The translations under genes were made by a program, and so were the position numbers. Positions 1 to 64,000 of a stretch of 64,000 nucleotides of DNA are shown piece after piece (within the stretch, counting starts at the first letter, position 1; each line of letters starts with the position of its first letter). The DNA comes from an uncultured virus (IMG/VR IMGVR_UViG_3300033388_000817) (taxonomy: Duplodnaviria; Heunggongvirae; Uroviricota; Caudoviricetes; Crassvirales): the IMG/VR virus record IMGVR_UViG_3300033388_000817; one strand, 5' to 3'. Below the pieces are notes generated by a model. That model made no database searches. It saw only the letters and a program-made list of their open reading frames with translations, and was not told where the DNA came from.

Positions 1-175
1 AAGAAGCTAATTGATCGCCATTAGGCAACACAAATTGTCTTGTGCCGTTTTTCTTCTGTCTTTCAGTAGTCATTTCTTTGATATTATACTCTACAAACAT
101 ACGTTTAGCAAATAAATCTACTAATTCTGCACGTCTTTGTTTCCAATTCATATGCTCTTGTTCTAAATCTCTCAT
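1..175 (-). CDS. small hypothetical protein (runs off window start)
   Basis: AACTATG start at 175 directly downstream of promoter motif copy 196-227; reads MRDLEQEHMNWKQRR... Confidence 0.6.
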   Translation of the reverse strand, partial: MRDLEQEHMNWKQRRAELVDLFAKRMFVEYNIKEMTTERQKKNGTRQFVLPNGDQLAS

Positions 176-192
176 AGTTTTAATTTAATTTA

Positions 193-402
193 TTATATTA
201 TCGATTCTTCTTCGTATTTAATTTGTAAATTCTCTAACGCTATTTTATAACCAAAGTTAATTGCCATTTGCATTAGTAAAATATCCATAGAACCTTGATT
301 AGCTTTAGCAAATGATTCTAGATAGTTCCTGTCTTTCGGCGTAGCTACGATACCTCGATCGAGCTTTGCCATTTCGCTTTTTATATATTTATTTATTTCC
401 AT
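193..402 (-). CDS. small hypothetical early protein
   Basis: 69-aa ORF, co-directional with the cluster. Confidence 0.7.
   Translation of the reverse strand: MEINKYIKSEMAKLDRGIVATPKDRNYLESFAKANQGSMDILLMQMAINFGYKIALENLQIKYEEESII
196..227 (-). promoter_or_regulatory. putative phage early promoter, copy 1
   Basis: Minus-strand consensus TACAWA-N3-AATACGA-N9-GATAATA, identical spacing in six copies. Confidence 0.75.
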
Positions 403-409
403 ACATAAT

Positions 410-562
410 TTATTCTTTTACCCACTCTACAATTTCTTTACACGTTTCTAAGACGTCTTCAAAGTAATCATTTTCTAAGTAATCTGGATCTTCATCGCCT
501 GCGGCGTCTGAGTATTTAATAGTGTTTAACAACTCATCTAGTTGTTGGTAAAGATATTTCAT
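410..562 (-). CDS. small acidic hypothetical protein (50 aa)
   Basis: Manual translation MKYLYQQLDELL...IVEWVKE*, AACTATG start. Confidence 0.65.
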   Translation of the reverse strand: MKYLYQQLDELLNTIKYSDAAGDEDPDYLENDYFEDVLETCKEIVEWVKE

Positions 563-588
563 AGTTATATTTTTAAATTAGTAATATT

Positions 589-655
589 TTAACAGTAGGC
601 ATTGCGACTCGGTAACGCTGCACCCTTCTTGTCCAGGCTTGGTACCTACTGTTAA
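589..655 (-). ncRNA. structured RNA module closed by a 13-bp stem
   Basis: UUAACAGUAGGUA/UGCCUACUGUUAA (one G-U pair on the minus strand) enclosing a GC-rich interior. Confidence 0.6.
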
Positions 656-659
656 TTAG

Positions 660-763
660 AGGACGTGGCAGGAATCGAACCTGCGTTACTGTATATGAGT
701 TAGTGGGCTACTGTCTTGCAGATTTACGCGCTAACTTCCAACAGCCTAACCATCTTCACGCCC
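660..763 (-). ncRNA. tmRNA-TLD-like, anticodon-less tRNA-like RNA
   Basis: Acceptor stem GGGCGUG/CACGUCC with G3-U70; T-arm GCAGG-UUCGAUU-CCUGC; D-loop-like UGGUUA without a D stem; long arm CUGU..AGUUAG/CUAACU..ACAG. Confidence 0.75.
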
Positions 764-768
764 AAATA

Positions 769-840
769 CCCAGACATTTCCTAAGCGCGGTGCACCACTG
801 TAATTAAACCGGTGCGCGTCTTTGTTATTTATTCGCTGGG
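769..840 (-). ncRNA. structured RNA module
   Basis: CCCAG/CUGGG closing stem, A-rich internal bubble, GCACC/GGUGC hairpin with loop containing UUAAUUAC. Confidence 0.55.
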
Positions 841-844
841 CTAA

Positions 845-954
845 TACAGTTATCTCTGTTTCCACGAGTTCATAACGATCCCTCGCCGCTTCAACAATCG
901 GACTTCCACCGTGCATGCAGTTAATTACTCTGCAACCCGTGATACTGCACTGTA
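845..954 (-). ncRNA. multi-branched structured RNA module
   Basis: UACAGU..UAUC/GAUA-ACUGUA closing helix; hairpins UGCAG-AGUAAUUAA-CUGCA, CGG-UGGAAGU-CCG (T-loop-like) and CGAG..CUCG. Confidence 0.55.
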
Positions 955-1032
955 CTACAATCATCGAGCCGACGTCACGCTGTACCTCGTCGTTAGACTT
1001 CTCGCTGTACTTGGTCGCCTTTAATCATGTAG
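955..1032 (-). ncRNA. structured RNA module with two hairpins sharing the loop motif GUACAGCG
   Basis: CUACA/UGUAG closing stem; GAC-CAAGUACAGCGAGAA-GUC and CGACG-AGGUACAGCGUGA-CGUCG. Confidence 0.55.
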
Positions 1033-1036
1033 CCTT

Positions 1037-1120
1037 GTAACTAGTGAGGATTCGAACCTCATACCCGTCGGTAGCCCGAGTCGCGAAGCCTGTCTTGCGT
1101 CTCTAACCTGACCTAGTTGC
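1037..1120 (-). ncRNA. anticodon-less tRNA-like RNA
   Basis: AACUAG/CUAGUU acceptor-like stem; T-arm UGAGG-UUCGAAU-CCUCA; D-loop-like AGGUUA; long arm GAGACGC/GCGACUC. Confidence 0.7.
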
Positions 1121-1121
1121 C

Positions 1122-1195
1122 GCTAGCTATTCACTTATGTACACACGTATCTCCTCCCTGAGTTCCTATGTGTCTAATTAAGCTACTCGTCTAGC
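1122..1195 (-). ncRNA. long irregular hairpin with a loop-E-like motif
   Basis: GCUAG/CUAGC, internal loop AGUA/GAA, GCUUA/UAAGU, ACACAUA/UACGUGU, CUC/GAG. Confidence 0.55.
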
Positions 1196-1383
1196 TATTT
1201 ACGTCGCCAAGCTTTGTGCACTGATGCACTTACTTCTTGGCTAACGACTTGTATTGTATTACCTGTTTTATGGTTTATTATAGGTATATAACTATAATCC
1301 TGAACTGTGCTACAAGGAACACATGTTTTATAACCATAATTTACTCTAATAGGGTGCACTACTGTGCCGCATTTACAATACAT
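1195..1383 (-). CDS. small zinc-ribbon-like protein (CxC...CxxC)
   Basis: MYCKCG...KTCVPCS; first gene after promoter copy 2; its stop codon abuts the RNA array. Confidence 0.75.
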   Translation of the reverse strand: MYCKCGTVVHPIRVNYGYKTCVPCSTVQDYSYIPIINHKTGNTIQVVSQEVSASVHKAWRRK

Positions 1384-1409
1384 AGTTTTATTTTTATTTG
1401 TTACAGTTA

Positions 1410-1441
1410 TATTATCAATAACTATTCGTATTATATTTGTA
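1410..1441 (-). promoter_or_regulatory. putative phage early promoter, copy 2
   Basis: Same 32-bp motif. Confidence 0.75.
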
Positions 1442-1607
1442 ATAACTTATTAAGAGCAACATTTATTACATATTGTTTCATTTCTTGATAGTCATCACCG
1501 TCAAGTGGTTGGTCGGCTAGTTGCCAATCAACACTATCTTCAATAATTTCTTTTATGTGATCCGCTACACCCTGTGCAATCGTATCTAGTTCTTTCATTT
1601 TACTCAT
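1431..1607 (-). CDS. small acidic hypothetical protein (58 aa)
   Basis: Manual translation MSKMKELDTIAQG...NKLLQI*. Confidence 0.65.
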   Translation of the reverse strand: MSKMKELDTIAQGVADHIKEIIEDSVDWQLADQPLDGDDYQEMKQYVINVALNKLLQI

Positions 1608-1608
1608 G

Positions 1609-1743
1609 TTATTTAAATTTATCTGCTACTTCGTATATTTCTTCTTTGTCTTCTGAATCTAGTCCAGGTGTTTGCTGAGCGTACATACGTAGTACATAAT
1701 GTACAAAAGTGCAGTCGTTTTCTGTTAGTTTAAGTGTTTTCAT
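1609..1743 (-). CDS. small hypothetical protein (44 aa)
   Basis: Manual translation MKTLKLTENDCTFVHYVLRMYAQ...DKFK*, abutting the next gene. Confidence 0.6.
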   Translation of the reverse strand: MKTLKLTENDCTFVHYVLRMYAQQTPGLDSEDKEEIYEVADKFK

Positions 1744-1861
1744 TTAATCTTGTTCTAATAATTCATATATTTCGCTAAGTGTCATTTCGTCCACTTCACA
1801 TTTCTTATAATTCTGTTGTACCCACCATTTAGACCACGCTAAATTCCATGGGTTAGTTTCT

Positions 1862-2122
1862 TTAGTTTCCACGTTGTATAAATTCTTCATTAGTTACCAT
1901 CCATTCACAGTTTATTATTTGATGTCCTGCGCCGTATAAAAACGATTCACAAGATTCTGTATCTGGATTCCATTCATTTTCTTTTGTACATAATGCGCTA
2001 ATGTCATATCTATACGCTTTACCATCTGTAAAATCTAATACAAATATATATTTAGCTGACTCATCTGCTACTGTTATTTTTTCTTCTTGCATATCATGCC
2101 ACTTTTTTATTGTATCGCTCAT
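1862..2122 (-). CDS. hypothetical protein
   Basis: ORF track 1862-2176; likely start MSDTIKK at 2122, overlapping the upstream stop. Confidence 0.65.
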   Translation of the reverse strand: MSDTIKKWHDMQEEKITVADESAKYIFVLDFTDGKAYRYDISALCTKENEWNPDTESCESFLYGAGHQIINCEWMVTNEEFIQRGN

Positions 2123-2373
2123 GTTTTTACTATTTCTATTAATTGTTTTACTGAATATCTTGATTGATGTTTCCACATACGGTTGTGAGTGAACTTTCGT
2201 GCTTTGGCCGAATAGGATTTCTTGCCGTTAATTTGTACGCGAGTGTACTCTGCATCTGTGAGTCCACTACACCTGCCGTCATGTGCGTGCTTGAGCCTAT
2301 GCACTCTTGCACGATTTTGTTGCGCCTGTTTAGCATAGAGACACAGTTCTTTCATGTTAGTTGGATTAGACAT
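2119..2373 (-). CDS. basic hypothetical protein
   Basis: 84-aa ORF overlapping both neighbours by a few nt. Confidence 0.65.
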   Translation of the reverse strand: MSNPTNMKELCLYAKQAQQNRARVHRLKHAHDGRCSGLTDAEYTRVQINGKKSYSAKARKFTHNRMWKHQSRYSVKQLIEIVKT

Positions 2374-2569
2374 AAGACCAGATTGTAGGTTTGTGTTCGA
2401 TATAAGTTAATCCTTGGTAGTTAAACCACGAGTTAATACCTTCTTGATCTTTATCGCTATTGTAGATGAAGGCAAATCTATTTGGTAATTCGCCAACATT
2501 GTAACCTTTATAGGTTATGTTGTTTAATTTGATAGTAGTTTTGTCTACTTGTTTGATTATATTTTGCAT
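2366..2569 (-). CDS. hypothetical protein
   Basis: 67 aa, AACTATG start after promoter copy 3. Confidence 0.7.
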   Translation of the reverse strand: MQNIIKQVDKTTIKLNNITYKGYNVGELPNRFAFIYNSDKDQEGINSWFNYQGLTYIEHKPTIWSYV

Positions 2570-2583
2570 AGTTTAATTTATTA

Positions 2584-2615
2584 TATTATCAATAGTTAAT
2601 CGTATTTCGTATGTA
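2584..2615 (-). promoter_or_regulatory. putative phage early promoter, copy 3
   Basis: Same 32-bp motif. Confidence 0.75.
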
Positions 2616-2858
2616 TTATAGTACGGATTTATCTGTACCTTGAAATGCTTTATGAGCATTGTGAGTAGCATAATTAGCTATTCCTTGTCTGAATTGCCAT
2701 TCACGCTTACGATATTCGTAGTCAGTACACCATTTGTACATAGCTATACTTGAAGTACAAGGTTTGTACTTAGTTTCAAACTCTTTTATTTGATTTAATT
2801 TATCAGTGATTAGACCTTTAGCGTCTAGCTCTTTAAATTTAGTATCTTGAAATTGCAT
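2616..2858 (-). CDS. hypothetical protein
   Basis: 80 aa, AACTATG start. Confidence 0.7.
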   Translation of the reverse strand: MQFQDTKFKELDAKGLITDKLNQIKEFETKYKPCTSSIAMYKWCTDYEYRKREWQFRQGIANYATHNAHKAFQGTDKSVL

Positions 2859-2862
2859 AGTA

Positions 2863-2997
2863 TTATTTATTAGTATTTTGATAAAATGTTATTCTTTCTT
2901 GAACGTCTTCACGAGTTATCTCGCCGCTCATTTGTTTTAGTATGTCGCTTGACATATCTATTTGTTTACCGTTAGGTAGATTTAGTATAAATTGCAT
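2863..2997 (-). CDS. small hypothetical protein
   Basis: Likely start MQFILNLP at 2997; the ORF-track upstream extension overlaps the mini-tRNA. Confidence 0.65.
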   Translation of the reverse strand: MQFILNLPNGKQIDMSSDILKQMSGEITREDVQERITFYQNTNK

Positions 2998-3020
2998 AGT
3001 ATTATTATTTAAGTTATTAT

Positions 3021-3064
3021 TAGTAGACATGGTGAGAATCGAACTCACGTTAACCATTATGTCT
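3021..3064 (-). ncRNA. mini-tRNA-like element (acceptor stem plus T-arm, no anticodon arm)
   Basis: AGACAU(A) AUGGUUAAC GUGAG-UUCGAUU-CUCAC (C)AUGUCU ACUA. Confidence 0.75.
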
Positions 3065-3076
3065 TTTTTATGTACA

Positions 3077-3196
3077 CTAGTAGAAATCGTAGTAGATATC
3101 CATAACTTTAGACTTTTGCTCGTCAGTTAATTTAGTGTAATGCTTGTCGTATAGTCGCCAAGATATTTTTAGTAATGTGTATGAAAATGTAGACAT
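3077..3196 (-). CDS. small hypothetical protein (39 aa)
   Basis: MSTFSYTLLKISWRLYDKHYTKLTDEQKSKVMDIYYDFY*, AACTATG start after promoter copy 4. Confidence 0.6.
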   Translation of the reverse strand: MSTFSYTLLKISWRLYDKHYTKLTDEQKSKVMDIYYDFY

Positions 3197-3232
3197 AGTT
3201 ATATTGTTTAAAGATTATTAATTAGTTTATTG

Positions 3233-3264
3233 TATTATCGATTTTGAGTCGTATTTAGTTTGTA
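3233..3264 (-). promoter_or_regulatory. putative phage early promoter, copy 4
   Basis: Same 32-bp motif. Confidence 0.75.
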
Positions 3265-3369
3265 TTGGTTTTTCGTAGTTCTCATCATTGAGAGTTCCAA
3301 AGAGTAGCTCGTCAAAATATTCTTCACGAGCTATAAATCTCTGTTGTAGTTTGCTATAGTAACTTTTCA

Positions 3370-3579
3370 TTAGTAGCAGATTTGACAGTTAATAGAATCC
3401 ATCGCTGAATAATCAACTTGGCCTGTTATCATCATAAAGATGAAGAAGGTAATTCCACCAATCGCTAATGGCATTAGTAAACCGAAAGCTATTACTTCCG
3501 CCACAACTTCTGTTAGTGGCTTTGATTTTACGTATTTAGTTACTGCAGGAATAAATCCTCTGAATTTGAAATTTGACAT
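3370..3579 (-). CDS. small membrane protein
   Basis: Hydrophobic segment VIAFGLLMPLAIGGITFFIFMMI; AACTATG start. Confidence 0.7.
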   Translation of the reverse strand: MSNFKFRGFIPAVTKYVKSKPLTEVVAEVIAFGLLMPLAIGGITFFIFMMITGQVDYSAMDSINCQICY

Positions 3580-3596
3580 AGTTATAATTTAGTTAT

Positions 3597-3642
3597 TAGT
3601 TGTCATAGTGTGAATCGAACACACTCGAGTACCATAATGACA
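3597..3642 (-). ncRNA. mini-tRNA-like element (acceptor stem plus T-arm, no anticodon arm)
   Basis: UGUCAU(U) AUGGUACUCGA GUGUG-UUCGAUU-CACAC (U)AUGACA ACUA. Confidence 0.75.
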
Positions 3643-3762
3643 TCGCTGTTTTCAACATTGTTTAGACAGGTGATGTACACAGCTTAACGCGCCTGTATAA
3701 TATCCAGTTTAGCCTGTTGCCTGCTCGGTTCGGATAGTCACCGTTTGGTAAAGAAGTAGTAG

Positions 3763-3993
3763 TTATACTACCTCTTTATCTCTTAGTACAACTGGCACAC
3801 TAGTTGAAGAAGTGTAAGAGCCATACTTTTCAAAGCAATTTATAGAAGATAATTTGTCTTTCATAATTTCATACACTTTATCGTGATTGTAAGTGAATGA
3901 TTTGCCTGATTTAAATTCTACATTGATAGTAGTATTTTTGCCGATTAAAGATTTTCTGATGACGAATCTTTTTGAAGTAATTGAATTTTGCAT
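3763..3993 (-). CDS. hypothetical early protein
   Basis: 76 aa, AACTATG start after promoter copy 5. Confidence 0.7.
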   Translation of the reverse strand: MQNSITSKRFVIRKSLIGKNTTINVEFKSGKSFTYNHDKVYEIMKDKLSSINCFEKYGSYTSSTSVPVVLRDKEVV

Positions 3994-4040
3994 AGTTAAA
4001 AGTATTTATTATTATTATTAGTATTTATTAGTTACATTAT

Positions 4041-4072
4041 TATTATCATTATGTATTCGTATTAAGTTTGTA
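4041..4072 (-). promoter_or_regulatory. putative phage early promoter, copy 5
   Basis: Same 32-bp motif. Confidence 0.75.
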
Positions 4073-4205
4073 ATAACTTGTATTGAAATCTTTGAAAGTA
4101 ATATATTTCATTTAGTATACACTTTGGCATTACATTTTGTATAATTACTTCTGGATTTTTTATTAGAAATAATTCTATTGATTGTATGTAAGTTATTCGT
4201 TTCAT
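4062..4205 (-). CDS. small hypothetical protein (47 aa)
   Basis: MKRITYIQSIELF...KLLQT*, AACTATG start after promoter copy 6. Confidence 0.5.
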   Translation of the reverse strand: MKRITYIQSIELFLIKNPEVIIQNVMPKCILNEIYYFQRFQYKLLQT

Positions 4206-4224
4206 AGTTAGTTTGTTACATTTA

Positions 4225-4256
4225 TATTATCATTATAACTTCGTATTAAGTATGTA
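4225..4256 (-). promoter_or_regulatory. putative phage early promoter, copy 6
   Basis: Same 32-bp motif. Confidence 0.75.
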
Positions 4257-4276
4257 AAATAGTTTAGTAGTAGAAT

Positions 4277-4383
4277 GTGACAAGATGTCATACCACTATG
4301 TCACTATGTCACTAACAATAGTATATTAAATATATGACGTAATGTCATGACAATCAGTCATATGTGTCATGTCAATGTGTCAT
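4277..4383. repeat. cluster of TGACA/TGTCA boxes, including TGACA-N3-TGTCA palindromes
   Basis: TGTCA at 4286, 4299, 4307, 4343, 4365, 4370, 4378; TGACA at 4278, 4348. Confidence 0.8.
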
Positions 4384-4615
4384 ACAGCTAAATCTCACAA
4401 GGAAAAGAAGAGCGAGACAGGATAATAACCTTGAAATCTAGGTAGAAAAGTCTAAACCCCCCGCTCGGGGCCCTGAAAAGTCGCATATATGACATGGAAA
4501 ATCCTAAAACGCACGCGGACCCGCAAATTTGAAACCCATTTCTCGTAGGGAAAAAGAAAGCGAGGATAGGGGGCAACACCATACCCCTATATTTGTAACA
4601 ACTTTTTTAAAAACA

Positions 4616-4660
4616 GTGACATAAGCCTTATAATATAGATAAGTAACACCCTATTGTCAC
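4616..4660 (+). promoter_or_regulatory. GTGACA...TGTCAC-bounded regulatory element (second copy at 62941-62986)
   Basis: GTGACA-N-GCCTTATAA-N4-ATAAGTAA-N8-TGTCAC upstream of the structural operon. Confidence 0.65.
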
Positions 4661-4728
4661 ACTTTATGTAAAAACACTTCAAAACCTGTAATGATATAGA
4701 CTAAAGAAAACAAACAAAAACTAACTAA

Positions 4729-5187
4729 ATGTCTATAATTCAAAGTTATCCAAAAGGTACGCCTAAAAAAGAAGATTATGTAATAGGTACATCTATACCT
4801 ACGGCTAATTCTGATGAAACGCCAACTACTAGAAACTTTTTAGTAGGATCAATAGTTGATCTAGCAAATAGTACAAGTTTAGGTTACACATCATACGTAG
4901 CTTTAATAAGTCAAACAGGAACAAACGATCCTATAGCTACACAATTAGCTAACACAACTAATAAAACATTTACATTCACTAGAGCATCAAATGGAAGTTA
5001 TAGCATAATCGCATCAGGTAGTTTGTTTACCTCAGGTAAAACTATAGTGTTTTTAAATGGAGGCGCTGCAGAAAATAATCATGACGTAGCGTGGCTAAGA
5101 GTAAGTGATACTATTATAAACCTAGAAACACATAACAGCGACAATAAATTTACAAACGGTTCTTTAGAAATAAGAATATACTCATAA
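4729..5187 (+). CDS. putative virion/tail-fibre-associated protein
   Basis: 152 aa, T/S/G-rich; N-terminus resembles the next gene (I-x-SYP). Confidence 0.6.
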   Translation: MSIIQSYPKGTPKKEDYVIGTSIPTANSDETPTTRNFLVGSIVDLANSTSLGYTSYVALISQTGTNDPIATQLANTTNKTFTFTRASNGSYSIIASGSLFTSGKTIVFLNGGAAENNHDVAWLRVSDTIINLETHNSDNKFTNGSLEIRIYS

Positions 5188-5196
5188 AATTAACAC

Positions 5197-5904
5197 ATGG
5201 CTAGAATAAGTTCGTATCCATTTGATACAACTGTCACAGATAATGACGCATGGATAGGAACTGACGCGGCAAACAGACAGACAAAGCAATTCACTGCATC
5301 GGCAGTAGCTAAATATCTAAACCTTAACGCTAAAGTTAATATAGGTGGCCAAATGTCTTTTAAGTGGTCTGATACACAAAACGGTGGAGCAGGTACTATA
5401 TCTAAAACTGGTGGTGGTGGATCTGGTGATTCTCTTGATACTTTAACACAAGTAAGAATATCTATAACAGAACTAAATGGTCAAAATGTAGTTAAGTTTT
5501 TAGAGTATATAACAGGTACACCTATATTACTAGGTCAAGGTGATCAGATAAGTCAGTTTGGTAATTATACACTAGACACTTACACTGTAGATCCTGCAGA
5601 TCCTTTTTACTATATAGCTGATTTAACTTACATCGGTGGTAATGGAGTTATCGCTCCACAAGGAACTCAATATACGTTAATACACTTTAATATACAAGGT
5701 GCTGATGTAAATTTAAAACAAGATTTTTCCTCTTCAGCACAATGGGTTATAAACAATACAACAGGCAAAGCGGAGCCTTCAGTTACATTAACTGACAATT
5801 CAAATCCGCCAAAAGAAATAAAAGGATGTGTAACATACACAAACGCAACAACAATAACAGTTGATTTTGACCAGTCGGTGGCAGGTTCATCAATACTAAA
5901 CTAA
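5197..5904 (+). CDS. putative virion/tail-fibre-associated protein
   Basis: 235 aa, G/T-rich, beta-type composition. Confidence 0.6.
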   Translation: MARISSYPFDTTVTDNDAWIGTDAANRQTKQFTASAVAKYLNLNAKVNIGGQMSFKWSDTQNGGAGTISKTGGGGSGDSLDTLTQVRISITELNGQNVVKFLEYITGTPILLGQGDQISQFGNYTLDTYTVDPADPFYYIADLTYIGGNGVIAPQGTQYTLIHFNIQGADVNLKQDFSSSAQWVINNTTGKAEPSVTLTDNSNPPKEIKGCVTYTNATTITVDFDQSVAGSSILN

Positions 5905-5924
5905 TAAACTAAAAAAAACAAACT

Positions 5925-7874
5925 ATGCCTATTAATTACTACTGCGCCATTGCGATGAATGGCTCTGACATTGAGATGAACAAAAATCAGCTGCAATTGC
6001 CGGTTATTGACAATGAATCATCAGCACCTACATCACCAGTCGAAGGTCAAATGTATTTTGACACGAGCGTCGGTGACAAAACAATGTATTTCTACAATGG
6101 AACTGCATGGATAGAAATGGATGGTTCTGGCTCAGGTGTAGAATCTTTTACAAATGCTAATGGTACATATATATCTGCAACTACTGTTAATACAGCGGCA
6201 ACAGGTGCTGTAACAGTTGGAACTATAGATCTTAGTGCTGCAGACGGAACAGACACGAGTGGCAGATTTTTAAGTAAAGATAATGTTTGGTCAGCAATTG
6301 ACGCAGGCGTTACAACCGTAGATACAACAGATGGTACATATATTGACTTAACTCCTAACACAGCAACATCAGGCGCTGTGACGGTAACTGCAGATTTAAG
6401 CGCGATTGATGGTACGTCTAGTACTACAACTAGATTTTTATCTAAAGACAATACTTGGGATATTCCTTCTTATACCACAAACACAGACGAAACATATACA
6501 TTACCAGTCGCTGCAGGTGCTGCTAATTCTGCTTATCTTAACTTAACAGCTGGAGGTACTGGTTCAGGTATTAAATCTTCTACACAAATAACTGGAGATA
6601 CTACTACTATTAAAGTTACTCCAACTGCTGGAAACAACGGAAATATACTTTTTGATTTACAAGATGACGTTACAATAACAACCTCATTAACAATAAGTGG
6701 AAGCGCAGGTGATGCATTGGATATTCCTTCTGGTAAGGGAACAAGTGCTTTAACTATAGGAACTGATCCTTCTGATACATTAACAACTAAAAGTTATGTT
6801 GATGGTTTAGTTTCAGGTGGTTTAACTTTTAAAGGTACTTTTAGAGCTGATACAGGTGCTATACTCTCAGGAGGTAATTCTGGTTCTTTCTTATATAATT
6901 GTCCAGGTGGTGCAGGAACTAGAGTAGCCGTAACGCAAGGTGATTACTACGTGGTTGCAACAGCGGGAGGTTCTTTCTATTGTTCAGGTGTTACACTAGA
7001 TATTGGTGATGCTATTATAGCTGTAGATGATGCGGCAGCTGATTCTTCAGACGCGGCTGATTGGTCAACAATATCACAAGGTGTTACTGTGAATAGTTTT
7101 ACAAATGCCAATGGTACTTATATTTCTGCTGGCACGGTAAACACTAACGCCACTGGGGCGGTAACAGTAGGTACAATAGATTTATCTGCCGTAGACGGAA
7201 CTTCTGATACATCTACAAAATTCTTAAGTAAAGACAACACATGGGATGTACCTTCCTACACAACAAATACTGACGCTAAATATGCATTGCAAGCAGATCC
7301 TAAAAGTGGATCAGACGTTCCTTTAACATTAAACGGTTCAGATGGTGGTGCAGATACTACTGTAAATCTAACACAAGGAACAGGTATAACATTAACTAGA
7401 AATAGCGCTACACAAATAACAATAGCAGCTGATAACAATGGTGATATAACAGATGTAGAAGCTTCAACTGTAAACGCGGAACTAGGTATTAAAGTAACAG
7501 ATGGCTCTGGTCCTATACCAAAAGTTGGTCTTGATATTAAAGGACTTTCTGACGTTGGAACGGGACTTTCTGGCGCTGATCAATTTCCTATATATGATGT
7601 AACTGCAGATGCAAACAAATACGTCCAAGCATCTAACTTAGCTCCTATTGTAAGAAAATCAAGCACTATAGCTACTACAATAACTTCTTTTGGAACTGTA
7701 ACACACGGTCTAGGATCTTTCGATGTAATAGTTCAACTTTATGATGCTAGTACTTATGAAACAATATATGCTTGTGTTGATAGAGCTACTGTTGATACTG
7801 TTGCTATATCTGGAGGTAGTTTCCCGGCAGGAAACATAAGAGTGTTAGTTTCTCTTGCTGATCAAGGAGCATAA
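5925..7874 (+). CDS. tail fibre-like protein with internal repeats
   Basis: PxxGQMYFDT..MYFYNGTAW and TTKSYVD fibre motifs; three GTYI...DLSA.DG...FLSKDN.W repeats. Confidence 0.75.
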   Translation: MPINYYCAIAMNGSDIEMNKNQLQLPVIDNESSAPTSPVEGQMYFDTSVGDKTMYFYNGTAWIEMDGSGSGVESFTNANGTYISATTVNTAATGAVTVGTIDLSAADGTDTSGRFLSKDNVWSAIDAGVTTVDTTDGTYIDLTPNTATSGAVTVTADLSAIDGTSSTTTRFLSKDNTWDIPSYTTNTDETYTLPVAAGAANSAYLNLTAGGTGSGIKSSTQITGDTTTIKVTPTAGNNGNILFDLQDDVTITTSLTISGSAGDALDIPSGKGTSALTIGTDPSDTLTTKSYVDGLVSGGLTFKGTFRADTGAILSGGNSGSFLYNCPGGAGTRVAVTQGDYYVVATAGGSFYCSGVTLDIGDAIIAVDDAAADSSDAADWSTISQGVTVNSFTNANGTYISAGTVNTNATGAVTVGTIDLSAVDGTSDTSTKFLSKDNTWDVPSYTTNTDAKYALQADPKSGSDVPLTLNGSDGGADTTVNLTQGTGITLTRNSATQITIAADNNGDITDVEASTVNAELGIKVTDGSGPIPKVGLDIKGLSDVGTGLSGADQFPIYDVTADANKYVQASNLAPIVRKSSTIATTITSFGTVTHGLGSFDVIVQLYDASTYETIYACVDRATVDTVAISGGSFPAGNIRVLVSLADQGA

Positions 7875-7913
7875 TAAAAATAAAATAAAATTAAATAAAT
7901 AAACTAAACTTAT

Positions 7914-10376
7914 ATGGCTATAAACTATTTTTGCGACGTCAGTGTTGGAGCTAAGCTATTTGCAGAGCCAACCAGCACGAGTGCCCCAACAAATACAACA
8001 TACAAATTTGAAGTAACTGGCGGGAGTAATTTTTTAGGCGCTTGGGGTGGTTTTGATAGCACGTATAGTACTGTAATTGAAGGAATAAAATTATTGGCAG
8101 ATAGTTTAAGCGAGCATATGTTAACTAGAATAACACCACGCTTAGAGGTTTATCCTTACGAAAATCCAGTTGATACTGTAGACAATACATACACAACGGG
8201 TTTCGTAGGATCTTCTTTTTCTATTGGGTCAGAAAACACTATAGGTGATTCTAGTTCTACAAACTTAGGTATAATAGGATTTAACAATAAACTTTCAGGA
8301 GATAAAATGCTAATTGTAGGTCAAGGTAATGAAGTTCAAGGCAGTAATGTCTCTTCTTTATTAGTTGGTACTACGAATGCATTAGTTTCACCTGGAGCAA
8401 TAATAAACTCAACTGTTGTTGGTCAAAACCATAGTATTAGTAAAAGCTTAATTAGAAGTATATTTAGTGGTATAAATAATACACTCGATGCCAACGCCAC
8501 AAACGTTTTAGTAGCCGGTAGTGGTTTGAAAATTAGCGGTAATAATAGTTCTATATTTGGAGCTAATAATCAAATAATAAGTGCTAGTAATGTTTTAGTT
8601 GGTGGGTTTAGTAATGAAATAGAAAACACTTCAAGTTCAAGTAATATAAATTATTACGGAACAACAGTGTTTGGCTGGAATAATAGCGTCAAAAACAGGC
8701 AGTCTGAGGGCGCCACTTCTAATCATACTAACTCTTCACTTGTAGTAGGTAGAGATAATCAAGTTGCGCCAAACTCCCTAGGGTCTATAGAAAGTATGAT
8801 TGTTGGTGGTTACAACAATTACATATGGGCGGGCGCAGATAGAGGTTTAGTAGTTGGTGCTAATAATTATGTTATTGGTAGTGGGTCTTTTACATCTGAA
8901 CCAGGTTCTTCTCCTAGTGCCTCTATTTTTGAATCATCAATAGTTGCGGGTAATACAAACTACATAAACACTACAGATAGTATAGTTGTAGGTAGAAACA
9001 ATGGTGATGTATCTAATAGTGGTGGCGCTATAACTTATACCCCTTTACAAGGAAAAGAACTACTTATAATAGGTAATAATCATACGTCTAATGATCCTAA
9101 TACTAAAGGTTGTTTTGCTATTGGAAACAACATTACTATAGCAAATGGTTCTACAGCAACTGGTTTTATAGGAGCTAATATGACAGGTGGTGGTAACAAT
9201 AATCTTTATGTAGGTTCAAGTCACTCAGGAAGCACTTCTAATTCTATTTCAGTTGGGCAAAATAACGATTTTGAGCCTACTGGATTTGGAAGCAACCCTT
9301 CACAATTATCACTGATAGCCGGTAGAAATAATGAAAGTAAAGGTATTTTAAACTTTACACTTGGAAGTTCTGGTACTATTAATGGTGATACTATTGGTAA
9401 TAACTTTATTATAGGAAACCTTTGTTCTATTGGTGATGCAAATACACAATTACAAAAAAATATTTCAATAGGTTTTAATAACGTTTCTCAATTAAATAGT
9501 AAAATATTAATTGGTAAAAATCTAAACCAAAATATAGGCTACAACTCAGTAGGAGAAATTGTTGTGTTAGGAAAAAACAATGATTATGCTAATAGTCATT
9601 ATGATAAAACAGGACTAGCACCTGCTCTTATTGTCGGAGCTTCTAACGCAAGTGGCTCAACCACAAGAAGAGACGCTTTAATAATAACAAACAGAACGAG
9701 TAGTACTAAAGAAAGCTGTGTTATACTACCTACGGTAGGCAAAAACCACAACTACCCTAACGACGCTTCAGCGGCTATAGGTGGTGTACCACTGTATGGT
9801 GTATATCACAACGATGGTGATCTTAAAATAAGATTAACATCTGACACTGGTTTTACGTCATATAGCAGTAGCATCCGTTACACAACTCAAACACTGGCTT
9901 GTGCTGGAACAGCTAACCAAACCTATTATCACTCTGGAACATCCGCATACCCTGTAACAGGTGACACATGTATGTCTAGAAGTGGATCAACAGGTAATTA
10001 TACTTTTACAAAACTAACAGGAGGTTGGTACTTGTTAGGAAACGCGGGATTAATACAAATAAACTCAGTAGGTGTAATGATTGCATCAGCGTCATGCCCT
10101 AACCAACTAATAGATTTCTTAGCAACTGGACCAACTAATTTTAACAGTATATGCTCATTTGGAACCAGTTTACCAGTTCCAACTACAACATACTACCACG
10201 ATGGTGGCGGTACTTTCCCTACTGATGGTGATAAAATGTATACTGATTCTTCAGGTAATTCACCGGCGTCGGCAGGTTACTATTATTTATATGATGCTGG
10301 GTGTGATAATGTATACGTAAGAATAACAGCTAGTGACGGAACTATATTAGAGCAAACAGAGTGTACCGTATGCTAA
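7914..10376 (+). CDS. tail fibre / receptor-binding protein with beta-roll (YadA-head-like) repeats
   Basis: Many hydrophobic-G-x-x-N repeats; Cys-containing C-terminal repeats. Confidence 0.7.
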   Translation: MAINYFCDVSVGAKLFAEPTSTSAPTNTTYKFEVTGGSNFLGAWGGFDSTYSTVIEGIKLLADSLSEHMLTRITPRLEVYPYENPVDTVDNTYTTGFVGSSFSIGSENTIGDSSSTNLGIIGFNNKLSGDKMLIVGQGNEVQGSNVSSLLVGTTNALVSPGAIINSTVVGQNHSISKSLIRSIFSGINNTLDANATNVLVAGSGLKISGNNSSIFGANNQIISASNVLVGGFSNEIENTSSSSNINYYGTTVFGWNNSVKNRQSEGATSNHTNSSLVVGRDNQVAPNSLGSIESMIVGGYNNYIWAGADRGLVVGANNYVIGSGSFTSEPGSSPSASIFESSIVAGNTNYINTTDSIVVGRNNGDVSNSGGAITYTPLQGKELLIIGNNHTSNDPNTKGCFAIGNNITIANGSTATGFIGANMTGGGNNNLYVGSSHSGSTSNSISVGQNNDFEPTGFGSNPSQLSLIAGRNNESKGILNFTLGSSGTINGDTIGNNFIIGNLCSIGDANTQLQKNISIGFNNVSQLNSKILIGKNLNQNIGYNSVGEIVVLGKNNDYANSHYDKTGLAPALIVGASNASGSTTRRDALIITNRTSSTKESCVILPTVGKNHNYPNDASAAIGGVPLYGVYHNDGDLKIRLTSDTGFTSYSSSIRYTTQTLACAGTANQTYYHSGTSAYPVTGDTCMSRSGSTGNYTFTKLTGGWYLLGNAGLIQINSVGVMIASASCPNQLIDFLATGPTNFNSICSFGTSLPVPTTTYYHDGGGTFPTDGDKMYTDSSGNSPASAGYYYLYDAGCDNVYVRITASDGTILEQTECTVC

Positions 10377-10465
10377 TAGTAAAAATAATTAAAAACAAGT
10401 GACTATATAAATATACCCGGCACGGGATAGTGTAAACCAAATAATAACATAAAAAACCAAAACCA

Positions 10466-10756
10466 ATGACGTTTTATTACGAGACTAATTCGTGGACTAG
10501 TCAACCACAACCAGATGAAAACCAAATCAAACTATGGAACCATATAGCCGATAAAGCTAACTGGCGCATAGTTCAATTACCAAACGGTTACTACCAAACA
10601 GAATACCAAGATCTTCGAAATGAAGAAACCTGGAAGGATGTTACGCGGCGAGAAACAATGGAAGCCGCTGAGACTTCAATAGATAAGACAATAGAACACT
10701 ACAAAAAGAAAGTTGAATTTTTAAACGGACCTAAAGTAGTAAAAACTTTTAAATAA
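10466..10756 (+). CDS. hypothetical protein
   Basis: 96-aa ORF with its own upstream promoter-like site. Confidence 0.75.
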   Translation: MTFYYETNSWTSQPQPDENQIKLWNHIADKANWRIVQLPNGYYQTEYQDLRNEETWKDVTRRETMEAAETSIDKTIEHYKKKVEFLNGPKVVKTFK

Positions 10757-10784
10757 AATAAATTAAATTAAATCTAATTAAATC

Positions 10785-12335
10785 ATGGCGGATGCTATAG
10801 TAAAAAATCTTAGTTTTGGAGACAAAGCTAAAGATAAAATATTTAAAGGAATTGAACAACTCACAAATGCTGTTAGCTCCACTTTAGGAGCTAGCGGTAA
10901 ATGTGTCATAATGGAAGATGACCAGGGTAATCCTGTTATAACAAAAGATGGTGTTACTGTTGCAAACTGCATAACATTGCACGATCCAATAGAAAATATG
11001 GGTGCTACCTTATTAAAAGGTGCGGCTAGAAAAACAGTTAATGAAGCTGGTGATGGAACGACTACGGCCACCGTGTTAGCTCACGCTATATTAAGTGAGG
11101 CTCGTAGTAAAGATGTAAATCCTAGAGAATTAAAAGAAGGAATAAACAAAGCTGTTAACGAAGTTGTTAAGTATTTAGAATCAATAAGTATACCTGTTAA
11201 AGGTGACATGATAGATGACATAGCAACTATATCAACTAATAATGACAAAGTTTTAGGTAAATTAATAGGTGATGCTTTTAGAGAGGTAGGTGAGACAGGG
11301 ATTGTAACACTAGGTGTTTCTGAAAACGGAATAACAGAGACTGAAATAGTAGATGGTATAGAATACTATAAAGGTTATTGTCATCAAAACTTTATAACTG
11401 ACAAAGAAAAAGGCACGGCGGAACTAGATAGACCGCTGGTTTTAATAATGGAATCAAAAGTAGAATCTATTAGACAAATACAACCAGTACTAGAACATGT
11501 GATAAAAAACAATAAACCATTACTTTTAATAGGTGAAGTTGATCCAACGGTTCTTTCTGCTTTAGTAATGAATAAAATGAAGGGTAATATTAAAGTAAAT
11601 GTTGTAGACCCTCCAGCATATGGCTTGCGTAAAAAAGAAATACTAAATGATTTAGCTTTGCTTACAAACTCAACTATAATAAATGAGGATCTAGGTGATG
11701 ATTTAAATGCAATACAAATAGATTATTTAGGTGAATGTGTAAAGTCAGTTTCTCAAGAAAATCAAACAGTAATTCAAGTAGAAGAAATACCTGATGAAGC
11801 TAAAGATTTTATAGAAAAAATAAAAAAAGATTTAAAAAAGAAAAACCCTGCACACGTTGTTGTTAATTTAGAAAGAAGATTAGCTACATTAAGTGCTAAA
11901 GTGGCTATAGTAAAAGTAGGTGCTTTTTCTGATGTAGAATTAAAAGAAAAAACAGATAGGGTCGAAGACGCTATATGTGCTACAAAAGCCGCTATAAAAC
12001 AAGGTATAGTACCAGGAGGTGGTATTGCTTTATTAAATGCTTCATCAATAATAAAACCTAAAACAAAAGGTCAAAAAGTATTATTAGAAGCTATAAAATC
12101 ACCTTTTAAAACTATACTTAAAAACGCTAATATTAAAGAACCGGATTTTAGTAAAAATGACGGTACTGGATTAAACGTGGTTACAGGAAAAATGGTAAAT
12201 ATGGTTGAGTCAGGGATTATTGATCCTTTGCTCGTGACTAAAAGCGCTTTGATTAACGCGGCTTCTGTGGCAACAACTATTCTTTCTACTGATTGTGTAA
12301 TTAATAATATGAGAATAGATGAAAGCGCTAGGTAG
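10785..12335 (+). CDS. groEL: phage chaperonin GroEL (cpn60)
   Basis: ITKDGVTVA, AGDGTTTATVLA, IATISTNND, EDAICATKAA, GIVPGGG, GIIDP motifs. Confidence 0.97.
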   Translation: MADAIVKNLSFGDKAKDKIFKGIEQLTNAVSSTLGASGKCVIMEDDQGNPVITKDGVTVANCITLHDPIENMGATLLKGAARKTVNEAGDGTTTATVLAHAILSEARSKDVNPRELKEGINKAVNEVVKYLESISIPVKGDMIDDIATISTNNDKVLGKLIGDAFREVGETGIVTLGVSENGITETEIVDGIEYYKGYCHQNFITDKEKGTAELDRPLVLIMESKVESIRQIQPVLEHVIKNNKPLLLIGEVDPTVLSALVMNKMKGNIKVNVVDPPAYGLRKKEILNDLALLTNSTIINEDLGDDLNAIQIDYLGECVKSVSQENQTVIQVEEIPDEAKDFIEKIKKDLKKKNPAHVVVNLERRLATLSAKVAIVKVGAFSDVELKEKTDRVEDAICATKAAIKQGIVPGGGIALLNASSIIKPKTKGQKVLLEAIKSPFKTILKNANIKEPDFSKNDGTGLNVVTGKMVNMVESGIIDPLLVTKSALINAASVATTILSTDCVINNMRIDESAR

Positions 12336-12579
12336 AAATTTAATTATAGAAAAGCTAGAAGATCAAATTCAAGAAACTGATGGCGGGTTACTTTTAGCAG
12401 AAATACATAGAGATGACATTAGGTACTTAAAAGCTAAAATTATAAGCCTAGGTAATGATGTTGAGGGTGTTAAAAAAGAAGATATTATATTTTATGACAA
12501 GCACGCTGGTCATAAGATACAGAATAATAAAAAAATATATCACGTTATTAAGTCAACAGACGTGGTCGTTGTTTTGTGA
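12319..12579 (+). CDS. groES: co-chaperonin GroES (cpn10)
   Basis: MKALGRNLII...ETDGGLLL...GVKKEDII; directly follows groEL. Confidence 0.9.
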   Translation: MKALGRNLIIEKLEDQIQETDGGLLLAEIHRDDIRYLKAKIISLGNDVEGVKKEDIIFYDKHAGHKIQNNKKIYHVIKSTDVVVVL

Positions 12580-13022
12580 AAAAGCTAGAAGCAGGAGATT
12601 TAAAAAATCTTAATCTGCTAAAACATTATCGAATAATACGTAAATGGGCTTCCAAAAACAACGATCTAAATGAGGCAGATTTAGAACTATTGATATATTT
12701 AGATTGTATAGACTTGTTTACAAAAAAAGATTTTGAAGCAGGTTCTTACTCTTACAGTTGGGATAATAGAAGATGGAGTAGATTAATAAAAGGTGAATGG
12801 ATTTCTGTTTGGAGACAAAGAAATAGAACAACTCAAAAATACAATATATACAAAGTTTCTTTTAAAGGTAAACAGCTTATTAAAAGAATATATCGCATAA
12901 TGCTAGGTGAAGATGATATTCCTATCAGTAAAAGGCGAAACAAGATTATAAAAGGAAATTCATATATAGATAAGGTTTTAACTAAATCTATATATAATGT
13001 TAATAAAGATAAAAACAGATAA
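12576..13022 (+). CDS. winged-helix (MarR-like) protein
   Basis: LNEADLELLIYL...LIKGEWI...YKVSFKGKQLI pattern. Confidence 0.55.
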   Translation: MKKLEAGDLKNLNLLKHYRIIRKWASKNNDLNEADLELLIYLDCIDLFTKKDFEAGSYSYSWDNRRWSRLIKGEWISVWRQRNRTTQKYNIYKVSFKGKQLIKRIYRIMLGEDDIPISKRRNKIIKGNSYIDKVLTKSIYNVNKDKNR

Positions 13023-13781
13023 ATGTCTACAATAACAGCAATCACAGCAGCAAGCACAGCAGCGTCGGGAAGCTCAGAACCTAGATTTACTCAACTTACA
13101 GGAAGTAGGTCTGGAGGACTTATATCATCTCTTGGAAAGAGTTTGGGAGCTAATAATCAACAAGATGCTGGAACTGCAGAATCAGAATCAACTGACCCAA
13201 GCTACTTGTCCGATGCTAACTCAGCTTATAATGACGCTTACTCTGCAATGATGGATAATCAAGGTCCAGGTGGAAGAGCAAACGCTCAGTCAGCTGGTTT
13301 AATGGATGCTTTTAATTCTGCTAAAAAAGCAAGGGACGCAGCCAGATTGAGATTTAAATCAGAAGAGGCAGGTATGTCTCCAGAGGAATACAGTCAAGAT
13401 CAAGTGTCTCAGTACGGTGGAGGTTATGGAAGAAGATTAGGTATTGGTAATATGATGTCTCAATATGGTAACATTAGAAATGGTGTTAATGCAACTCAGA
13501 ACCAATTAGTGTCAGACGCGCAGCAGTCTTATACGGATAATCCTAGTGAACAAGAAAGTGCTGTATCTAACCTAAGAAATCCTTTAGGGCAAGAATTAGA
13601 ACCAATGACAAACGCTGTAGGTTTTAAAAATAGCGCTATAACAAACGCTGGAAAAATGTTTGGTCAATCTTACGGAGGATTGTTTGCTGGTGCTGCTAAA
13701 AAATATAAAGGACCCGCGCACTGTAATGTAGACACAATGCATACTATGTATTGGAACGATATGAGAAAAAGAAATAAATAA
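13023..13781 (+). CDS. low-complexity hypothetical protein, possibly internal virion
   Basis: 252 aa, G/S/A/Q-rich, GAAK motif near the C-terminus. Confidence 0.7.
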   Translation: MSTITAITAASTAASGSSEPRFTQLTGSRSGGLISSLGKSLGANNQQDAGTAESESTDPSYLSDANSAYNDAYSAMMDNQGPGGRANAQSAGLMDAFNSAKKARDAARLRFKSEEAGMSPEEYSQDQVSQYGGGYGRRLGIGNMMSQYGNIRNGVNATQNQLVSDAQQSYTDNPSEQESAVSNLRNPLGQELEPMTNAVGFKNSAITNAGKMFGQSYGGLFAGAAKKYKGPAHCNVDTMHTMYWNDMRKRNK

Positions 13782-13796
13782 ACAAATAAAATAATT

Positions 13797-14024
13797 ATGG
13801 ACCACAAAAAATACGATCCAGCAATGGAAAAATTAAAACCAGGAACAAAAGTTGGTGTAGTAGGTGAATCTCATATATGGGACGGGCCTTTAAATCAAGA
13901 AGGCAGAGTTCATGGTCAAGGAGCTAGTAATGGAATAACGGGTATGCAAATACTTAAAGCTCCAGTTAAATATAAAGGAATTAATCCAGTTCTTTGCGCA
14001 CAAGGCAGAGTTGGAGAATTATAA
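13797..14024 (+). CDS. hypothetical protein
   Basis: 75-aa ORF in operon. Confidence 0.7.
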   Translation: MDHKKYDPAMEKLKPGTKVGVVGESHIWDGPLNQEGRVHGQGASNGITGMQILKAPVKYKGINPVLCAQGRVGEL

Positions 14025-14035
14025 AAAACAAAAAA

Positions 14036-14521
14036 ATGAGTACATACAATTCATCGGTAAGTGTTATCCTCAGCGACACTATTAATATACCTCAACCTGG
14101 GGTTATAGCTAGTGGCACAAACACAGGAGCTACAAATCAATTAATTGATAATGGTAGTGATTTTTTACCAGCAGTAACTAACGCGTTAGGATATGTTATA
14201 TCTGGAGGAGACGTAGTATACACTAATGGTGAAATATTTACCGTGGTAAGTGTGGACGACTCAAATACAATAACGTTAAGCGGTAGCCCTGCTCAAGTTG
14301 GTACATATCAAATATATAAAAGTAACGCTGCTAATATTAGTGATGGTTATTCTTTGTATTTTGGAACAACAGGTGATGTTGTTGTTGAAGACGTTTCTGG
14401 TAATCAAGTTACTTTGAGTAACGTGCCTGCTGGAAAAGTTATAGACTTACAAATAGTAAAAGTGTTATCAACTGGATCAACCGCCTTAACTGATATAGTA
14501 GCTTTAGAAAAAGTAGATTAA
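14036..14521 (+). CDS. putative structural protein
   Basis: Likely ATG at 14036; C-terminal LYFGTTGDVVV...VIDLQIVKVLSTG..DIVAL, typical of phage virion proteins. Confidence 0.65.
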   Translation: MSTYNSSVSVILSDTINIPQPGVIASGTNTGATNQLIDNGSDFLPAVTNALGYVISGGDVVYTNGEIFTVVSVDDSNTITLSGSPAQVGTYQIYKSNAANISDGYSLYFGTTGDVVVEDVSGNQVTLSNVPAGKVIDLQIVKVLSTGSTALTDIVALEKVD

Positions 14522-14523
14522 TT

Positions 14524-14727
14524 ATGGGAAACATGTTAATGAATAGGTTAGGTGCTGCAAAAGCTGGTAAAGGTTGCGCAGAATCAGAAGGTGGAAGTGG
14601 TTGTGTTGTAAAGCGCGGCGATAAATACGTTATTTTAAACAATAAAAAAGGTGGTGTTTGGAAATCAGGTTTTTCTTCAGCCGAAGAAGCTAAGAAAATG
14701 CTTTCTGCATATCATGCAAATTCATAA
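14524..14727 (+). CDS. small hypothetical protein
   Basis: 67 aa, GAAK motif. Confidence 0.7.
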   Translation: MGNMLMNRLGAAKAGKGCAESEGGSGCVVKRGDKYVILNNKKGGVWKSGFSSAEEAKKMLSAYHANS

Positions 14728-14729
14728 TT

Positions 14730-15080
14730 ATGGGATACAATTATAAAGGACATTACGGTCATTACAGCGGAAATGCTAAACATTCAAAACATCACATGGT
14801 TAATTCATGGGAAGAAGAAGATGTAGCAAGAGGTAGAAAAGAAATGGCAGAAGGCCACAAAGGACACGCTGAGGCTTTGTTTGACGATGCTCATGGTAGT
14901 TACAATTACGATGGTCATAATTCCACTGGTGCTGAACATCATGGAGCTGCTAAGACAGTTAGTTGGAAATATGGAGATGCTACATACTCAGGTGAATTAA
15001 TACCTAGCAAAGAAACATCTACACATAGATACGCTAGAACACATAACGGTAAAATAAAATCCTTACCGAAGAATAAATAA
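14730..15080 (+). CDS. His/Gly-rich hypothetical protein
   Basis: 116 aa, HGAAK motif. Confidence 0.7.
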   Translation: MGYNYKGHYGHYSGNAKHSKHHMVNSWEEEDVARGRKEMAEGHKGHAEALFDDAHGSYNYDGHNSTGAEHHGAAKTVSWKYGDATYSGELIPSKETSTHRYARTHNGKIKSLPKNK

Positions 15081-15148
15081 ACAGAGTAAACTGATAAATC
15101 AAAAAAAAACAACCAAACCAGGCTTAACAGCCACAAAACAAAAAACAA

Positions 15149-15538
15149 ATGTCAAAATTTTTAAAATTCAACATTGTTAACTCGGGAGCTTTAGATACTC
15201 AAGGAACTCAATTAGTTAACGTAGATCAAATTCAAAGCGTAGGGTACGTTGCTGGAACAGGAGTATTATCAATTGTTCTAGACGGCGCAGTAGGTACAGA
15301 TGTTGCATCTTATTCAGGTAGAGTAATAAACATTACCGTAACAACAACTAAAGATGGTACTGCTGGTGTTCCAACAATCACAAATGGATCTAAGTCACCA
15401 CAAAAAGCTGTATACGCAGCGTTAACTGCTAATCCAGGAGGCGTACAATCAACAGTTCAATTAGGACTTGATGAAGCGGGAACTCCATTGCAAATGTATT
15501 TTTCTGACTTTGCAATAGCAACTGAAGTAATAGCGTAA
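15149..15538 (+). CDS. putative virion protein
   Basis: 129 aa, G/A/T/V-rich. Confidence 0.65.
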   Translation: MSKFLKFNIVNSGALDTQGTQLVNVDQIQSVGYVAGTGVLSIVLDGAVGTDVASYSGRVINITVTTTKDGTAGVPTITNGSKSPQKAVYAALTANPGGVQSTVQLGLDEAGTPLQMYFSDFAIATEVIA

Positions 15539-15700
15539 ATGGAATCCAAAGGATTAGGCGATAGCATTGCTAAATTCACTAACAAAACAGGTATTAAGAC
15601 CGTTGTAGATAAAATATCAGACGGTCTTAACATACCTTGTGGTTGTGATAAAAGACAATCATGGTTTAATAAAAAATTTCCTTACAATAATGGCATTTAA
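15539..15700 (+). CDS. small hypothetical protein (KGLGD...CGC)
   Basis: Manual translation MESKGLGDSIAKFT...IPCGCDKRQ... Confidence 0.65.
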   Translation: MESKGLGDSIAKFTNKTGIKTVVDKISDGLNIPCGCDKRQSWFNKKFPYNNGI

Positions 15701-16070
15701 AATAAACCCTCCATTTGACCTTAGATATATGAGAACAAATATGTTTGAGAGAGACATGGGTGATGATCCTGTTTATGCAAGAACACCTAAAAATGGAGTT
15801 ATTATTTTAAACGAAGATTCCATAGTTGATGATCCTGTAGAGCTAGCTAAAACAAAAGAGCATGAATTAGTACACGTGCAACAATATTTAGACGAAGCTA
15901 GAAACCCAGGAACTGGATTAAACTATGAGGTTGACGGCGCTGGAAAAGGCAAGGTTAATTATTTAGGAAAAGAATATGATTACTCGGTAATGCAGGCCGG
16001 TAAAGGTCCTTGGGAAAAAGACGCTCAATTAGCAGAAAAAAAATTAATGCAAAAAAACAAACAAACGTAA
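15690..16070 (+). CDS. zincin-like metallopeptidase (HExxH)
   Basis: KEHELVHVQQ plus downstream PWEKDA; likely ATG at 15690. Confidence 0.7.
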   Translation: MAFKINPPFDLRYMRTNMFERDMGDDPVYARTPKNGVIILNEDSIVDDPVELAKTKEHELVHVQQYLDEARNPGTGLNYEVDGAGKGKVNYLGKEYDYSVMQAGKGPWEKDAQLAEKKLMQKNKQT

Positions 16071-17053
16071 TGGATAAAAAAATGAAAACAAATCAAGACG
16101 GTGGTGGCGAAAGTTCAACAGCCCCTGCTAACGAATTAAAAGCAAACCAAAAAGGCGCTGCTAAATATAAGCATGGCGCAGCAGACGGTCACATGAAAGG
16201 TGAAAAAAAAGGTGCAGCTAAATACAAAGGTGCTCATGATTATGATACATCTAAAGGTTCTCACGATCACCCACATGGTGCTGCAAAAATGGGTTACTCT
16301 CAATCTTTTGGAGCTGCAAGAATGAATGGTTATGCTAAAGGAGCTGCGAAAGTAGCTAGTGTAATGAGTTTTGGAGCTTCTAAGTACATGAAACATGGGG
16401 CAGCTGACGCAGGACACGGTGGACCAGAAGGTCACGATCACCCATCAATGACAATAACCTCTAGAGATACTAGCGGTGGTGGAAGTTCTTCTTCTCGCTC
16501 AAACACCACTGGAGGCGGAAGTTCTAGCTCTACGCAATCAACAGATAATTTAGCTAAATACCAAGCAGGTTTAAAAGATTTAGGCCCTGATTTTAAACCC
16601 ACCCAAGCGCAAACAGACGCGGCAAACGCTAGAGTTGCAGAGTTGAAAAAGAAAGACGCGGATGCTGCTGCAGCTAATGCCGCAAATGTAACATCGTCTA
16701 GTAGTTCATCTGACAATACTAACGCTGGTAGTAGTACAACTACTTCTAAGACAACTACATCACCAAACTCGATGGCTGAGACACTTCTTCAATCTAGTAT
16801 TGGAGATGAAAATAGATCACAGAGATTTAATTTTGATAGAGACGAGGCTAATATTACAGCCGCTAATGATTCTATTAATGCTAGAAATAAAGCGTTAGAT
16901 AGATTGCCTAGACATAGACAATTTACGCCACAAGGACAGAATTACGCAGGTAGAGCTGGATCTGTAGCGGCTGCACAATCTAGACGTGATAGCGGTCTTT
17001 TCAGTAGAGAAGAGGTTACTAATATGTTTAGAAGTGGTCAAAATAAACAATAA
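16070..17053 (+). CDS. low-complexity protein with tandem GAA(K/D/R) repeats
   Basis: Likely ATG at 16070; seven GAAx plus GAHD and GASK in the N-terminal third. Confidence 0.75.
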   Translation: MDKKMKTNQDGGGESSTAPANELKANQKGAAKYKHGAADGHMKGEKKGAAKYKGAHDYDTSKGSHDHPHGAAKMGYSQSFGAARMNGYAKGAAKVASVMSFGASKYMKHGAADAGHGGPEGHDHPSMTITSRDTSGGGSSSSRSNTTGGGSSSSTQSTDNLAKYQAGLKDLGPDFKPTQAQTDAANARVAELKKKDADAAAANAANVTSSSSSSDNTNAGSSTTTSKTTTSPNSMAETLLQSSIGDENRSQRFNFDRDEANITAANDSINARNKALDRLPRHRQFTPQGQNYAGRAGSVAAAQSRRDSGLFSREEVTNMFRSGQNKQ

Positions 17054-17059
17054 TAGATT

Positions 17060-17461
17060 TTGAAAAAAATAATTCAATGGCTTACAGGTGGCGTCATCAA
17101 GGAAGTTGGTGACGTCATTGATAAGCTTACAACCACGAAAGAAGAAAAGCTGTTAATTAAAAAGCAAATCCAAGAAATCATGGATAAAGCTAATGCTGAG
17201 GCAGAGAGTCAAATAACAAGGCGTTGGGAAAGCGATATGAGATCAGATTCTTGGCTTTCTAAAAACACACGACCTATGGCTTTAATATTTTTATCTATTA
17301 TGGCTATAGCTTTTATATGGGTTGATAGTCATCATGAAATATCTTTTACCGTAGAACAAGAGTGGATTGGATTATTAAAGCAGTTACTTACAACTGTTTA
17401 TATAGCTTATTTTGGATCACGAGGCGTGGAAAAATTCAAATCTATAAGTAATAATAAATAG
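17060..17461 (+). CDS. putative holin (GTA 3TM-holin-like)
   Basis: RRWESDMRSDSWLSKNTRP, two TM segments, AYFGSRGVEK. Confidence 0.75.
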   Translation: MKKIIQWLTGGVIKEVGDVIDKLTTTKEEKLLIKKQIQEIMDKANAEAESQITRRWESDMRSDSWLSKNTRPMALIFLSIMAIAFIWVDSHHEISFTVEQEWIGLLKQLLTTVYIAYFGSRGVEKFKSISNNK

Positions 17462-17497
17462 TAAGAGTATTAATTAAATTAAATAAAATCTAATAAA

Positions 17498-17839
17498 ATG
17501 AAAAAACTAATATTATCATTATGTTTATTCTGTTCTATTCTAATGTATTCACAAGATAGAAAAGAATTTGCTGGAGTATGGCAAGACATCAATAACGAAG
17601 AAACTGTTTTAGTTGTGTATCACGACAAAATTATTAAATCTTTAAAATTTTGGAACTTTAAATTAGGTGACAAGTTTAACATTAAAGAAAGTTTTTTATA
17701 TGAAAAAAACGGTTTAGTTCAAACAGAGTATGAAGACAATATTAATAATGTCAAATTTATTACCGAGTACAGATTAGAAGATAATATATTAACAAAAGAA
17801 GCAAATGGTATGCTTCAACAATTCACTAAATTAAATTAA
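17498..17839 (+). CDS. secreted/periplasmic protein
   Basis: Signal peptide MKKLILSLCLFCSILMYS-Q (Gln at +1, typical of Bacteroidota). Confidence 0.7.
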   Translation: MKKLILSLCLFCSILMYSQDRKEFAGVWQDINNEETVLVVYHDKIIKSLKFWNFKLGDKFNIKESFLYEKNGLVQTEYEDNINNVKFITEYRLEDNILTKEANGMLQQFTKLN

Positions 17840-17844
17840 ATAAA

Positions 17845-18117
17845 ATGGCAGAAAGCTTTAAAATTACAGAAGAAGAGTTAAAAGTTGTTCAAGAACAACA
17901 AGTCAATTATCAAAAAATAATAGAGCAATTAGGTTTGTCTGACGTGAGAAAGCACACGCTTTTATCTCAATTAGATGTACTACTCCCTAAAATAGAAGAA
18001 AACAAACAAGCTCTTGAAGAGAAATACGGCTCTATTAATATAAACATACAAACAGGCGAATACACTGAAATAGAGAAAGATGATGGTGAAACAGCTGTTG
18101 TTAAAGCTGAAGACTAA
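17845..18117 (+). CDS. coiled-coil hypothetical protein
   Basis: LEEKYGSININIQTGEY motif. Confidence 0.7.
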   Translation: MAESFKITEEELKVVQEQQVNYQKIIEQLGLSDVRKHTLLSQLDVLLPKIEENKQALEEKYGSININIQTGEYTEIEKDDGETAVVKAED

Positions 18118-18344
18118 TGACTAACGTAATAAGAAAAATCAGTATAGGTACTGATTATAAAAGCGATGCTATGCACTACTCTGTTGGACAAAGTGTCTAT
18201 GGTGGTCATGAAATTGCCTATATAACTCAAGACCAAAAAGATAATTCTTATAATATTCACATAAAGAAAAACAATGAGGTATTGCCATGGAAGAAATTTA
18301 ATTCTAACATGGCTATATCCATTGAGTACGATTTAGAGTATTAA
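18117..18344 (+). CDS. hypothetical protein
   Basis: 75 aa, TAATG translational coupling. Confidence 0.75.
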   Translation: MTNVIRKISIGTDYKSDAMHYSVGQSVYGGHEIAYITQDQKDNSYNIHIKKNNEVLPWKKFNSNMAISIEYDLEY

Positions 18345-18949
18345 TGAAAAGCTTATATGATTTCATAGTAAAACCTCTAGGAAATACTTATGAAAATAAA
18401 AAAACAATAGGTGACAAAGAACTTATATTAAATACTAAAATTGAAAGTTTTAAATTCGTAAATAATGTAGCGGAGGTTATTGAAACTCCAGCTGCTTATG
18501 AAACTATTATAAAAAAAGGCGATTTAATATTAATACACCATAATGTTTTTAGAACTTTTTATAGTATGCAAGGTGTAAAGAAAAAATCAAGATCTTATTT
18601 TAAAGATGATCTGTTTTTTTGTGCTCTTGATCAAATATACTTATGTAAGAATAAGAGCAAATGGAAAGCTGTAAACAATAGATGTTTTGTTAAACCTTTA
18701 AAATCTAAAGACAAATTAACAACAAATAAAGAACAGCACCTGATTGGTATACTTAAAATAGGTAATAGTTCCTTAGAAGCGCTAGGAATAAACGAGGGAG
18801 ACTGTGTTGGTTATACTCCTTATGGGGAATATGATTTTAATGTAGAAAACGAGCGTTTATATTGTATGAAATCTAATGATATTGTAATTAAATATGGAAA
18901 TAAAGAAAACCAAGAAGAGTATAATCCAAGCTGGGCAAATAGCGGTTGA
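18344..18949 (+). CDS. GroES-like protein with two tandem cpn10-like domains
   Basis: MKSLYDFIVKP...IKKGDLI and KAVNNRCFVKP...GINEGDCV...MKSNDIV. Confidence 0.6.
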   Translation: MKSLYDFIVKPLGNTYENKKTIGDKELILNTKIESFKFVNNVAEVIETPAAYETIIKKGDLILIHHNVFRTFYSMQGVKKKSRSYFKDDLFFCALDQIYLCKNKSKWKAVNNRCFVKPLKSKDKLTTNKEQHLIGILKIGNSSLEALGINEGDCVGYTPYGEYDFNVENERLYCMKSNDIVIKYGNKENQEEYNPSWANSG

Positions 18950-19169
18950 AGAACTAATAAAGGTCGCTAAAGAGCCCATTATAGATTTTGGCCCTGACAT
19001 TTCAGCAGATAGACTTAAAAATGCTGCAGCTACTAAAAAGTTAGCTATATTTGATGCTTTTGAGATATTACAAAGAATACAAGAAGAAGAAAATATTATA
19101 AACGAAAAACCAAAAGAAGTTAAAGAAGAAAAAGCTTTTAAGGGTTTTGCAGAAGGAAGATCTAAGTAA
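18894..19169 (+). CDS. putative terminase small subunit
   Basis: Small helical protein immediately upstream of terL; call is by position only. Confidence 0.45.
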   Translation: MEIKKTKKSIIQAGQIAVEELIKVAKEPIIDFGPDISADRLKNAAATKKLAIFDAFEILQRIQEEENIINEKPKEVKEEKAFKGFAEGRSK

Positions 19170-21379
19170 TGTATACGCAAGATCTTTTTACTATTGTTGA
19201 AGACCACATAAAACCTAAAGTTCTAAAAAGAATGAATAGGTATGGAAAATGGGAGTATGGTTACAATGAAGAACATGATATAGTTATTATATCTAAAACA
19301 GGAAAAATTGGTGAAATATATAAAATACAAAATTTATATATAGGGCTACCTGAGGTTCCTAAAGATGTTGTTAAATTTAAAAACAACAAATGGAATAGAG
19401 AAACACTACCAGTTGCTTTCAAAAAAATCAAAACAATTTTTGATTGGGAAGAATACCCAGTTGATTTTAAAGAAAAATGGTATGATTATATTGATAAAGA
19501 ATTTAATAGAAGAGAACAAGGTTTTTGGTTCTATAATAAGAGTGTGGCTACTTACCTTACTGGTACTCACTATATGTACTTGCAGTGGTCCAAAATTGAT
19601 GTTGGGAAACCAGACTTTAGAGAAGCAAACAGATTATTCTTCATATTCTGGGAAGCTTGTAAAGCAGACATCAGGTGTTATGGAATGTGTTATCTCAAAA
19701 ACCGTAGAAGCGGATTTTCGTTTATGGCATCAGGAGAGGTGGTTAATCTTGCAACTATTAATTCCGATTCACGATACGGCATACTGTCCAAATCTGGGGC
19801 CGACGCCAAGACAATGTTTACAGATAAAGTCGTCCCAATATCGGTCAATTATCCGTTCTTTTTTAAACCGATACAGGACGGAATGGATCGTCCCAAGACC
19901 GAACTCGCCTATAGAGTACCGGCCTCCAAGTTCACCAGGAGGAAACTCATCGCCAACGAGACCGCGGCCGATCTTGAGGGACTCGATACCACTATCGATT
20001 GGAAAAACACGGGCGACAATGCCTATGATGGGGAGAAACTCAAACTCCTCGTCCACGATGAATCCGGTAAATGGGAGAGGCCGAACAACATCCTCAACAA
20101 CTGGCGTGTTACGAAAACCACCCTTAGATTAGGTAGTAGAATTATTGGTAAGTGTATGATGGGATCAACATCTAACGCTTTAGATAAAGGAGGTGATAAC
20201 TTCAAGAAATTATATTATGACTCAGATGTTACAGAAAGAAACGCCAACGGACAGACTCGCAGCGGACTCTATTCTTTGTTCATACCTATGGAATGGAACT
20301 ACGAAGGATACATTGATTCTTATGGCGTACCTGTATTCGACACACCAAAAACACCGGTTGAAGACCCTCACGGGGTAAAAATAAAACAAGGAGTAATAGA
20401 GTATTGGCAAAACGAAGTTGATGGTTTAAAGCAAGATCAAGACGCATTAAATGAATTTTACAGACAATTTCCGAGAACTGAAGAACACGCTTTCAGAGAC
20501 GAAGCCAAATCTTCGTTATTTAATTTAACTAAAATTTACGAGCAAATAGATTACAATGGTGATGTTGGTAAAACAAAGCTAGTAACTAGAGGAGATTTTT
20601 ACTGGGAAAATGGAATAAAAGATACACGCGTTCTTTTTGCACCTAAAAATAATGGTAAGTTTTATATATCATGGGTACCAGACGTTAGTCAGCAAAATAG
20701 TATTATAATAAAGAGAGGTATAAAGTACCCAGCTAACGAGCATATGGGGGCTTTTGGATGTGACTCTTATGACATATCAGGAACAGTAGATGGTAGAGGC
20801 TCTAATGGATCTTTGCACGGCTTAACTAAATTTAGCATGGAGAACGCTCCTGCGAATCATTTCTTTTTAGAATATATAGCAAGACCTCAAACTGCTGAAA
20901 TGTTTTTTGAAGATGTTTTAATGGCTTGTATTTTTTATGGCATGCCTATATTAGCAGAAAATAATAAACCTAGATTACTTTATCATTTTAAAAGAAGAGG
21001 TTATAGAGGTTTTGCAATGAATAGACCAGATAAATTAAAACTATCTGTTACAGAAAGAGAAATAGGTGGAATACCTAACTCATCAGAAGATATTAAACAA
21101 GCCCACGCAGCTGCTATAGAATCTTATATAGAGGACTTTGTGGGTTTAAAACAAAATGGAACATACGGAGATGTTTATTTTCAAAGAACATTAAACGACT
21201 GGTCTAAATTTAATATAAATAACAGAACAAAACACGATGCATCTATAAGTTCTGGTTTAGCAATAATGGCTTGCAACAAAAATAAATATAGACCAATACC
21301 TACAATTACAAGAAAAACTTATGATCTTGGTTTTAAAAGATATAATAATAAAGGAACAATATCAAAAATAATTGAATAA
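19169..21379 (+). CDS. terL: terminase large subunit
   Basis: Walker A variant LKNRRSGFS, Walker B LLVHDESGK, MMGST coupling motif, nuclease motif AFGCDSYD. Confidence 0.92.
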   Translation: MYTQDLFTIVEDHIKPKVLKRMNRYGKWEYGYNEEHDIVIISKTGKIGEIYKIQNLYIGLPEVPKDVVKFKNNKWNRETLPVAFKKIKTIFDWEEYPVDFKEKWYDYIDKEFNRREQGFWFYNKSVATYLTGTHYMYLQWSKIDVGKPDFREANRLFFIFWEACKADIRCYGMCYLKNRRSGFSFMASGEVVNLATINSDSRYGILSKSGADAKTMFTDKVVPISVNYPFFFKPIQDGMDRPKTELAYRVPASKFTRRKLIANETAADLEGLDTTIDWKNTGDNAYDGEKLKLLVHDESGKWERPNNILNNWRVTKTTLRLGSRIIGKCMMGSTSNALDKGGDNFKKLYYDSDVTERNANGQTRSGLYSLFIPMEWNYEGYIDSYGVPVFDTPKTPVEDPHGVKIKQGVIEYWQNEVDGLKQDQDALNEFYRQFPRTEEHAFRDEAKSSLFNLTKIYEQIDYNGDVGKTKLVTRGDFYWENGIKDTRVLFAPKNNGKFYISWVPDVSQQNSIIIKRGIKYPANEHMGAFGCDSYDISGTVDGRGSNGSLHGLTKFSMENAPANHFFLEYIARPQTAEMFFEDVLMACIFYGMPILAENNKPRLLYHFKRRGYRGFAMNRPDKLKLSVTEREIGGIPNSSEDIKQAHAAAIESYIEDFVGLKQNGTYGDVYFQRTLNDWSKFNINNRTKHDASISSGLAIMACNKNKYRPIPTITRKTYDLGFKRYNNKGTISKIIE

Positions 21380-23791
21380 ATGAAAATGTACACTAACTCA
21401 AATAGCGCATTTCCTAGTCAGGTAGTACCGGATTATGAAAAAGCTTCATGGGAATACGGTTCACAAGTGGCGCAAGCTATTGAGACAGAGTGGTTTAATC
21501 AAGGCCGAACTAACGGTAATAGATATCTTACTAGTTTTAATAATTTTCATCATTTAAGATTATATGCTAGAGGCGAACAACCTGTTCAAAAATATAAAGA
21601 TGAGTTATCTATAAACGGTGACTTAAGCTACTTAAATCTAGATTGGAAGCCAGTTCCTATATTGTCTAAATTTGTGGACATTGTTGTAAATGGTATATCT
21701 AGCAAAGAATACGATATAAAAGCTTATTCTCAAGATCCTGCATCTGTCAAGAAAAGAACTATGTATGCAACTGCTGTTGCGGAGGATATGTTTGCTAAAG
21801 AGCAAATGCAAGCTGCTGAAGATTTACTAGGAGTTCAATTACAAAGAACAAGTATCCCTCCAGCAGATTTACCAGAAACAAAAGAAGAATTAGAATTACA
21901 CTTACAGTTAAGTTATAAACAAGCTATTGAAATAGCAGAAGAAGAAGCTATAACACAGACTTTAGCTAAAAATAAATGGGAACTTACTAAAAGAAGATTA
22001 AATGAAGATCTTGTCGTATGTGGAATAGCGTGCGCAAAAACTAATTTTAATGTTGCTAATGGTATAACTTTAGACTACGTTGATCCTTCTTATTTAGTAT
22101 ATTCTTATACTGAAGACCCTAATTTCCAAGACATATATTATGTTGGTGAAGTTAAATCAATAACTATACCAGAACTTAAAAAACAGTTTCCTAATATTCC
22201 AGAAGATGAATTACAAAGAATTCAAGAAATGCCTGGTAATAGACAATATATAACTGGATGGGGTAACTATGATAACAACACGGTTCAAGTTTTATATTTT
22301 GAGTACAAAACCTATATGAATCAAGTTTTTAAATTAAAAAGAACTGAAAACGGGTTAGAAAAAATAATAGAAAAAACAGACGAATTCAATCCTCCGCCAA
22401 ATGACGGGTTTGAAAGAGTAGGTAGAAGTATAGAAGTATTATATACTGGTGCTAAAGTACTAGGAACAAATACAATGCTTAAGTGGGAATTAGCAGAAAA
22501 TATGACAAGACCAGCTGCTGATACTACTAAGGTGGAGATGAACTACTCTATAGTTGCGCCAAGAATGTACAAGGGTAGAATAGAATCTATTGTAAGTAGA
22601 TGTACAGGTTTTGCAGACATGATACAGTTAACGCATTTAAAAATGCAGCAAGTATTAGCTAGAATGGTTCCAGATGGTGTGTTCTTAGACATGGACGGTT
22701 TAGCAGAAGTTGATCTAGGTAATGGAACAAATTATAATCCAGCTGAAGCGTTGAATATGTATTTTCAAACAGGTAGTATAGTTGGTAGATCGCTAACACA
22801 AGATGGTGATCCAAATAGAGGTAAGGTGCCTATTCAAGAATTACAATCATCTGCAGGTGGACAAAAATTAGCAGCGCTTATACAAACGTATCAATACTAT
22901 CTACAAATGATACGTGATGTCACGGGTCTTAATGAAGCTAGAGACGGTAGTTTACCTGATAAAGATGCTTTAGTAGGTCTCGCTAAGATGGCAGCTAATC
23001 AATCTAATATAGCTACAAAACACATAAATCAAGGTAGTTTATATATTGCTTTAAAAATATGTGAAAACATATCTTTAAAATTAGCAGATGCTTTGAGTTA
23101 CCCTCTAACCGCTAATGCTTTGGTAGAAGGTATATCTGTTTATAATGTAGAGACATTAAGGGAAATATCTAATTTGAATTTACACGATTTTGGTATATTT
23201 TTAGAATTAGAACCTGACGATGAAGAGAAGGCACAGCTAGAACAAAATATACAAGTTGCTTTACAATCTGGAGGTATTGACTTAGAAGATGCTATTGATA
23301 TTCGTCAAATAAAAAACTTAAAACTAGCAAATCAATTATTAAAACAAAAACGTAAAAAGAAATTAGCTAGAGAAAAAGCAAATCAAGAAAGAATGATAGC
23401 TGCTCAGGGTGAAGCTGCGGCTAAAACAGCAGAGCAAACCGCATTAGCAGAGACTCAAAAGCAAGCGGCGCTAACTCAACAAAAGGTTAGTATAGAAAAA
23501 GCTAAGTCTCAGTTTGAAATAAGTAGAATGGAAACTGAGATGCAAATAAAAGCTAAATTAATGCAGCAAGAATATGGTTATCAATTTCAGTTGGCTCAAA
23601 TAAAAACAGGTGCTGAAGGTTCTAAAGAAAAAGAAATTGAAGACCGTAAAGACAAGAGACTAAAAATGCAAGGTACTCAACAGAGTAAATTGATACAACA
23701 GAGACAAAATGACTCTAACCCTGTTGATTTTGAAACTACAGGAGAAAATAATTTAGGATTTAACATAGAAGAGTTGATGCCTAAAGTTTAA
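21380..23791 (+). CDS. portal protein
   Basis: 803 aa following terL; IRDVTGLNEARDG motif; coiled-coil C-terminus. Confidence 0.85.
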   Translation: MKMYTNSNSAFPSQVVPDYEKASWEYGSQVAQAIETEWFNQGRTNGNRYLTSFNNFHHLRLYARGEQPVQKYKDELSINGDLSYLNLDWKPVPILSKFVDIVVNGISSKEYDIKAYSQDPASVKKRTMYATAVAEDMFAKEQMQAAEDLLGVQLQRTSIPPADLPETKEELELHLQLSYKQAIEIAEEEAITQTLAKNKWELTKRRLNEDLVVCGIACAKTNFNVANGITLDYVDPSYLVYSYTEDPNFQDIYYVGEVKSITIPELKKQFPNIPEDELQRIQEMPGNRQYITGWGNYDNNTVQVLYFEYKTYMNQVFKLKRTENGLEKIIEKTDEFNPPPNDGFERVGRSIEVLYTGAKVLGTNTMLKWELAENMTRPAADTTKVEMNYSIVAPRMYKGRIESIVSRCTGFADMIQLTHLKMQQVLARMVPDGVFLDMDGLAEVDLGNGTNYNPAEALNMYFQTGSIVGRSLTQDGDPNRGKVPIQELQSSAGGQKLAALIQTYQYYLQMIRDVTGLNEARDGSLPDKDALVGLAKMAANQSNIATKHINQGSLYIALKICENISLKLADALSYPLTANALVEGISVYNVETLREISNLNLHDFGIFLELEPDDEEKAQLEQNIQVALQSGGIDLEDAIDIRQIKNLKLANQLLKQKRKKKLAREKANQERMIAAQGEAAAKTAEQTALAETQKQAALTQQKVSIEKAKSQFEISRMETEMQIKAKLMQQEYGYQFQLAQIKTGAEGSKEKEIEDRKDKRLKMQGTQQSKLIQQRQNDSNPVDFETTGENNLGFNIEELMPKV

Positions 23792-23811
23792 CTATTTAAT
23801 TATATTATATT

Positions 23812-25023
23812 ATGTCAGAAAACACAAAGACCGAAGAGGTCAAACAAGAAGGTGATTTTAAGATTAAAAAGAAAAAAACACCAAAAAACTTAGGACATCT
23901 CAGTAGTAGTGATCCTGTAAAAGTAGATTTAACAAAACCAGAAGCAACAGGTGAAATACAACCGGATGTTGTAAAGGTTGAAATACCAAAAGAAGACAAT
24001 GCCATTCGTATCGGAGAAACAGGAGATGTTCCTGAAGAAAAACAAGCCGGAGATTTGGTTGAAGTGGACAAACAAGTACAAGAGCCCAGCGAGGTTGTTG
24101 AAGAAGTCACTCCACTCCAAGAAATAACCGACGAAGAAGTTAAAGAGGTTAAACAAGAAGCTCAAGAAGCTGTAAGAGATCAACAGATCTTAGGAAAACC
24201 TTTACCGGAAAATGTAGAAAAACTAGTTTCTTTTATGGAAGAAACAGGTGGAAGCGTAGAAGACTACGTGGCATTAAACAAAGATTACTCTAAGCTTAAT
24301 AGCTCAGAGGTTTTAAAAGAATATTATCTTAAATCCAAACCACACTTAGATTTAGAAGAAATAGCTTTCTTAATGGAAGATAACTTTAAGTATGATGAGG
24401 ACGTAGATGAAGAGCGAGCTATACGTAAAAAGAAACTCGCTTATAAAGAAGAAGTTGCAAAAGCAAAACAATACTTAGAAAGCTCTAAGAGTAAGTATTA
24501 CGACGAGATCAAGTTGAGACCGGGCGTAACTCAAGAGCAGCAAGAAGCGTTAAGCTTTTATGACCGATATAAAAAGCAGCAAGAAAAAGCTCAAGCACAA
24601 CACGGTGATTTTAGAGATCGTACTAAAAAATTATTCAATAAAGAATTCAAAGGTTTTGATTTTAATGTGGGGGATAAGAAATTTAGATACGGTGTTAAAG
24701 ACCCGGCTAAGGTAGGTGAAACTCAAATAGATGTTCAGAATTTCGTAGGTAAGTATTTAGACAAAGACGGAAATATGACAGATCCAAGTGGATATCACAA
24801 AGCTATGTACGCTGCAATGAATGCTGATAAATTAGCTCATCATTTTTACGAACAAGGAAAAGCTGATGGCATCAAAGGTGTTATTACAAATTCTAAAAAT
24901 CCATCACAAGACGGACCTAGGCAAGTTGCCGATGGAAATGTTTTTATAAATGGATTAAAAGTAAAGTCGATTAGTGGTTTAGATTCATCAAAATTAAAAA
25001 TAAAAACAAAAAAGTTTAACTAA
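23812..25023 (+). CDS. capsid scaffolding protein
   Basis: Acidic disordered N-terminus, coiled coil, YEQGKADG; lies between portal and capsid genes. Confidence 0.7.
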   Translation: MSENTKTEEVKQEGDFKIKKKKTPKNLGHLSSSDPVKVDLTKPEATGEIQPDVVKVEIPKEDNAIRIGETGDVPEEKQAGDLVEVDKQVQEPSEVVEEVTPLQEITDEEVKEVKQEAQEAVRDQQILGKPLPENVEKLVSFMEETGGSVEDYVALNKDYSKLNSSEVLKEYYLKSKPHLDLEEIAFLMEDNFKYDEDVDEERAIRKKKLAYKEEVAKAKQYLESSKSKYYDEIKLRPGVTQEQQEALSFYDRYKKQQEKAQAQHGDFRDRTKKLFNKEFKGFDFNVGDKKFRYGVKDPAKVGETQIDVQNFVGKYLDKDGNMTDPSGYHKAMYAAMNADKLAHHFYEQGKADGIKGVITNSKNPSQDGPRQVADGNVFINGLKVKSISGLDSSKLKIKTKKFN

Positions 25024-25038
25024 TTAAAATTAAAAATT

Positions 25039-26505
25039 ATGGCTTTATCCCCACAGTTTGGAAGTATAGTACCTTCTCAAACTCAACAATTACTTCAACA
25101 GAACTATCTTACATTCGATGGCGCTGCTGGTGGTAACTTTGCACAGCAATATTTACCAGAGCTTTACGAAGCTGAAGTAGAAAGATACGGTAACAGAACG
25201 TTATCCGGATTTTTAAGAATGGTAGGCGCTGAAATGCCTATGACTTCTGATCAAGTAATTTGGTCTGAACAAAATAGATTACATATATCTTACGCTGATT
25301 GTGCGATCGCTGCTAATGCTGGCGGTGGTGCAAATCTAGGTATTGATATTACTAACGGTGGTGCAAACACGCAGGTAAACAATGTTGTTTCTCCAGCTTC
25401 AACAGTTGTCGTTATGGACGACTTTGGTGGTGAATTAAAATGTTTTGTAGATGCTTCTAATAGCGCTACTGGTCTTATATCTGTACAACCTTATACTGCC
25501 GCTGATCTATCTGGTTTAACTGGTTTGGTAAAAGTATTTGTATACGGTTCTGATTACCAAAAAGGACAGAGTTCAGCTCAAGCTATTTCTGGTGCAAACG
25601 CAATCGGAGGTGCTAATCCTATGATTACTGTAAACCCTCAGTTTACTACTTTTAGCAATAATCCTATTATCATTAGAAGCCAATATTCTATTAATGGTTC
25701 TGACACTGCTCAGATCGGTTGGGTAGAAGTTGCTACTGAAGATGGAACAGGAGGTTACTTATGGTATTTAAAAGCTGAATCTGAAACTAGACTACGTTTC
25801 GAAGATTACCTAGAAATGTCTATGGTTGAAGGTGAGCTTAAAAATGCTGCTGTATCTCCTATCGCTGGAGCTGCTGGTGTAGGTATTATTGGTACTGAAG
25901 GTTTATTTGCTGCTATCCAAAACGGAGGTAACGTAGAAGTAGGATTTACTGCTGCTGCTGGTATCGACGCTTTCGACGCAATACTTAAAAACCTAGATAC
26001 TCAAGGAGCTATCGAAGAAAACATGTTATTCTTGAACAGAAATACTGCTCTTGATTTTGACGATATGTTAGCTTCTATCTCTGGAGGTTATGCAGGTGGT
26101 ACTGCTTTTGGTCTTTTCGAAAACTCTGAAGAAATGGCATTGAACTTAGGATTCTCAGGATTCCGTAGAGGTTCTTATGATTTCTATAAAACAGATTGGA
26201 AATACTTAAACGACGCTTCAACACGTGGCGCAATGACTGGTCCTGCTTCAATTGAAGGAGTATTAGTTCCTGCAGGTACTTCTACTGTTTATGACCAAAT
26301 CTTAGGTACAAACATTAGACGTCCTTTCTTACACGTAAGATACAGAGCTTCTCAAGCTGATGACAGACGAATGAAATCATGGCTAACTGGTTCAGTTGGT
26401 GGTGCATTTACTTCTACGTTAGATGCAATGGAAGTTAACTTCTTATCTGAAAGATGCTTAGTGACTCAAGCTAGAAACAACTTTGTATTATTCAAAGGTA
26501 TCTAG
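25039..26505 (+). CDS. major capsid protein
   Basis: 488 aa, biased codon use, GTEGLFAAI; follows scaffold and is followed by a hairpin. Confidence 0.85.
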   Translation: MALSPQFGSIVPSQTQQLLQQNYLTFDGAAGGNFAQQYLPELYEAEVERYGNRTLSGFLRMVGAEMPMTSDQVIWSEQNRLHISYADCAIAANAGGGANLGIDITNGGANTQVNNVVSPASTVVVMDDFGGELKCFVDASNSATGLISVQPYTAADLSGLTGLVKVFVYGSDYQKGQSSAQAISGANAIGGANPMITVNPQFTTFSNNPIIIRSQYSINGSDTAQIGWVEVATEDGTGGYLWYLKAESETRLRFEDYLEMSMVEGELKNAAVSPIAGAAGVGIIGTEGLFAAIQNGGNVEVGFTAAAGIDAFDAILKNLDTQGAIEENMLFLNRNTALDFDDMLASISGGYAGGTAFGLFENSEEMALNLGFSGFRRGSYDFYKTDWKYLNDASTRGAMTGPASIEGVLVPAGTSTVYDQILGTNIRRPFLHVRYRASQADDRRMKSWLTGSVGGAFTSTLDAMEVNFLSERCLVTQARNNFVLFKGI

Positions 26506-26521
26506 TATATTAATGTAATTC

Positions 26522-26548
26522 TTACCCTCGTTATATCAACGGGGGTAA
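26522..26548 (+). terminator. stem-loop after the major capsid gene
   Basis: TTACCCTCGTT-ATATC-AACGGGGGTAA. Confidence 0.65.
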
Positions 26549-26581
26549 TTATTACACTTATTAATTTTATTATATTATATT

Positions 26582-27346
26582 ATGGCAAAAAAAGAAAAAA
26601 TCCAACAAACTGGTTGGGAAATAAAAGATAGAAGATATTTTTTAAAAGATAACTCTTCACCACTAACATTAACAATACCAAGTAAACATACTAAAAAACA
26701 TGCTTTATTATGGTTTGATGAAGAAACAGGTTCTCAAAGAGAATTAAGATATGCAACAAACCAAGCATCAGTTTTTGTAGATGAACAAAGAGGTGAAGCA
26801 ACAATGGGGCATATATCTTTTACTGATGGGGTTTTACACGTTCCAAAAGAACAACAAGCTTTACAGAAAATGTTATCTATATATCACCCTTTATTAGGTA
26901 AAAAATACCTAGAACATAAACCTCAAGCTGTCGCTCAAGATCAATTAGCTTATTTAAATATAGAAATAGATGCGTTAAACGCTGCTAGAGAAATAGAAAT
27001 AGATCAAGCTGAAGCAATCATGAGAGTAGAAATTGGCTCTAAGGTTAATAAGATGAGTTCTAAAGAACTTAAAAGAGATTTATTAATATTTGCTAAAAAC
27101 AATCCTAAATTGTTCTTAGATTTAGCTAATGACGAAAACGTAATGTTGAGAAACTTTGCGATTAGATCAGCTGAACTTGGAATAATTTTATTATCTCAAG
27201 ATCAAAGGCAAATATCCTGGGCGTCTAACGGTAGAAAACTAATGAACGTTCCATTTGATGAAAATCCTTATTCAGCTTTTGCTGCTTATTTAAAAACAGA
27301 CGAAGGTGTAGAAGTATTTAAATCAATAGAGAAAAAAATGATTTAA
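26582..27346 (+). CDS. conserved phage protein downstream of the capsid gene
   Basis: 254-aa ORF. Confidence 0.8.
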   Translation: MAKKEKIQQTGWEIKDRRYFLKDNSSPLTLTIPSKHTKKHALLWFDEETGSQRELRYATNQASVFVDEQRGEATMGHISFTDGVLHVPKEQQALQKMLSIYHPLLGKKYLEHKPQAVAQDQLAYLNIEIDALNAAREIEIDQAEAIMRVEIGSKVNKMSSKELKRDLLIFAKNNPKLFLDLANDENVMLRNFAIRSAELGIILLSQDQRQISWASNGRKLMNVPFDENPYSAFAAYLKTDEGVEVFKSIEKKMI

Positions 27347-27364
27347 CAGGTGATTATAATAATG

Positions 27365-27385
27365 GGTGATCACTTTGTGGTCACC
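27365..27385 (+). other. intergenic stem-loop
   Basis: GGTGATCAC-TTT-GTGGTCACC. Confidence 0.55.
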
Positions 27386-27408
27386 TAATTATTAAAAAAA
27401 AACATAAA

Positions 27409-28338
27409 ATGGCAATAAACGTAAATCAAGTTTATCAAACAGTTTTACTTATTCTCAATAAAGAACAAAGAGGATATTTAACTCCTGATGAATTTAATAG
27501 AATAGGCGCACAAGTGCAGCTTGAAATATTCGAGTCTTATTTTGAAGATTTAAATCAACAATTACGTGTGCCAGACAACGACTCTGAATACTCAGATCGT
27601 ATAAAAAATACGCAAGAAAAAATTGCGCTCTTCCAAGAATCGGGCACGTGTCCTTATATAGGCCCTTATTTTGGTGTGCCAACAGTATCAGGTAACACCA
27701 CATCTCAAACATTCAACACAACAACAGCTCAGCAGTATATAGTAACTACTATTACAGCAGATGAATTAGACGCTGGGCAACCAAGCGTTACTTTAGAAGA
27801 TGCTAATGGTGTTCAACAACCTTTAGCTGAATTTACTGATTGGACTATATCTGGTCTTACACTTAGTTTAACTAACATACCCACAGCTGGTAGAGCTTTA
27901 ATCTTAACAGTTAATGAGTTTGATTTTTATAAACTAGGAACTGTTATACATAAAGATGAAACGCCTGTTCAATATGTTCAACCTAATGAATTATTAGAAT
28001 TGAATTTATCACCTATAACAAAACCATCTACTTCTTTCCCTGTCTACAGATATAAAGATAGACAAATATTTGTATCACCATCCACTATACAGAGTGACTT
28101 GTCTTGTACCTATTTAAGAAAACCACTAAATCCAATGTGGAACTTTACAGCAACAGCTCCAGCTTATCAATATATTTATAACGCTAGTAGCTCTGTAAAC
28201 TTTGAATTACATCCAACAGAACAAACTGAAATAGTGCTAAGGATACTAATGTACGCTGGTGTCATAGTTAAAGATCCACAGTTAATACAAAGCGCAGCTC
28301 AACAAGTTGCTATGGATAATCAAAACGAAAAAATATAA
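27409..28338 (+). CDS. head-tail connector / tail ring protein
   Basis: LNKEQRGYLTPDEFN...YLRKP...FELH; position after the capsid genes. Confidence 0.65.
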   Translation: MAINVNQVYQTVLLILNKEQRGYLTPDEFNRIGAQVQLEIFESYFEDLNQQLRVPDNDSEYSDRIKNTQEKIALFQESGTCPYIGPYFGVPTVSGNTTSQTFNTTTAQQYIVTTITADELDAGQPSVTLEDANGVQQPLAEFTDWTISGLTLSLTNIPTAGRALILTVNEFDFYKLGTVIHKDETPVQYVQPNELLELNLSPITKPSTSFPVYRYKDRQIFVSPSTIQSDLSCTYLRKPLNPMWNFTATAPAYQYIYNASSSVNFELHPTEQTEIVLRILMYAGVIVKDPQLIQSAAQQVAMDNQNEKI

Positions 28339-28341
28339 AAC

Positions 28342-29598
28342 ATGGCTATACAACCTCCAAATAACGGATTACTAAACGAAACTGGTCAACAATACTACCA
28401 AGGTGCTGAGGGTTTTGTAGGCGATGGGGCTAATAGAACTTTTCCTACAACTTTTGATACTGACTTATATTTAGGTAATTGGAATCCTAGTGCTGAAAAC
28501 TACGCGTTAAATAATTTTAAAGTGTATACTAGTACAAGTGGTTTTCCTGGATCCTGGTCTGAATACATTACAGAGTTTTCTATTTCAGATAATTCAATTG
28601 TTTTTCCTGCTAATGCAATACCCGCTAATGGTTTGTATATAGTAGTTCAATTAAAAATACTAGATGGTGGTAAATACGGTTCTACGCCTGCTGAAAAAGC
28701 ATATGGTCAAACCGTAGAAGATAATTATGGTAGTTATAAATATGTGAAATTAGTTGACATAGTAAATAACTTTCTAGTAGGATACGTTGGTACTGGTAAA
28801 TTACTACCAGATGCTAAAAGAACAGATGTTATTTTTCACGCAAAGAGAGGTATGCAAGAATTTAGTTATGATACTTTAAAAAGTATTAAATCTTCTGAGC
28901 TAACAATACCTGAGGGTTTAACTCTTGTACTTCCTCAAGACTACGTTAATTATGTAGGTATGTCTTGGATTGATGAACAAGGAGTAAAAAGACCTATATA
29001 TCCAGCTAATAATTTAACTATAAGTCCCTTTAACACACAGTTACAAGATAGTCAAGGAATACCTACACAGGATAATTTTGGTAATGATTTAGAAGGAACT
29101 TCTATAGTTCAAGAAAGATGGCATAGTGCTAATGACAAGTTAATAAACGGTAGTTGGACAATGCAAGATTTCACAAATGATTTATGGGCTTACAATTGGG
29201 ATTACCCAGGTTCTTTCTTTGGCGCTACAAGAGGTCAAATGTACGGAATGGATCCTCAGTATTCTCAATATAACGGTTGGTTTAACATGAATGAAAGAGA
29301 AGGTAAAGTTTCTTTTTCAGCAAACTTAAAAGATAAATTAATTGTTTTAGAATACATATCAGACGGTTTAGCTACTGATTTAGATACTAAACTACCTAAG
29401 CTCGCTGAAGAGGCAATGTACGCTTATATACTGTATTCTATAATATCTACTAGAGCAAACCAACAAGAGTATGTAGTTCAAAGACTAAAAAGAGACAAGA
29501 GTTCAAAATTGCGTAATGCAAAAATAAGATTATCTAATATAAAGCTTGAAGAAATAGTTCAAGTTATGAGAGGTAAATCTAAATGGATTAAACATTAA
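28342..29598 (+). CDS. tail tubular / ring protein
   Basis: LPQDYVNYV, LEYISDG motifs; morphogenesis context. Confidence 0.65.
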   Translation: MAIQPPNNGLLNETGQQYYQGAEGFVGDGANRTFPTTFDTDLYLGNWNPSAENYALNNFKVYTSTSGFPGSWSEYITEFSISDNSIVFPANAIPANGLYIVVQLKILDGGKYGSTPAEKAYGQTVEDNYGSYKYVKLVDIVNNFLVGYVGTGKLLPDAKRTDVIFHAKRGMQEFSYDTLKSIKSSELTIPEGLTLVLPQDYVNYVGMSWIDEQGVKRPIYPANNLTISPFNTQLQDSQGIPTQDNFGNDLEGTSIVQERWHSANDKLINGSWTMQDFTNDLWAYNWDYPGSFFGATRGQMYGMDPQYSQYNGWFNMNEREGKVSFSANLKDKLIVLEYISDGLATDLDTKLPKLAEEAMYAYILYSIISTRANQQEYVVQRLKRDKSSKLRNAKIRLSNIKLEEIVQVMRGKSKWIKH

Positions 29599-29603
29599 GT
29601 CAC

Positions 29604-30107
29604 ATGAGTTTTTCATCAAAATTTACGGGTAAAAACCCTATTAACAAACAAGATCCACCAAACCAGTCTAATGCTTTGTCAAACATAGAACATAAAGCTG
29701 AAGAGGCTTTAAACTTTCCACAAGAAAAAGCAAGACAAAGAACTGATGAGTATTTAAGTATTACTCCAGACGAAGATGGTTTAATGGAAGAGCAAAACTC
29801 TTTTGAGCACGGCGATACGGCTAGACATTATTTTGCTGGTGATCAAACTTCTAGGTCAATACAAAACAAGTTAGGATCTTTTGGAAAAACACTACCAGGT
29901 AAAACTATTGGTGTTATTGGTTCTAATGTAGGTGGATTAATTCACGAAGCTCAAAATATAAAAGAAGGCAGACCTATTTTAGAATCAGTAGAAGATGCAA
30001 CTAATAATTTTGTAGGTTCACTTGGATCTTTGTTTTCTAAAAACACTAGCACTAAAATATTAGATAGATTAAAAAAATATTTACCAGACGGAAAATCAAA
30101 AAATTAA
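29604..30107 (+). CDS. hypothetical protein with a D-x-x-RH...HE...D-x-x-NN-x-x-G motif
   Basis: GDTARHY, LIHEA, EDATNNFVG. Confidence 0.65.
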   Translation: MSFSSKFTGKNPINKQDPPNQSNALSNIEHKAEEALNFPQEKARQRTDEYLSITPDEDGLMEEQNSFEHGDTARHYFAGDQTSRSIQNKLGSFGKTLPGKTIGVIGSNVGGLIHEAQNIKEGRPILESVEDATNNFVGSLGSLFSKNTSTKILDRLKKYLPDGKSKN

Positions 30108-30110
30108 TAC

Positions 30111-33100
30111 ATGGCAGAATCTAAAAATACTTTTCTAAAATCCAAGATGAATAAAGATCTTGATGATAGAATATTACCTAACGGTGAATATAGAGATGCT
30201 CTGAATATATCTGTAGGTAGATCAGAAGATAATGATGTTGGCTCGCTTGAGAATGTACTAGGTAACTCTTTAATAACAGCTACAGCTTCTAGCAATGCTG
30301 ATTTAAAATGTATAGGTAAGTTTGAAGATGAAGTTGGTAATAGAATATTTCAGATACTAACAGACTACAGTGATACCGATGAAACTTGTCAAACGATAAA
30401 TTATCCATCAGCATCTACTACTGTAGAAATGAAAATAACTGTTCTTGATCTTAACAATAATACTTATAGTACTTTGGTTGAAGGTAAGTTTTTAAATTTA
30501 GCTAAAAACAGATGTTGGCAAGTTACAGGAATAAATTTAGTAGAAGATTTATTGTTTTGGACTGATAATAGAAATCAACCTAGGAAAATAAACGTAACTA
30601 CAGCTTTATCAAACCCTAACTATTATACTGAAGAAAGTCAAATATCTGTAGCTAAGTATATGCCTCAAAAAGCTCCTGAGCTTTACAAAGAAGTGGATAC
30701 AACTGTTACTACAGTTACAGATACTAAAAACTTTGTATTAGAAACGGTTACCGGTATATCTATTAATATGTTTGTGGTTTCTAACGCAGCTCAAAATGCT
30801 GGCTCAGAAAGTATACTTGGAAGCGAATACATAAGAGTAACAGCTGTAGATACAGTTACAAACACAGTGACATTAAACGAGGCGCCACTAACCGCTGTTG
30901 TTGTCGGGCAAAGACTTAGGTTCATTGAAACAACAATGACAAACGAAAGTGATAATACTAGTTGGCCAGGAGACCCTAGGTATTTAGAAGATAAGTATGT
31001 TAGGTTCGCATATAGGTTTCAATTTGACGACGGTGAATATTCTTTAATGTCTCCTTTTACTCAAATAGCTTTTATACCTCAACAATCAGGGTTTTTTCTA
31101 AATGGAAACGAGACACAAGCTTTTGAGAGCACTATAATAAAATGGTTTGAAAATAATGTTGATAATGTTAAATTAAGAATAACTTTACCTGGTGTCGGTA
31201 CAAACGTTAACTTAGGAGGTAGTGTTTCTAAGAATGTTCTTACAGAATATAAAATACAAAATATAGACATACTATATAAAGAATCAAATGGCTTAGTAGT
31301 TAAAGTTTTAAAAACTATATCGGGCACAACTATGGCGTCTGAAATGGATGAGGATATTTATGTTTATGAATATCAATCTGAAAAACCATACAAAACACTA
31401 ACAGAAGGACAAACAACTAGAGTCTATGATAAAGTACCAGTCAGAGCGTTAGCACAATCTATCGCTGGTAATAGAGTTATATATGGTAACTTTAAAGACA
31501 AGCACACTCCTTATAGCACACTTGATTATAACTGCACGGTACAAGAGAAAAATGACTTGTATACTTCTTGGGCAGAATATCCTAATCATACAGTAAAACA
31601 GAATAGAACTTATCAAATAGGTTTTGTTTTAGCGGATAAATTTGGAAGACAATCTTCTGTTATATTATCTTCATACGATACTGTTTCTTCATCTCAAGGT
31701 AACACTGTGTTTGGTGGATCTACTGTTTTTCACCCATACTATGATGCTAACGACTCTTTAGATGTGAAGTCTTGGTTTGGTGATGCAGCTTTAATTTTGT
31801 TAAACCAAACAATAGGTGACTTTACAATTGGATCTTCAGATCGTAATTTAGCTACAGGTGCTCCAGGTATATATGCAGAACCTCAAGCATCTTGGGTTGT
31901 AGACAATAGCACCAACGATTCCTTGACTTATAACGCAGGTACTAACGTATGGACATTAAGCTTCTCTACACCAACTATAGGGTCTTTACCTACAACAGAC
32001 ATGTATTTAAGAGGTGAATATGTAGACTATACTCAAATATTAAGTATTAGTAGTGCGGCTGGAGTAACTAGCATTACTACGCTTGATAAACCAAATAGTT
32101 ATTATTTATACTTAATACAAAACACAGATACTGACACTAAGTTTGCGTACTTTATAAATCCATTAGGTTGGTATTCTTATAAAGTAGTAGTCAAACAAAG
32201 AGAGCAAGATTATTACAATGCATATCTACCTGGGTTTTTAGATGGATATCCTGAGCAAATGACTCAAGGAAGCGAAATACAATACATAGTAGATACAACT
32301 AATCAAACATCTTATGCTCAAAATGCTAATGGTATAAATGAAATTTTATTCCCAGGTGGAGAACTGGATGATACCGCTCATGCTGTTTTAATAAACGATA
32401 ATATAAATAAAATACCTAGAGATTTATCTGAAGTAGGACCTGATCAAAAACAATATAGAAGTAGTGTAGAACTATTTGGTAGAGTAAATAACTACGAGGG
32501 TAAGTTTAATATAACAGGCTTTACACATTCAGGTTGTACTAGCCCACCTTGTGCTGGTGCTGATCAAGTAAATGAAATTAAATTTAATGGTGTAAATGAT
32601 CCAACAAACACAACAGTGTTTTGTCCAACAGGTTCCTGCACAGGTCAAGAAAAAGCATTAGAACCAGGTATGGCCTTGTTAATGGGCAAGTGTGAAACTT
32701 CGTATCCAGACTGTACACCAACTAGTAATCCTCCTGCTTATCAAGATCCTCAGTTTTTTTCTAACGCTACTTTAATAACAAAAGTAGAATACGATGCTGT
32801 TAACGATGAAACAACAGTTACGTTTAGTCCAGGCGGTGCTATTAAAGCAGATGCTGATAATATAATAATAGAGTATGGTGACAACGAACAATATTACCCT
32901 ACACAGAAACCTGATATTGCTTCTACGGTAGGTACTGCAGATGACTTAGGTTTTTATCAATACTCAGTGGATAATTTTAATGGTAGCGCAGCTAGAAACC
33001 TATATCAATTAGAAACAAATCCTATTATAGCTAGATTTTCTACTAATCAAAAATTAGGGGTTATAGCAGCTGATATGGTGCCTTGGTTAAGTATATATGA

Positions 33101-35405
33101 AACAGCACCGGTAGATTCATTGTTAGATATTTTTTGGGAAAGCACAACTGGTTGGAACTTTATTTCAGACATTAATCAAGATGTAGAAGCTGGATCAGAT
33201 GCTCCGGCTGGTTTTTCACCTATAGGTTTTAAGTTTATAGAAAACCAAGAATTTGATTCTACAGATAACAATATACTTACCGCTATAACAGGCGCTTCAG
33301 GCCCTACTGGATCACCTTATATTACAGATATATTTTATCCTCGTAATAATACAGGTGTTAATCTTACAAACACAACAGCAACTATGACTGTTGAAAACGT
33401 CGCGGGTGCAGATGTTTCTGGTGATTTTGAATTACAACAAATACCTCAATCCTCACAACAAGAGGCTGGTGGATATAGAGTTAAGTTTATAAATTCAAAC
33501 CACGTATTTCTAAACTCAGCAGCTACTGTTGAGAGTTTTACTTTTTCTATAGTTATAGATTATAATGGAGAAACAACTACAAGAACTTTCCCGGGAAGAT
33601 TAGAAAACTTTGCACCTTCATTCTCACTTCCTAATTGTAGTGATTATATAACTGTAACTAGTCAAACAGAAACAGGTGCTGTTATAGATTTTAATGGGGT
33701 TAATGGATCTTCATTAACAACATCTGAAGAAAGCGATTTGTTTTTTGATATAACATCTGGTAACAGTAATAGTTATTTTGTGTTAAATGGTTTAACAGGT
33801 GTGCTTACTTTAAATCAAACGTTAGGTCAAAATGTTCCATTAGGGGTTTACCCTTTAACTGTTAGAATTAGAGACGCTTATAATGGTGGTCCTCTTACCG
33901 ATACTCTACCTGAATATTCTACGATGCAAACAACATGCTCGTTTACAATAACTGTAGGTCCTGAAATGGTTCCACCTTATTATCAAGGTCCTTTTCAAAG
34001 TGAGCCAATATGGACAATGGAAGGAAATTTTAACATTTCTAATCCTTGTCAAGCTAGTGGTAATCAAGGCTGTCTCAGAATGGGTATTCAGCCTAGCGCA
34101 GTTAACTCTACAACAGGAGCTGGTAATGGTAGTGGTTTAACCCCAGCTAATAACAATCCATCGTATTTTGGTATTGGTGGTTTTTATTTTGGACCAAGGC
34201 AAAATGGTGGCCCAGGTACAACACCTATATACACTGATCAAGCACCTAGTTTAGGTAGTGGTGAGGTTTATAACATGGTTAGTCATGTGGTGGGTGATAT
34301 AGGTAGTCAACTTGGCTTAACACCTGTAGCATTAACATCTGGAGCAATGCTAATAACTGTTAATTTAGAAAATTTAATGGATTGTGGTAGTGCTGATGAG
34401 CCGCTACCAGAAAATAATTCAGAAATTCAATATGTTAAAATATTTCATAGAGCAGCTAGTGCAACCGCGCCAAACCCAAACTCTTGGCTTGAAATCACAG
34501 ACGCTAATCAATCAAGTGGATCGACTAACGTTGGATCTTCACCAGCTTTTGATTTGAAAGCAGATGTTAGAAGAGATTTTCCACAAACAAGTGCTAACTA
34601 TTGTATAACATCAGGCGCTCTTTATATAGACGCTAATCAATTGCCTGGTGAATATTTTATAGCTGTAAAAGCTATTAATAATCTAGCTGCATCTGGAGCA
34701 GCTCAAGGATGCTGTGTTTGTAATGGTCAGTCTGGAATTCAAGGTGCATATCAAGGTTACGCTTATATAACAACTGAAGATGCTAATTTTGATTTTACAG
34801 GAGCAGCTCAAGATCAAGGTGTTTTATATAGTTACCCATACACAGTTCAGCAAATTGGTGGAACAACTAGCACTTTCCCATCCACAAGCTTACTACCAAT
34901 AGGATCTCCAACAGATACAGTATATGCTCACGCAAAGTATGGTAGTACTGTTAGACAGTTCTTTTCTGACTCAAGTTTATTAACACCGTGGGAGCCAAAT
35001 CAAGGTGTACAAGGTGATTTGTATCACACTTTCGAAGGAGGTTTAATTCAAAACTTCGTATGTGTTCAAGGAAATAATTGCCAAGCTGGACAAAGATACT
35101 GGACTATTTATACTGATCCAGGTGATATTTGTACACAGGTTAGTACTTGGAGTCTACCATCTGAACCTTTCAACATGCAAGCTGCTAGCAAGGTAGTTTA
35201 TAAAGGAAAATTTAGCGATACTGGTGAAGTCGTAAATGGTTATACAATAAGCGATCCTAATTACCCTAGTGATTCAGCAACAGTTATTCTAGCGCAATCT
35301 TTTGATGGTACAGGTTCTGTTAATGGTTCTACAAACGTAAAATCTGGAGGTATACCAGTAACTCGATTCGCTGGAATGTCTGGTTCAGCGGCGAACATTT
35401 GCTAA
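30111..35405 (+). CDS. large tail (stabilisation/nozzle-like) protein
   Basis: KMNKDLDDRILPNGEYRDALN N-terminus, LFWTDNRNQPRKIN, cadherin-like Ig segment; 1764 aa. Confidence 0.75.
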   Translation: MAESKNTFLKSKMNKDLDDRILPNGEYRDALNISVGRSEDNDVGSLENVLGNSLITATASSNADLKCIGKFEDEVGNRIFQILTDYSDTDETCQTINYPSASTTVEMKITVLDLNNNTYSTLVEGKFLNLAKNRCWQVTGINLVEDLLFWTDNRNQPRKINVTTALSNPNYYTEESQISVAKYMPQKAPELYKEVDTTVTTVTDTKNFVLETVTGISINMFVVSNAAQNAGSESILGSEYIRVTAVDTVTNTVTLNEAPLTAVVVGQRLRFIETTMTNESDNTSWPGDPRYLEDKYVRFAYRFQFDDGEYSLMSPFTQIAFIPQQSGFFLNGNETQAFESTIIKWFENNVDNVKLRITLPGVGTNVNLGGSVSKNVLTEYKIQNIDILYKESNGLVVKVLKTISGTTMASEMDEDIYVYEYQSEKPYKTLTEGQTTRVYDKVPVRALAQSIAGNRVIYGNFKDKHTPYSTLDYNCTVQEKNDLYTSWAEYPNHTVKQNRTYQIGFVLADKFGRQSSVILSSYDTVSSSQGNTVFGGSTVFHPYYDANDSLDVKSWFGDAALILLNQTIGDFTIGSSDRNLATGAPGIYAEPQASWVVDNSTNDSLTYNAGTNVWTLSFSTPTIGSLPTTDMYLRGEYVDYTQILSISSAAGVTSITTLDKPNSYYLYLIQNTDTDTKFAYFINPLGWYSYKVVVKQREQDYYNAYLPGFLDGYPEQMTQGSEIQYIVDTTNQTSYAQNANGINEILFPGGELDDTAHAVLINDNINKIPRDLSEVGPDQKQYRSSVELFGRVNNYEGKFNITGFTHSGCTSPPCAGADQVNEIKFNGVNDPTNTTVFCPTGSCTGQEKALEPGMALLMGKCETSYPDCTPTSNPPAYQDPQFFSNATLITKVEYDAVNDETTVTFSPGGAIKADADNIIIEYGDNEQYYPTQKPDIASTVGTADDLGFYQYSVDNFNGSAARNLYQLETNPIIARFSTNQKLGVIAADMVPWLSIYETAPVDSLLDIFWESTTGWNFISDINQDVEAGSDAPAGFSPIGFKFIENQEFDSTDNNILTAITGASGPTGSPYITDIFYPRNNTGVNLTNTTATMTVENVAGADVSGDFELQQIPQSSQQEAGGYRVKFINSNHVFLNSAATVESFTFSIVIDYNGETTTRTFPGRLENFAPSFSLPNCSDYITVTSQTETGAVIDFNGVNGSSLTTSEESDLFFDITSGNSNSYFVLNGLTGVLTLNQTLGQNVPLGVYPLTVRIRDAYNGGPLTDTLPEYSTMQTTCSFTITVGPEMVPPYYQGPFQSEPIWTMEGNFNISNPCQASGNQGCLRMGIQPSAVNSTTGAGNGSGLTPANNNPSYFGIGGFYFGPRQNGGPGTTPIYTDQAPSLGSGEVYNMVSHVVGDIGSQLGLTPVALTSGAMLITVNLENLMDCGSADEPLPENNSEIQYVKIFHRAASATAPNPNSWLEITDANQSSGSTNVGSSPAFDLKADVRRDFPQTSANYCITSGALYIDANQLPGEYFIAVKAINNLAASGAAQGCCVCNGQSGIQGAYQGYAYITTEDANFDFTGAAQDQGVLYSYPYTVQQIGGTTSTFPSTSLLPIGSPTDTVYAHAKYGSTVRQFFSDSSLLTPWEPNQGVQGDLYHTFEGGLIQNFVCVQGNNCQAGQRYWTIYTDPGDICTQVSTWSLPSEPFNMQAASKVVYKGKFSDTGEVVNGYTISDPNYPSDSATVILAQSFDGTGSVNGSTNVKSGGIPVTRFAGMSGSAANIC

Positions 35406-35438
35406 GTAATAAATTAAAAAAATAAGTGATAATATAAT

Positions 35439-37004
35439 ATGGCGGCAACTATTGAAATAAACTATTTTAACTCTTTTTGGATAAAGAAGATGGATTCTAT
35501 AGCAGAGGTTAGGCCTAATACTGGTATAATAGATGTAGATGCTAATAGCGCTACTCAAACAATTACTACTTATGTTCCCGATTTAGGTTATGGACAAAGA
35601 GTTTATGCTAAAGATGCAAATGGAGTTGATGTGGTAGGATTTCCAAGTAAGGTATATTTAATATCTTTTGACATGAGCGCGTCACCTTACACAGTTACTT
35701 TGTCTGAACCTGTAAATTTAACAGCTACAGATGTTTTAATTTTTGGTCCTATTGAATTATTTACTGAAATACCTAGAGTTTACTCAAGTGATTCAACAGA
35801 CTGGTATGCTGAAGAAGCTAGAATAAGAGGAGGTTACAACAATACAAATGTGGACTTAGGTGTAAAAGCTTATTTAGTAGAGGACAACGCTTCTCAGAAC
35901 AATAGATTTAATTCTATGATATATTCTGGAGTTTTTAATTCTAGAACAGGTGTTAACAATACTAATCAATTTTCTGTAGCAGAAAACATAACTAGAAGTG
36001 TAGACCCATCTTATGGTTCTATACAAAAACTTTATGCTGAAGATACTAACTTAATTATATTTCAAGAATTAAAAGTAAGTAAAGCTCTTATAGACAAAGA
36101 CGCTATATACACTCAAGAGGGTCAACCATTGCAAGCTGCTTCAAATGTAGTAATAGGCGGTATAGTTCCTTATGCTGGAGAATATGGAATAAGTACAAAC
36201 CCAGAAAGTTTTGGGGTGTTTGGATATAGAAAGTATTTTGCGGATAGAACTAAAAATCTAATATTAAGATTATCACAAGATGGTATCACTGAGATATCTA
36301 TGTATGGTATGATTGATTTCTTTAGAGATAACTTAGCTGACGCCGGTAGCTTACCAATAGTTGGTGGTTATGATATGCATAATAAACAATATATTGTTTG
36401 TATAGGTGGAGCTGAAGGTTTAGTTAAAAATGGTTTTGATCCTGAAACTGTTGCTTTTGATGAAGCGGTAAAAGGTTGGACTAGTAGATTTGATTATTTT
36501 CCAGATGCCATAGGTAGTTTAAGAAATAATCTATACACTTATTATGAAGGTGAAATATGGCAGCATTATTCTACAAGCGTAAACAGAGCTCAGTTTTATA
36601 ATACAACTCATACGTCTAGTGTTAATCTAGTGCTTAACCCTTCACCTTCGGTGGTTAAAAACTTTAACACTATCAACTACGAAGGTAGTGGTGGTTGGAT
36701 CATGGAGTCATTGACAACTGATCAAGATGTAGCTTTACAAGTATCAGAATATCAACTATCAACAACACTAGCTGATTTGCAAACATCTTTATTTACTAAC
36801 AACTTTAAAAGAAAAGAAAATAAATATTTTGCTAACTTATTAAACCTAACAGCTGTGCAACAAGGTGAGGTTTTATTTGGACAAGCTATGACAGGCGTTA
36901 AAGGTTTTACTTCTGAAGTAAAGTTTACTGTTCCAACGGCAAACCAATCAGCGCAAAGAGAATTATTCGCAGTTTCTAGCGAATTCAATAGATCATCTTA
37001 TTAA
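35439..37004 (+). CDS. tail protein
   Basis: GSIQKLY, YAGEYGISTNPESF, KRKENKYFA motifs. Confidence 0.7.
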   Translation: MAATIEINYFNSFWIKKMDSIAEVRPNTGIIDVDANSATQTITTYVPDLGYGQRVYAKDANGVDVVGFPSKVYLISFDMSASPYTVTLSEPVNLTATDVLIFGPIELFTEIPRVYSSDSTDWYAEEARIRGGYNNTNVDLGVKAYLVEDNASQNNRFNSMIYSGVFNSRTGVNNTNQFSVAENITRSVDPSYGSIQKLYAEDTNLIIFQELKVSKALIDKDAIYTQEGQPLQAASNVVIGGIVPYAGEYGISTNPESFGVFGYRKYFADRTKNLILRLSQDGITEISMYGMIDFFRDNLADAGSLPIVGGYDMHNKQYIVCIGGAEGLVKNGFDPETVAFDEAVKGWTSRFDYFPDAIGSLRNNLYTYYEGEIWQHYSTSVNRAQFYNTTHTSSVNLVLNPSPSVVKNFNTINYEGSGGWIMESLTTDQDVALQVSEYQLSTTLADLQTSLFTNNFKRKENKYFANLLNLTAVQQGEVLFGQAMTGVKGFTSEVKFTVPTANQSAQRELFAVSSEFNRSSY

Positions 37005-37018
37005 TCAAATACAATTAA

Positions 37019-37432
37019 ATGAAATTAACAGCAAGAAGACTAACTGAAGAAGACTATAGCACTATCGTAGAATGGTGGAAGTCTTGGCCAGAGTGGGAGC
37101 CTTTAGCACAAGAAATGTTACCTGAAAACGGTACAGGTGGAATTATAATAGAAAAAGAAGGCGAACCTATAGTAGCAGGTTTTTTATACGGAACAAATTC
37201 AAAAATAGCTTGGATGGAATGGATTATATCAAATCCAAAGTATAGAATTAAAAAAGACAGAGAGCAAGCTATATTATTATTAATAGATTCATTGGAGCAA
37301 TGGGCTTATGATGGAGGTTTTAAATTAATACTTAGTATAGGTAGAAGCAAAAGTCTAATAGATAAACACAAGAAATTAGGGTACACGGTAGATGAAAATC
37401 CATCGCATGAAATAATTAAAAAAATAAGATAA
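37019..37432 (+). CDS. GNAT-like acetyltransferase
   Basis: ARRLTEEDY...AWMEWIISNP...HKKLGY; typical position before internal virion genes. Confidence 0.6.
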   Translation: MKLTARRLTEEDYSTIVEWWKSWPEWEPLAQEMLPENGTGGIIIEKEGEPIVAGFLYGTNSKIAWMEWIISNPKYRIKKDREQAILLLIDSLEQWAYDGGFKLILSIGRSKSLIDKHKKLGYTVDENPSHEIIKKIR

Positions 37433-37433
37433 T

Positions 37434-38147
37434 ATGGCAGCAGTAGCAGCAATCGGAGCTGGAGTTTCCCTTATTGGAGGAGCAGTGTCAGCTAACCAGG
37501 CAAACAAAGCAGGTAAAGGAGCTCGTAACGACGCTAACAGAGCTAGAGCAGAAATAGCAGCTATTAAAGCCGCTAGAGTTGATATAGTTAATCCTTATGC
37601 AAATCAAGTTAATCTATCTGGGTTAGCTGAAAACTTGTCAGGTATGATGAATAATCCATTCTCTAGTTTAGGCGTAGCAACGCAAGCTGCAGAGATTAAA
37701 ATGGAACAAGCTGATATAGCTTTAGCAAATACGTTAGATACAATAAAATCTACGGGTGCTGGTGCTGGTGGCGCAACTGCTTTAGCTCAAGCTGCTTTAG
37801 CAAGCAAAAAAGGTGTTGCTGCAGACATTGAAGCTCAAGAGGCTAAAAACGAACAACTAAGAGCACAAGGTGAAGCATCACTTCAAGCTATGAAAATTTC
37901 AGAGGAACAGAGACTACAAGGTATAGCAATATCAGAAGGCCAAAGATTACAAGCTGGTGAAGCTGCTGGTAAAACTTTCCAAATGCAAATGGAAGAAGCT
38001 AGATCCAATGCTGATTTAGGATACGAAGCTGGTAATTTAGCTAATGCTATGCAAGCTCAATCTAACGCTGCTGCCGCAGAAGCCGGAGCATGGGGATCTG
38101 CTATATCAGGTGTAGCAGGTATAGCTTCATCTGCCATGAAACTATAA
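37434..38147 (+). CDS. internal virion (ejection) protein
   Basis: Ala/Gly/Gln-rich with a hydrophobic N-terminus. Confidence 0.7.
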   Translation: MAAVAAIGAGVSLIGGAVSANQANKAGKGARNDANRARAEIAAIKAARVDIVNPYANQVNLSGLAENLSGMMNNPFSSLGVATQAAEIKMEQADIALANTLDTIKSTGAGAGGATALAQAALASKKGVAADIEAQEAKNEQLRAQGEASLQAMKISEEQRLQGIAISEGQRLQAGEAAGKTFQMQMEEARSNADLGYEAGNLANAMQAQSNAAAAEAGAWGSAISGVAGIASSAMKL

Positions 38148-38173
38148 CTCCAACAGTATAAAAAAAAACAACT

Positions 38174-39940
38174 ATGAGCGCATACGACAATCCTAAATTA
38201 ATAAACGACAAATCAGCTTTAGCTTGGGCAGCGGCGGCACAGCAAGTCAGTCAAGCTGTAGTTACAGGTTATCAGAATTATGTAGATTTTAAAATTAAAA
38301 ACGCTGAAACAGCTAGGAAAAAACAAGAAGTATTTGATTTAGCTTGGAACGAAGCTTCTTTAAAAGCTTACGAAAATGCTGACAAGACTTACGAAGATCT
38401 TGAAGACGCTGGTTTAGAAGACTCTTTAATAGCCAAAGGTAAAGAGATGCAAGTTAGACTAATGGAAGGTGTTGGTAAACCTGGTGACGATGATTACGTA
38501 ATGGGTTCTATAGAAGCTCAAACTATTTTAAAAACTAGAGGAGGTTTAACAAAAGAACAAAGAAAAGAATATAGTGATAAAGTTTCTGCTGCAAATAAAA
38601 ACTTAAGAGATTTACAAAACGATGCTGGTATAATACTATCAGACGTGCAAGATGTAGAATTATATAAAGATGGACCAGGTCCAGGTCGCGAATCAAACTG
38701 GGAAGGTGGTAATTTTCAAGAACAACTAGGTACTCAATTAGCAGCTTTTGGTTTATCAAACATTTCAGCTGAAGGAACAACTGTTAATAGCAAAGATTAT
38801 AGGAGATTAAGTAACGGTGATAGAGTAGTAGAAGTTGTAACTACAGTTGCAAAAGGTTCTAAAATATTAAAAGGTGGTTTAGGAGAAGGTGGATGGTTAG
38901 CAGAGGCTAAAAACAAAGATGCTAATAACACATATAAAGTAAATGAAGATGGTAGTGTTACTTTTACATGGAAGAAAAACATGAAAAACTGGGACGGTCA
39001 GTTGTTAAAAGCAACTGAAGCAGCCACTGATGGAAATCAAACTTTAGTAGATGCTAATATACTAGATAAATCAAAAGGTGAAATAACAGCTAGTTTTAAA
39101 ACAGCTTGGACGCCTGTTGGAGATACCATACGTACAGATGCTGGTAAAGTTAGAACTTTAGTAGCGTCTGAATTTATAGATATGAAAGGCATAGACAAGG
39201 CTTTAGAGAAACAATTAGATGGAAGATTAGCTAGTTTGTACGCTTTACCACCAAGAGATAAGAAAGCTTATATGGAACAACGCTTAGAAATGGGTGATAT
39301 TAATATTAACGAGTTTGTCCAACTAACAGAAGAACAGCAAAAATCGTGGTTAAGGTTAGCTGAAATAAATAAAATACGAGAAGACGCCGGATTAACTAGC
39401 TCTATGAATATCGACCAGTTAATGGCGAGTACAAATCCAGATACTAATAAAAAGTATACTCGTGAAGAGGCTGAAGATGAAGTAGGTGAAACACCTGGCT
39501 TTGGTTTTGTTAGAAGAGAATTAACAGACGACGACATAAAGCAACTAAAAGAAAGAGGTCTTACTAATTACAAAGCTGGTGAATATGGTTACTTCAAAGA
39601 ATCAGATCCATCTGTGTCTTATGCACCGCAAGGCGGTAGAGGTTTAAGCGCCGCTCAACAAACAGCCTTGTCTAATAAAAACGCTCAAGTAAATAGATTT
39701 GAAAATACAAACTTTAGAGGTGATATATTTAGCGCAGCTATGTCTGGTAGATTATCTAAACCACAAGCTGGTGATAGAAAAATAATGTCTTCTGGAAATA
39801 ATTGGAAACCAATGATATGGGTGAAGTCTAGTTCAGAAGGTGTAACAGGCGCTGGTGCTTGGGTAACTTCAAAACACAATGGAAAATCCTCATTTACTAA
39901 TGATGAAAGAGCACAGTTAGCAGATTACGTTGACTTATAA
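38174..39940 (+). CDS. internal virion protein
   Basis: 588 aa, located between ejection-type genes. Confidence 0.6.
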   Translation: MSAYDNPKLINDKSALAWAAAAQQVSQAVVTGYQNYVDFKIKNAETARKKQEVFDLAWNEASLKAYENADKTYEDLEDAGLEDSLIAKGKEMQVRLMEGVGKPGDDDYVMGSIEAQTILKTRGGLTKEQRKEYSDKVSAANKNLRDLQNDAGIILSDVQDVELYKDGPGPGRESNWEGGNFQEQLGTQLAAFGLSNISAEGTTVNSKDYRRLSNGDRVVEVVTTVAKGSKILKGGLGEGGWLAEAKNKDANNTYKVNEDGSVTFTWKKNMKNWDGQLLKATEAATDGNQTLVDANILDKSKGEITASFKTAWTPVGDTIRTDAGKVRTLVASEFIDMKGIDKALEKQLDGRLASLYALPPRDKKAYMEQRLEMGDININEFVQLTEEQQKSWLRLAEINKIREDAGLTSSMNIDQLMASTNPDTNKKYTREEAEDEVGETPGFGFVRRELTDDDIKQLKERGLTNYKAGEYGYFKESDPSVSYAPQGGRGLSAAQQTALSNKNAQVNRFENTNFRGDIFSAAMSGRLSKPQAGDRKIMSSGNNWKPMIWVKSSSEGVTGAGAWVTSKHNGKSSFTNDERAQLADYVDL

Positions 39941-39955
39941 TAAAAATAAATAAAT

Positions 39956-41953
39956 ATGTATGTAAACCCAGAAACGGGACAACGATACACGTATGACGAG
40001 CTAGTGGGTCTAGCTGGTGGTGTAGAACTTGTTGATCAATATATAAGCCAAAATGGCCTAGCTGAACTAGGTGATGTTGAGGAGATTGAAACTGAAAACA
40101 TAGATTTTCAACAAGTCACTGTACCAAATGCGGGTGCAAGTGTAGTGACGGATATAGATCCAGCACCCGAGAATACGGAATTAGATTTGGAAAATATTTC
40201 TTTGGCTTCAGCCACAGATGTATTTGATGAAGATCCTCTTAAAGAATTAAAAGAAGCTAAAGCTAATCTAGCTCATTTTAATAACGAACTATTTGATCCT
40301 AATAATGGTAGAGCAGGTTTAATTCAAAGAAAAAAATTAGAAAAACTAGTTAAAGATGCTCAGACTAAAATAGAGCAGGGAGATATAAACTTAGAAGTAC
40401 CTGAAACTATAATAAGAAAAGGTAATGAAGAGGTTATGCTGGCTTTACAAGGTGAATTTTCAGGTATTGTTTTTGATGATAACTCTTATTTTTTAGATGA
40501 CAAAATTACAGCTAATCTAGGTGGCAATAAAGTTACATTAGACTTAAATCCACTTACTGAAAAAGGTGAAAAAGAATTCTTTGAGAATTATAAAAAAATC
40601 CAAGAATACGAAAAAACAATTAAAGCCAAAAACGCTTTTGAACAAGGCGCATTTTCTAATATAATGAATGCTTTTGATAGCGGAGCTTTAAATGTTGAAG
40701 ATGTTAATGACAATCTAAAAGACACCGCTTATACATTTGAACCTGTAGAACAAGAAGGTTTTGTAATAGGTTATGAATTAAAACAAAACGGAAAAGTAGT
40801 AGCTAGCGATATATTTGATCAAGAAATAGACAGTCCAGTAAGAATAGGTAGTACCGATAGTATAGAAAATTATATAGCTAAAAACTTTACTAAAGAAGAT
40901 CTATCTAAGTCTATGGCTAACATGTATCCTTTGCTATCTACTCATTTAAAAACTTTAGATCTTGAAGAGACAAAACGTATTGATGCTGTAAATAGTAAGC
41001 CAGACGAAGAACTTTTTGATTACGATGTTTTATCTGGACAGTTTTCTAAACTTGCAGATATATTAAAAAATAAAGAGTATTTTACAGAGGCAGAACAAAA
41101 AGCAATAGATTATATGCTTAAGTTTTCTGCTAACCCCGAAGGAAGAGGTGAATATGTAGACTCTGGAAGTATGTTTACAGAAGACGAGTTGGTAATGCTT
41201 ACGCCTGAAGAGCAATTAGATTATGTACGTAATCTAGATTTTTTAGATACTATGCAGTTTGCTCATGAAGGAGTTAGAATTGATAATGCTGCTTTAAAAG
41301 AAAAACTTTTAAATAATAACTTATGGTCTAATGCTATAGACTATTCTGTTAAAACACAAAGAGAAGGAGCGATTGCTAAAGCAAAACAAACAGCCGCTGA
41401 ATCTGTTATGTATGATTATGACAGAAGAGAAAGAGAGTTAGTTAGAATAGGTTTGCTTGTACAAAACGCTGGTTATGACATTATAAAAGATGAAATTAAA
41501 AGTGAAGCAAAAATAATTCAAAACTATAATGACACAACAAGTTCTATTATAGAAGGTGAAATAAATTTAATAGCTAATAGCTTAAAAGATATACCAGCTA
41601 AAATAGGTTATACTAAGACAGATGGTATTGTAGATAATACTTTATTTTTTAATTTAGAAACTACAAAAGAATTAACAGAGGATCAACAGCAGGTATACGA
41701 CGAGGCTAACGCACGTTTAATGACCCTACAAAATACTTTAGGAAGATTAGAATCTGATTACAAAAAAACAGTAGAAAATTACGTTAATCATGTTGCTGAA
41801 GCTTCTCAATTTAGAGAAGGCACTAATGTTGTTGTCGGTAAAGACGAAGAAGGTAAAGACGTAAAAAGAAATATACTAAACGAATTTGGTAGTGTTTTTA
41901 AAGAATATGAAATAGGTAGTTTAGTTGCTTTACAGATGCTAGTTATAATATAG
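39956..41953 (+). CDS. giant internal virion protein, part 1 (frame break near 41930)
   Basis: The frame of the 42229 ORF is open back to 41920. Confidence 0.7.
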   Translation: MYVNPETGQRYTYDELVGLAGGVELVDQYISQNGLAELGDVEEIETENIDFQQVTVPNAGASVVTDIDPAPENTELDLENISLASATDVFDEDPLKELKEAKANLAHFNNELFDPNNGRAGLIQRKKLEKLVKDAQTKIEQGDINLEVPETIIRKGNEEVMLALQGEFSGIVFDDNSYFLDDKITANLGGNKVTLDLNPLTEKGEKEFFENYKKIQEYEKTIKAKNAFEQGAFSNIMNAFDSGALNVEDVNDNLKDTAYTFEPVEQEGFVIGYELKQNGKVVASDIFDQEIDSPVRIGSTDSIENYIAKNFTKEDLSKSMANMYPLLSTHLKTLDLEETKRIDAVNSKPDEELFDYDVLSGQFSKLADILKNKEYFTEAEQKAIDYMLKFSANPEGRGEYVDSGSMFTEDELVMLTPEEQLDYVRNLDFLDTMQFAHEGVRIDNAALKEKLLNNNLWSNAIDYSVKTQREGAIAKAKQTAAESVMYDYDRRERELVRIGLLVQNAGYDIIKDEIKSEAKIIQNYNDTTSSIIEGEINLIANSLKDIPAKIGYTKTDGIVDNTLFFNLETTKELTEDQQQVYDEANARLMTLQNTLGRLESDYKKTVENYVNHVAEASQFREGTNVVVGKDEEGKDVKRNILNEFGSVFKEYEIGSLVALQMLVII

Positions 41954-44900
41954 CTTTAGCTTTACCTACTTTATTTAATTCTGAATGGGCTATTAATGAG
42001 CAAAAAGCTTTACAAAGAAAAGAAGAGTATTATAAATCATCAGCAGCATATGATGATGCGTTTGGTGAAGGTGAATTTGGTTTATATTCTTTAAGAACTT
42101 TATTTCAACAAGCACCAAATATAATATTAGCTATTGGTACTGGATCTGCAGGTAATGCCTTAAAGCTTAGTGATGGTTTAGTTAAAACATCTATAGCGTC
42201 TACGTTTGGTGTAACTTCTGGTACAGACATGTATAGGAATCTTAGTGTTCAAGCTGATCTTTTGGACATGGCAAACAAACAAGTTGAAACTCTTAATGAT
42301 TTATGGGAGGCTGGTAGAATAGATCAATTTGATTATTCTCAAGGATTACTTGACGCAGAGAAAACTATAGCAATGGGTGAAATGACACCGTTTCAAATAG
42401 GCGCTGCTTCAGTTGCTACAGGTATAATAGAAGGTGGAGTTACTAGATATATAGGTTCTGCTAATAACACTTTTAAGTTTTTAAAAGATGTTAAAGGTCA
42501 AGGGCAAATTAATATATATAATCTATTTAATAAACCAAGTTTAAATGCTTGGGGTAGTTTTGCTATAGAAGGTGGTAAAAGAATTGGTGGTGAACTTGCA
42601 GAAGAAAACCTTATATACGGTGGAACACAAGGTATATCTGAATCTTTAATACTACAAAGAGATGCTGACTGGTCTCAATTTGATGATACTACTTTAGCTA
42701 CTCTTATAACAGCTGGGTTTGCAAACACATCTGGAATAGCTACATCAGCTATAACTCAAATGTCGGCTACTAAAAAGTTTAGAGAAAAAATAAACAAAGC
42801 TACGTCTGAGATACAAGAAATGGTTAACCTAATGAATGGTCCAGGTGTTAGTCAAAATCAAAGAAAAACATTTACCGCAGCTATAAAACAAAAGCTTATA
42901 GATATAGGAGTTGAGCAAACGGCTTTAGGCGTAGACGTAATAGCTTTAGGTTCTGAAAATGTAGTTGATCTAGTGGGTTTAAACGTATTAAAAAACAACT
43001 TACTTAGCGAAGCTGGTGTTACTCCTGATATGGATTCTAACCAGGCTCAAAACCAAATTGATAACTATAAAAAAGAAAAGTTAACTAACGTAGAGGCAGA
43101 AAGGTTTGATCAAAACTTAAACAGCTTAGATACAAACATAAACTCTATAAAAGAAGGTGATAAAAACTATGACAATGTAGAGACATTGTTAGGTGATGCA
43201 GGTAGAAAAGCTAGATTAAACTTAGATGAAAACACTCCTAACTGGAACGGTAAATTAGATAAGAGACAAGAACTCGCACTAGTTGTAGAAGAAATACACA
43301 GAATGGAGACTGAGTCTTATGTTAACAAGGCTAAAGAGGATACTGAAATACAAAAAGAGTGGGAGCAATTGAAAGACAACGCTGCTTCTAAGTATGAAGG
43401 TGATAAAAGAAAAAAAGAATACAAAGAAAAAATAAACGCTTTAAAAGATGCTTTCTATGCTCAAAGCGGTAGAGCTTTATTTGATCAAGACACTAGAGTA
43501 GTAACTGTATCTAGTGATATAGACTTTAAGGCAGATCAATTAATGGCTCGTGAAAACATAGGCGCTTTAAAAATAATTGAAATACCTAATATAGAAGATC
43601 AGATAAGCTACCTATATACACTAGCTGAAAACGGTAAGATAAACCCTAAAGACATAAGTCTTTTCACGGACAAGTTAAAACAAGGTGGAAATGGTTTTAT
43701 TGTAGACAATGAATATATTACAATAAATAAAGAGGCGGCAGATCAAGCCATGGAAAATGGAGACATCAGAGCTGGCGTTGTTGTATACCACGAGATTAGT
43801 CACGCTATAGATGAATCTTATTTTGATACTAAAGAAGAGTTTAATAAGTATACAGACAACCTCTACAAAGCTACATCAACTAGTGAAAACCCCGTATTAA
43901 GATCTTTAAATACAAAGGTTGAAAATGCTTTGTTAAGTAATGAAGAGTATTCAAATGATGCTAGAAATGATAAAGGCGAATTACTTCCTTTTAATGAAAG
44001 AGGTGATACGTTTAAAATAGAATATGCTGCAGAAATGCAATCACTTAGCTATGCTTTAGAAAAAGAATTAAACTTAGAAGATACCTATGGTACTCAAAAT
44101 ATACTAAGTAAGTTAGCTAATAGAGCTGGCTTTGGACTGAAAGTGAATACACCTGAAAAAGCTTTAAGTTATTTAATAGGAAACAATGCGGCTTTTAGAA
44201 GAGGTGAGTTTACCTCTCAAGTTAGAGCAAAGGTAGGTAAAGAAGGTATTAAACCTAGACAAGGAGTTAGTGACTCTAAGCAAATAGCTGATAGAATAAA
44301 CATTAGATTTGAAGGTAAAGAAAACTTTAAACCTATTCTACCTAAGGACGTAGATACTATGGTTAATAAAGTTGCTAATAGAGCATGGACTAGATTTGGT
44401 AGTGGAGTACCACTTAATATAAGAGAAGTACATTACAGTAGAAGAACGTACTTAGATCATGCGAAAAGTAAACTTCGTGAGATAGCATTGAAATGGAATC
44501 CAGATTTAGGAACTTTTAATAGTTACATGGCTAATACTGGTATGCAAAGAGCTAATGCATTTGCCACACAACTAGGTGTTCCAAAAGGAAAAGCCAATGT
44601 TAGAATAGGTGAAGACAATGCAGCTGAAAACGTGCGGTCAACAGACAACACAGAAACCTTAAGTAAAAGAGCCGAAGTAGAAGCTAAAGAAGTAAAACCT
44701 ACTTTAAAAGAAAAAGTAAAGTTTTCAAACCAAGCAGAGGTAGAAAGTAAACTAGAAGAAAAACTAAGTAAGGAAATTAGATATAGATTACCTAAGTACA
44801 ATGCTGATACTACTACAAAACAAAAAACTGATTTTGTAAATGAGTTAGGAAAAGGAATGCAAGGATCTTTTAAAATTATTATAGATGCAATGGGGGCTAG

Positions 44901-47064
44901 AAACAAAACCATAAATCTATATGAACAATTTTTAAATGACAACTATACTACATTGCTAGGGCCAAATGGTCTTACAACTACGTATCTAGCAAAAGCTTTT
45001 CCTTTAGCTGTAGAGAAGTATGTTAACGGCATGGGTTGGGTTAAGTATGATAAATGGAAAGGTAGAACAAAAGGCAGTAAAGACGGGCAAATAGATTTTT
45101 ACAGGTCTACTGAACTAGGTCCTATGGCTGGTAGCACCGCTGGTAATCAAAAAATACGAAGAGTAAAAGATATTAAAAACGCTATACCTTTAGCTAAATT
45201 TAAATCTAAATATATTAAACTTGATAATGGTAAGTTAAAAATACCTCAAATGCCTACAGAAGCTTTAGCTAAACAAATAGCTCAAGAGATAGGATTAGAC
45301 ATGTTTAATGAGCAGATACAAGATAATGACAGTGAAATAAGAAAAGACTTCATAGAACGTCAAGAGTTTTTTGGAGCTGATATATTAGATAATTACGTAG
45401 AGCAGTTAATGTATGATATATCTAGACCAAGCGTTAAAGATCAATTAGCTTTATTTACTGATGGCGAAAGAACAGACTGGTTAAATAATAGAACTAGGTT
45501 TTATGATGAGGTTAAAAAACTTAACCTACAAGAGTTAACTTCTACACAGATTAAAACAAAATTAAAAAATGCTCATAAAGCTGTTTATGGTGATAGATTT
45601 ACAAATGAACAACACATAGGTGTAGCAAATCAATTTGGCAACTTGCTTGTGCCGCAAAGAAAAACAGGTGTATTAGAAACAGAGCAAGAGTGGTTTGATT
45701 ATTTAGAAGCCGTAATAACAAACGTTGACAATGTAGAAAATGTTATAGCTTATACTAAGGCAGATCAGTCTGTAGCAAGCTCACTAAGGGATTCTAGTAC
45801 AATGGTAGAAGCTAGAGAGTTTGTAGAAAAAACATTATATCCTGCGTTAGTTAAGAAATATGGAAAACCTAAAGCTTTAGATTTAATGGTTGCTTTTACT
45901 CCAGCTTCTTTTAGTAATGGAACTACTATATTTGGAGATTTTATAGCTACAGAAAACAACGAATTAATAGGCGGTCAAAGACCTAATAAAACTCCTAGAG
46001 CAGGTGTGTTTGGGAATATTACCGACATTACTAGACTAATACAAAGAATAGATCCAGGCGTTGTTAGCATTGATAAAAAAGTTATAAAGTTTAACGATGG
46101 AAGACCTGACAGAAAAATAGACATAAATACTGGTGCTGATGTTCAAATGCAATATCTAAACGGTAAGTTTGAAAATAGTCAAGAGCTTCAAGATAAAAAC
46201 AAAGTAGACGCTGATTTAGCTTGGAATTTCTTTATAGAGTTTATGACGTCTTTGAAAAAGTCCGGTTTAAATAATAACACTGTAGCTTTGTTAATGGGTG
46301 TTATGAATGGTAGTAATAATAGTGCTCTTAGGTTGGCTGCTCCTGTATGGGGTAGGTCTACTAAAATGCCATATGATACTCTTAAGATACCTATGGTAAG
46401 AGATGGTAAGTTAGTAAAAAAACCTAATGGTGAACAAAAGTATGAACCAGCTTATAGATACGAGCATGCCATACCTGCTAGAGCTGTTTTGTTTTTTGCA
46501 TATGAATCTATATTCAATGGCAATAAAGAAATCAATCTAGACTTACTTAAAGACGATTACAGAGTTACTATTATCCCTGTTAAAGAAATGGACGATGTCT
46601 TAGGCAACACAGGTTTTACACAGTCAATGCTTATAGGTTATCAACCAGGTAAACAGGAGTGGTGGAAAAGATATTACAACATATTTACAAAAGGTAAAAT
46701 GCCTCTTGGTTTACAGTCTTACGAAACTGGAGATGTTGTAGGGCAAGAGTTTGAAGACTTTTATAATTCAACTAACGGAACAACTGGTGTTGCTTTAAAC
46801 GCGCAGCAAGTTATTGACAAAAATAACAACGCTGATATAGCAATGGAAAAAGCTAGACGAAGTCTTAAGGATTCTAAGAAAATAAAAAAGATTAGAATTT
46901 TTGATTTTGATGACACGTTAGCTCAAACAAAAAGTAATGTTTTATATACTATGCCTGATGGAACTACTGGTAAAATAGATGCTGGTACGTTTGCTAAAGA
47001 TGCAGGTAAAATGGAAGCAGAAGGAGCTGTGTGGGATTTTTCTGAGTTTAGCACAAGATGCTAG
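41920..47064 (+). CDS. giant internal virion protein, part 2 (HExxH, sigma-region-2-like segment, start of HAD domain)
   Basis: VVYHEISHAID; ALKWNPDLGTFNSYMA; IRIFDFDDTL. Confidence 0.75.
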   Translation, partial: FSCFTDASYNIALALPTLFNSEWAINEQKALQRKEEYYKSSAAYDDAFGEGEFGLYSLRTLFQQAPNIILAIGTGSAGNALKLSDGLVKTSIASTFGVTSGTDMYRNLSVQADLLDMANKQVETLNDLWEAGRIDQFDYSQGLLDAEKTIAMGEMTPFQIGAASVATGIIEGGVTRYIGSANNTFKFLKDVKGQGQINIYNLFNKPSLNAWGSFAIEGGKRIGGELAEENLIYGGTQGISESLILQRDADWSQFDDTTLATLITAGFANTSGIATSAITQMSATKKFREKINKATSEIQEMVNLMNGPGVSQNQRKTFTAAIKQKLIDIGVEQTALGVDVIALGSENVVDLVGLNVLKNNLLSEAGVTPDMDSNQAQNQIDNYKKEKLTNVEAERFDQNLNSLDTNINSIKEGDKNYDNVETLLGDAGRKARLNLDENTPNWNGKLDKRQELALVVEEIHRMETESYVNKAKEDTEIQKEWEQLKDNAASKYEGDKRKKEYKEKINALKDAFYAQSGRALFDQDTRVVTVSSDIDFKADQLMARENIGALKIIEIPNIEDQISYLYTLAENGKINPKDISLFTDKLKQGGNGFIVDNEYITINKEAADQAMENGDIRAGVVVYHEISHAIDESYFDTKEEFNKYTDNLYKATSTSENPVLRSLNTKVENALLSNEEYSNDARNDKGELLPFNERGDTFKIEYAAEMQSLSYALEKELNLEDTYGTQNILSKLANRAGFGLKVNTPEKALSYLIGNNAAFRRGEFTSQVRAKVGKEGIKPRQGVSDSKQIADRINIRFEGKENFKPILPKDVDTMVNKVANRAWTRFGSGVPLNIREVHYSRRTYLDHAKSKLREIALKWNPDLGTFNSYMANTGMQRANAFATQLGVPKGKANVRIGEDNAAENVRSTDNTETLSKRAEVEAKEVKPTLKEKVKFSNQAEVESKLEEKLSKEIRYRLPKYNADTTTKQKTDFVNELGKGMQGSFKIIIDAMGARNKTINLYEQFLNDNYTTLLGPNGLTTTYLAKAFPLAVEKYVNGMGWVKYDKWKGRTKGSKDGQIDFYRSTELGPMAGSTAGNQKIRRVKDIKNAIPLAKFKSKYIKLDNGKLKIPQMPTEALAKQIAQEIGLDMFNEQIQDNDSEIRKDFIERQEFFGADILDNYVEQLMYDISRPSVKDQLALFTDGERTDWLNNRTRFYDEVKKLNLQELTSTQIKTKLKNAHKAVYGDRFTNEQHIGVANQFGNLLVPQRKTGVLETEQEWFDYLEAVITNVDNVENVIAYTKADQSVASSLRDSSTMVEAREFVEKTLYPALVKKYGKPKALDLMVAFTPASFSNGTTIFGDFIATENNELIGGQRPNKTPRAGVFGNITDITRLIQRIDPGVVSIDKKVIKFNDGRPDRKIDINTGADVQMQYLNGKFENSQELQDKNKVDADLAWNFFIEFMTSLKKSGLNNNTVALLMGVMNGSNNSALRLAAPVWGRSTKMPYDTLKIPMVRDGKLVKKPNGEQKYEPAYRYEHAIPARAVLFFAYESIFNGNKEINLDLLKDDYRVTIIPVKEMDDVLGNTGFTQSMLIGYQPGKQEWWKRYYNIFTKGKMPLGLQSYETGDVVGQEFEDFYNSTNGTTGVALNAQQVIDKNNNADIAMEKARRSLKDSKKIKKIRIFDFDDTLAQTKSNVLYTMPDGTTGKIDAGTFAKDAGKMEAEGAVWDFSEFSTRC

Positions 47065-49612
47065 AGGATCTGAAGATATATTTGTATTAACAGCTAGACC
47101 ACAAGATGCGGCTGGTCCTATTAAAGAATTCTTGGCAAGCTTAGGTTTAAATATACCTTTAAAAAATATAACTGGATTAGCGGATGGTAGACCTAAGGCT
47201 AAAGCTGATTGGATGATAGGTAAGTTTGCTGAAGGATATAATGATTTTTATTTTACAGACGATCACTTGGGCAATGTTAGAGCTGTTAAAGATGTTTTAG
47301 ACGTTTTAGATGTTAAGTCTAAAGTTCAACAAGCTAGAGTTAAGTTTCAAAAAGATTTAGATTTTGAGTTCAACAAAATGATTGAACGAAACAAAGGTGT
47401 AAAAGCAGAAGCTAGATATTCTCAAGTTGTAGCTCAAAGACTAGGTAAAAATAAGAAGAGATTTAATTTGTTTTTACCGCCATCAGCAGAAGACTTTAAA
47501 GGTTTAACATCTTACATGTTTGCTGGTAAAGGTAAGCAAGGTGAAATGGATCAAGACTTTTTTGATAAAGCTTTAATAAGACCTTACACCTCAGCTGTTG
47601 CGGCTATAGAAACTGCTAAGCAAAGAGTATCTAATGATTATAGAAACTTGATGGCTAACTTTCCTGAAATTAAAAAAGTATTAAGAAGTAAAATACCAGG
47701 TGAGCAATTTACTTATGACGAAGCTGTTAGGGTTTATTTATGGGATCAAGCTGATTTTGAAATACCAGGTATATCTAATAGAGATAAAAACATACTAACT
47801 AAAATAGTAAGAGAAGATCCTAACTTACAATCGTTTGCTGATGGAGTTCTTTTAATTACTAAAAAAGATACTTATGTTGAGCCTCCTACCTATTGGCAGG
47901 GTCAAACAATACTTGGTGACTTAAACACTATAACAACAAAAGTAAATAGAGCAGAGTATCTATCTGAGTTTAACGAAAACGTAGATATAATATTTAGCGA
48001 ACAAAACTTAACTAAAATAGAAGCCGTATATGGCTCTAGAGTTAGAGAGTCTTTAGAGAATATTATATGGAGAATGAAAAATGGAACTAATAGACCAAAA
48101 GGTAGTGACAGGCAAACAAACGCTTGGATGAATTGGTTAAATAGATCTATAGGAGCTATAATGTTTTTTAATAGAAGATCAGCTTTACTTCAGTTAATAT
48201 CTAGTGTTAACTTTATAAACTGGTCTGACAATAATCCTTTTATGGCTGGTAAAGCTTTTGCAAATCAATCTCAATACTGGTCTGATGTTGTAAGGTTATT
48301 TAATTCTGATAAATTAAAACAACGTAGAGCCGGTTTAAAAGGTGATATTAATGAAGCTGAAATTGCAGCTGCAGTTAAAGGTTCTAAAAATAAAATGAGT
48401 ACCTTTATAAGTATATTACTAAGAAACGGTTTTGTATTTACTCAAATAGCAGATAGTGTAGCTATAGCAACTGGTGGCGCAACGTTTTATAGAAACAGAA
48501 TTAATACGTATAAAAAGCAAGGGCTAAGTCAAACAGAGGCGGAGACTAAGGCGTTTGAAGATTTTTCTAGAACATCTGAAGAGTCTCAGCAGTCGGCAGA
48601 TCCCTCTATGATATCACAGCAGCAAGCTGGTATGTTAGGTAGGTTTTTACTTAACTTTCAAAACACACCTATGCAGTATACAAGGTTAATGAAAAAAGCT
48701 GGACTTGATTTAATAAACGGTAGAGGTGATGCTAAGACTAATATATCGAAAATAGTTTACTATGGTATGGTTCAGAATTTAATATTCTCAACATTACAAA
48801 ACGCATTGTTTGCTATGATACCAGGTTTTGATGAACCAGATGATGAGTTGACCGAGGAAGAGCAATTAGAAAAATACGGAAAGGTATTAAGCAAGAAACA
48901 AGATAGAATAATAAATGGTATGATTGATACCATATTAAGAGGTTCTGGTGTAGGTGGAGCTGTTATATCTACAATTAAAAACGCTATAAATAGATACAAC
49001 TTTGAAGAAAAGAAAGGTTTTACAGCTGATCACACATATACGGTACTGGAACTTGCTAACTTATCTCCAGCATTAGGATCTAAATTAAGAAAAATTTATT
49101 CTGCTATACAAACAAAGAAGTTTGAAAAAGACGTTATAGCTGAAAAAGGATTTAGTGTTACAATTGACGGTAGATTTCAACTAAGCCCATCCTATCAAGT
49201 TGTTGGTAGTGTAGTTTCTGGAGCTGCTAATATACCAATGGATAGAATGGTAGCAGAGATAAATGCTATTACGGAAGCTTTTGATAATAGAAATACTATA
49301 TACCAAAGAGTAGCTTTAGCTTTAGGATTCAGAACATGGGATGTTAATTCTAAAATAGAAGAATTTGATTTAATAAAAGCAGATGCTAAAATTCGTAGAA
49401 AAGAAGAAGGTAAAATAAAAGCTAAAGAAACTAGAAAAAGAAAAGCTCAAGAAAAAGCAAGACTTAAAAAACTAGAAGAAGAAAGATACAACAACATGAG
49501 TGATTCTCAAAAGTTAGAGTATGATCTTCAGAAGGACAAAGAGTTTCAAGAAAAAATAGATAGCGCTATAGAAAAAGCTATGGAAAAATTAGATAAACTC
49601 TATAACGAATGA
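46979..49612 (+). CDS. giant internal virion protein, part 3 (rest of HAD domain plus helical C-terminus)
   Basis: IFVLTARP, K, FYFTDD complete the HAD motifs begun in the previous frame. Confidence 0.75.
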   Translation: MLVRLLKMQVKWKQKELCGIFLSLAQDARGSEDIFVLTARPQDAAGPIKEFLASLGLNIPLKNITGLADGRPKAKADWMIGKFAEGYNDFYFTDDHLGNVRAVKDVLDVLDVKSKVQQARVKFQKDLDFEFNKMIERNKGVKAEARYSQVVAQRLGKNKKRFNLFLPPSAEDFKGLTSYMFAGKGKQGEMDQDFFDKALIRPYTSAVAAIETAKQRVSNDYRNLMANFPEIKKVLRSKIPGEQFTYDEAVRVYLWDQADFEIPGISNRDKNILTKIVREDPNLQSFADGVLLITKKDTYVEPPTYWQGQTILGDLNTITTKVNRAEYLSEFNENVDIIFSEQNLTKIEAVYGSRVRESLENIIWRMKNGTNRPKGSDRQTNAWMNWLNRSIGAIMFFNRRSALLQLISSVNFINWSDNNPFMAGKAFANQSQYWSDVVRLFNSDKLKQRRAGLKGDINEAEIAAAVKGSKNKMSTFISILLRNGFVFTQIADSVAIATGGATFYRNRINTYKKQGLSQTEAETKAFEDFSRTSEESQQSADPSMISQQQAGMLGRFLLNFQNTPMQYTRLMKKAGLDLINGRGDAKTNISKIVYYGMVQNLIFSTLQNALFAMIPGFDEPDDELTEEEQLEKYGKVLSKKQDRIINGMIDTILRGSGVGGAVISTIKNAINRYNFEEKKGFTADHTYTVLELANLSPALGSKLRKIYSAIQTKKFEKDVIAEKGFSVTIDGRFQLSPSYQVVGSVVSGAANIPMDRMVAEINAITEAFDNRNTIYQRVALALGFRTWDVNSKIEEFDLIKADAKIRRKEEGKIKAKETRKRKAQEKARLKKLEEERYNNMSDSQKLEYDLQKDKEFQEKIDSAIEKAMEKLDKLYNE

Positions 49613-50034
49613 GAACAATAAATAAAATAATAGTACACTGTTCTGCTACGCAAGAAGGTAGAGATTTAGATGCTGCAGAAATAAATCGTTGGCATTTAAA
49701 AAGAGGCTGGAACGGTATAGGTTACCATTATGTAGTTTTATTAGACGGTACTATAGAATATGGCCGTAGCATATACAAACAAGGAGCTCATGTTAAAGGC
49801 GAAAATGAAGGCTCTATAGGTATTTGTTATATTGGAGGCGTTGAATCAGAACGCGGTTCTAATGGAAAATGGATTGCTAAGGATACTAGAACACCAGAAC
49901 AAAAAGAAAGTTTATTATTGTTGCTTAAAACATTAAAGAAAATGCACTCGGAAGCTACAATACATGGACACAATGAGTTTGCGGCTAAAAGTTGCCCATG
50001 CTTCGATGCTAATAAAGAATATTGTAATATATAA
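49609..50034 (+). CDS. N-acetylmuramoyl-L-alanine amidase (T7 lysozyme-like endolysin)
   Basis: IIVHCSAT, IGYHY, GAHVKG, SIGICYIGG, GHNEF..KSCPCF. Confidence 0.93.
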   Translation: MRTINKIIVHCSATQEGRDLDAAEINRWHLKRGWNGIGYHYVVLLDGTIEYGRSIYKQGAHVKGENEGSIGICYIGGVESERGSNGKWIAKDTRTPEQKESLLLLLKTLKKMHSEATIHGHNEFAAKSCPCFDANKEYCNI

Positions 50035-50044
50035 AAAATTAAAA

Positions 50045-50332
50045 ATGGCTTATAAAGTAAAAGGACCTGCTATAAAAGAAAAAGCTTACGAAAAGCAAAA
50101 CAGGAAAATGCGTAAAGATTACACTGCTGAAACTGGTAAAAAGCTAGGATCAAGACAAACGTCTGGAACTGGTAAACGTAGAGTTTCTTTCGCTTGTAGA
50201 TTTGCCGGTATGGCGGGCGCAATGAAAGACGCTAAAGGAGAACCAACTAAAAAAGCAATGGCTTTAAAAAAATGGGGGTTTGGTAGCGTTGCCGCTGCTA
50301 GAACTTTTTGTAATAAACACAAAGAAAAATGA
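50045..50332 (+). CDS. basic hypothetical protein (RRxSFxxRFxGM family)
   Basis: Likely ATG at 50045; KRRVSFACRFAGM...ALKKWG. Confidence 0.7.
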   Translation: MAYKVKGPAIKEKAYEKQNRKMRKDYTAETGKKLGSRQTSGTGKRRVSFACRFAGMAGAMKDAKGEPTKKAMALKKWGFGSVAAARTFCNKHKEK

Positions 50333-50880
50333 GAGATAAAATTAGAGGAATAAAAGGATTTCATATGGGTGCGGCTAATCCTACACCGCTAGATAAACTC
50401 AGAAGAAAAGATGCGCCTAGAGGTAGTCAAGCTACTATATCCGCTCCTACACCTGAAGATAGTGCTTGGCAACAACTTAAAACTTTTGTTAGTAATCCTT
50501 TTGATGGCACTAGAGCTTTGGTGAACGAAGCAAGAGGAGGTATAAGAGAAGCTTTTGGTTTAAGTGATCAAGGCGATAGAGATGGAGTTTATGGTAGTCT
50601 TACTAATTTAAGAAGAGCTAATGAATCTGAAGACAAACAAACTCAAGAAGCTCTAAGTAGATCAAGCGCTTTTAATTCTGTTTCTTCTATGGTACCAGTT
50701 GCTTTAACGGCTCAAACAGTTTCTGATGCTATTAGTGGTGATGTTACTTCATTAGCCACCAAAAAATTAAACAAAATACCTGTAGTTAAAGATATAGTTA
50801 AAAATCCAAAGCTAGCTAAAAAGATAGCTAAAACCGCTTACAATGCCTTGAAAACAAACAAAAACATAAACATAAACTAA
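50329..50880 (+). CDS. hypothetical protein
   Basis: 183 aa, GAAN motif near the N-terminus. Confidence 0.7.
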   Translation: MRDKIRGIKGFHMGAANPTPLDKLRRKDAPRGSQATISAPTPEDSAWQQLKTFVSNPFDGTRALVNEARGGIREAFGLSDQGDRDGVYGSLTNLRRANESEDKQTQEALSRSSAFNSVSSMVPVALTAQTVSDAISGDVTSLATKKLNKIPVVKDIVKNPKLAKKIAKTAYNALKTNKNININ

Positions 50881-50882
50881 AA

Positions 50883-51044
50883 ATGGACGTGCAGCAATTT
50901 AAACTCTACTTAATTAACGGATCAACTCTGGGTGTAACAACATTTACAAAAATAGAAATGGGATTAAAAATAGTTCTTTTATTAGTTACTATAGGTTATA
51001 CTATATCAAAATGGATAGAAATTAACAACAAAAAAAATAAATAA
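50883..51044 (+). CDS. small membrane protein, holin-like (53 aa)
   Basis: MDVQQFKLYLINGSTLG...LKIVLLLVTIGYTISKW, basic tail. Confidence 0.65.
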   Translation: MDVQQFKLYLINGSTLGVTTFTKIEMGLKIVLLLVTIGYTISKWIEINNKKNK

Positions 51045-51047
51045 ATT

Positions 51048-51188
51048 ATGGGAAAATTATTAGTAAAATTAGGTTTAGCCTTACAATCATGGTGGAAAAA
51101 GTTGATGTGCAAGTGGAACTGGTTAGTTTCTAAATTAATTGTAGATGTCAAAGATTGTCCAGTGGCACAATGTGTTTGTAAGAAATAA
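51048..51188 (+). CDS. small Trp/Cys-rich protein (46 aa)
   Basis: MGKLLVKLGLALQSWWKK...CPVAQCVCKK*. Confidence 0.6.
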   Translation: MGKLLVKLGLALQSWWKKLMCKWNWLVSKLIVDVKDCPVAQCVCKK

Positions 51189-51190
51189 AT

Positions 51191-51541
51191 ATGAAAAATA
51201 TAGATCGCTTAAGAGGAGCAGCTAAAAGAGGTGCTGCTAATAAATATAGTAATTTTGGACAAGCTATTCAAAGTGCTGTTAGTGCTATGCCAGGAATGTC
51301 ACCAACTCCTTTTGCTGCAGAAATTCCATTTTCTACTGAAATATCTGTAGAAGATAGACAAAAGCTTAATGATAAAGCAGATATACAAGTTGGAATAAAT
51401 AACATAGAAGATGTTATGAAAAATGAAGACAACTATAGAAAAAGTGGTAAAATGAAAGGTAAGGCTAAAAGAGAGATTAGAAAAAATCAAAGAGAAATAA
51501 AGCCTAAAAGAGAAGAATATAGAGAAAAATATGATGAATAA
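51191..51541 (+). CDS. hypothetical protein
   Basis: 116 aa, RGAAKRGAANK. Confidence 0.7.
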   Translation: MKNIDRLRGAAKRGAANKYSNFGQAIQSAVSAMPGMSPTPFAAEIPFSTEISVEDRQKLNDKADIQVGINNIEDVMKNEDNYRKSGKMKGKAKREIRKNQREIKPKREEYREKYDE

Positions 51542-51587
51542 GGAACAAAGATAACTGGGCGTACCATACCCAAAAGTTCCTGTAACC

Positions 51588-51615
51588 GAAGGGGATCTCA
51601 AGCGAGGTCCCCTTC
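51588..51615. terminator. terminator hairpin at the convergence of the two transcription blocks
   Basis: GAAGGGGATCTC-AAGC-GAGGTCCCCTTC followed by ATTGTTTTT. Confidence 0.8.
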
Positions 51616-51622
51616 ATTGTTT

Positions 51623-53341
51623 TTATCCGTCACAGGCAATACAATCTTCACTCATAGCTTGTTGTGCTATATCACCGCGAAGTACTGATTCAGTTCTAGT
51701 ATAGTATAAGGTTTTAATACCTTTCTTCCACGCCTCAAAATGAACTTTGTTAATCCACTTTGGTGTAGCTACACTAGGAAAAGCTAAGTTTAAACTAACT
51801 GACTGATCTACATATTGCTGTCTCAGTCCAGCTTGGTTAACAAGCTCTAATTGATTAATCTCCTTAAAAGTTTTAAATACCTCTTTTGCGGGTGTTTCGT
51901 GTGCCAAAGTAACATCATCAAGCTCAGTAATATTTTGCACGCTACCACCATCAGCCATGATCTTATCCCACGTTTCATTATTATTTATTTTAAGTTTTCT
52001 AAGTAGTTTTACTAGAGTTGGATTTTTTCTAATAAAAGTACCTTTAGCAGATTGCTCAGTAAATACATTAGCAGCCCAAGGTTCTATTCCTGGCGAAACG
52101 TTTCCGCTAAGCTTTGAATTGCTAACAGTGGGAGCAACAGCACGCAAGTGAGTATTGCGCATACCAGTATTAGCACACCACAAAGGCTCACCATAAGTTT
52201 CAGCAAGTGCCATGGAAGCTCTTTCGCTTTCAATTTTAATTTGACTAAATATTTTCCTAGTTTCAAACTGAGCAAGTAACCCTTCGAACGAAATACCTTT
52301 TTCCTGTAAGTATGTGTGCCAGCCCAAAACTCCCAAGCCAAGCGCTCTTCCTTTCGTAGCTGACCTAACTGCGTTTTCAAAGCCTCGTAAGCCTTTAGCT
52401 CTTTGTATAAACTCTTCCATGACGCCATCAAGGAACCATATACTGTCGTAAATAAGGTTAGTACCTTTCCATTCTTCATATTTAGCTAAGTTTAATGATG
52501 ATAAGCAACATACAAAACTATGATTTTCATCCGTGTGTAATGTAATTTCTGAACATATGTTTGTCATATGTACCTTTAGTCCGTTTTCTTTATATGCTTT
52601 TGGATTATTTTTATTAACGTTCCCTTTAAACATAATATACGGTTCTCCAGTTGCTTTTCGTTTTCTAAGTAATTTACTCCATCTAGCTCTAGCATTCGCA
52701 TCTCCTTGTTCAAGGCGTCGCATAAACTTATCGCCCACAATTGCGCACTGATGTAGATTAAGCGATTGTCTGTTAACATCTCCTTTGGGTTCTCTAATTT
52801 CAAGCCACTCTTCGAAATCATCGTGGTCAATATTGATGTTAACCGATGCTGCTCCTCTTCTGACTGATCCTTGATTAGTCGCGAGTATTGTTGAATCATA
52901 GATTTTACAAAAGGGTACAACTCCGTCTGATGTTCCATTTCCTGTTATTTTAGCGCCGGCGGGTCTGATTTGATTTATACCAATGCCAACTCCACCGCCG
53001 TGCTTAGCGAGTAGCATCATCTCTAGGTTTTTCTGTCCAATATCCTGTATTGAATCAGCCACGTCAATACCAAAGCAACTAATAGGTAAGCCGCGATCAG
53101 TCCCAGTGTTTGAGAGTACAGGACTAGCAAGACACAACCAACCGTTCCAAATATAATTAAAAAACGTTTCTGCCATTTCTGGTTTATATAATCGTCTAGC
53201 CACAGTTTTAGCAACACGCATGTAAGCATCACGTGGCGTTTCATCTTGTAATAAGTATCCACCAGATATTGTTTTTTTATAGACGTCTGTGTTTCCCCAT
53301 ACTGGGTAGTCTTCTCCTTTGATCCATTCATTGTTCCACAT
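51623..53341 (-). CDS. nrdA: class I ribonucleotide reductase alpha subunit (no ATP cone)
   Basis: PISCF, GGGVG, TNICSEI, VAPTVS, DQSVSLN, KTLYY, C-terminal CIACDG; likely start MWNNEW at 53341. Confidence 0.95.
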   Translation of the reverse strand: MWNNEWIKGEDYPVWGNTDVYKKTISGGYLLQDETPRDAYMRVAKTVARRLYKPEMAETFFNYIWNGWLCLASPVLSNTGTDRGLPISCFGIDVADSIQDIGQKNLEMMLLAKHGGGVGIGINQIRPAGAKITGNGTSDGVVPFCKIYDSTILATNQGSVRRGAASVNINIDHDDFEEWLEIREPKGDVNRQSLNLHQCAIVGDKFMRRLEQGDANARARWSKLLRKRKATGEPYIMFKGNVNKNNPKAYKENGLKVHMTNICSEITLHTDENHSFVCCLSSLNLAKYEEWKGTNLIYDSIWFLDGVMEEFIQRAKGLRGFENAVRSATKGRALGLGVLGWHTYLQEKGISFEGLLAQFETRKIFSQIKIESERASMALAETYGEPLWCANTGMRNTHLRAVAPTVSNSKLSGNVSPGIEPWAANVFTEQSAKGTFIRKNPTLVKLLRKLKINNNETWDKIMADGGSVQNITELDDVTLAHETPAKEVFKTFKEINQLELVNQAGLRQQYVDQSVSLNLAFPSVATPKWINKVHFEAWKKGIKTLYYTRTESVLRGDIAQQAMSEDCIACDG

Positions 53342-53619
53342 TATGAAAAATATAATATTATGTAGGCAATTGCTACGTTTAAATTTACGAACACTAAGTT
53401 CCATTGTTTTGCCACAAATACTTGAGGTATTGAAATAATACCTGCTATAATATAAGTGATCATACCTCTTTCATCAGGTAATAAATGAGGACTTGTCATC
53501 ATAAACGCAGTCCCCATATACCCTAGTCTATTAGCTAATCTTTCAGTCGGACTTAATTTCCTCTGCTTTACTAGATTTTTCAACCACATCCTTTTTAAGT
53601 TCTTTGATTGCTTTTTCAT
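53341..53619 (-). CDS. small membrane protein
   Basis: Hydrophobic segments; start uncertain. Confidence 0.6.
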   Translation of the reverse strand: MKKQSKNLKRMWLKNLVKQRKLSPTERLANRLGYMGTAFMMTSPHLLPDERGMITYIIAGIISIPQVFVAKQWNLVFVNLNVAIAYIILYFS

Positions 53620-53758
53620 ATCCAGGCATTTTTTTAATTGTTTCTAATGTTCCTATTGCTAAGTCTTTTACTTGTGTTATTTCATTAAGAAGATGCTGTG
53701 TTACCCTTACAACCGCATCCATCTTGTTTTTCATCTCTATTAGTTTTGATTCCTTCAT
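53543..53758 (-). CDS. hypothetical coiled-coil protein
   Basis: 71-aa ORF. Confidence 0.7.
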   Translation of the reverse strand: MKESKLIEMKNKMDAVVRVTQHLLNEITQVKDLAIGTLETIKKMPGYEKAIKELKKDVVEKSSKAEEIKSD

Positions 53759-54404
53759 TTGATCTTGCTATTTTATTTTTTAATACAAGTTGATTTTTTG
53801 CTTTTTTAAAATCATGAAAAGCCACTTGTCTGGGTCCTGTTAATTTTTTTAATTTATAAAACATAACTAACACCTCTCTACTTTCTTTAAATTCATTAGG
53901 ATATTTGCTATGAAAATAATTACAAGGATAAGATATTAGTCTATTTTGTTTATGTCCTATAACAGACTTTAAGTCCCATTTAGATGTATCATTAGCATCA
54001 GACGTTAAAAGCTTATTAAAGTCGTCCTCAGAGCCTCCTGGATATGTATCTCCAAGATCTTTGTGAGACCAAAAAGCAGTACCATTTAATTCTTTGGTTT
54101 TATTTTCAGACAAATAAAGAACTATAGCTTTTTCAGGTTGCTGTCCTTCTATTATAGTATCATTGTGTATACGCCAATCATTATCTTGCCCTTCTTTAGC
54201 TTGTCTAAAAAAGCATAATATATTTTCAACTTGTCTATTTTCTATGTATGATATTTTATTTATCATATAGTCAACTAAAAGACTATCAGGTTCTTTAACC
54301 CAAAAAGATTTACCAGGAGTTTTTACTTCCTGATAATCTCTTTTGTCTAACAACAGTGTGTCTAAAAGTTCTTTTTCTAAAAAATTATCTTCTATATAAA
54401 TCAT
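53685..54404 (-). CDS. 2OG-Fe(II) oxygenase-like protein
   Basis: IYIEDNFL, IHND (HxD), VLYLS, GTAFW, NRLISY..YFHS, R. Confidence 0.85.
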   Translation of the reverse strand: MIYIEDNFLEKELLDTLLLDKRDYQEVKTPGKSFWVKEPDSLLVDYMINKISYIENRQVENILCFFRQAKEGQDNDWRIHNDTIIEGQQPEKAIVLYLSENKTKELNGTAFWSHKDLGDTYPGGSEDDFNKLLTSDANDTSKWDLKSVIGHKQNRLISYPCNYFHSKYPNEFKESREVLVMFYKLKKLTGPRQVAFHDFKKAKNQLVLKNKIARSNEGIKTNRDEKQDGCGCKGNTASS

Positions 54405-54433
54405 CTATATCTTCTTGTGTTATGTTTATCCAA

Positions 54434-55402
54434 CTACCAGATGTCCTCGAAGTCTTCACCCTCGCCAGCTTTTGAATAATCTGTTGGCCTAATTGCGAAA
54501 AAATCAGTATGAGTGACCCCGCCGGTAAGATGATAGAACCAATCAAGATTAGTTGCTGCTTTTTTGTCATATGAGAAATACGATCCAAGATCGATATAAC
54601 CCAGTTCAATAAGTTTTTCATTTGTTCTTTTTCTTATAAATTGTTTTAAGTCATAAGCTTTAATGCCTTCAATATCACCCATCTCAAACATTTTATCTAT
54701 GTACTTTTCTTCTAAAGCCACCATAGCTTCTGCGGCTGTAATTACATCTGATCTACAAGCTTCTAATAGCTTATTATCTTCTTGACACATATGCTTAAAT
54801 AATTGACAACCCATTTTACTATGTAGGCTTTCATCACGGACAGACCATTTCATTTGTTGCCCGATACCCTTAAGTAAATTTCGAAGCTGAAAACTATAAA
54901 GCACTGCAAAAGCACTATACAAACTAACTCCTTCAGCGAAGGCTGAAAACACAGCCAAGCTTTTCGCAATACCAGTAGTATCACTGCCGTTGTAAGCAAC
55001 CAGATTATCAAATCTTTCAGCCGTTGCTGGCTCGTGAAGAAATGCTTCATAATCTTCTAGTTTTAATGTTTCATTTAAATAACTATATGCCACAGCATGC
55101 ACGGTTTCTTGTGAGCCAAACATCATAGCCATTTGTCTTATTTCGTGTTTAGGAAACCACGATACGACTTTCTGGGTCCAATAGTCTGAAACAGCGCATT
55201 CGGTCTGCGCGAATCCAAGAAGTATGTTCCCAACAAGGTTTTTTTCTTTTTCGTTAAGTCTTTCATTCCAATCTTTTATATCACTTTGCATTGAGATTTC
55301 TGTATGTAGCCAGAAAGCTTGTGCTTGTTTTAACCAACCCTCAGTATAATACTCAGGATAATCAAACGGCTTGTACGCTATGCGCTCATCAAATAATCCC
55401 AT
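54434..55402 (-). CDS. nrdB: class I ribonucleotide reductase beta subunit
   Basis: AFWLHTEI, ETVHAVAY, EGVSLYSAF, RDESLH, TDFF...TDY. Confidence 0.95.
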   Translation of the reverse strand: MGLFDERIAYKPFDYPEYYTEGWLKQAQAFWLHTEISMQSDIKDWNERLNEKEKNLVGNILLGFAQTECAVSDYWTQKVVSWFPKHEIRQMAMMFGSQETVHAVAYSYLNETLKLEDYEAFLHEPATAERFDNLVAYNGSDTTGIAKSLAVFSAFAEGVSLYSAFAVLYSFQLRNLLKGIGQQMKWSVRDESLHSKMGCQLFKHMCQEDNKLLEACRSDVITAAEAMVALEEKYIDKMFEMGDIEGIKAYDLKQFIRKRTNEKLIELGYIDLGSYFSYDKKAATNLDWFYHLTGGVTHTDFFAIRPTDYSKAGEGEDFEDIW

Positions 55403-55671
55403 TATTTATATATTTCTAAAGCTATGTCAATAAAAGGTATATACATAACGTGTGTGTCTTGACTTTCTTCATTATAAGATCTTATTCCAAACAACACACC
55501 TGGGTAAAACCCAACTGACAAGCTCCAATTTTTTATTTCTTTATCCATAGCACTTTATTCCGTATTTATTTTGTACTTCTACAAGCTCTTTGTAGATAAC
55601 TTTATTTCTATTTTCAAAACTCCATTTCCACCACGTGTCTATTTTACGCTCAGCGTATTTTTGCCTTGCAA

Positions 55672-56124
55672 TTACTTTCGCGAGGTTAGGATTAACCTTA
55701 TTGTTTCGTCGCATTCTTTTTGATTTTGTGGTTTGTATAATGTAAAAGGACCTATTTTACTTTCTGATATTAGTTTCTTAAACATTTTCCATCTAAGTGG
55801 AAATGATTCATTTGCACGGCCTTTTGTTTCTATTATAAAACCTTTACCTACAAAATCAGGAGTATATTTAATATTAAGTATTTTTTTATTACCTCTATTT
55901 TTATAATCTCCTTTACCATTTCCACAACGCTCAAACGATTCAAATGGAAAATCAAAAGCTTCTTGAAGTTCAAATGTTTCTCCTTCATATAAAGCTCTGA
56001 TCTTAGCTTTTTTCAAAGCCATATACATATATCGTTCTAGGCCCGACGCAAAGTTAATACCGTCATATGATATCTTCTTTGATTGCACTGGGCCTTTTTT
56101 TCTTTTATAAGATTTCTTCTTCAT
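55672..56124 (-). CDS. T7 endonuclease I-like nuclease (Holliday junction resolvase)
   Basis: FASGLE, YE, YTPDF, IIETKG. Confidence 0.8.
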   Translation of the reverse strand: MKKKSYKRKKGPVQSKKISYDGINFASGLERYMYMALKKAKIRALYEGETFELQEAFDFPFESFERCGNGKGDYKNRGNKKILNIKYTPDFVGKGFIIETKGRANESFPLRWKMFKKLISESKIGPFTLYKPQNQKECDETIRLILTSRK

Positions 56125-56419
56125 TTATTTCAATGTCGTGATAGTGTAAACCATCGTTACCGTTTTGGCCTACAATATTTATTCTATTAAGCATAGCTTC
56201 TTCTATCTCATCTTGTAAACAATGTCTAGCTGATTCTAAGTATAGTATTGCGTCCATTAGTTCTTCTTGTACATCAACAATAAATCTGCCAAGATCTTTT
56301 TTTTGACCTTCGATCTCTTGCATCATTGTAGCTCCGTATTTCTTTTGACCTATTAAGCTACGTTCGTCCATCTTCCTTAGTACATTTTGTACTATCTTGT
56401 CTTGTGTTTTAATCTGCAT
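56105..56419 (-). CDS. MazG-superfamily (d)NTP pyrophosphohydrolase-like protein
   Basis: GQKKYG...QEELMDAILYL. Confidence 0.55.
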   Translation of the reverse strand: MQIKTQDKIVQNVLRKMDERSLIGQKKYGATMMQEIEGQKKDLGRFIVDVQEELMDAILYLESARHCLQDEIEEAMLNRINIVGQNGNDGLHYHDIEINEEEIL

Positions 56420-57185
56420 CTTTTACGAAAGTTCCGTTAATCATTTTACCAGTTCTTGCTGATATTTCAGTGTAAGCAGAATCAATACAATCTTCAATAG
56501 ACATACCCTCTAATTCAGCTAGATTAGTCAATACAACAACCATATCACCCACAGCATCTTGTATTTCTTCTTTATCTTTTTGTAATAAAGCTTTAGCCAG
56601 TTCACCAGCCTCTTCCATTAATTTGACATACTGTGTATGTGAATTGCCTCCATCATATATACCTCTAACCAACGCCCAGTTTCTAATAAGATCAAACCTT
56701 TCGCAATCTAAATTGTTAGATATACACTTGTTAGGATTATGTTTAGTATTAAAATAAGCTTCATAAAAAGCTTTATTATATATGTAGGATCTGTCTGCGT
56801 TAAACATGGATGTTTTTACGTTTTGCATAATCCATTGTATGTTCTCTTTTGTTATTTTAAACTGGCCGAACTCTGTTTTCCACGTTAAACCAATATTATC
56901 CGTTAACCTGCCTTTTAACTTATTGACAGGGACAGGGAATGTTGAGGTTTGTTCTGTTGCGTTTATTTTCATTTTATTAAATAATTGTTTATATAGTTTT
57001 ATATCTTTCTTATAGCCATAAGACTGTTGAAGCTCTATTTCGCGGTCTGATATATAATCTATATCGTCTGACTGCTCAAGAACTTCATACTCATTCTCCT
57101 TGTATCCTTGCACAAGGGTTACCCTGCTATTAAGATCACGTGTAACACCGATCTTTTTACCTGGTATGTGGTATAAATAATACAT
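56409..57185 (-). CDS. GIY-YIG-like N-terminal domain fused to a MazG-like pyrophosphatase
   Basis: YYLY...KIGVT...R...REIELQ; KLMEEAGELA...DAVGDMVVVL. Confidence 0.75.
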   Translation of the reverse strand: MYYLYHIPGKKIGVTRDLNSRVTLVQGYKENEYEVLEQSDDIDYISDREIELQQSYGYKKDIKLYKQLFNKMKINATEQTSTFPVPVNKLKGRLTDNIGLTWKTEFGQFKITKENIQWIMQNVKTSMFNADRSYIYNKAFYEAYFNTKHNPNKCISNNLDCERFDLIRNWALVRGIYDGGNSHTQYVKLMEEAGELAKALLQKDKEEIQDAVGDMVVVLTNLAELEGMSIEDCIDSAYTEISARTGKMINGTFVKDAD

Positions 57186-57190
57186 ATTTT

Positions 57191-57832
57191 TTAAAGTTTA
57201 TTATTGTATAAGTGCATGTTGTGAGCATGGTGGTAATACCACCCGGTTTCAATAGACAGTCTGTCTGCAATCATATTTTGTAAAGACGCAAATTGATATT
57301 GATCATTACAAAAACCGTACCAGATGTCATTAGAACGCATATAAACAGACATACACAGTTTGTTATTAATTATTGTAAACTGTACCGCATATGTACAAGG
57401 AGTATCTTTACTGTATTTATCATATTCCTTAGCATCGTATATACTTATAGCAGCGTGTCTAGTATCTTTATCGTCTCTAAGTTTAGCAACAACATAATCT
57501 ATTTGATTGTTACGCTTCCATTGATAACCATAATTGCTATTTACATTGCCGTTACTATCAGCCATACGTTCCCATATAGGTGGCACTTTACCATACAATT
57601 CAGCTAGCTTATTAATACTAGGATCACCAGATAAATACCAAGACCACTCGGCAGCTGCGTACTTTTTATTCCAATTACGCTGGGCGTTTGTTATCGCTTT
57701 ATCTGAAGGATTATCTATATAAAAGCCACAATTAAATATAGCTTTAGTATCACCAAAATCTATACCGTGTTGTAGTATTTCATCTAATACATTTTCATAA
57801 GCTTCATTTGCGTTTTTAAATCTTTTTTTCAT
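57191..57832 (-). CDS. thymidylate-synthase-fold enzyme, dCMP hydroxymethylase/methylase-like
   Basis: NYGYQW, DTPCT, MRSNDIWYGFCND, NMHLY; likely start 57832. Confidence 0.85.
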   Translation of the reverse strand: MKKRFKNANEAYENVLDEILQHGIDFGDTKAIFNCGFYIDNPSDKAITNAQRNWNKKYAAAEWSWYLSGDPSINKLAELYGKVPPIWERMADSNGNVNSNYGYQWKRNNQIDYVVAKLRDDKDTRHAAISIYDAKEYDKYSKDTPCTYAVQFTIINNKLCMSVYMRSNDIWYGFCNDQYQFASLQNMIADRLSIETGWYYHHAHNMHLYNNKL

Positions 57833-58070
57833 ATTTATTATAGTAGTATTTATAAAATTCGTATAACTTAATCCATATAGTTGTCGGACCATATGCTTCT
57901 GGTGATCTATTTACCTTGCCACCATTGTTGATCTCTATATACCAGCTCCCGTTCCCAGTCGCAAATGGAGATATAAATATCTTGTTCCTTATACACCAAA
58001 TGTATGCCTTCGTGTCTTCCGAAGACTGAGTGTAGTGACCCATGGTGTTCTTTTGTTTTTTTGCTGGCAT
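57816..58070 (-). CDS. hypothetical protein
   Basis: 84-aa ORF in operon. Confidence 0.7.
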   Translation of the reverse strand: MPAKKQKNTMGHYTQSSEDTKAYIWCIRNKIFISPFATGNGSWYIEINNGGKVNRSPEAYGPTTIWIKLYEFYKYYYNKYEKKI

Positions 58071-59748
58071 CTATTCCCATGGCATTGGTTCGTTGTTAAT
58101 ACTCACTGGTTCATGAGGTATAAAACAACCTGATTTTGGCTCCCATTTAAAATGAGCTTCAGCACCATTTTCACCAAGGTTTTGAAACTTAACTTTTAAA
58201 ACTTTAGCTTTAACTGTTTTGGCTTCATAATCTCTGTGAACTAATATGCCGTGATAACTAGCATCATACCATTCACCACCACCTTTAATGTTGTACATTG
58301 TTGGTTCTTCCATTTTACCATCTTTGTCTTTATACATTTTAGTCGGGTGAGCTACAACAAAAACTAAAACATCAAACTTTTTAGCAAATACTTCTATCTT
58401 AGTTAAATATTCCATTGTATACCTATTAACGTCTTCTGTCTTACAGTCAACGTCTCTAACTTTATTAAACGGATCTATAACGAGGCATTTAATACCTTTA
58501 CGTTTAACTAGTTCAGCTCCTTTACGTAATACAGATTCTAACGTGTAGCGTTCCATGTCAATATGGAAGTAATTAGTATTACAATGATTTGCTATTTGAT
58601 TCCATTTATCACCGTGTATATCTGCTGACGTTGGCATACCTTCCCAGGTTTTACGCATTAGCTTGTGAGCATGAAGATACGTCGGCGCATTCTCTGGTGA
58701 CGCAAAAGCCGTTTTCCAACCGTAGTTACGATTATACCCGACAACCATTTGATCAACAAAGTCTGATTTGCCGCTACTAGGTATACCAGTGACAGTAATA
58801 AATTGACCGGTATAAGTAGAAAATATGTCGTCAAAATTGGATAAACCAACTTGATATCCTTTCTTAAAGCCATTGCGGACAAAGTCAGTAACCTCATCTT
58901 CAATATCCTTGAATGTTGTAACATTTTCGAGTGGTACGGGTCTCGCGGAGGTAATACGCTGTACCAGTTTTTCTTTTCCATGTTTTTGTAAGTATTCATT
59001 AGCATCTTTACAGTCGTCAAACGTTGCTAAGTAACAAACTTCAGCTCCAAGTCTACGGACTAATTCTGATTGTAATGCTTGCCCTGCTTCATCTGAGTCA
59101 ACTGCTAATATGATTTTTTCTTTGTCTTCAAAGTAATCAATACAATTATCAAGATAATCTAAGTTGTTATTATTAAGAGTAGCTCCATTAGGAACAGATA
59201 CAACATTTGGTATACCTGCTTCGTGTAAAGCTAACACATCCATTTCACCTTCTGTTATGATACAATATTCATAACCTACTATGCTATTTATATTATAGAA
59301 TACTTTTTCAGCACCCTTATATAATTTAAAGTTTTTTCTTCCATCACGATACTTAACATTAATAAGTTGATCACCCATGAAATAATTAAACTGTATTGTA
59401 TTCTCGGTCTTACCGGTTTGTGGCATATACTCAGAACCTTCACCAACTTCTAAGTCGATCAAGGTCTGAGATCCTATACCTCTTGTTTTAAACCATTCAA
59501 TTACTTTATCACTTAAAAATTCAGGGTATTCGGTATTGCTAGGCGGACCTGGTGGTCTTACGTATTCTTTTTCACTAGCTCCTTTACGTTGATAAGTGTG
59601 TAACTGAAATGATGTGTTACAATTATGACAAGTACCGAGACCCCGTTCCCAATCATAAGACGCGCATTTAGCCTTTTGATTCTTGGGTTTTCTATCGTGA
59701 GAACAAAGAGGGCATATACCCTGCTTCTTTCCCTCTTCATGTCTGCAT
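58071..59748 (-). CDS. T7 gp4-like primase-helicase (frame break near the N-terminus)
   Basis: Zn finger CPLC...CHNC in frame upstream of 59462; TOPRIM ITEGEMD, DSDEAG, KDANE; Walker A GIPSSGKS. Confidence 0.9.
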
Positions 59749-59757
59749 TTAATTTAA

Positions 59758-60063
59758 TTAAAATGGTAAATCATCATCTTTTCTATATATTTCCCCCTGC
59801 TTAGGTTGGTCTTGTCTTGGTGCTGGTTCAACATTAGTACCATTAGTCCACACAACTTGTACGTTTCCTAAATATACTTTAGCAACTTTAGCCTCTCTTT
59901 CTTCCTTTGATTGTGCTACAACCACAGGACCGCTATTACCAAATTGATCTAACTCATCATTTATGGTTATTGTTATCGGTAGGTATTTACCTTTTTTACC
60001 TTCAATTATTTTATCCTTAGGTATATTGTTAAGGTTAATACTAGTTTTAATTATACTTGCCAT
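59758..60063 (-). CDS. putative single-stranded DNA-binding protein
   Basis: Small beta-type protein with acidic C-terminal tail DDDLPF. Confidence 0.7.
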   Translation of the reverse strand: MASIIKTSINLNNIPKDKIIEGKKGKYLPITITINDELDQFGNSGPVVVAQSKEEREAKVAKVYLGNVQVVWTNGTNVEPAPRQDQPKQGEIYRKDDDLPF

Positions 60064-60242
60064 TATGCATATTGATTTATTTGATTAAACATCCTAGCTA
60101 ACTGATCTTTTGTCGCGTTAGTAGTTCTTCTTATATTGTCTACAGCTTTTACGTGCGTTTGGTTTTTGTAAAAATTATTTACATCAGTTTCTAATCCTGT
60201 TACACTGCACACTTTTGTTTGGTTTTTTCTGGTTCTTGCCAT
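60063..60242 (-). CDS. small hypothetical protein
   Basis: Likely start MARTRKNQTKVCSVTG at 60242. Confidence 0.6.
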   Translation of the reverse strand: MARTRKNQTKVCSVTGLETDVNNFYKNQTHVKAVDNIRRTTNATKDQLARMFNQINQYA

Positions 60243-60243
60243 A

Positions 60244-60975
60244 TTATAAGGTTTTATTAATAAAATATTGGGTAGGATCAAAGCCTTCAGACTTATAAAA
60301 TAACTCATAAGCCTGAACTGCTCTTTCAACTTTGTCCTTACCACGTTCATAAAATTCTGGTGAGCAGTCAAATATACCTATTTGGCCTGTATTTTTATCA
60401 ATGGCAATAAATACCATTTCATAACCAAATAGTTTACTATAAATATAAGCTTGTGAGTCATAATTATACTTGGAAGCTGAATATTTAAATTTATTAAGAT
60501 CTGCTGTCGTCTTTAAATCAACAACTAGCTTTTCTGAATGATTTATAATATCTGCTTTACCTTTCCATTTATGACCTTCAAGTTCTGTAATGCCAGGCAC
60601 TTCATATTCGCATTGCCCTTCGCGTATAAGATCATAACATATTTTATTAGCTAACATTTTATCTGTTAGTTTTTCTATATTATCAACCTCATGTTGCAGC
60701 AGGCACAACTCACCGCCTGACATCTCTTTATACACTTTTGTGTTTCTAGTTGTAGCCTCTATAATCTTAAACTTTTTAAGTTTGTCAGGTTCTAGAATAG
60801 CTGTATGGAAATAACCACCAACTAAAAACGCGGGTCTAGCTTCTGATGCTTTACCTAGCGCTAAAGGGTTTGTAAGCAAGGTACTGATATCTGAGTTACT
60901 AAGATACTTTTTACCAAAGGCACCGTAGTAATGTTCGTCATCACGTAGCTTTTCAATTGCTTTTTCTTTATTCAT
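60244..60975 (-). CDS. PD-(D/E)XK exonuclease (RecE/DUF3799-like)
   Basis: LSNSDI, GGYFHTAILEP, KGKADI, VDLKTT, YDSQAYIY. Confidence 0.85.
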   Translation of the reverse strand: MNKEKAIEKLRDDEHYYGAFGKKYLSNSDISTLLTNPLALGKASEARPAFLVGGYFHTAILEPDKLKKFKIIEATTRNTKVYKEMSGGELCLLQHEVDNIEKLTDKMLANKICYDLIREGQCEYEVPGITELEGHKWKGKADIINHSEKLVVDLKTTADLNKFKYSASKYNYDSQAYIYSKLFGYEMVFIAIDKNTGQIGIFDCSPEFYERGKDKVERAVQAYELFYKSEGFDPTQYFINKTL

Positions 60976-60976
60976 A

Positions 60977-61525
60977 TTATAGTGTTGTTAACGCTCCTTC
61001 TATTTCTTTAGATAGAGCATATTTAGCTTTTATAGCTGATACTTTACCACCTGCTGTTACATACTGTACTGCTTTTTCATAGGCAGGATCTTTTTTAGAT
61101 GTTAAGGTTGGTTTTTTTGGCTCGAACTTCTTCTTACCGTGATCATTAGTAGCATCACTATCCGCTGTATCATCAATTAAGAATAAATTACCCAATGCAT
61201 ATTTCTTAGCATACGAAGATGCTGATCCAAATTGCTGAGGTGTATTCATACCTTTTTGATTTAAGTCTACGCCAACTATAGCTGTAGCTTCTATAAAATC
61301 TTTACCATCTGTTATAGTAGCTGTTGATGTCATAATAGGTAAACCTACCACTTCATCAAGCCTTTCGTTTATTGTAACTGATACTCCTAATTCTAATAAA
61401 AAGGGTTTTGTTGCTTCTAGGATGTCTTCGGCTGATCTGAAGTTGTATTTGCCGAAAGAGTTAAATCTGCTTTTTTTAGATTTAAACTTTGTTTGGATTG
61501 TCGCTAATTTTTCGTTTATATTCAT
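60977..61525 (-). CDS. ERF-family ssDNA annealing protein
   Basis: NSFGKYNFRSAEDIL, QQFGSASSYAKKYAL..LFLIDD. Confidence 0.9.
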   Translation of the reverse strand: MNINEKLATIQTKFKSKKSRFNSFGKYNFRSAEDILEATKPFLLELGVSVTINERLDEVVGLPIMTSTATITDGKDFIEATAIVGVDLNQKGMNTPQQFGSASSYAKKYALGNLFLIDDTADSDATNDHGKKKFEPKKPTLTSKKDPAYEKAVQYVTAGGKVSAIKAKYALSKEIEGALTTL

Positions 61526-61590
61526 TCGTTCGTTTTTAAATTTGCTTATTATTATAATTACATGTTTTATTTTAGATTTACATACATAAC

Positions 61591-62346
61591 CTACAGATAA
61601 TCAAGCACTTGCGAGTGATCTACATTGTCTATTAATTTTTGTACTGCTTGTCTTTTTAATTCAGAAACACGTACATAAGCACTTGCACCTCTAATGTTAA
61701 GTTTGTTAGCTATATAGTTACCAGAATGTTTATCACAGTCTAGACCATATGAAAGCCTTAGTACTTCATATTCAATTTTTGTTAAATATTTTTCCATTAA
61801 ACTTTTTAAGTATAAATTTAATAACTGTATGTTATAAGGTTCAGACTTATCAGGTAATTGATACATCATATTTTCACCGTGCTCATTAACAGGTTGATTA
61901 TCTATAGATAAAAACGTACTATTAAAAAACATAGCTACGGCTATTTTGTCTTTAGGATTTTTACGTATTTCATTGAGTTTATGTTCTGGTATACGCATAT
62001 CACCTCTAGCCATATCAATTCTTCTTCTTATTGCTCCTTTAATACGTTTGCTAAAAAAACTTTTTAATGTTTTTTCTACATCTTCAGAATCTTCTAACAT
62101 GAGCCAATCTAATTTATCTACTCCCTTTGTTAAACCTTCACCACCACATTGTATTAAGTCCATTATGGTTAATACGCCTGAAGCTTGTTGTGATGTTGAA
62201 AATTTTCTAGCTAAGTTTTCTACTAATGGCATGAATTTAATAATTAACTCATCTCGTGAATAATAATCATAAAATTTATCTGGAGGCATAGAGGATTTTA
62301 AATCTTCTTTGTACCTTATATAGTTTTGTATGTTATATTTCTTCAT
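61591..62346 (-). CDS. phage-encoded sigma70-family RNA polymerase sigma factor
   Basis: Region 2: LIIKFMPLVENLARKF...DLIQCG..GL...RIKGAIRR; region 4: EVLRLSYGL...IANKLNI...RVSELKRQAVQKL. Confidence 0.88.
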   Translation of the reverse strand: MKKYNIQNYIRYKEDLKSSMPPDKFYDYYSRDELIIKFMPLVENLARKFSTSQQASGVLTIMDLIQCGGEGLTKGVDKLDWLMLEDSEDVEKTLKSFFSKRIKGAIRRRIDMARGDMRIPEHKLNEIRKNPKDKIAVAMFFNSTFLSIDNQPVNEHGENMMYQLPDKSEPYNIQLLNLYLKSLMEKYLTKIEYEVLRLSYGLDCDKHSGNYIANKLNIRGASAYVRVSELKRQAVQKLIDNVDHSQVLDYL

Positions 62347-62947
62347 TTAGTATTTTTATTTCTTGTTTTAACTCATCATTTATATGACGATATATCGTTC
62401 TTTTAGACACGTCTAATAATCCAGCTATTCTACTAATACAAATATGTTTACCAAGATCGTTAAGATCAAGCATACATTGATATATAGCTTCTTCATCAAC
62501 TCGTGATGATCTACCTATTAACCTACCTACTATACTAAGCTTTTCACTTATAGTTAGCATGCTATAGTCTTTAAATATTACTTTACGTATTTTATTAACA
62601 GGAGGTTCGCCACCTGTTTTAAAAACATCATCTATCATATCGTTTAATACTTTTTTACTAATAAAAAACGTTACAAAACCGTTATCTTTATTGGCTATAA
62701 ATTCATAAACATGTGATGGCAACAAGCCATTTTCTTGATTTAAATAATATAGCACTAAAAAATGCCATTTTAAAGATTTGTATGTAGTTATTTTAGCTTT
62801 AGTATTAAACAAACTATAATGCTCGTGTGTGCCATTTTCAAAGAACATGTATTGATTGGTTTCAATAGTAGGTTTGTCATTAATAGGAAACTGCCTATAA
62901 ATAACACGTCTATCATTTAACCATTTTATATTTCTTTCTTGTGACAT
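62333..62947 (-). CDS. HTH DNA-binding protein
   Basis: C-terminal ISRIAGLLDVSKRTIYRHI helix-turn-helix. Confidence 0.75.
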   Translation of the reverse strand: MSQERNIKWLNDRRVIYRQFPINDKPTIETNQYMFFENGTHEHYSLFNTKAKITTYKSLKWHFLVLYYLNQENGLLPSHVYEFIANKDNGFVTFFISKKVLNDMIDDVFKTGGEPPVNKIRKVIFKDYSMLTISEKLSIVGRLIGRSSRVDEEAIYQCMLDLNDLGKHICISRIAGLLDVSKRTIYRHINDELKQEIKILNEEI

Positions 62948-62986
62948 TTGCTTATTACTTATTTAACTTATAAGGGCTGTTGTCAC
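62941..62986 (-). promoter_or_regulatory. second copy of the GTGACA...TGTCAC element
   Basis: Minus strand GTGACAACAGCCCTTATAAGTTAAATAAGTAATAAGCAAATGTCAC; overlaps the HTH gene start codon. Confidence 0.65.
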
Positions 62987-63177
62987 AACCCCAGGTATTT
63001 CAATCTTCGATTGTATTTTAAAAAAAGCTTTGCTTTTAATTGTGCTAAATGATAATCACCATTTAACGTGTGCAAAACTATATCGCTATGCATATTTGCT
63101 ATTGCTATTTCTAGTTTGTTTTTGTGCGCTTTTTTTCTTCGGCTTTCTGTAAGATTTAATCTTATCGTTAATTCCAT
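62983..63177 (-). CDS. hypothetical protein
   Basis: 64-aa ORF in operon. Confidence 0.65.
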   Translation of the reverse strand: MELTIRLNLTESRRKKAHKNKLEIAIANMHSDIVLHTLNGDYHLAQLKAKLFLKYNRRLKYLGL

Positions 63178-63674
63178 TGTAATTCGTTTTTATTAAGTGG
63201 TCTACTAATCTTTTGCTCATTTTTTCCTTTTATTAATTGTTTTTCTTGTTCGTAATAATTCCAATAAGCTGATATGCTATCACCTTCAACTTTATACTCA
63301 TCTGGCATACACTGAGGTGGTTCTGTAAAGAAACCGTCAGGCATGCCATTAGGTACAAACATTAAAGGTACTTTGCATTTAGTTATTGTTAAATGTGTTT
63401 TACCATATCGCTTAGTATACTCATCGCCAAGCGCAATCATATGTTTATATAACCACAAATATTGGCTTTTATTGCCTCTAGTCCATATAGTTGATGGATG
63501 ATTGTAGTGGGCTTTTTTGTATGGTACAAAAGTTTTGTAATTATATGATTCCGCATAATGATGATGTGCTGTACAAAGCATCTGGGCTGATTCTAAGACC
63601 ATTTTGACCACATGTTTGTTGTATTGTATCTGTGCAGCTTTAACTGGATCAGAGTCTAAATAAAATATATTCAT
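63168..63674 (-). CDS. pyrimidine-dimer DNA glycosylase (DenV-like family)
   Basis: MNIFYLD...KHVVKMVLESAQML...HYNHPS..W...EYTKRYGKTH...PQCMPDEYK. Confidence 0.85.
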   Translation of the reverse strand: MNIFYLDSDPVKAAQIQYNKHVVKMVLESAQMLCTAHHHYAESYNYKTFVPYKKAHYNHPSTIWTRGNKSQYLWLYKHMIALGDEYTKRYGKTHLTITKCKVPLMFVPNGMPDGFFTEPPQCMPDEYKVEGDSISAYWNYYEQEKQLIKGKNEQKISRPLNKNELQWN

Positions 63675-64000
63675 CTATATCTTTTATTATTTATTCTATT
63701 ATAATATTGATCTAATAATAAGTGTACTACTTCTTCGCTTATCATGTTTTCGTTGTATAGTTTCCATATTAGTTTACTCATAAAATTCTTTTATAGTTTC
63801 TTCGTGGTAGCCCATTGCTCTTACTATTTCTAGCCACATATCATGTAGCTGCTCTAAAGTTACATCTGAATGATCTACCTGTGTAGATATTTTTTTATTA
63901 TAAAACTCTAAAGTGATTTTGGTTGGTTCTATTTTATTCATAATCCTGATTTTTTAAGGAAGTAATTGTATACTTCTGGTATATGCTTTTTGTAATAAGG

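Follow-up and report, generated by a model that had tools for sequence, protein, structure and literature searches.

Minimal tRNA-like minihelices ahead of small phage genes: a covarying RNA family that may mark sites of transcript processing

The DNA analysed here, a stretch of 64,000 nucleotides from an uncultured virus (IMG/VR IMGVR_UViG_3300033388_000817; hereafter the window), carries two short elements, E1 and E2, for which the structure of a tRNA top half is strongly supported: an acceptor stem, a T-arm and, between them, a GG-containing linker predicted to be able to replace the D-loop at the elbow. They belong to a phage minihelix family that is apparently large, absent from Rfam and undescribed in the literature (a full-text literature search found no account of such phage elements), and the fold of this family, as judged from covariation, is under selection. 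New here are the size of the marine family, its near-invariant GG, the trailer that it has in common with true tRNA genes, its continuity with coding-less tmRNA-like RNAs and its copy-number polymorphism. The role of the elements is addressed more tentatively; a plausible explanation is that they serve as processing signals in an early transcript.

Results

Structure and position of E1 and E2

The features of the window that bear on this analysis are collected in Table 1.

Table 1. Coordinates of the elements and neighbouring genes in the window (all positions count from the first letter of the window; E1 and E2 were read from the sequence)
Feature	Position	Strand	Remarks
E4, tmRNA-like tRNA-like domain without coding part	657..763	minus	7-bp acceptor, G3·U70
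E3, long-linker relative	1035..1118	minus	acceptor AACUAG/CUAGUU
44-aa ORF	2863..2997	minus	likely ATG at 2997, 23 nt past E1; no family match
E1, tRNA-like minihelix, 44 nt	3064..3021	minus	
39-aa ORF	3077..3196	minus	stop codon 12 nt before E1
69-aa ORF	3370..3579	minus	ATG at 3579, 17 nt past E2; no family match
E2, tRNA-like minihelix, 46 nt	3642..3597	minus	
Structured ORF-free leader	3643..3762	minus	between 76-aa gene and E2; from upstream-sequence comparison
Conserved 76-aa gene	3763..3993	minus	precedes leader and minihelix in most marine relatives

E1 comprises a 6-bp acceptor stem (AGACAU/AUGUCU), an A·C mismatch at position 7, a 9-nt linker (AUGGUUAAC), the T-arm GUGAG-UUCGAUU-CUCAC and the tail ACUA. 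E2 is built in the same way, with the acceptor UGUCAU/AUGACA (again 6 bp), U·U at position 7, an 11-nt linker (AUGGUACUCGA), the T-arm GUGUG-UUCGAUU-CACAC and the same tail, and both linkers begin AUGGU. The initial annotation had described exactly these parts (6-bp acceptor, mismatched position 7, AUGGU linker, UUCGAUU T-arm, ACUA), and all of them are seen in both copies. The compensatory differences that it had listed between the copies are likewise all there, with A-U exchanged for U-A at pair 1, at pair 3 and at pair 4 of the T-stem. Folding energy alone cannot support the fold, as the z-scores are not significant (−0.69 for E1 and −1.31 for E2); the stems are AU-rich and weak (−8 to −11 kcal/mol), and the minimum-energy fold of E2 differs from the one proposed. 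The AUG of the AUGGU linker was considered as a conserved frame start and rejected: in E1 it shares the frame of the following gene, and in E2 the frame stops after 10 codons.

Bases 1–4205 of the window hold small ORFs only, all on the minus strand, which is also the strand of E1 and E2. These ORFs diverge from the plus-strand structural genes, with the intergenic region at 4206–4728 between them. The stop codon of the 39-aa ORF lies so close ahead of E1 that E1 is intercistronic; E2 stands behind the 120-nt ORF-free leader. It had been claimed that a start codon of an early gene follows each element at about 20 nt. The spacing holds, at 23 nt for E1 and 17 nt for E2, and the genes are presumably early, judging from their size and position. 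No match was found in Pfam for 20, or in PHROG for 16, of the small-ORF proteins around E1 and E2. A sigma-70 scan of 2400–4800 was uninformative (23 promoter-like sites against 14.7 expected), and a terminator scan of the same interval returned none near E1 or E2.

The large ORFs match phage terminase, portal, virion proteins, GroEL and ribonucleotide reductase, as well as a ThyX-type thymidylate synthase, a primase-helicase and a sigma-factor-like protein. By terminase, the deposited phages closest to the window are an uncultured podovirus, at 63% identity, and, at ~44%, phages of Flavobacterium and Cellulophaga. Start sites in the window lack a Shine-Dalgarno motif, which suggests a Bacteroidota-type host. 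One genome, G001, is the same phage as the window (100% identity).

Covariation and conservation across phages

A search pattern of ATGGT, 4–10 free bases and then GTGNGTTCGATTCNCAC, which constrains neither acceptor strand, matched at least 121 viral contig stretches. Among the matches listed, 66 of 81 distinct ones have 6/6 flanking acceptor pairs in one of two registers; by arithmetic, such pairing is expected for ~0.6% of random hexamers. In the alignment of these 66 sequences, the rows of which are pre-selected for 6/6 pairing, 95.3% of cells pair versus 68.3% in shuffles, all seven acceptor pairs are changed on both sides, and the covariation score is equalled in 0 of 500 shuffles. The T-stem pair that the pattern leaves unconstrained covaries as well (A-U in 42 sequences, G-C in 13 and U-A in 8). 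G·U pairs appear on the gene strand, for example 11 U·G at pair 6, so that the fold is specific to that strand. The description of E1 and E2 as a tRNA mimic reduced to its elbow-forming parts is thereby borne out at the level of structure, with covariation over more than 100 phage contigs behind it.

True tRNAs provide a natural control. The same pattern, applied to 91 bacterial loci, picks up 59 true tRNAs and 11 mini-type copies, and none of the 59 true bacterial tRNAs has the flanking acceptor pairing. Viral loci are of the mini type in 107 of 123 cases and a tRNA in 1 of 123.

Copies were also retrieved through the conserved upstream leader motif, with the element itself not used. An acceptor and T-arm element is present in 57 of the 59 distinct contexts obtained in this way, and 55 of these 57 begin 0–6 nt past the leader. 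The leader-anchored set keeps the GG of the linker, while the bases preceding it vary (AUGG, ACGG, AAGG, AGGG, UUGG); the T-loop, the tail (ACUA in 37/57, ACAA in 12/57) and a discriminator A with C after it are kept as well. Tails in the 66-sequence set are ACUA (37), ACAA (9) and UCUA (7). The acceptor sequences, on the other hand, differ freely between phages.

The covariance model R1 scores E1 at 66.1 bits and E2 at 57.4 bits. A second model, R2, for which 48 copies from other phages were used and the window copies and their closest look-alikes left out, gives 64 bits (E = 4.6e-16) for E1 and 52 bits (E = 1.8e-12) for E2; across both strands of the 64-kb window it recovers these two alone, the next match having an E value of 0.77. 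At E < 0.1, R1 found nothing in Cellulophaga phage phi19:3, Flavobacterium phage elemoA_7-9A or MW202828, which are three of 89 terminase-sharing records. Five complete genomes of ~70 kb contain 1, 1, 1, 1 and 3 copies. Of 55 loci gathered via a 649-aa protein, none holds the element apart from those of the same phage and of one 88% relative; its absence from most of these loci indicates that it is not linked to the 649-aa gene.

Comparison with known RNA classes

ARAGORN predicts 0 tRNA genes in the window, where every Rfam family also stays below its gathering score. At a permissive threshold, the best Rfam match of E1 is tmRNA (RF00023; 15.5 bits, E = 0.0027, gathering score 47), and blastn of E1 matches only the T-arms of true tRNAs. 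The canonical cloverleaf (RF00005; ARAGORN) is missing, because only 9–11 nt separate the acceptor from the T-arm. The T-arm itself is that of a tRNA in both elements, with a 5-bp stem and a 7-nt loop, UUCGAUU, that fits UUCRANY. The acceptor has 6 pairs with a mismatch at position 7, a position that is unpaired in 33 of the 42 family sequences that have it. The T-arm motif of t-elements, GGTTCRANYCC, is matched in its core (TTCGATT) and not in its flanking GG/CC, the stems being GUGAG and GUGUG. The tmRNA identity pair G3·U70 is likewise absent, pair 3:70 being A-U or U-A, as are the tag frame and pseudoknots of tmRNA, for which the linker of just 9–11 nt leaves no place. The helical stack of RNase P minihelix substrates (~12 bp, closed by a T-loop) is present, with 12 layers in 41 of 66 family members (with an extra 3′ nucleotide) and 11 in the other 25; the 3′ RCCA of such substrates is not, as E1 and E2 end in ACUA with a single C. 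A search of 1–5000 against Rfam, with E values up to 10 admitted, brought up no Y RNA (YrlA), and no Ro-type closing stem was seen.

Gene context, leader and copy-number variation

The placement ahead of a gene is general in the family. A co-oriented ORF of at least 35 codons starts within 150 nt downstream in 61 of 63 distinct contexts, at a median spacing of 21 nt from the element (range −1 to 117), and a co-oriented frame ends within 200 nt upstream in 62 of the 63. Two GC-richer contigs from other phage groups, L113 and L082, carry three copies each, with a conserved spacer after every copy; in L113 the spacer contains a Shine-Dalgarno-like word, GGGAG, and then ATG. The minihelices of these GC-richer phages are thus repeated units ahead of successive genes.

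The leader upstream of E2 consists of a covarying hairpin at ~3742..3701 and a second stem-loop at ~3694..3643 that adjoins the element. In a related leader type, an upstream helix/pseudoknot is 91.5% paired, but 127 of 500 shuffles attain as high a covariation score, so conservation of its pairing is suggestive only.

The window sequence was found in 23 sequencing runs, 8 of them recorded as RNA. Logan contigs of 4 runs, all from one study, cover most of 1–6000, although such contigs cannot show ends, strand or level and may derive from DNA. Marine RNA-library contigs include strains without E1, in which 3001–3080 is replaced by 12 letters, and others with a deletion that joins 3005 to 3593, between E1 and E2. 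Taken together, these variants indicate that copies are gained, lost and recombined.

Longer relatives and the tRNA genes of the same loci

E3 and E4 lie in an ORF-free, GC-richer stretch at ~590–1290. The 51-nt linker of E3 opens with the GG motif and is followed by the T-loop UUCGAAU and the tail ACAA, and E4 has a 72-nt central insert, a T-arm and the tail UCUA. Across 23 distinct E4-type copies, G1-C72 and G2-C71 are invariant (23/23), G3·U70 is present in 20 and pair 4 covaries, while A73 is found in 22 and the tail ACUA in 20. E4-type copies align end to end with Rfam tmRNA (RF00023) at 34–38 bits (E ~1e-10) in 10 of 10 loci tested; lacking the entire middle part, they do not attain the tmRNA gathering score. 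Linker length is graded across the elements, running from 9 nt to 84 nt and beyond, with E1 and E2 the shortest; 8 of the 57 leader-anchored copies have linkers of 25–84 nt. The mini and E4-type elements have the start (AAUGGUUA-like) and the end (AAC-like) of the linker in common, and the minis therefore look like the E4-type scaffold minus its central insert and its alanine identity. They differ in location: E3, E4 and, in relatives, tRNA-Met form an RNA-gene cluster, whereas the minis stand directly ahead of ORFs.

True tRNA genes in the same loci are mostly an initiator-like tRNA-Met, found in several loci ~2 kb downstream on the same strand. With two tRNA-cluster contigs (L075 and L119) left out of the count, 15 of 23 of these genes have an N73-CUA trailer and 0 of 23 encode CCA; an N-CUA trailer also follows the tRNA-Cys of Cellulophaga phage phi19:3. 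Of the indirect signs that the minihelices are recognised by the 3′ tRNA-processing machinery, this trailer, common to them and to the tRNA genes of the group, is the best.

Discussion

A processing signal in the early transcript

Our preferred explanation, put forward tentatively and with real room for error, is that E1 and E2 are cut sites for host RNase P and the 3′ tRNA-processing nuclease, punctuating an early polycistronic RNA. Both would be transcribed within a leftward polycistronic RNA of small, presumably early, genes. In each, acceptor and T-arm would stack coaxially as they do in a tRNA, an elbow would form where the GG of AUGGU docks onto the T-loop, and host tRNA-maturation enzymes would take the element for a pre-tRNA. 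RNase P would cleave at the 5′ end of the acceptor stem and an RNase Z-type 3′ nuclease at the A-CUA trailer, so that the upstream cistron or leader would be split off and the downstream cistron would gain a defined 5′ end 17–23 nt before its start codon. Were RNase P to cut alone, the downstream 5′ end would be capped by a flush helix, and a 5′ end that is fully paired should resist 5′-end-dependent decay. A free minihelix of ~40 nt would be the by-product. We infer that such processing would benefit the phage.

Indirect support for this idea, which the initial annotation had raised beside mRNA stabilisation and decoys, comes from the co-oriented gene context, the trailer shared with tRNA genes and the repeated units; the placement just before ORFs and the repeats ahead of successive genes, together with the tRNA trailer, favour a cutting role in cis. 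Free variation of the acceptor sequence fits a signal read by its shape only, and not an amino-acid identity. What is retained is the portion of a tRNA that RNase P, RNase Z, the CCA-adding enzyme, EF-Tu and SmpB use, and an acceptor plus a T-arm is reportedly what bacterial RNase P needs in minihelix substrates, according to work by McClain, Guerrier-Takada and Altman in 1987. Several observations count against processing. With 1–3 minihelices per ~70-kb genome, most gene junctions do without one; the leader helix ends 0–6 nt before the acceptor in many relatives, so that RNase P would meet hardly any unpaired RNA on the 5′ side; the stems are weak and AU-rich; and the tail lacks RCCA. A bare RNase P hairpin, moreover, should not require the GG, the T-loop and A73-C74 that are kept; this, together with the alanine/tmRNA paralogues, suggests that the released tRNA-like RNAs are themselves functional and selected.

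Alternative explanations

That last point leads to the main alternative, which we consider somewhat unlikely: the minihelix itself may be what is selected, being excised, given CCA and acting in trans as a ~40-nt tRNA top half, a decoy or sponge that could bind SmpB, EF-Tu, the CCA-adding enzyme or T-loop modifying enzymes. The near-invariant GG and T-loop and the prevailing A73-C74 fit proteins that bind the elbow or the tail, tmRNA is the best Rfam match of E1, and the linker ends and tail are common to the mini and long forms. The E4-type elements keep an alanine identity and match Rfam tmRNA in all ten loci, so charged, trans-acting tRNA-like RNAs are plausibly made from the same operon. 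In addition, t(m)RNA fragments serve an anti-CRISPR complex (PMC11662646). Yet the acceptor sequence is free, leaving the minis without amino-acid identity, CCA is not encoded, and no target system has been identified; the minis stand directly ahead of ORFs (median 21 nt) and outside the RNA-gene cluster, and their repetition ahead of successive genes in the GC-richer phages looks like an arrangement in cis. A wider version, which we regard as rather more doubtful, would make E1 and E2 the minimal members of a toolkit of anticodon-less RNAs with a tRNA-like domain (the minis, the E3 type and the alanine-identity "mini-tmRNA" of the E4 type), excised from the early transcript by host tRNA enzymes, given CCA and acting in trans on the host tRNA and ribosome-rescue machinery. 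If the elements are instead never cleaved, each could be a tRNA-like knob in the 5′-UTR, shielding the message from 5′-end-dependent decay or offering a standby or recruitment site to ribosomes in a host without Shine-Dalgarno pairing. An unstructured AU-rich spacer and a start codon always come next, the start sites of the window have no Shine-Dalgarno motif, and a conserved upstream helix adjoins the element in relatives. We nonetheless judge this improbable: a start-codon spacing of −1 to 117 nt argues against precise ribosome positioning, and protection would take no more than a plain hairpin, whereas the elements keep the GG, the T-loop and the trailer of tRNA genes.

The graded linkers (9 to 84 nt and more) suggest an origin by internal deletion from longer tRNA-like genes, and the elements might on that account be decaying remnants of tRNA or tmRNA-like genes with no function of their own. 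This reading is disfavoured and very improbable, as acceptor pairing is maintained by compensatory changes in many phage lineages, the GG motif is conserved along with the boundaries of the deletion, and copies recur in GC-rich, unrelated phage contigs. Least credible of all is a site acting at the DNA level (an attachment-site tRNA fragment, a recombination hot spot or an origin). RNA-library contigs that lack E1 or carry the 3005–3593 deletion might be cited in its favour, but two similar 45-nt repeats that recombine homologously would be expected to yield just such deletions. The acceptor retains its 5′ strand, which covaries, the G·U pairs mean that the fold forms on one strand, and no integrase was found among the 29 large ORFs scanned. 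The initial annotation had itself named a DNA-level tRNA 3′ remnant, with acceptor pairing not conserved, as the finding that would speak against its interpretation; this case was looked at and is excluded.

Known parallels and significance

An internal tRNA-like fold recruits RNase P, with or without RNase Z, in MALAT1 mascRNA, in mitochondrial tRNA punctuation and in the C4 RNA precursor of phages P1 and P7. Each of these systems belongs to another organism and folds more fully, like a cloverleaf; a 44-nt element of two helices before phage genes is not among them. Synthetic acceptor/T-arm minihelices reportedly served as substrates of aminoacyl-tRNA synthetases in the hands of Francklyn and Schimmel in 1989 and of bacterial RNase P in those of McClain et al. 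in 1987. They resemble E1 and E2 in the stacking of the acceptor stem on the T-arm, but are laboratory-made and end in RCCA, whereas E1 and E2 are natural, have an extra GG linker and end in A-CUA. The tRNA-like domain of tmRNA (RF00023) comes close, with an acceptor, a D-loop analogue containing GG, a T-arm and no anticodon arm, and jakobid mitochondria have tmRNA forms without the coding part. E1 and E2 differ from tmRNA in lacking both G3·U70 and a helix leading to the coding/pseudoknot part, and E1 scores 15.5 bits against a gathering score of 47.

Plant-mitochondrial t-elements are a further parallel, and a precedent for the proposed processing: Forner et al. (2007; PMC1920247) describe how RNase P and RNase Z cuts at these elements form mRNA ends, and how the freed elements gain untemplated C and A. 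Like E1 and E2, t-elements have a tRNA-like fold with a conserved T-arm; they lie inside an mRNA precursor, as the phage elements probably do, judging from their position. They are, however, organellar, ~74 nt long and non-canonical cloverleaves, whereas the phage elements have 42–46 nt and no D or anticodon arm. The phage elements also have a GG linker and a fixed N-CUA trailer, unlike t-elements, and there is no homology between the two. The ends of t-elements coincide with mapped mRNA 5′ and 3′ ends (PMC1920247), whereas those of the phage elements are predicted from their sequence.

If host RNase P and RNase Z do cut at the minihelices, phages would have reached the logic of mitochondrial tRNA punctuation independently. 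The elements would then be the smallest tRNA mimic in nature to retain an elbow, would add an expression layer to phages of Bacteroidota-type hosts, whose messages lack Shine-Dalgarno sites, and would offer a compact natural RNA-processing part for synthetic operons. If the minihelices instead act in trans, they would represent a new class of RNA factors that counter defence or hijack translation, and the accompanying alanine-identity, coding-less tmRNA-like RNA would itself be directly testable.

The neighbouring 76-aa gene

The gene that precedes the leader in most marine relatives has 3012 homologous protein clusters, of which the 120 listed are at least 79% identical. No phage record was matched by tblastn of the 76-aa protein, and Foldseek against the PDB, up to E = 0.001, returned no match for its AlphaFold model, which is confident (pLDDT 87.5). 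The position of E1 between two ORFs shows that a minihelix can also occur without this gene and its leader.

A tmRNA-like RNA within a GC-richer stretch

The E4-type RNAs, the tRNA-like relatives of the minihelices that carry a longer linker, are 75–130 nt in length. All 23 copies compared have the G1–C72 and G2–C71 pairs; 20 have G3·U70, 22 have A73 and 20 end in the ACUA tail. The Rfam tmRNA model (RF00023) matches them in 10 of 10 loci, with scores of 34–38 bits that lie below its gathering score of 47 bits. E4-type RNA is a candidate phage 'mini-tmRNA', which could be chargeable with alanine. The coordinates of this RNA and of the other features are collected in the table below.

Locations of the RNA elements, the conserved gene and the intergenic region
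Feature	Location	Strand	Description
E4-type RNA	window 657-763	-	tmRNA-like tRNA-like domain without coding part
E4-type relatives	L076:5265-5349; L090:5357-5466		examples among relatives
E3	window 1035-1118	-	tRNA-like element, 51-nt linker
GC-richer stretch	window about 590-1290	-	roughly 700 nt, no convincing ORF
Conserved leader modules	window 3643-3762; also L060-L172	-	5' of minihelix
76-aa protein gene	window 3763-3993	-	far more conserved than its neighbours
Divergent intergenic region	window 4206-4728		between leftward small genes and rightward genes
Mini-type elements in bacterial assemblies	L240, L266, L278; L224; L102		Enterococcus cecorum and MAGs (L240, L266, L278); gut Bacteroidales MAG (L224)
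Two stand-alone T-arm-like hairpins	L186:3030-3100		Cellulophaga phage phi19:3, directly 3' of tRNA-Cys

E3, the second longer-linker element, combines the acceptor AACUAG/CUAGUU with a T-loop UUCGAAU and an ACAA tail. It is 99% identical in three relatives (L090, L062 and L065) that are diverged elsewhere, and covariation evidence is absent for it because the acceptor is invariant among the copies seen. Both E3 and E4 lie within a stretch that is higher in GC than the adjoining sequence and is built as a mosaic of blocks common to relatives, at 70–99% identity. Further structured RNA is probably present in this stretch besides the two elements; an Rfam search of it returned nothing but a weak match to the tmRNA clan.

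The leader, the conserved gene and a probable control region

Of the two minihelices in the window (the mini-type elements E1 and E2), E2 is preceded by a leader with conserved modules, which are also present 5' of the minihelix in relatives. One module folds as a hairpin whose 6-bp stems, around GAACC...AAACU, covary, and another is a stem of 4–5 bp whose loop is complementary to a GAAYRAGU word immediately 5' of the minihelix. This pairing would produce an H-type pseudoknot; its positions are 91.5% paired and two of them show three pair types, but the covariation statistics are weak.

The 76-aa protein has 3012 homologous clusters in metagenomes, with identities of at least 79% among the 120 clusters listed, and its conservation is far above that of its neighbours. 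Its fold is predicted with confidence; a Foldseek search of the PDB with that fold gave no match, and the protein was not found in deposited phage records.

The divergent intergenic region is probably a control region. It contains the sole terminator-like hairpin (4473-4454) of the scanned interval 2400-4800. Short TGTCA/TGACA-type repeats are abundant here.

Strain variants, tRNA genes and elements in other genomes

Two strains in marine RNA-library contigs differ at the minihelices: in one, 12 letters stand in place of 3001-3080 (E1 and its flanks), and the second is without 3006-3592 (3005 being joined to 3593), leaving one element.

An initiator-like tRNA-Met is encoded by relatives (L067, L072, L074, L076, L087, L088, L112, L012 and others), recognizable from its CAU anticodon, three G–C pairs in the anticodon stem and A1·A72 or U1–A72. 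In several cases this gene follows the minihelix at a distance of about 2 kb, on the same strand. The true tRNA genes of these loci have N73-CUAA at their 3' ends, not CCA. In L076, the tRNA-Met gene begins 2 nt past the end of the E4-type RNA.

In phi19:3, the T-arm-like hairpins have the loops UUCGAUU and UUCGAAU, and no acceptor stem is apparent around them. Bacterial assemblies beyond the marine group likewise contain mini-type elements whose flanks pair perfectly, and these may be located in prophages; those of Enterococcus cecorum and two MAGs carry the tail UUUA, not ACUA.
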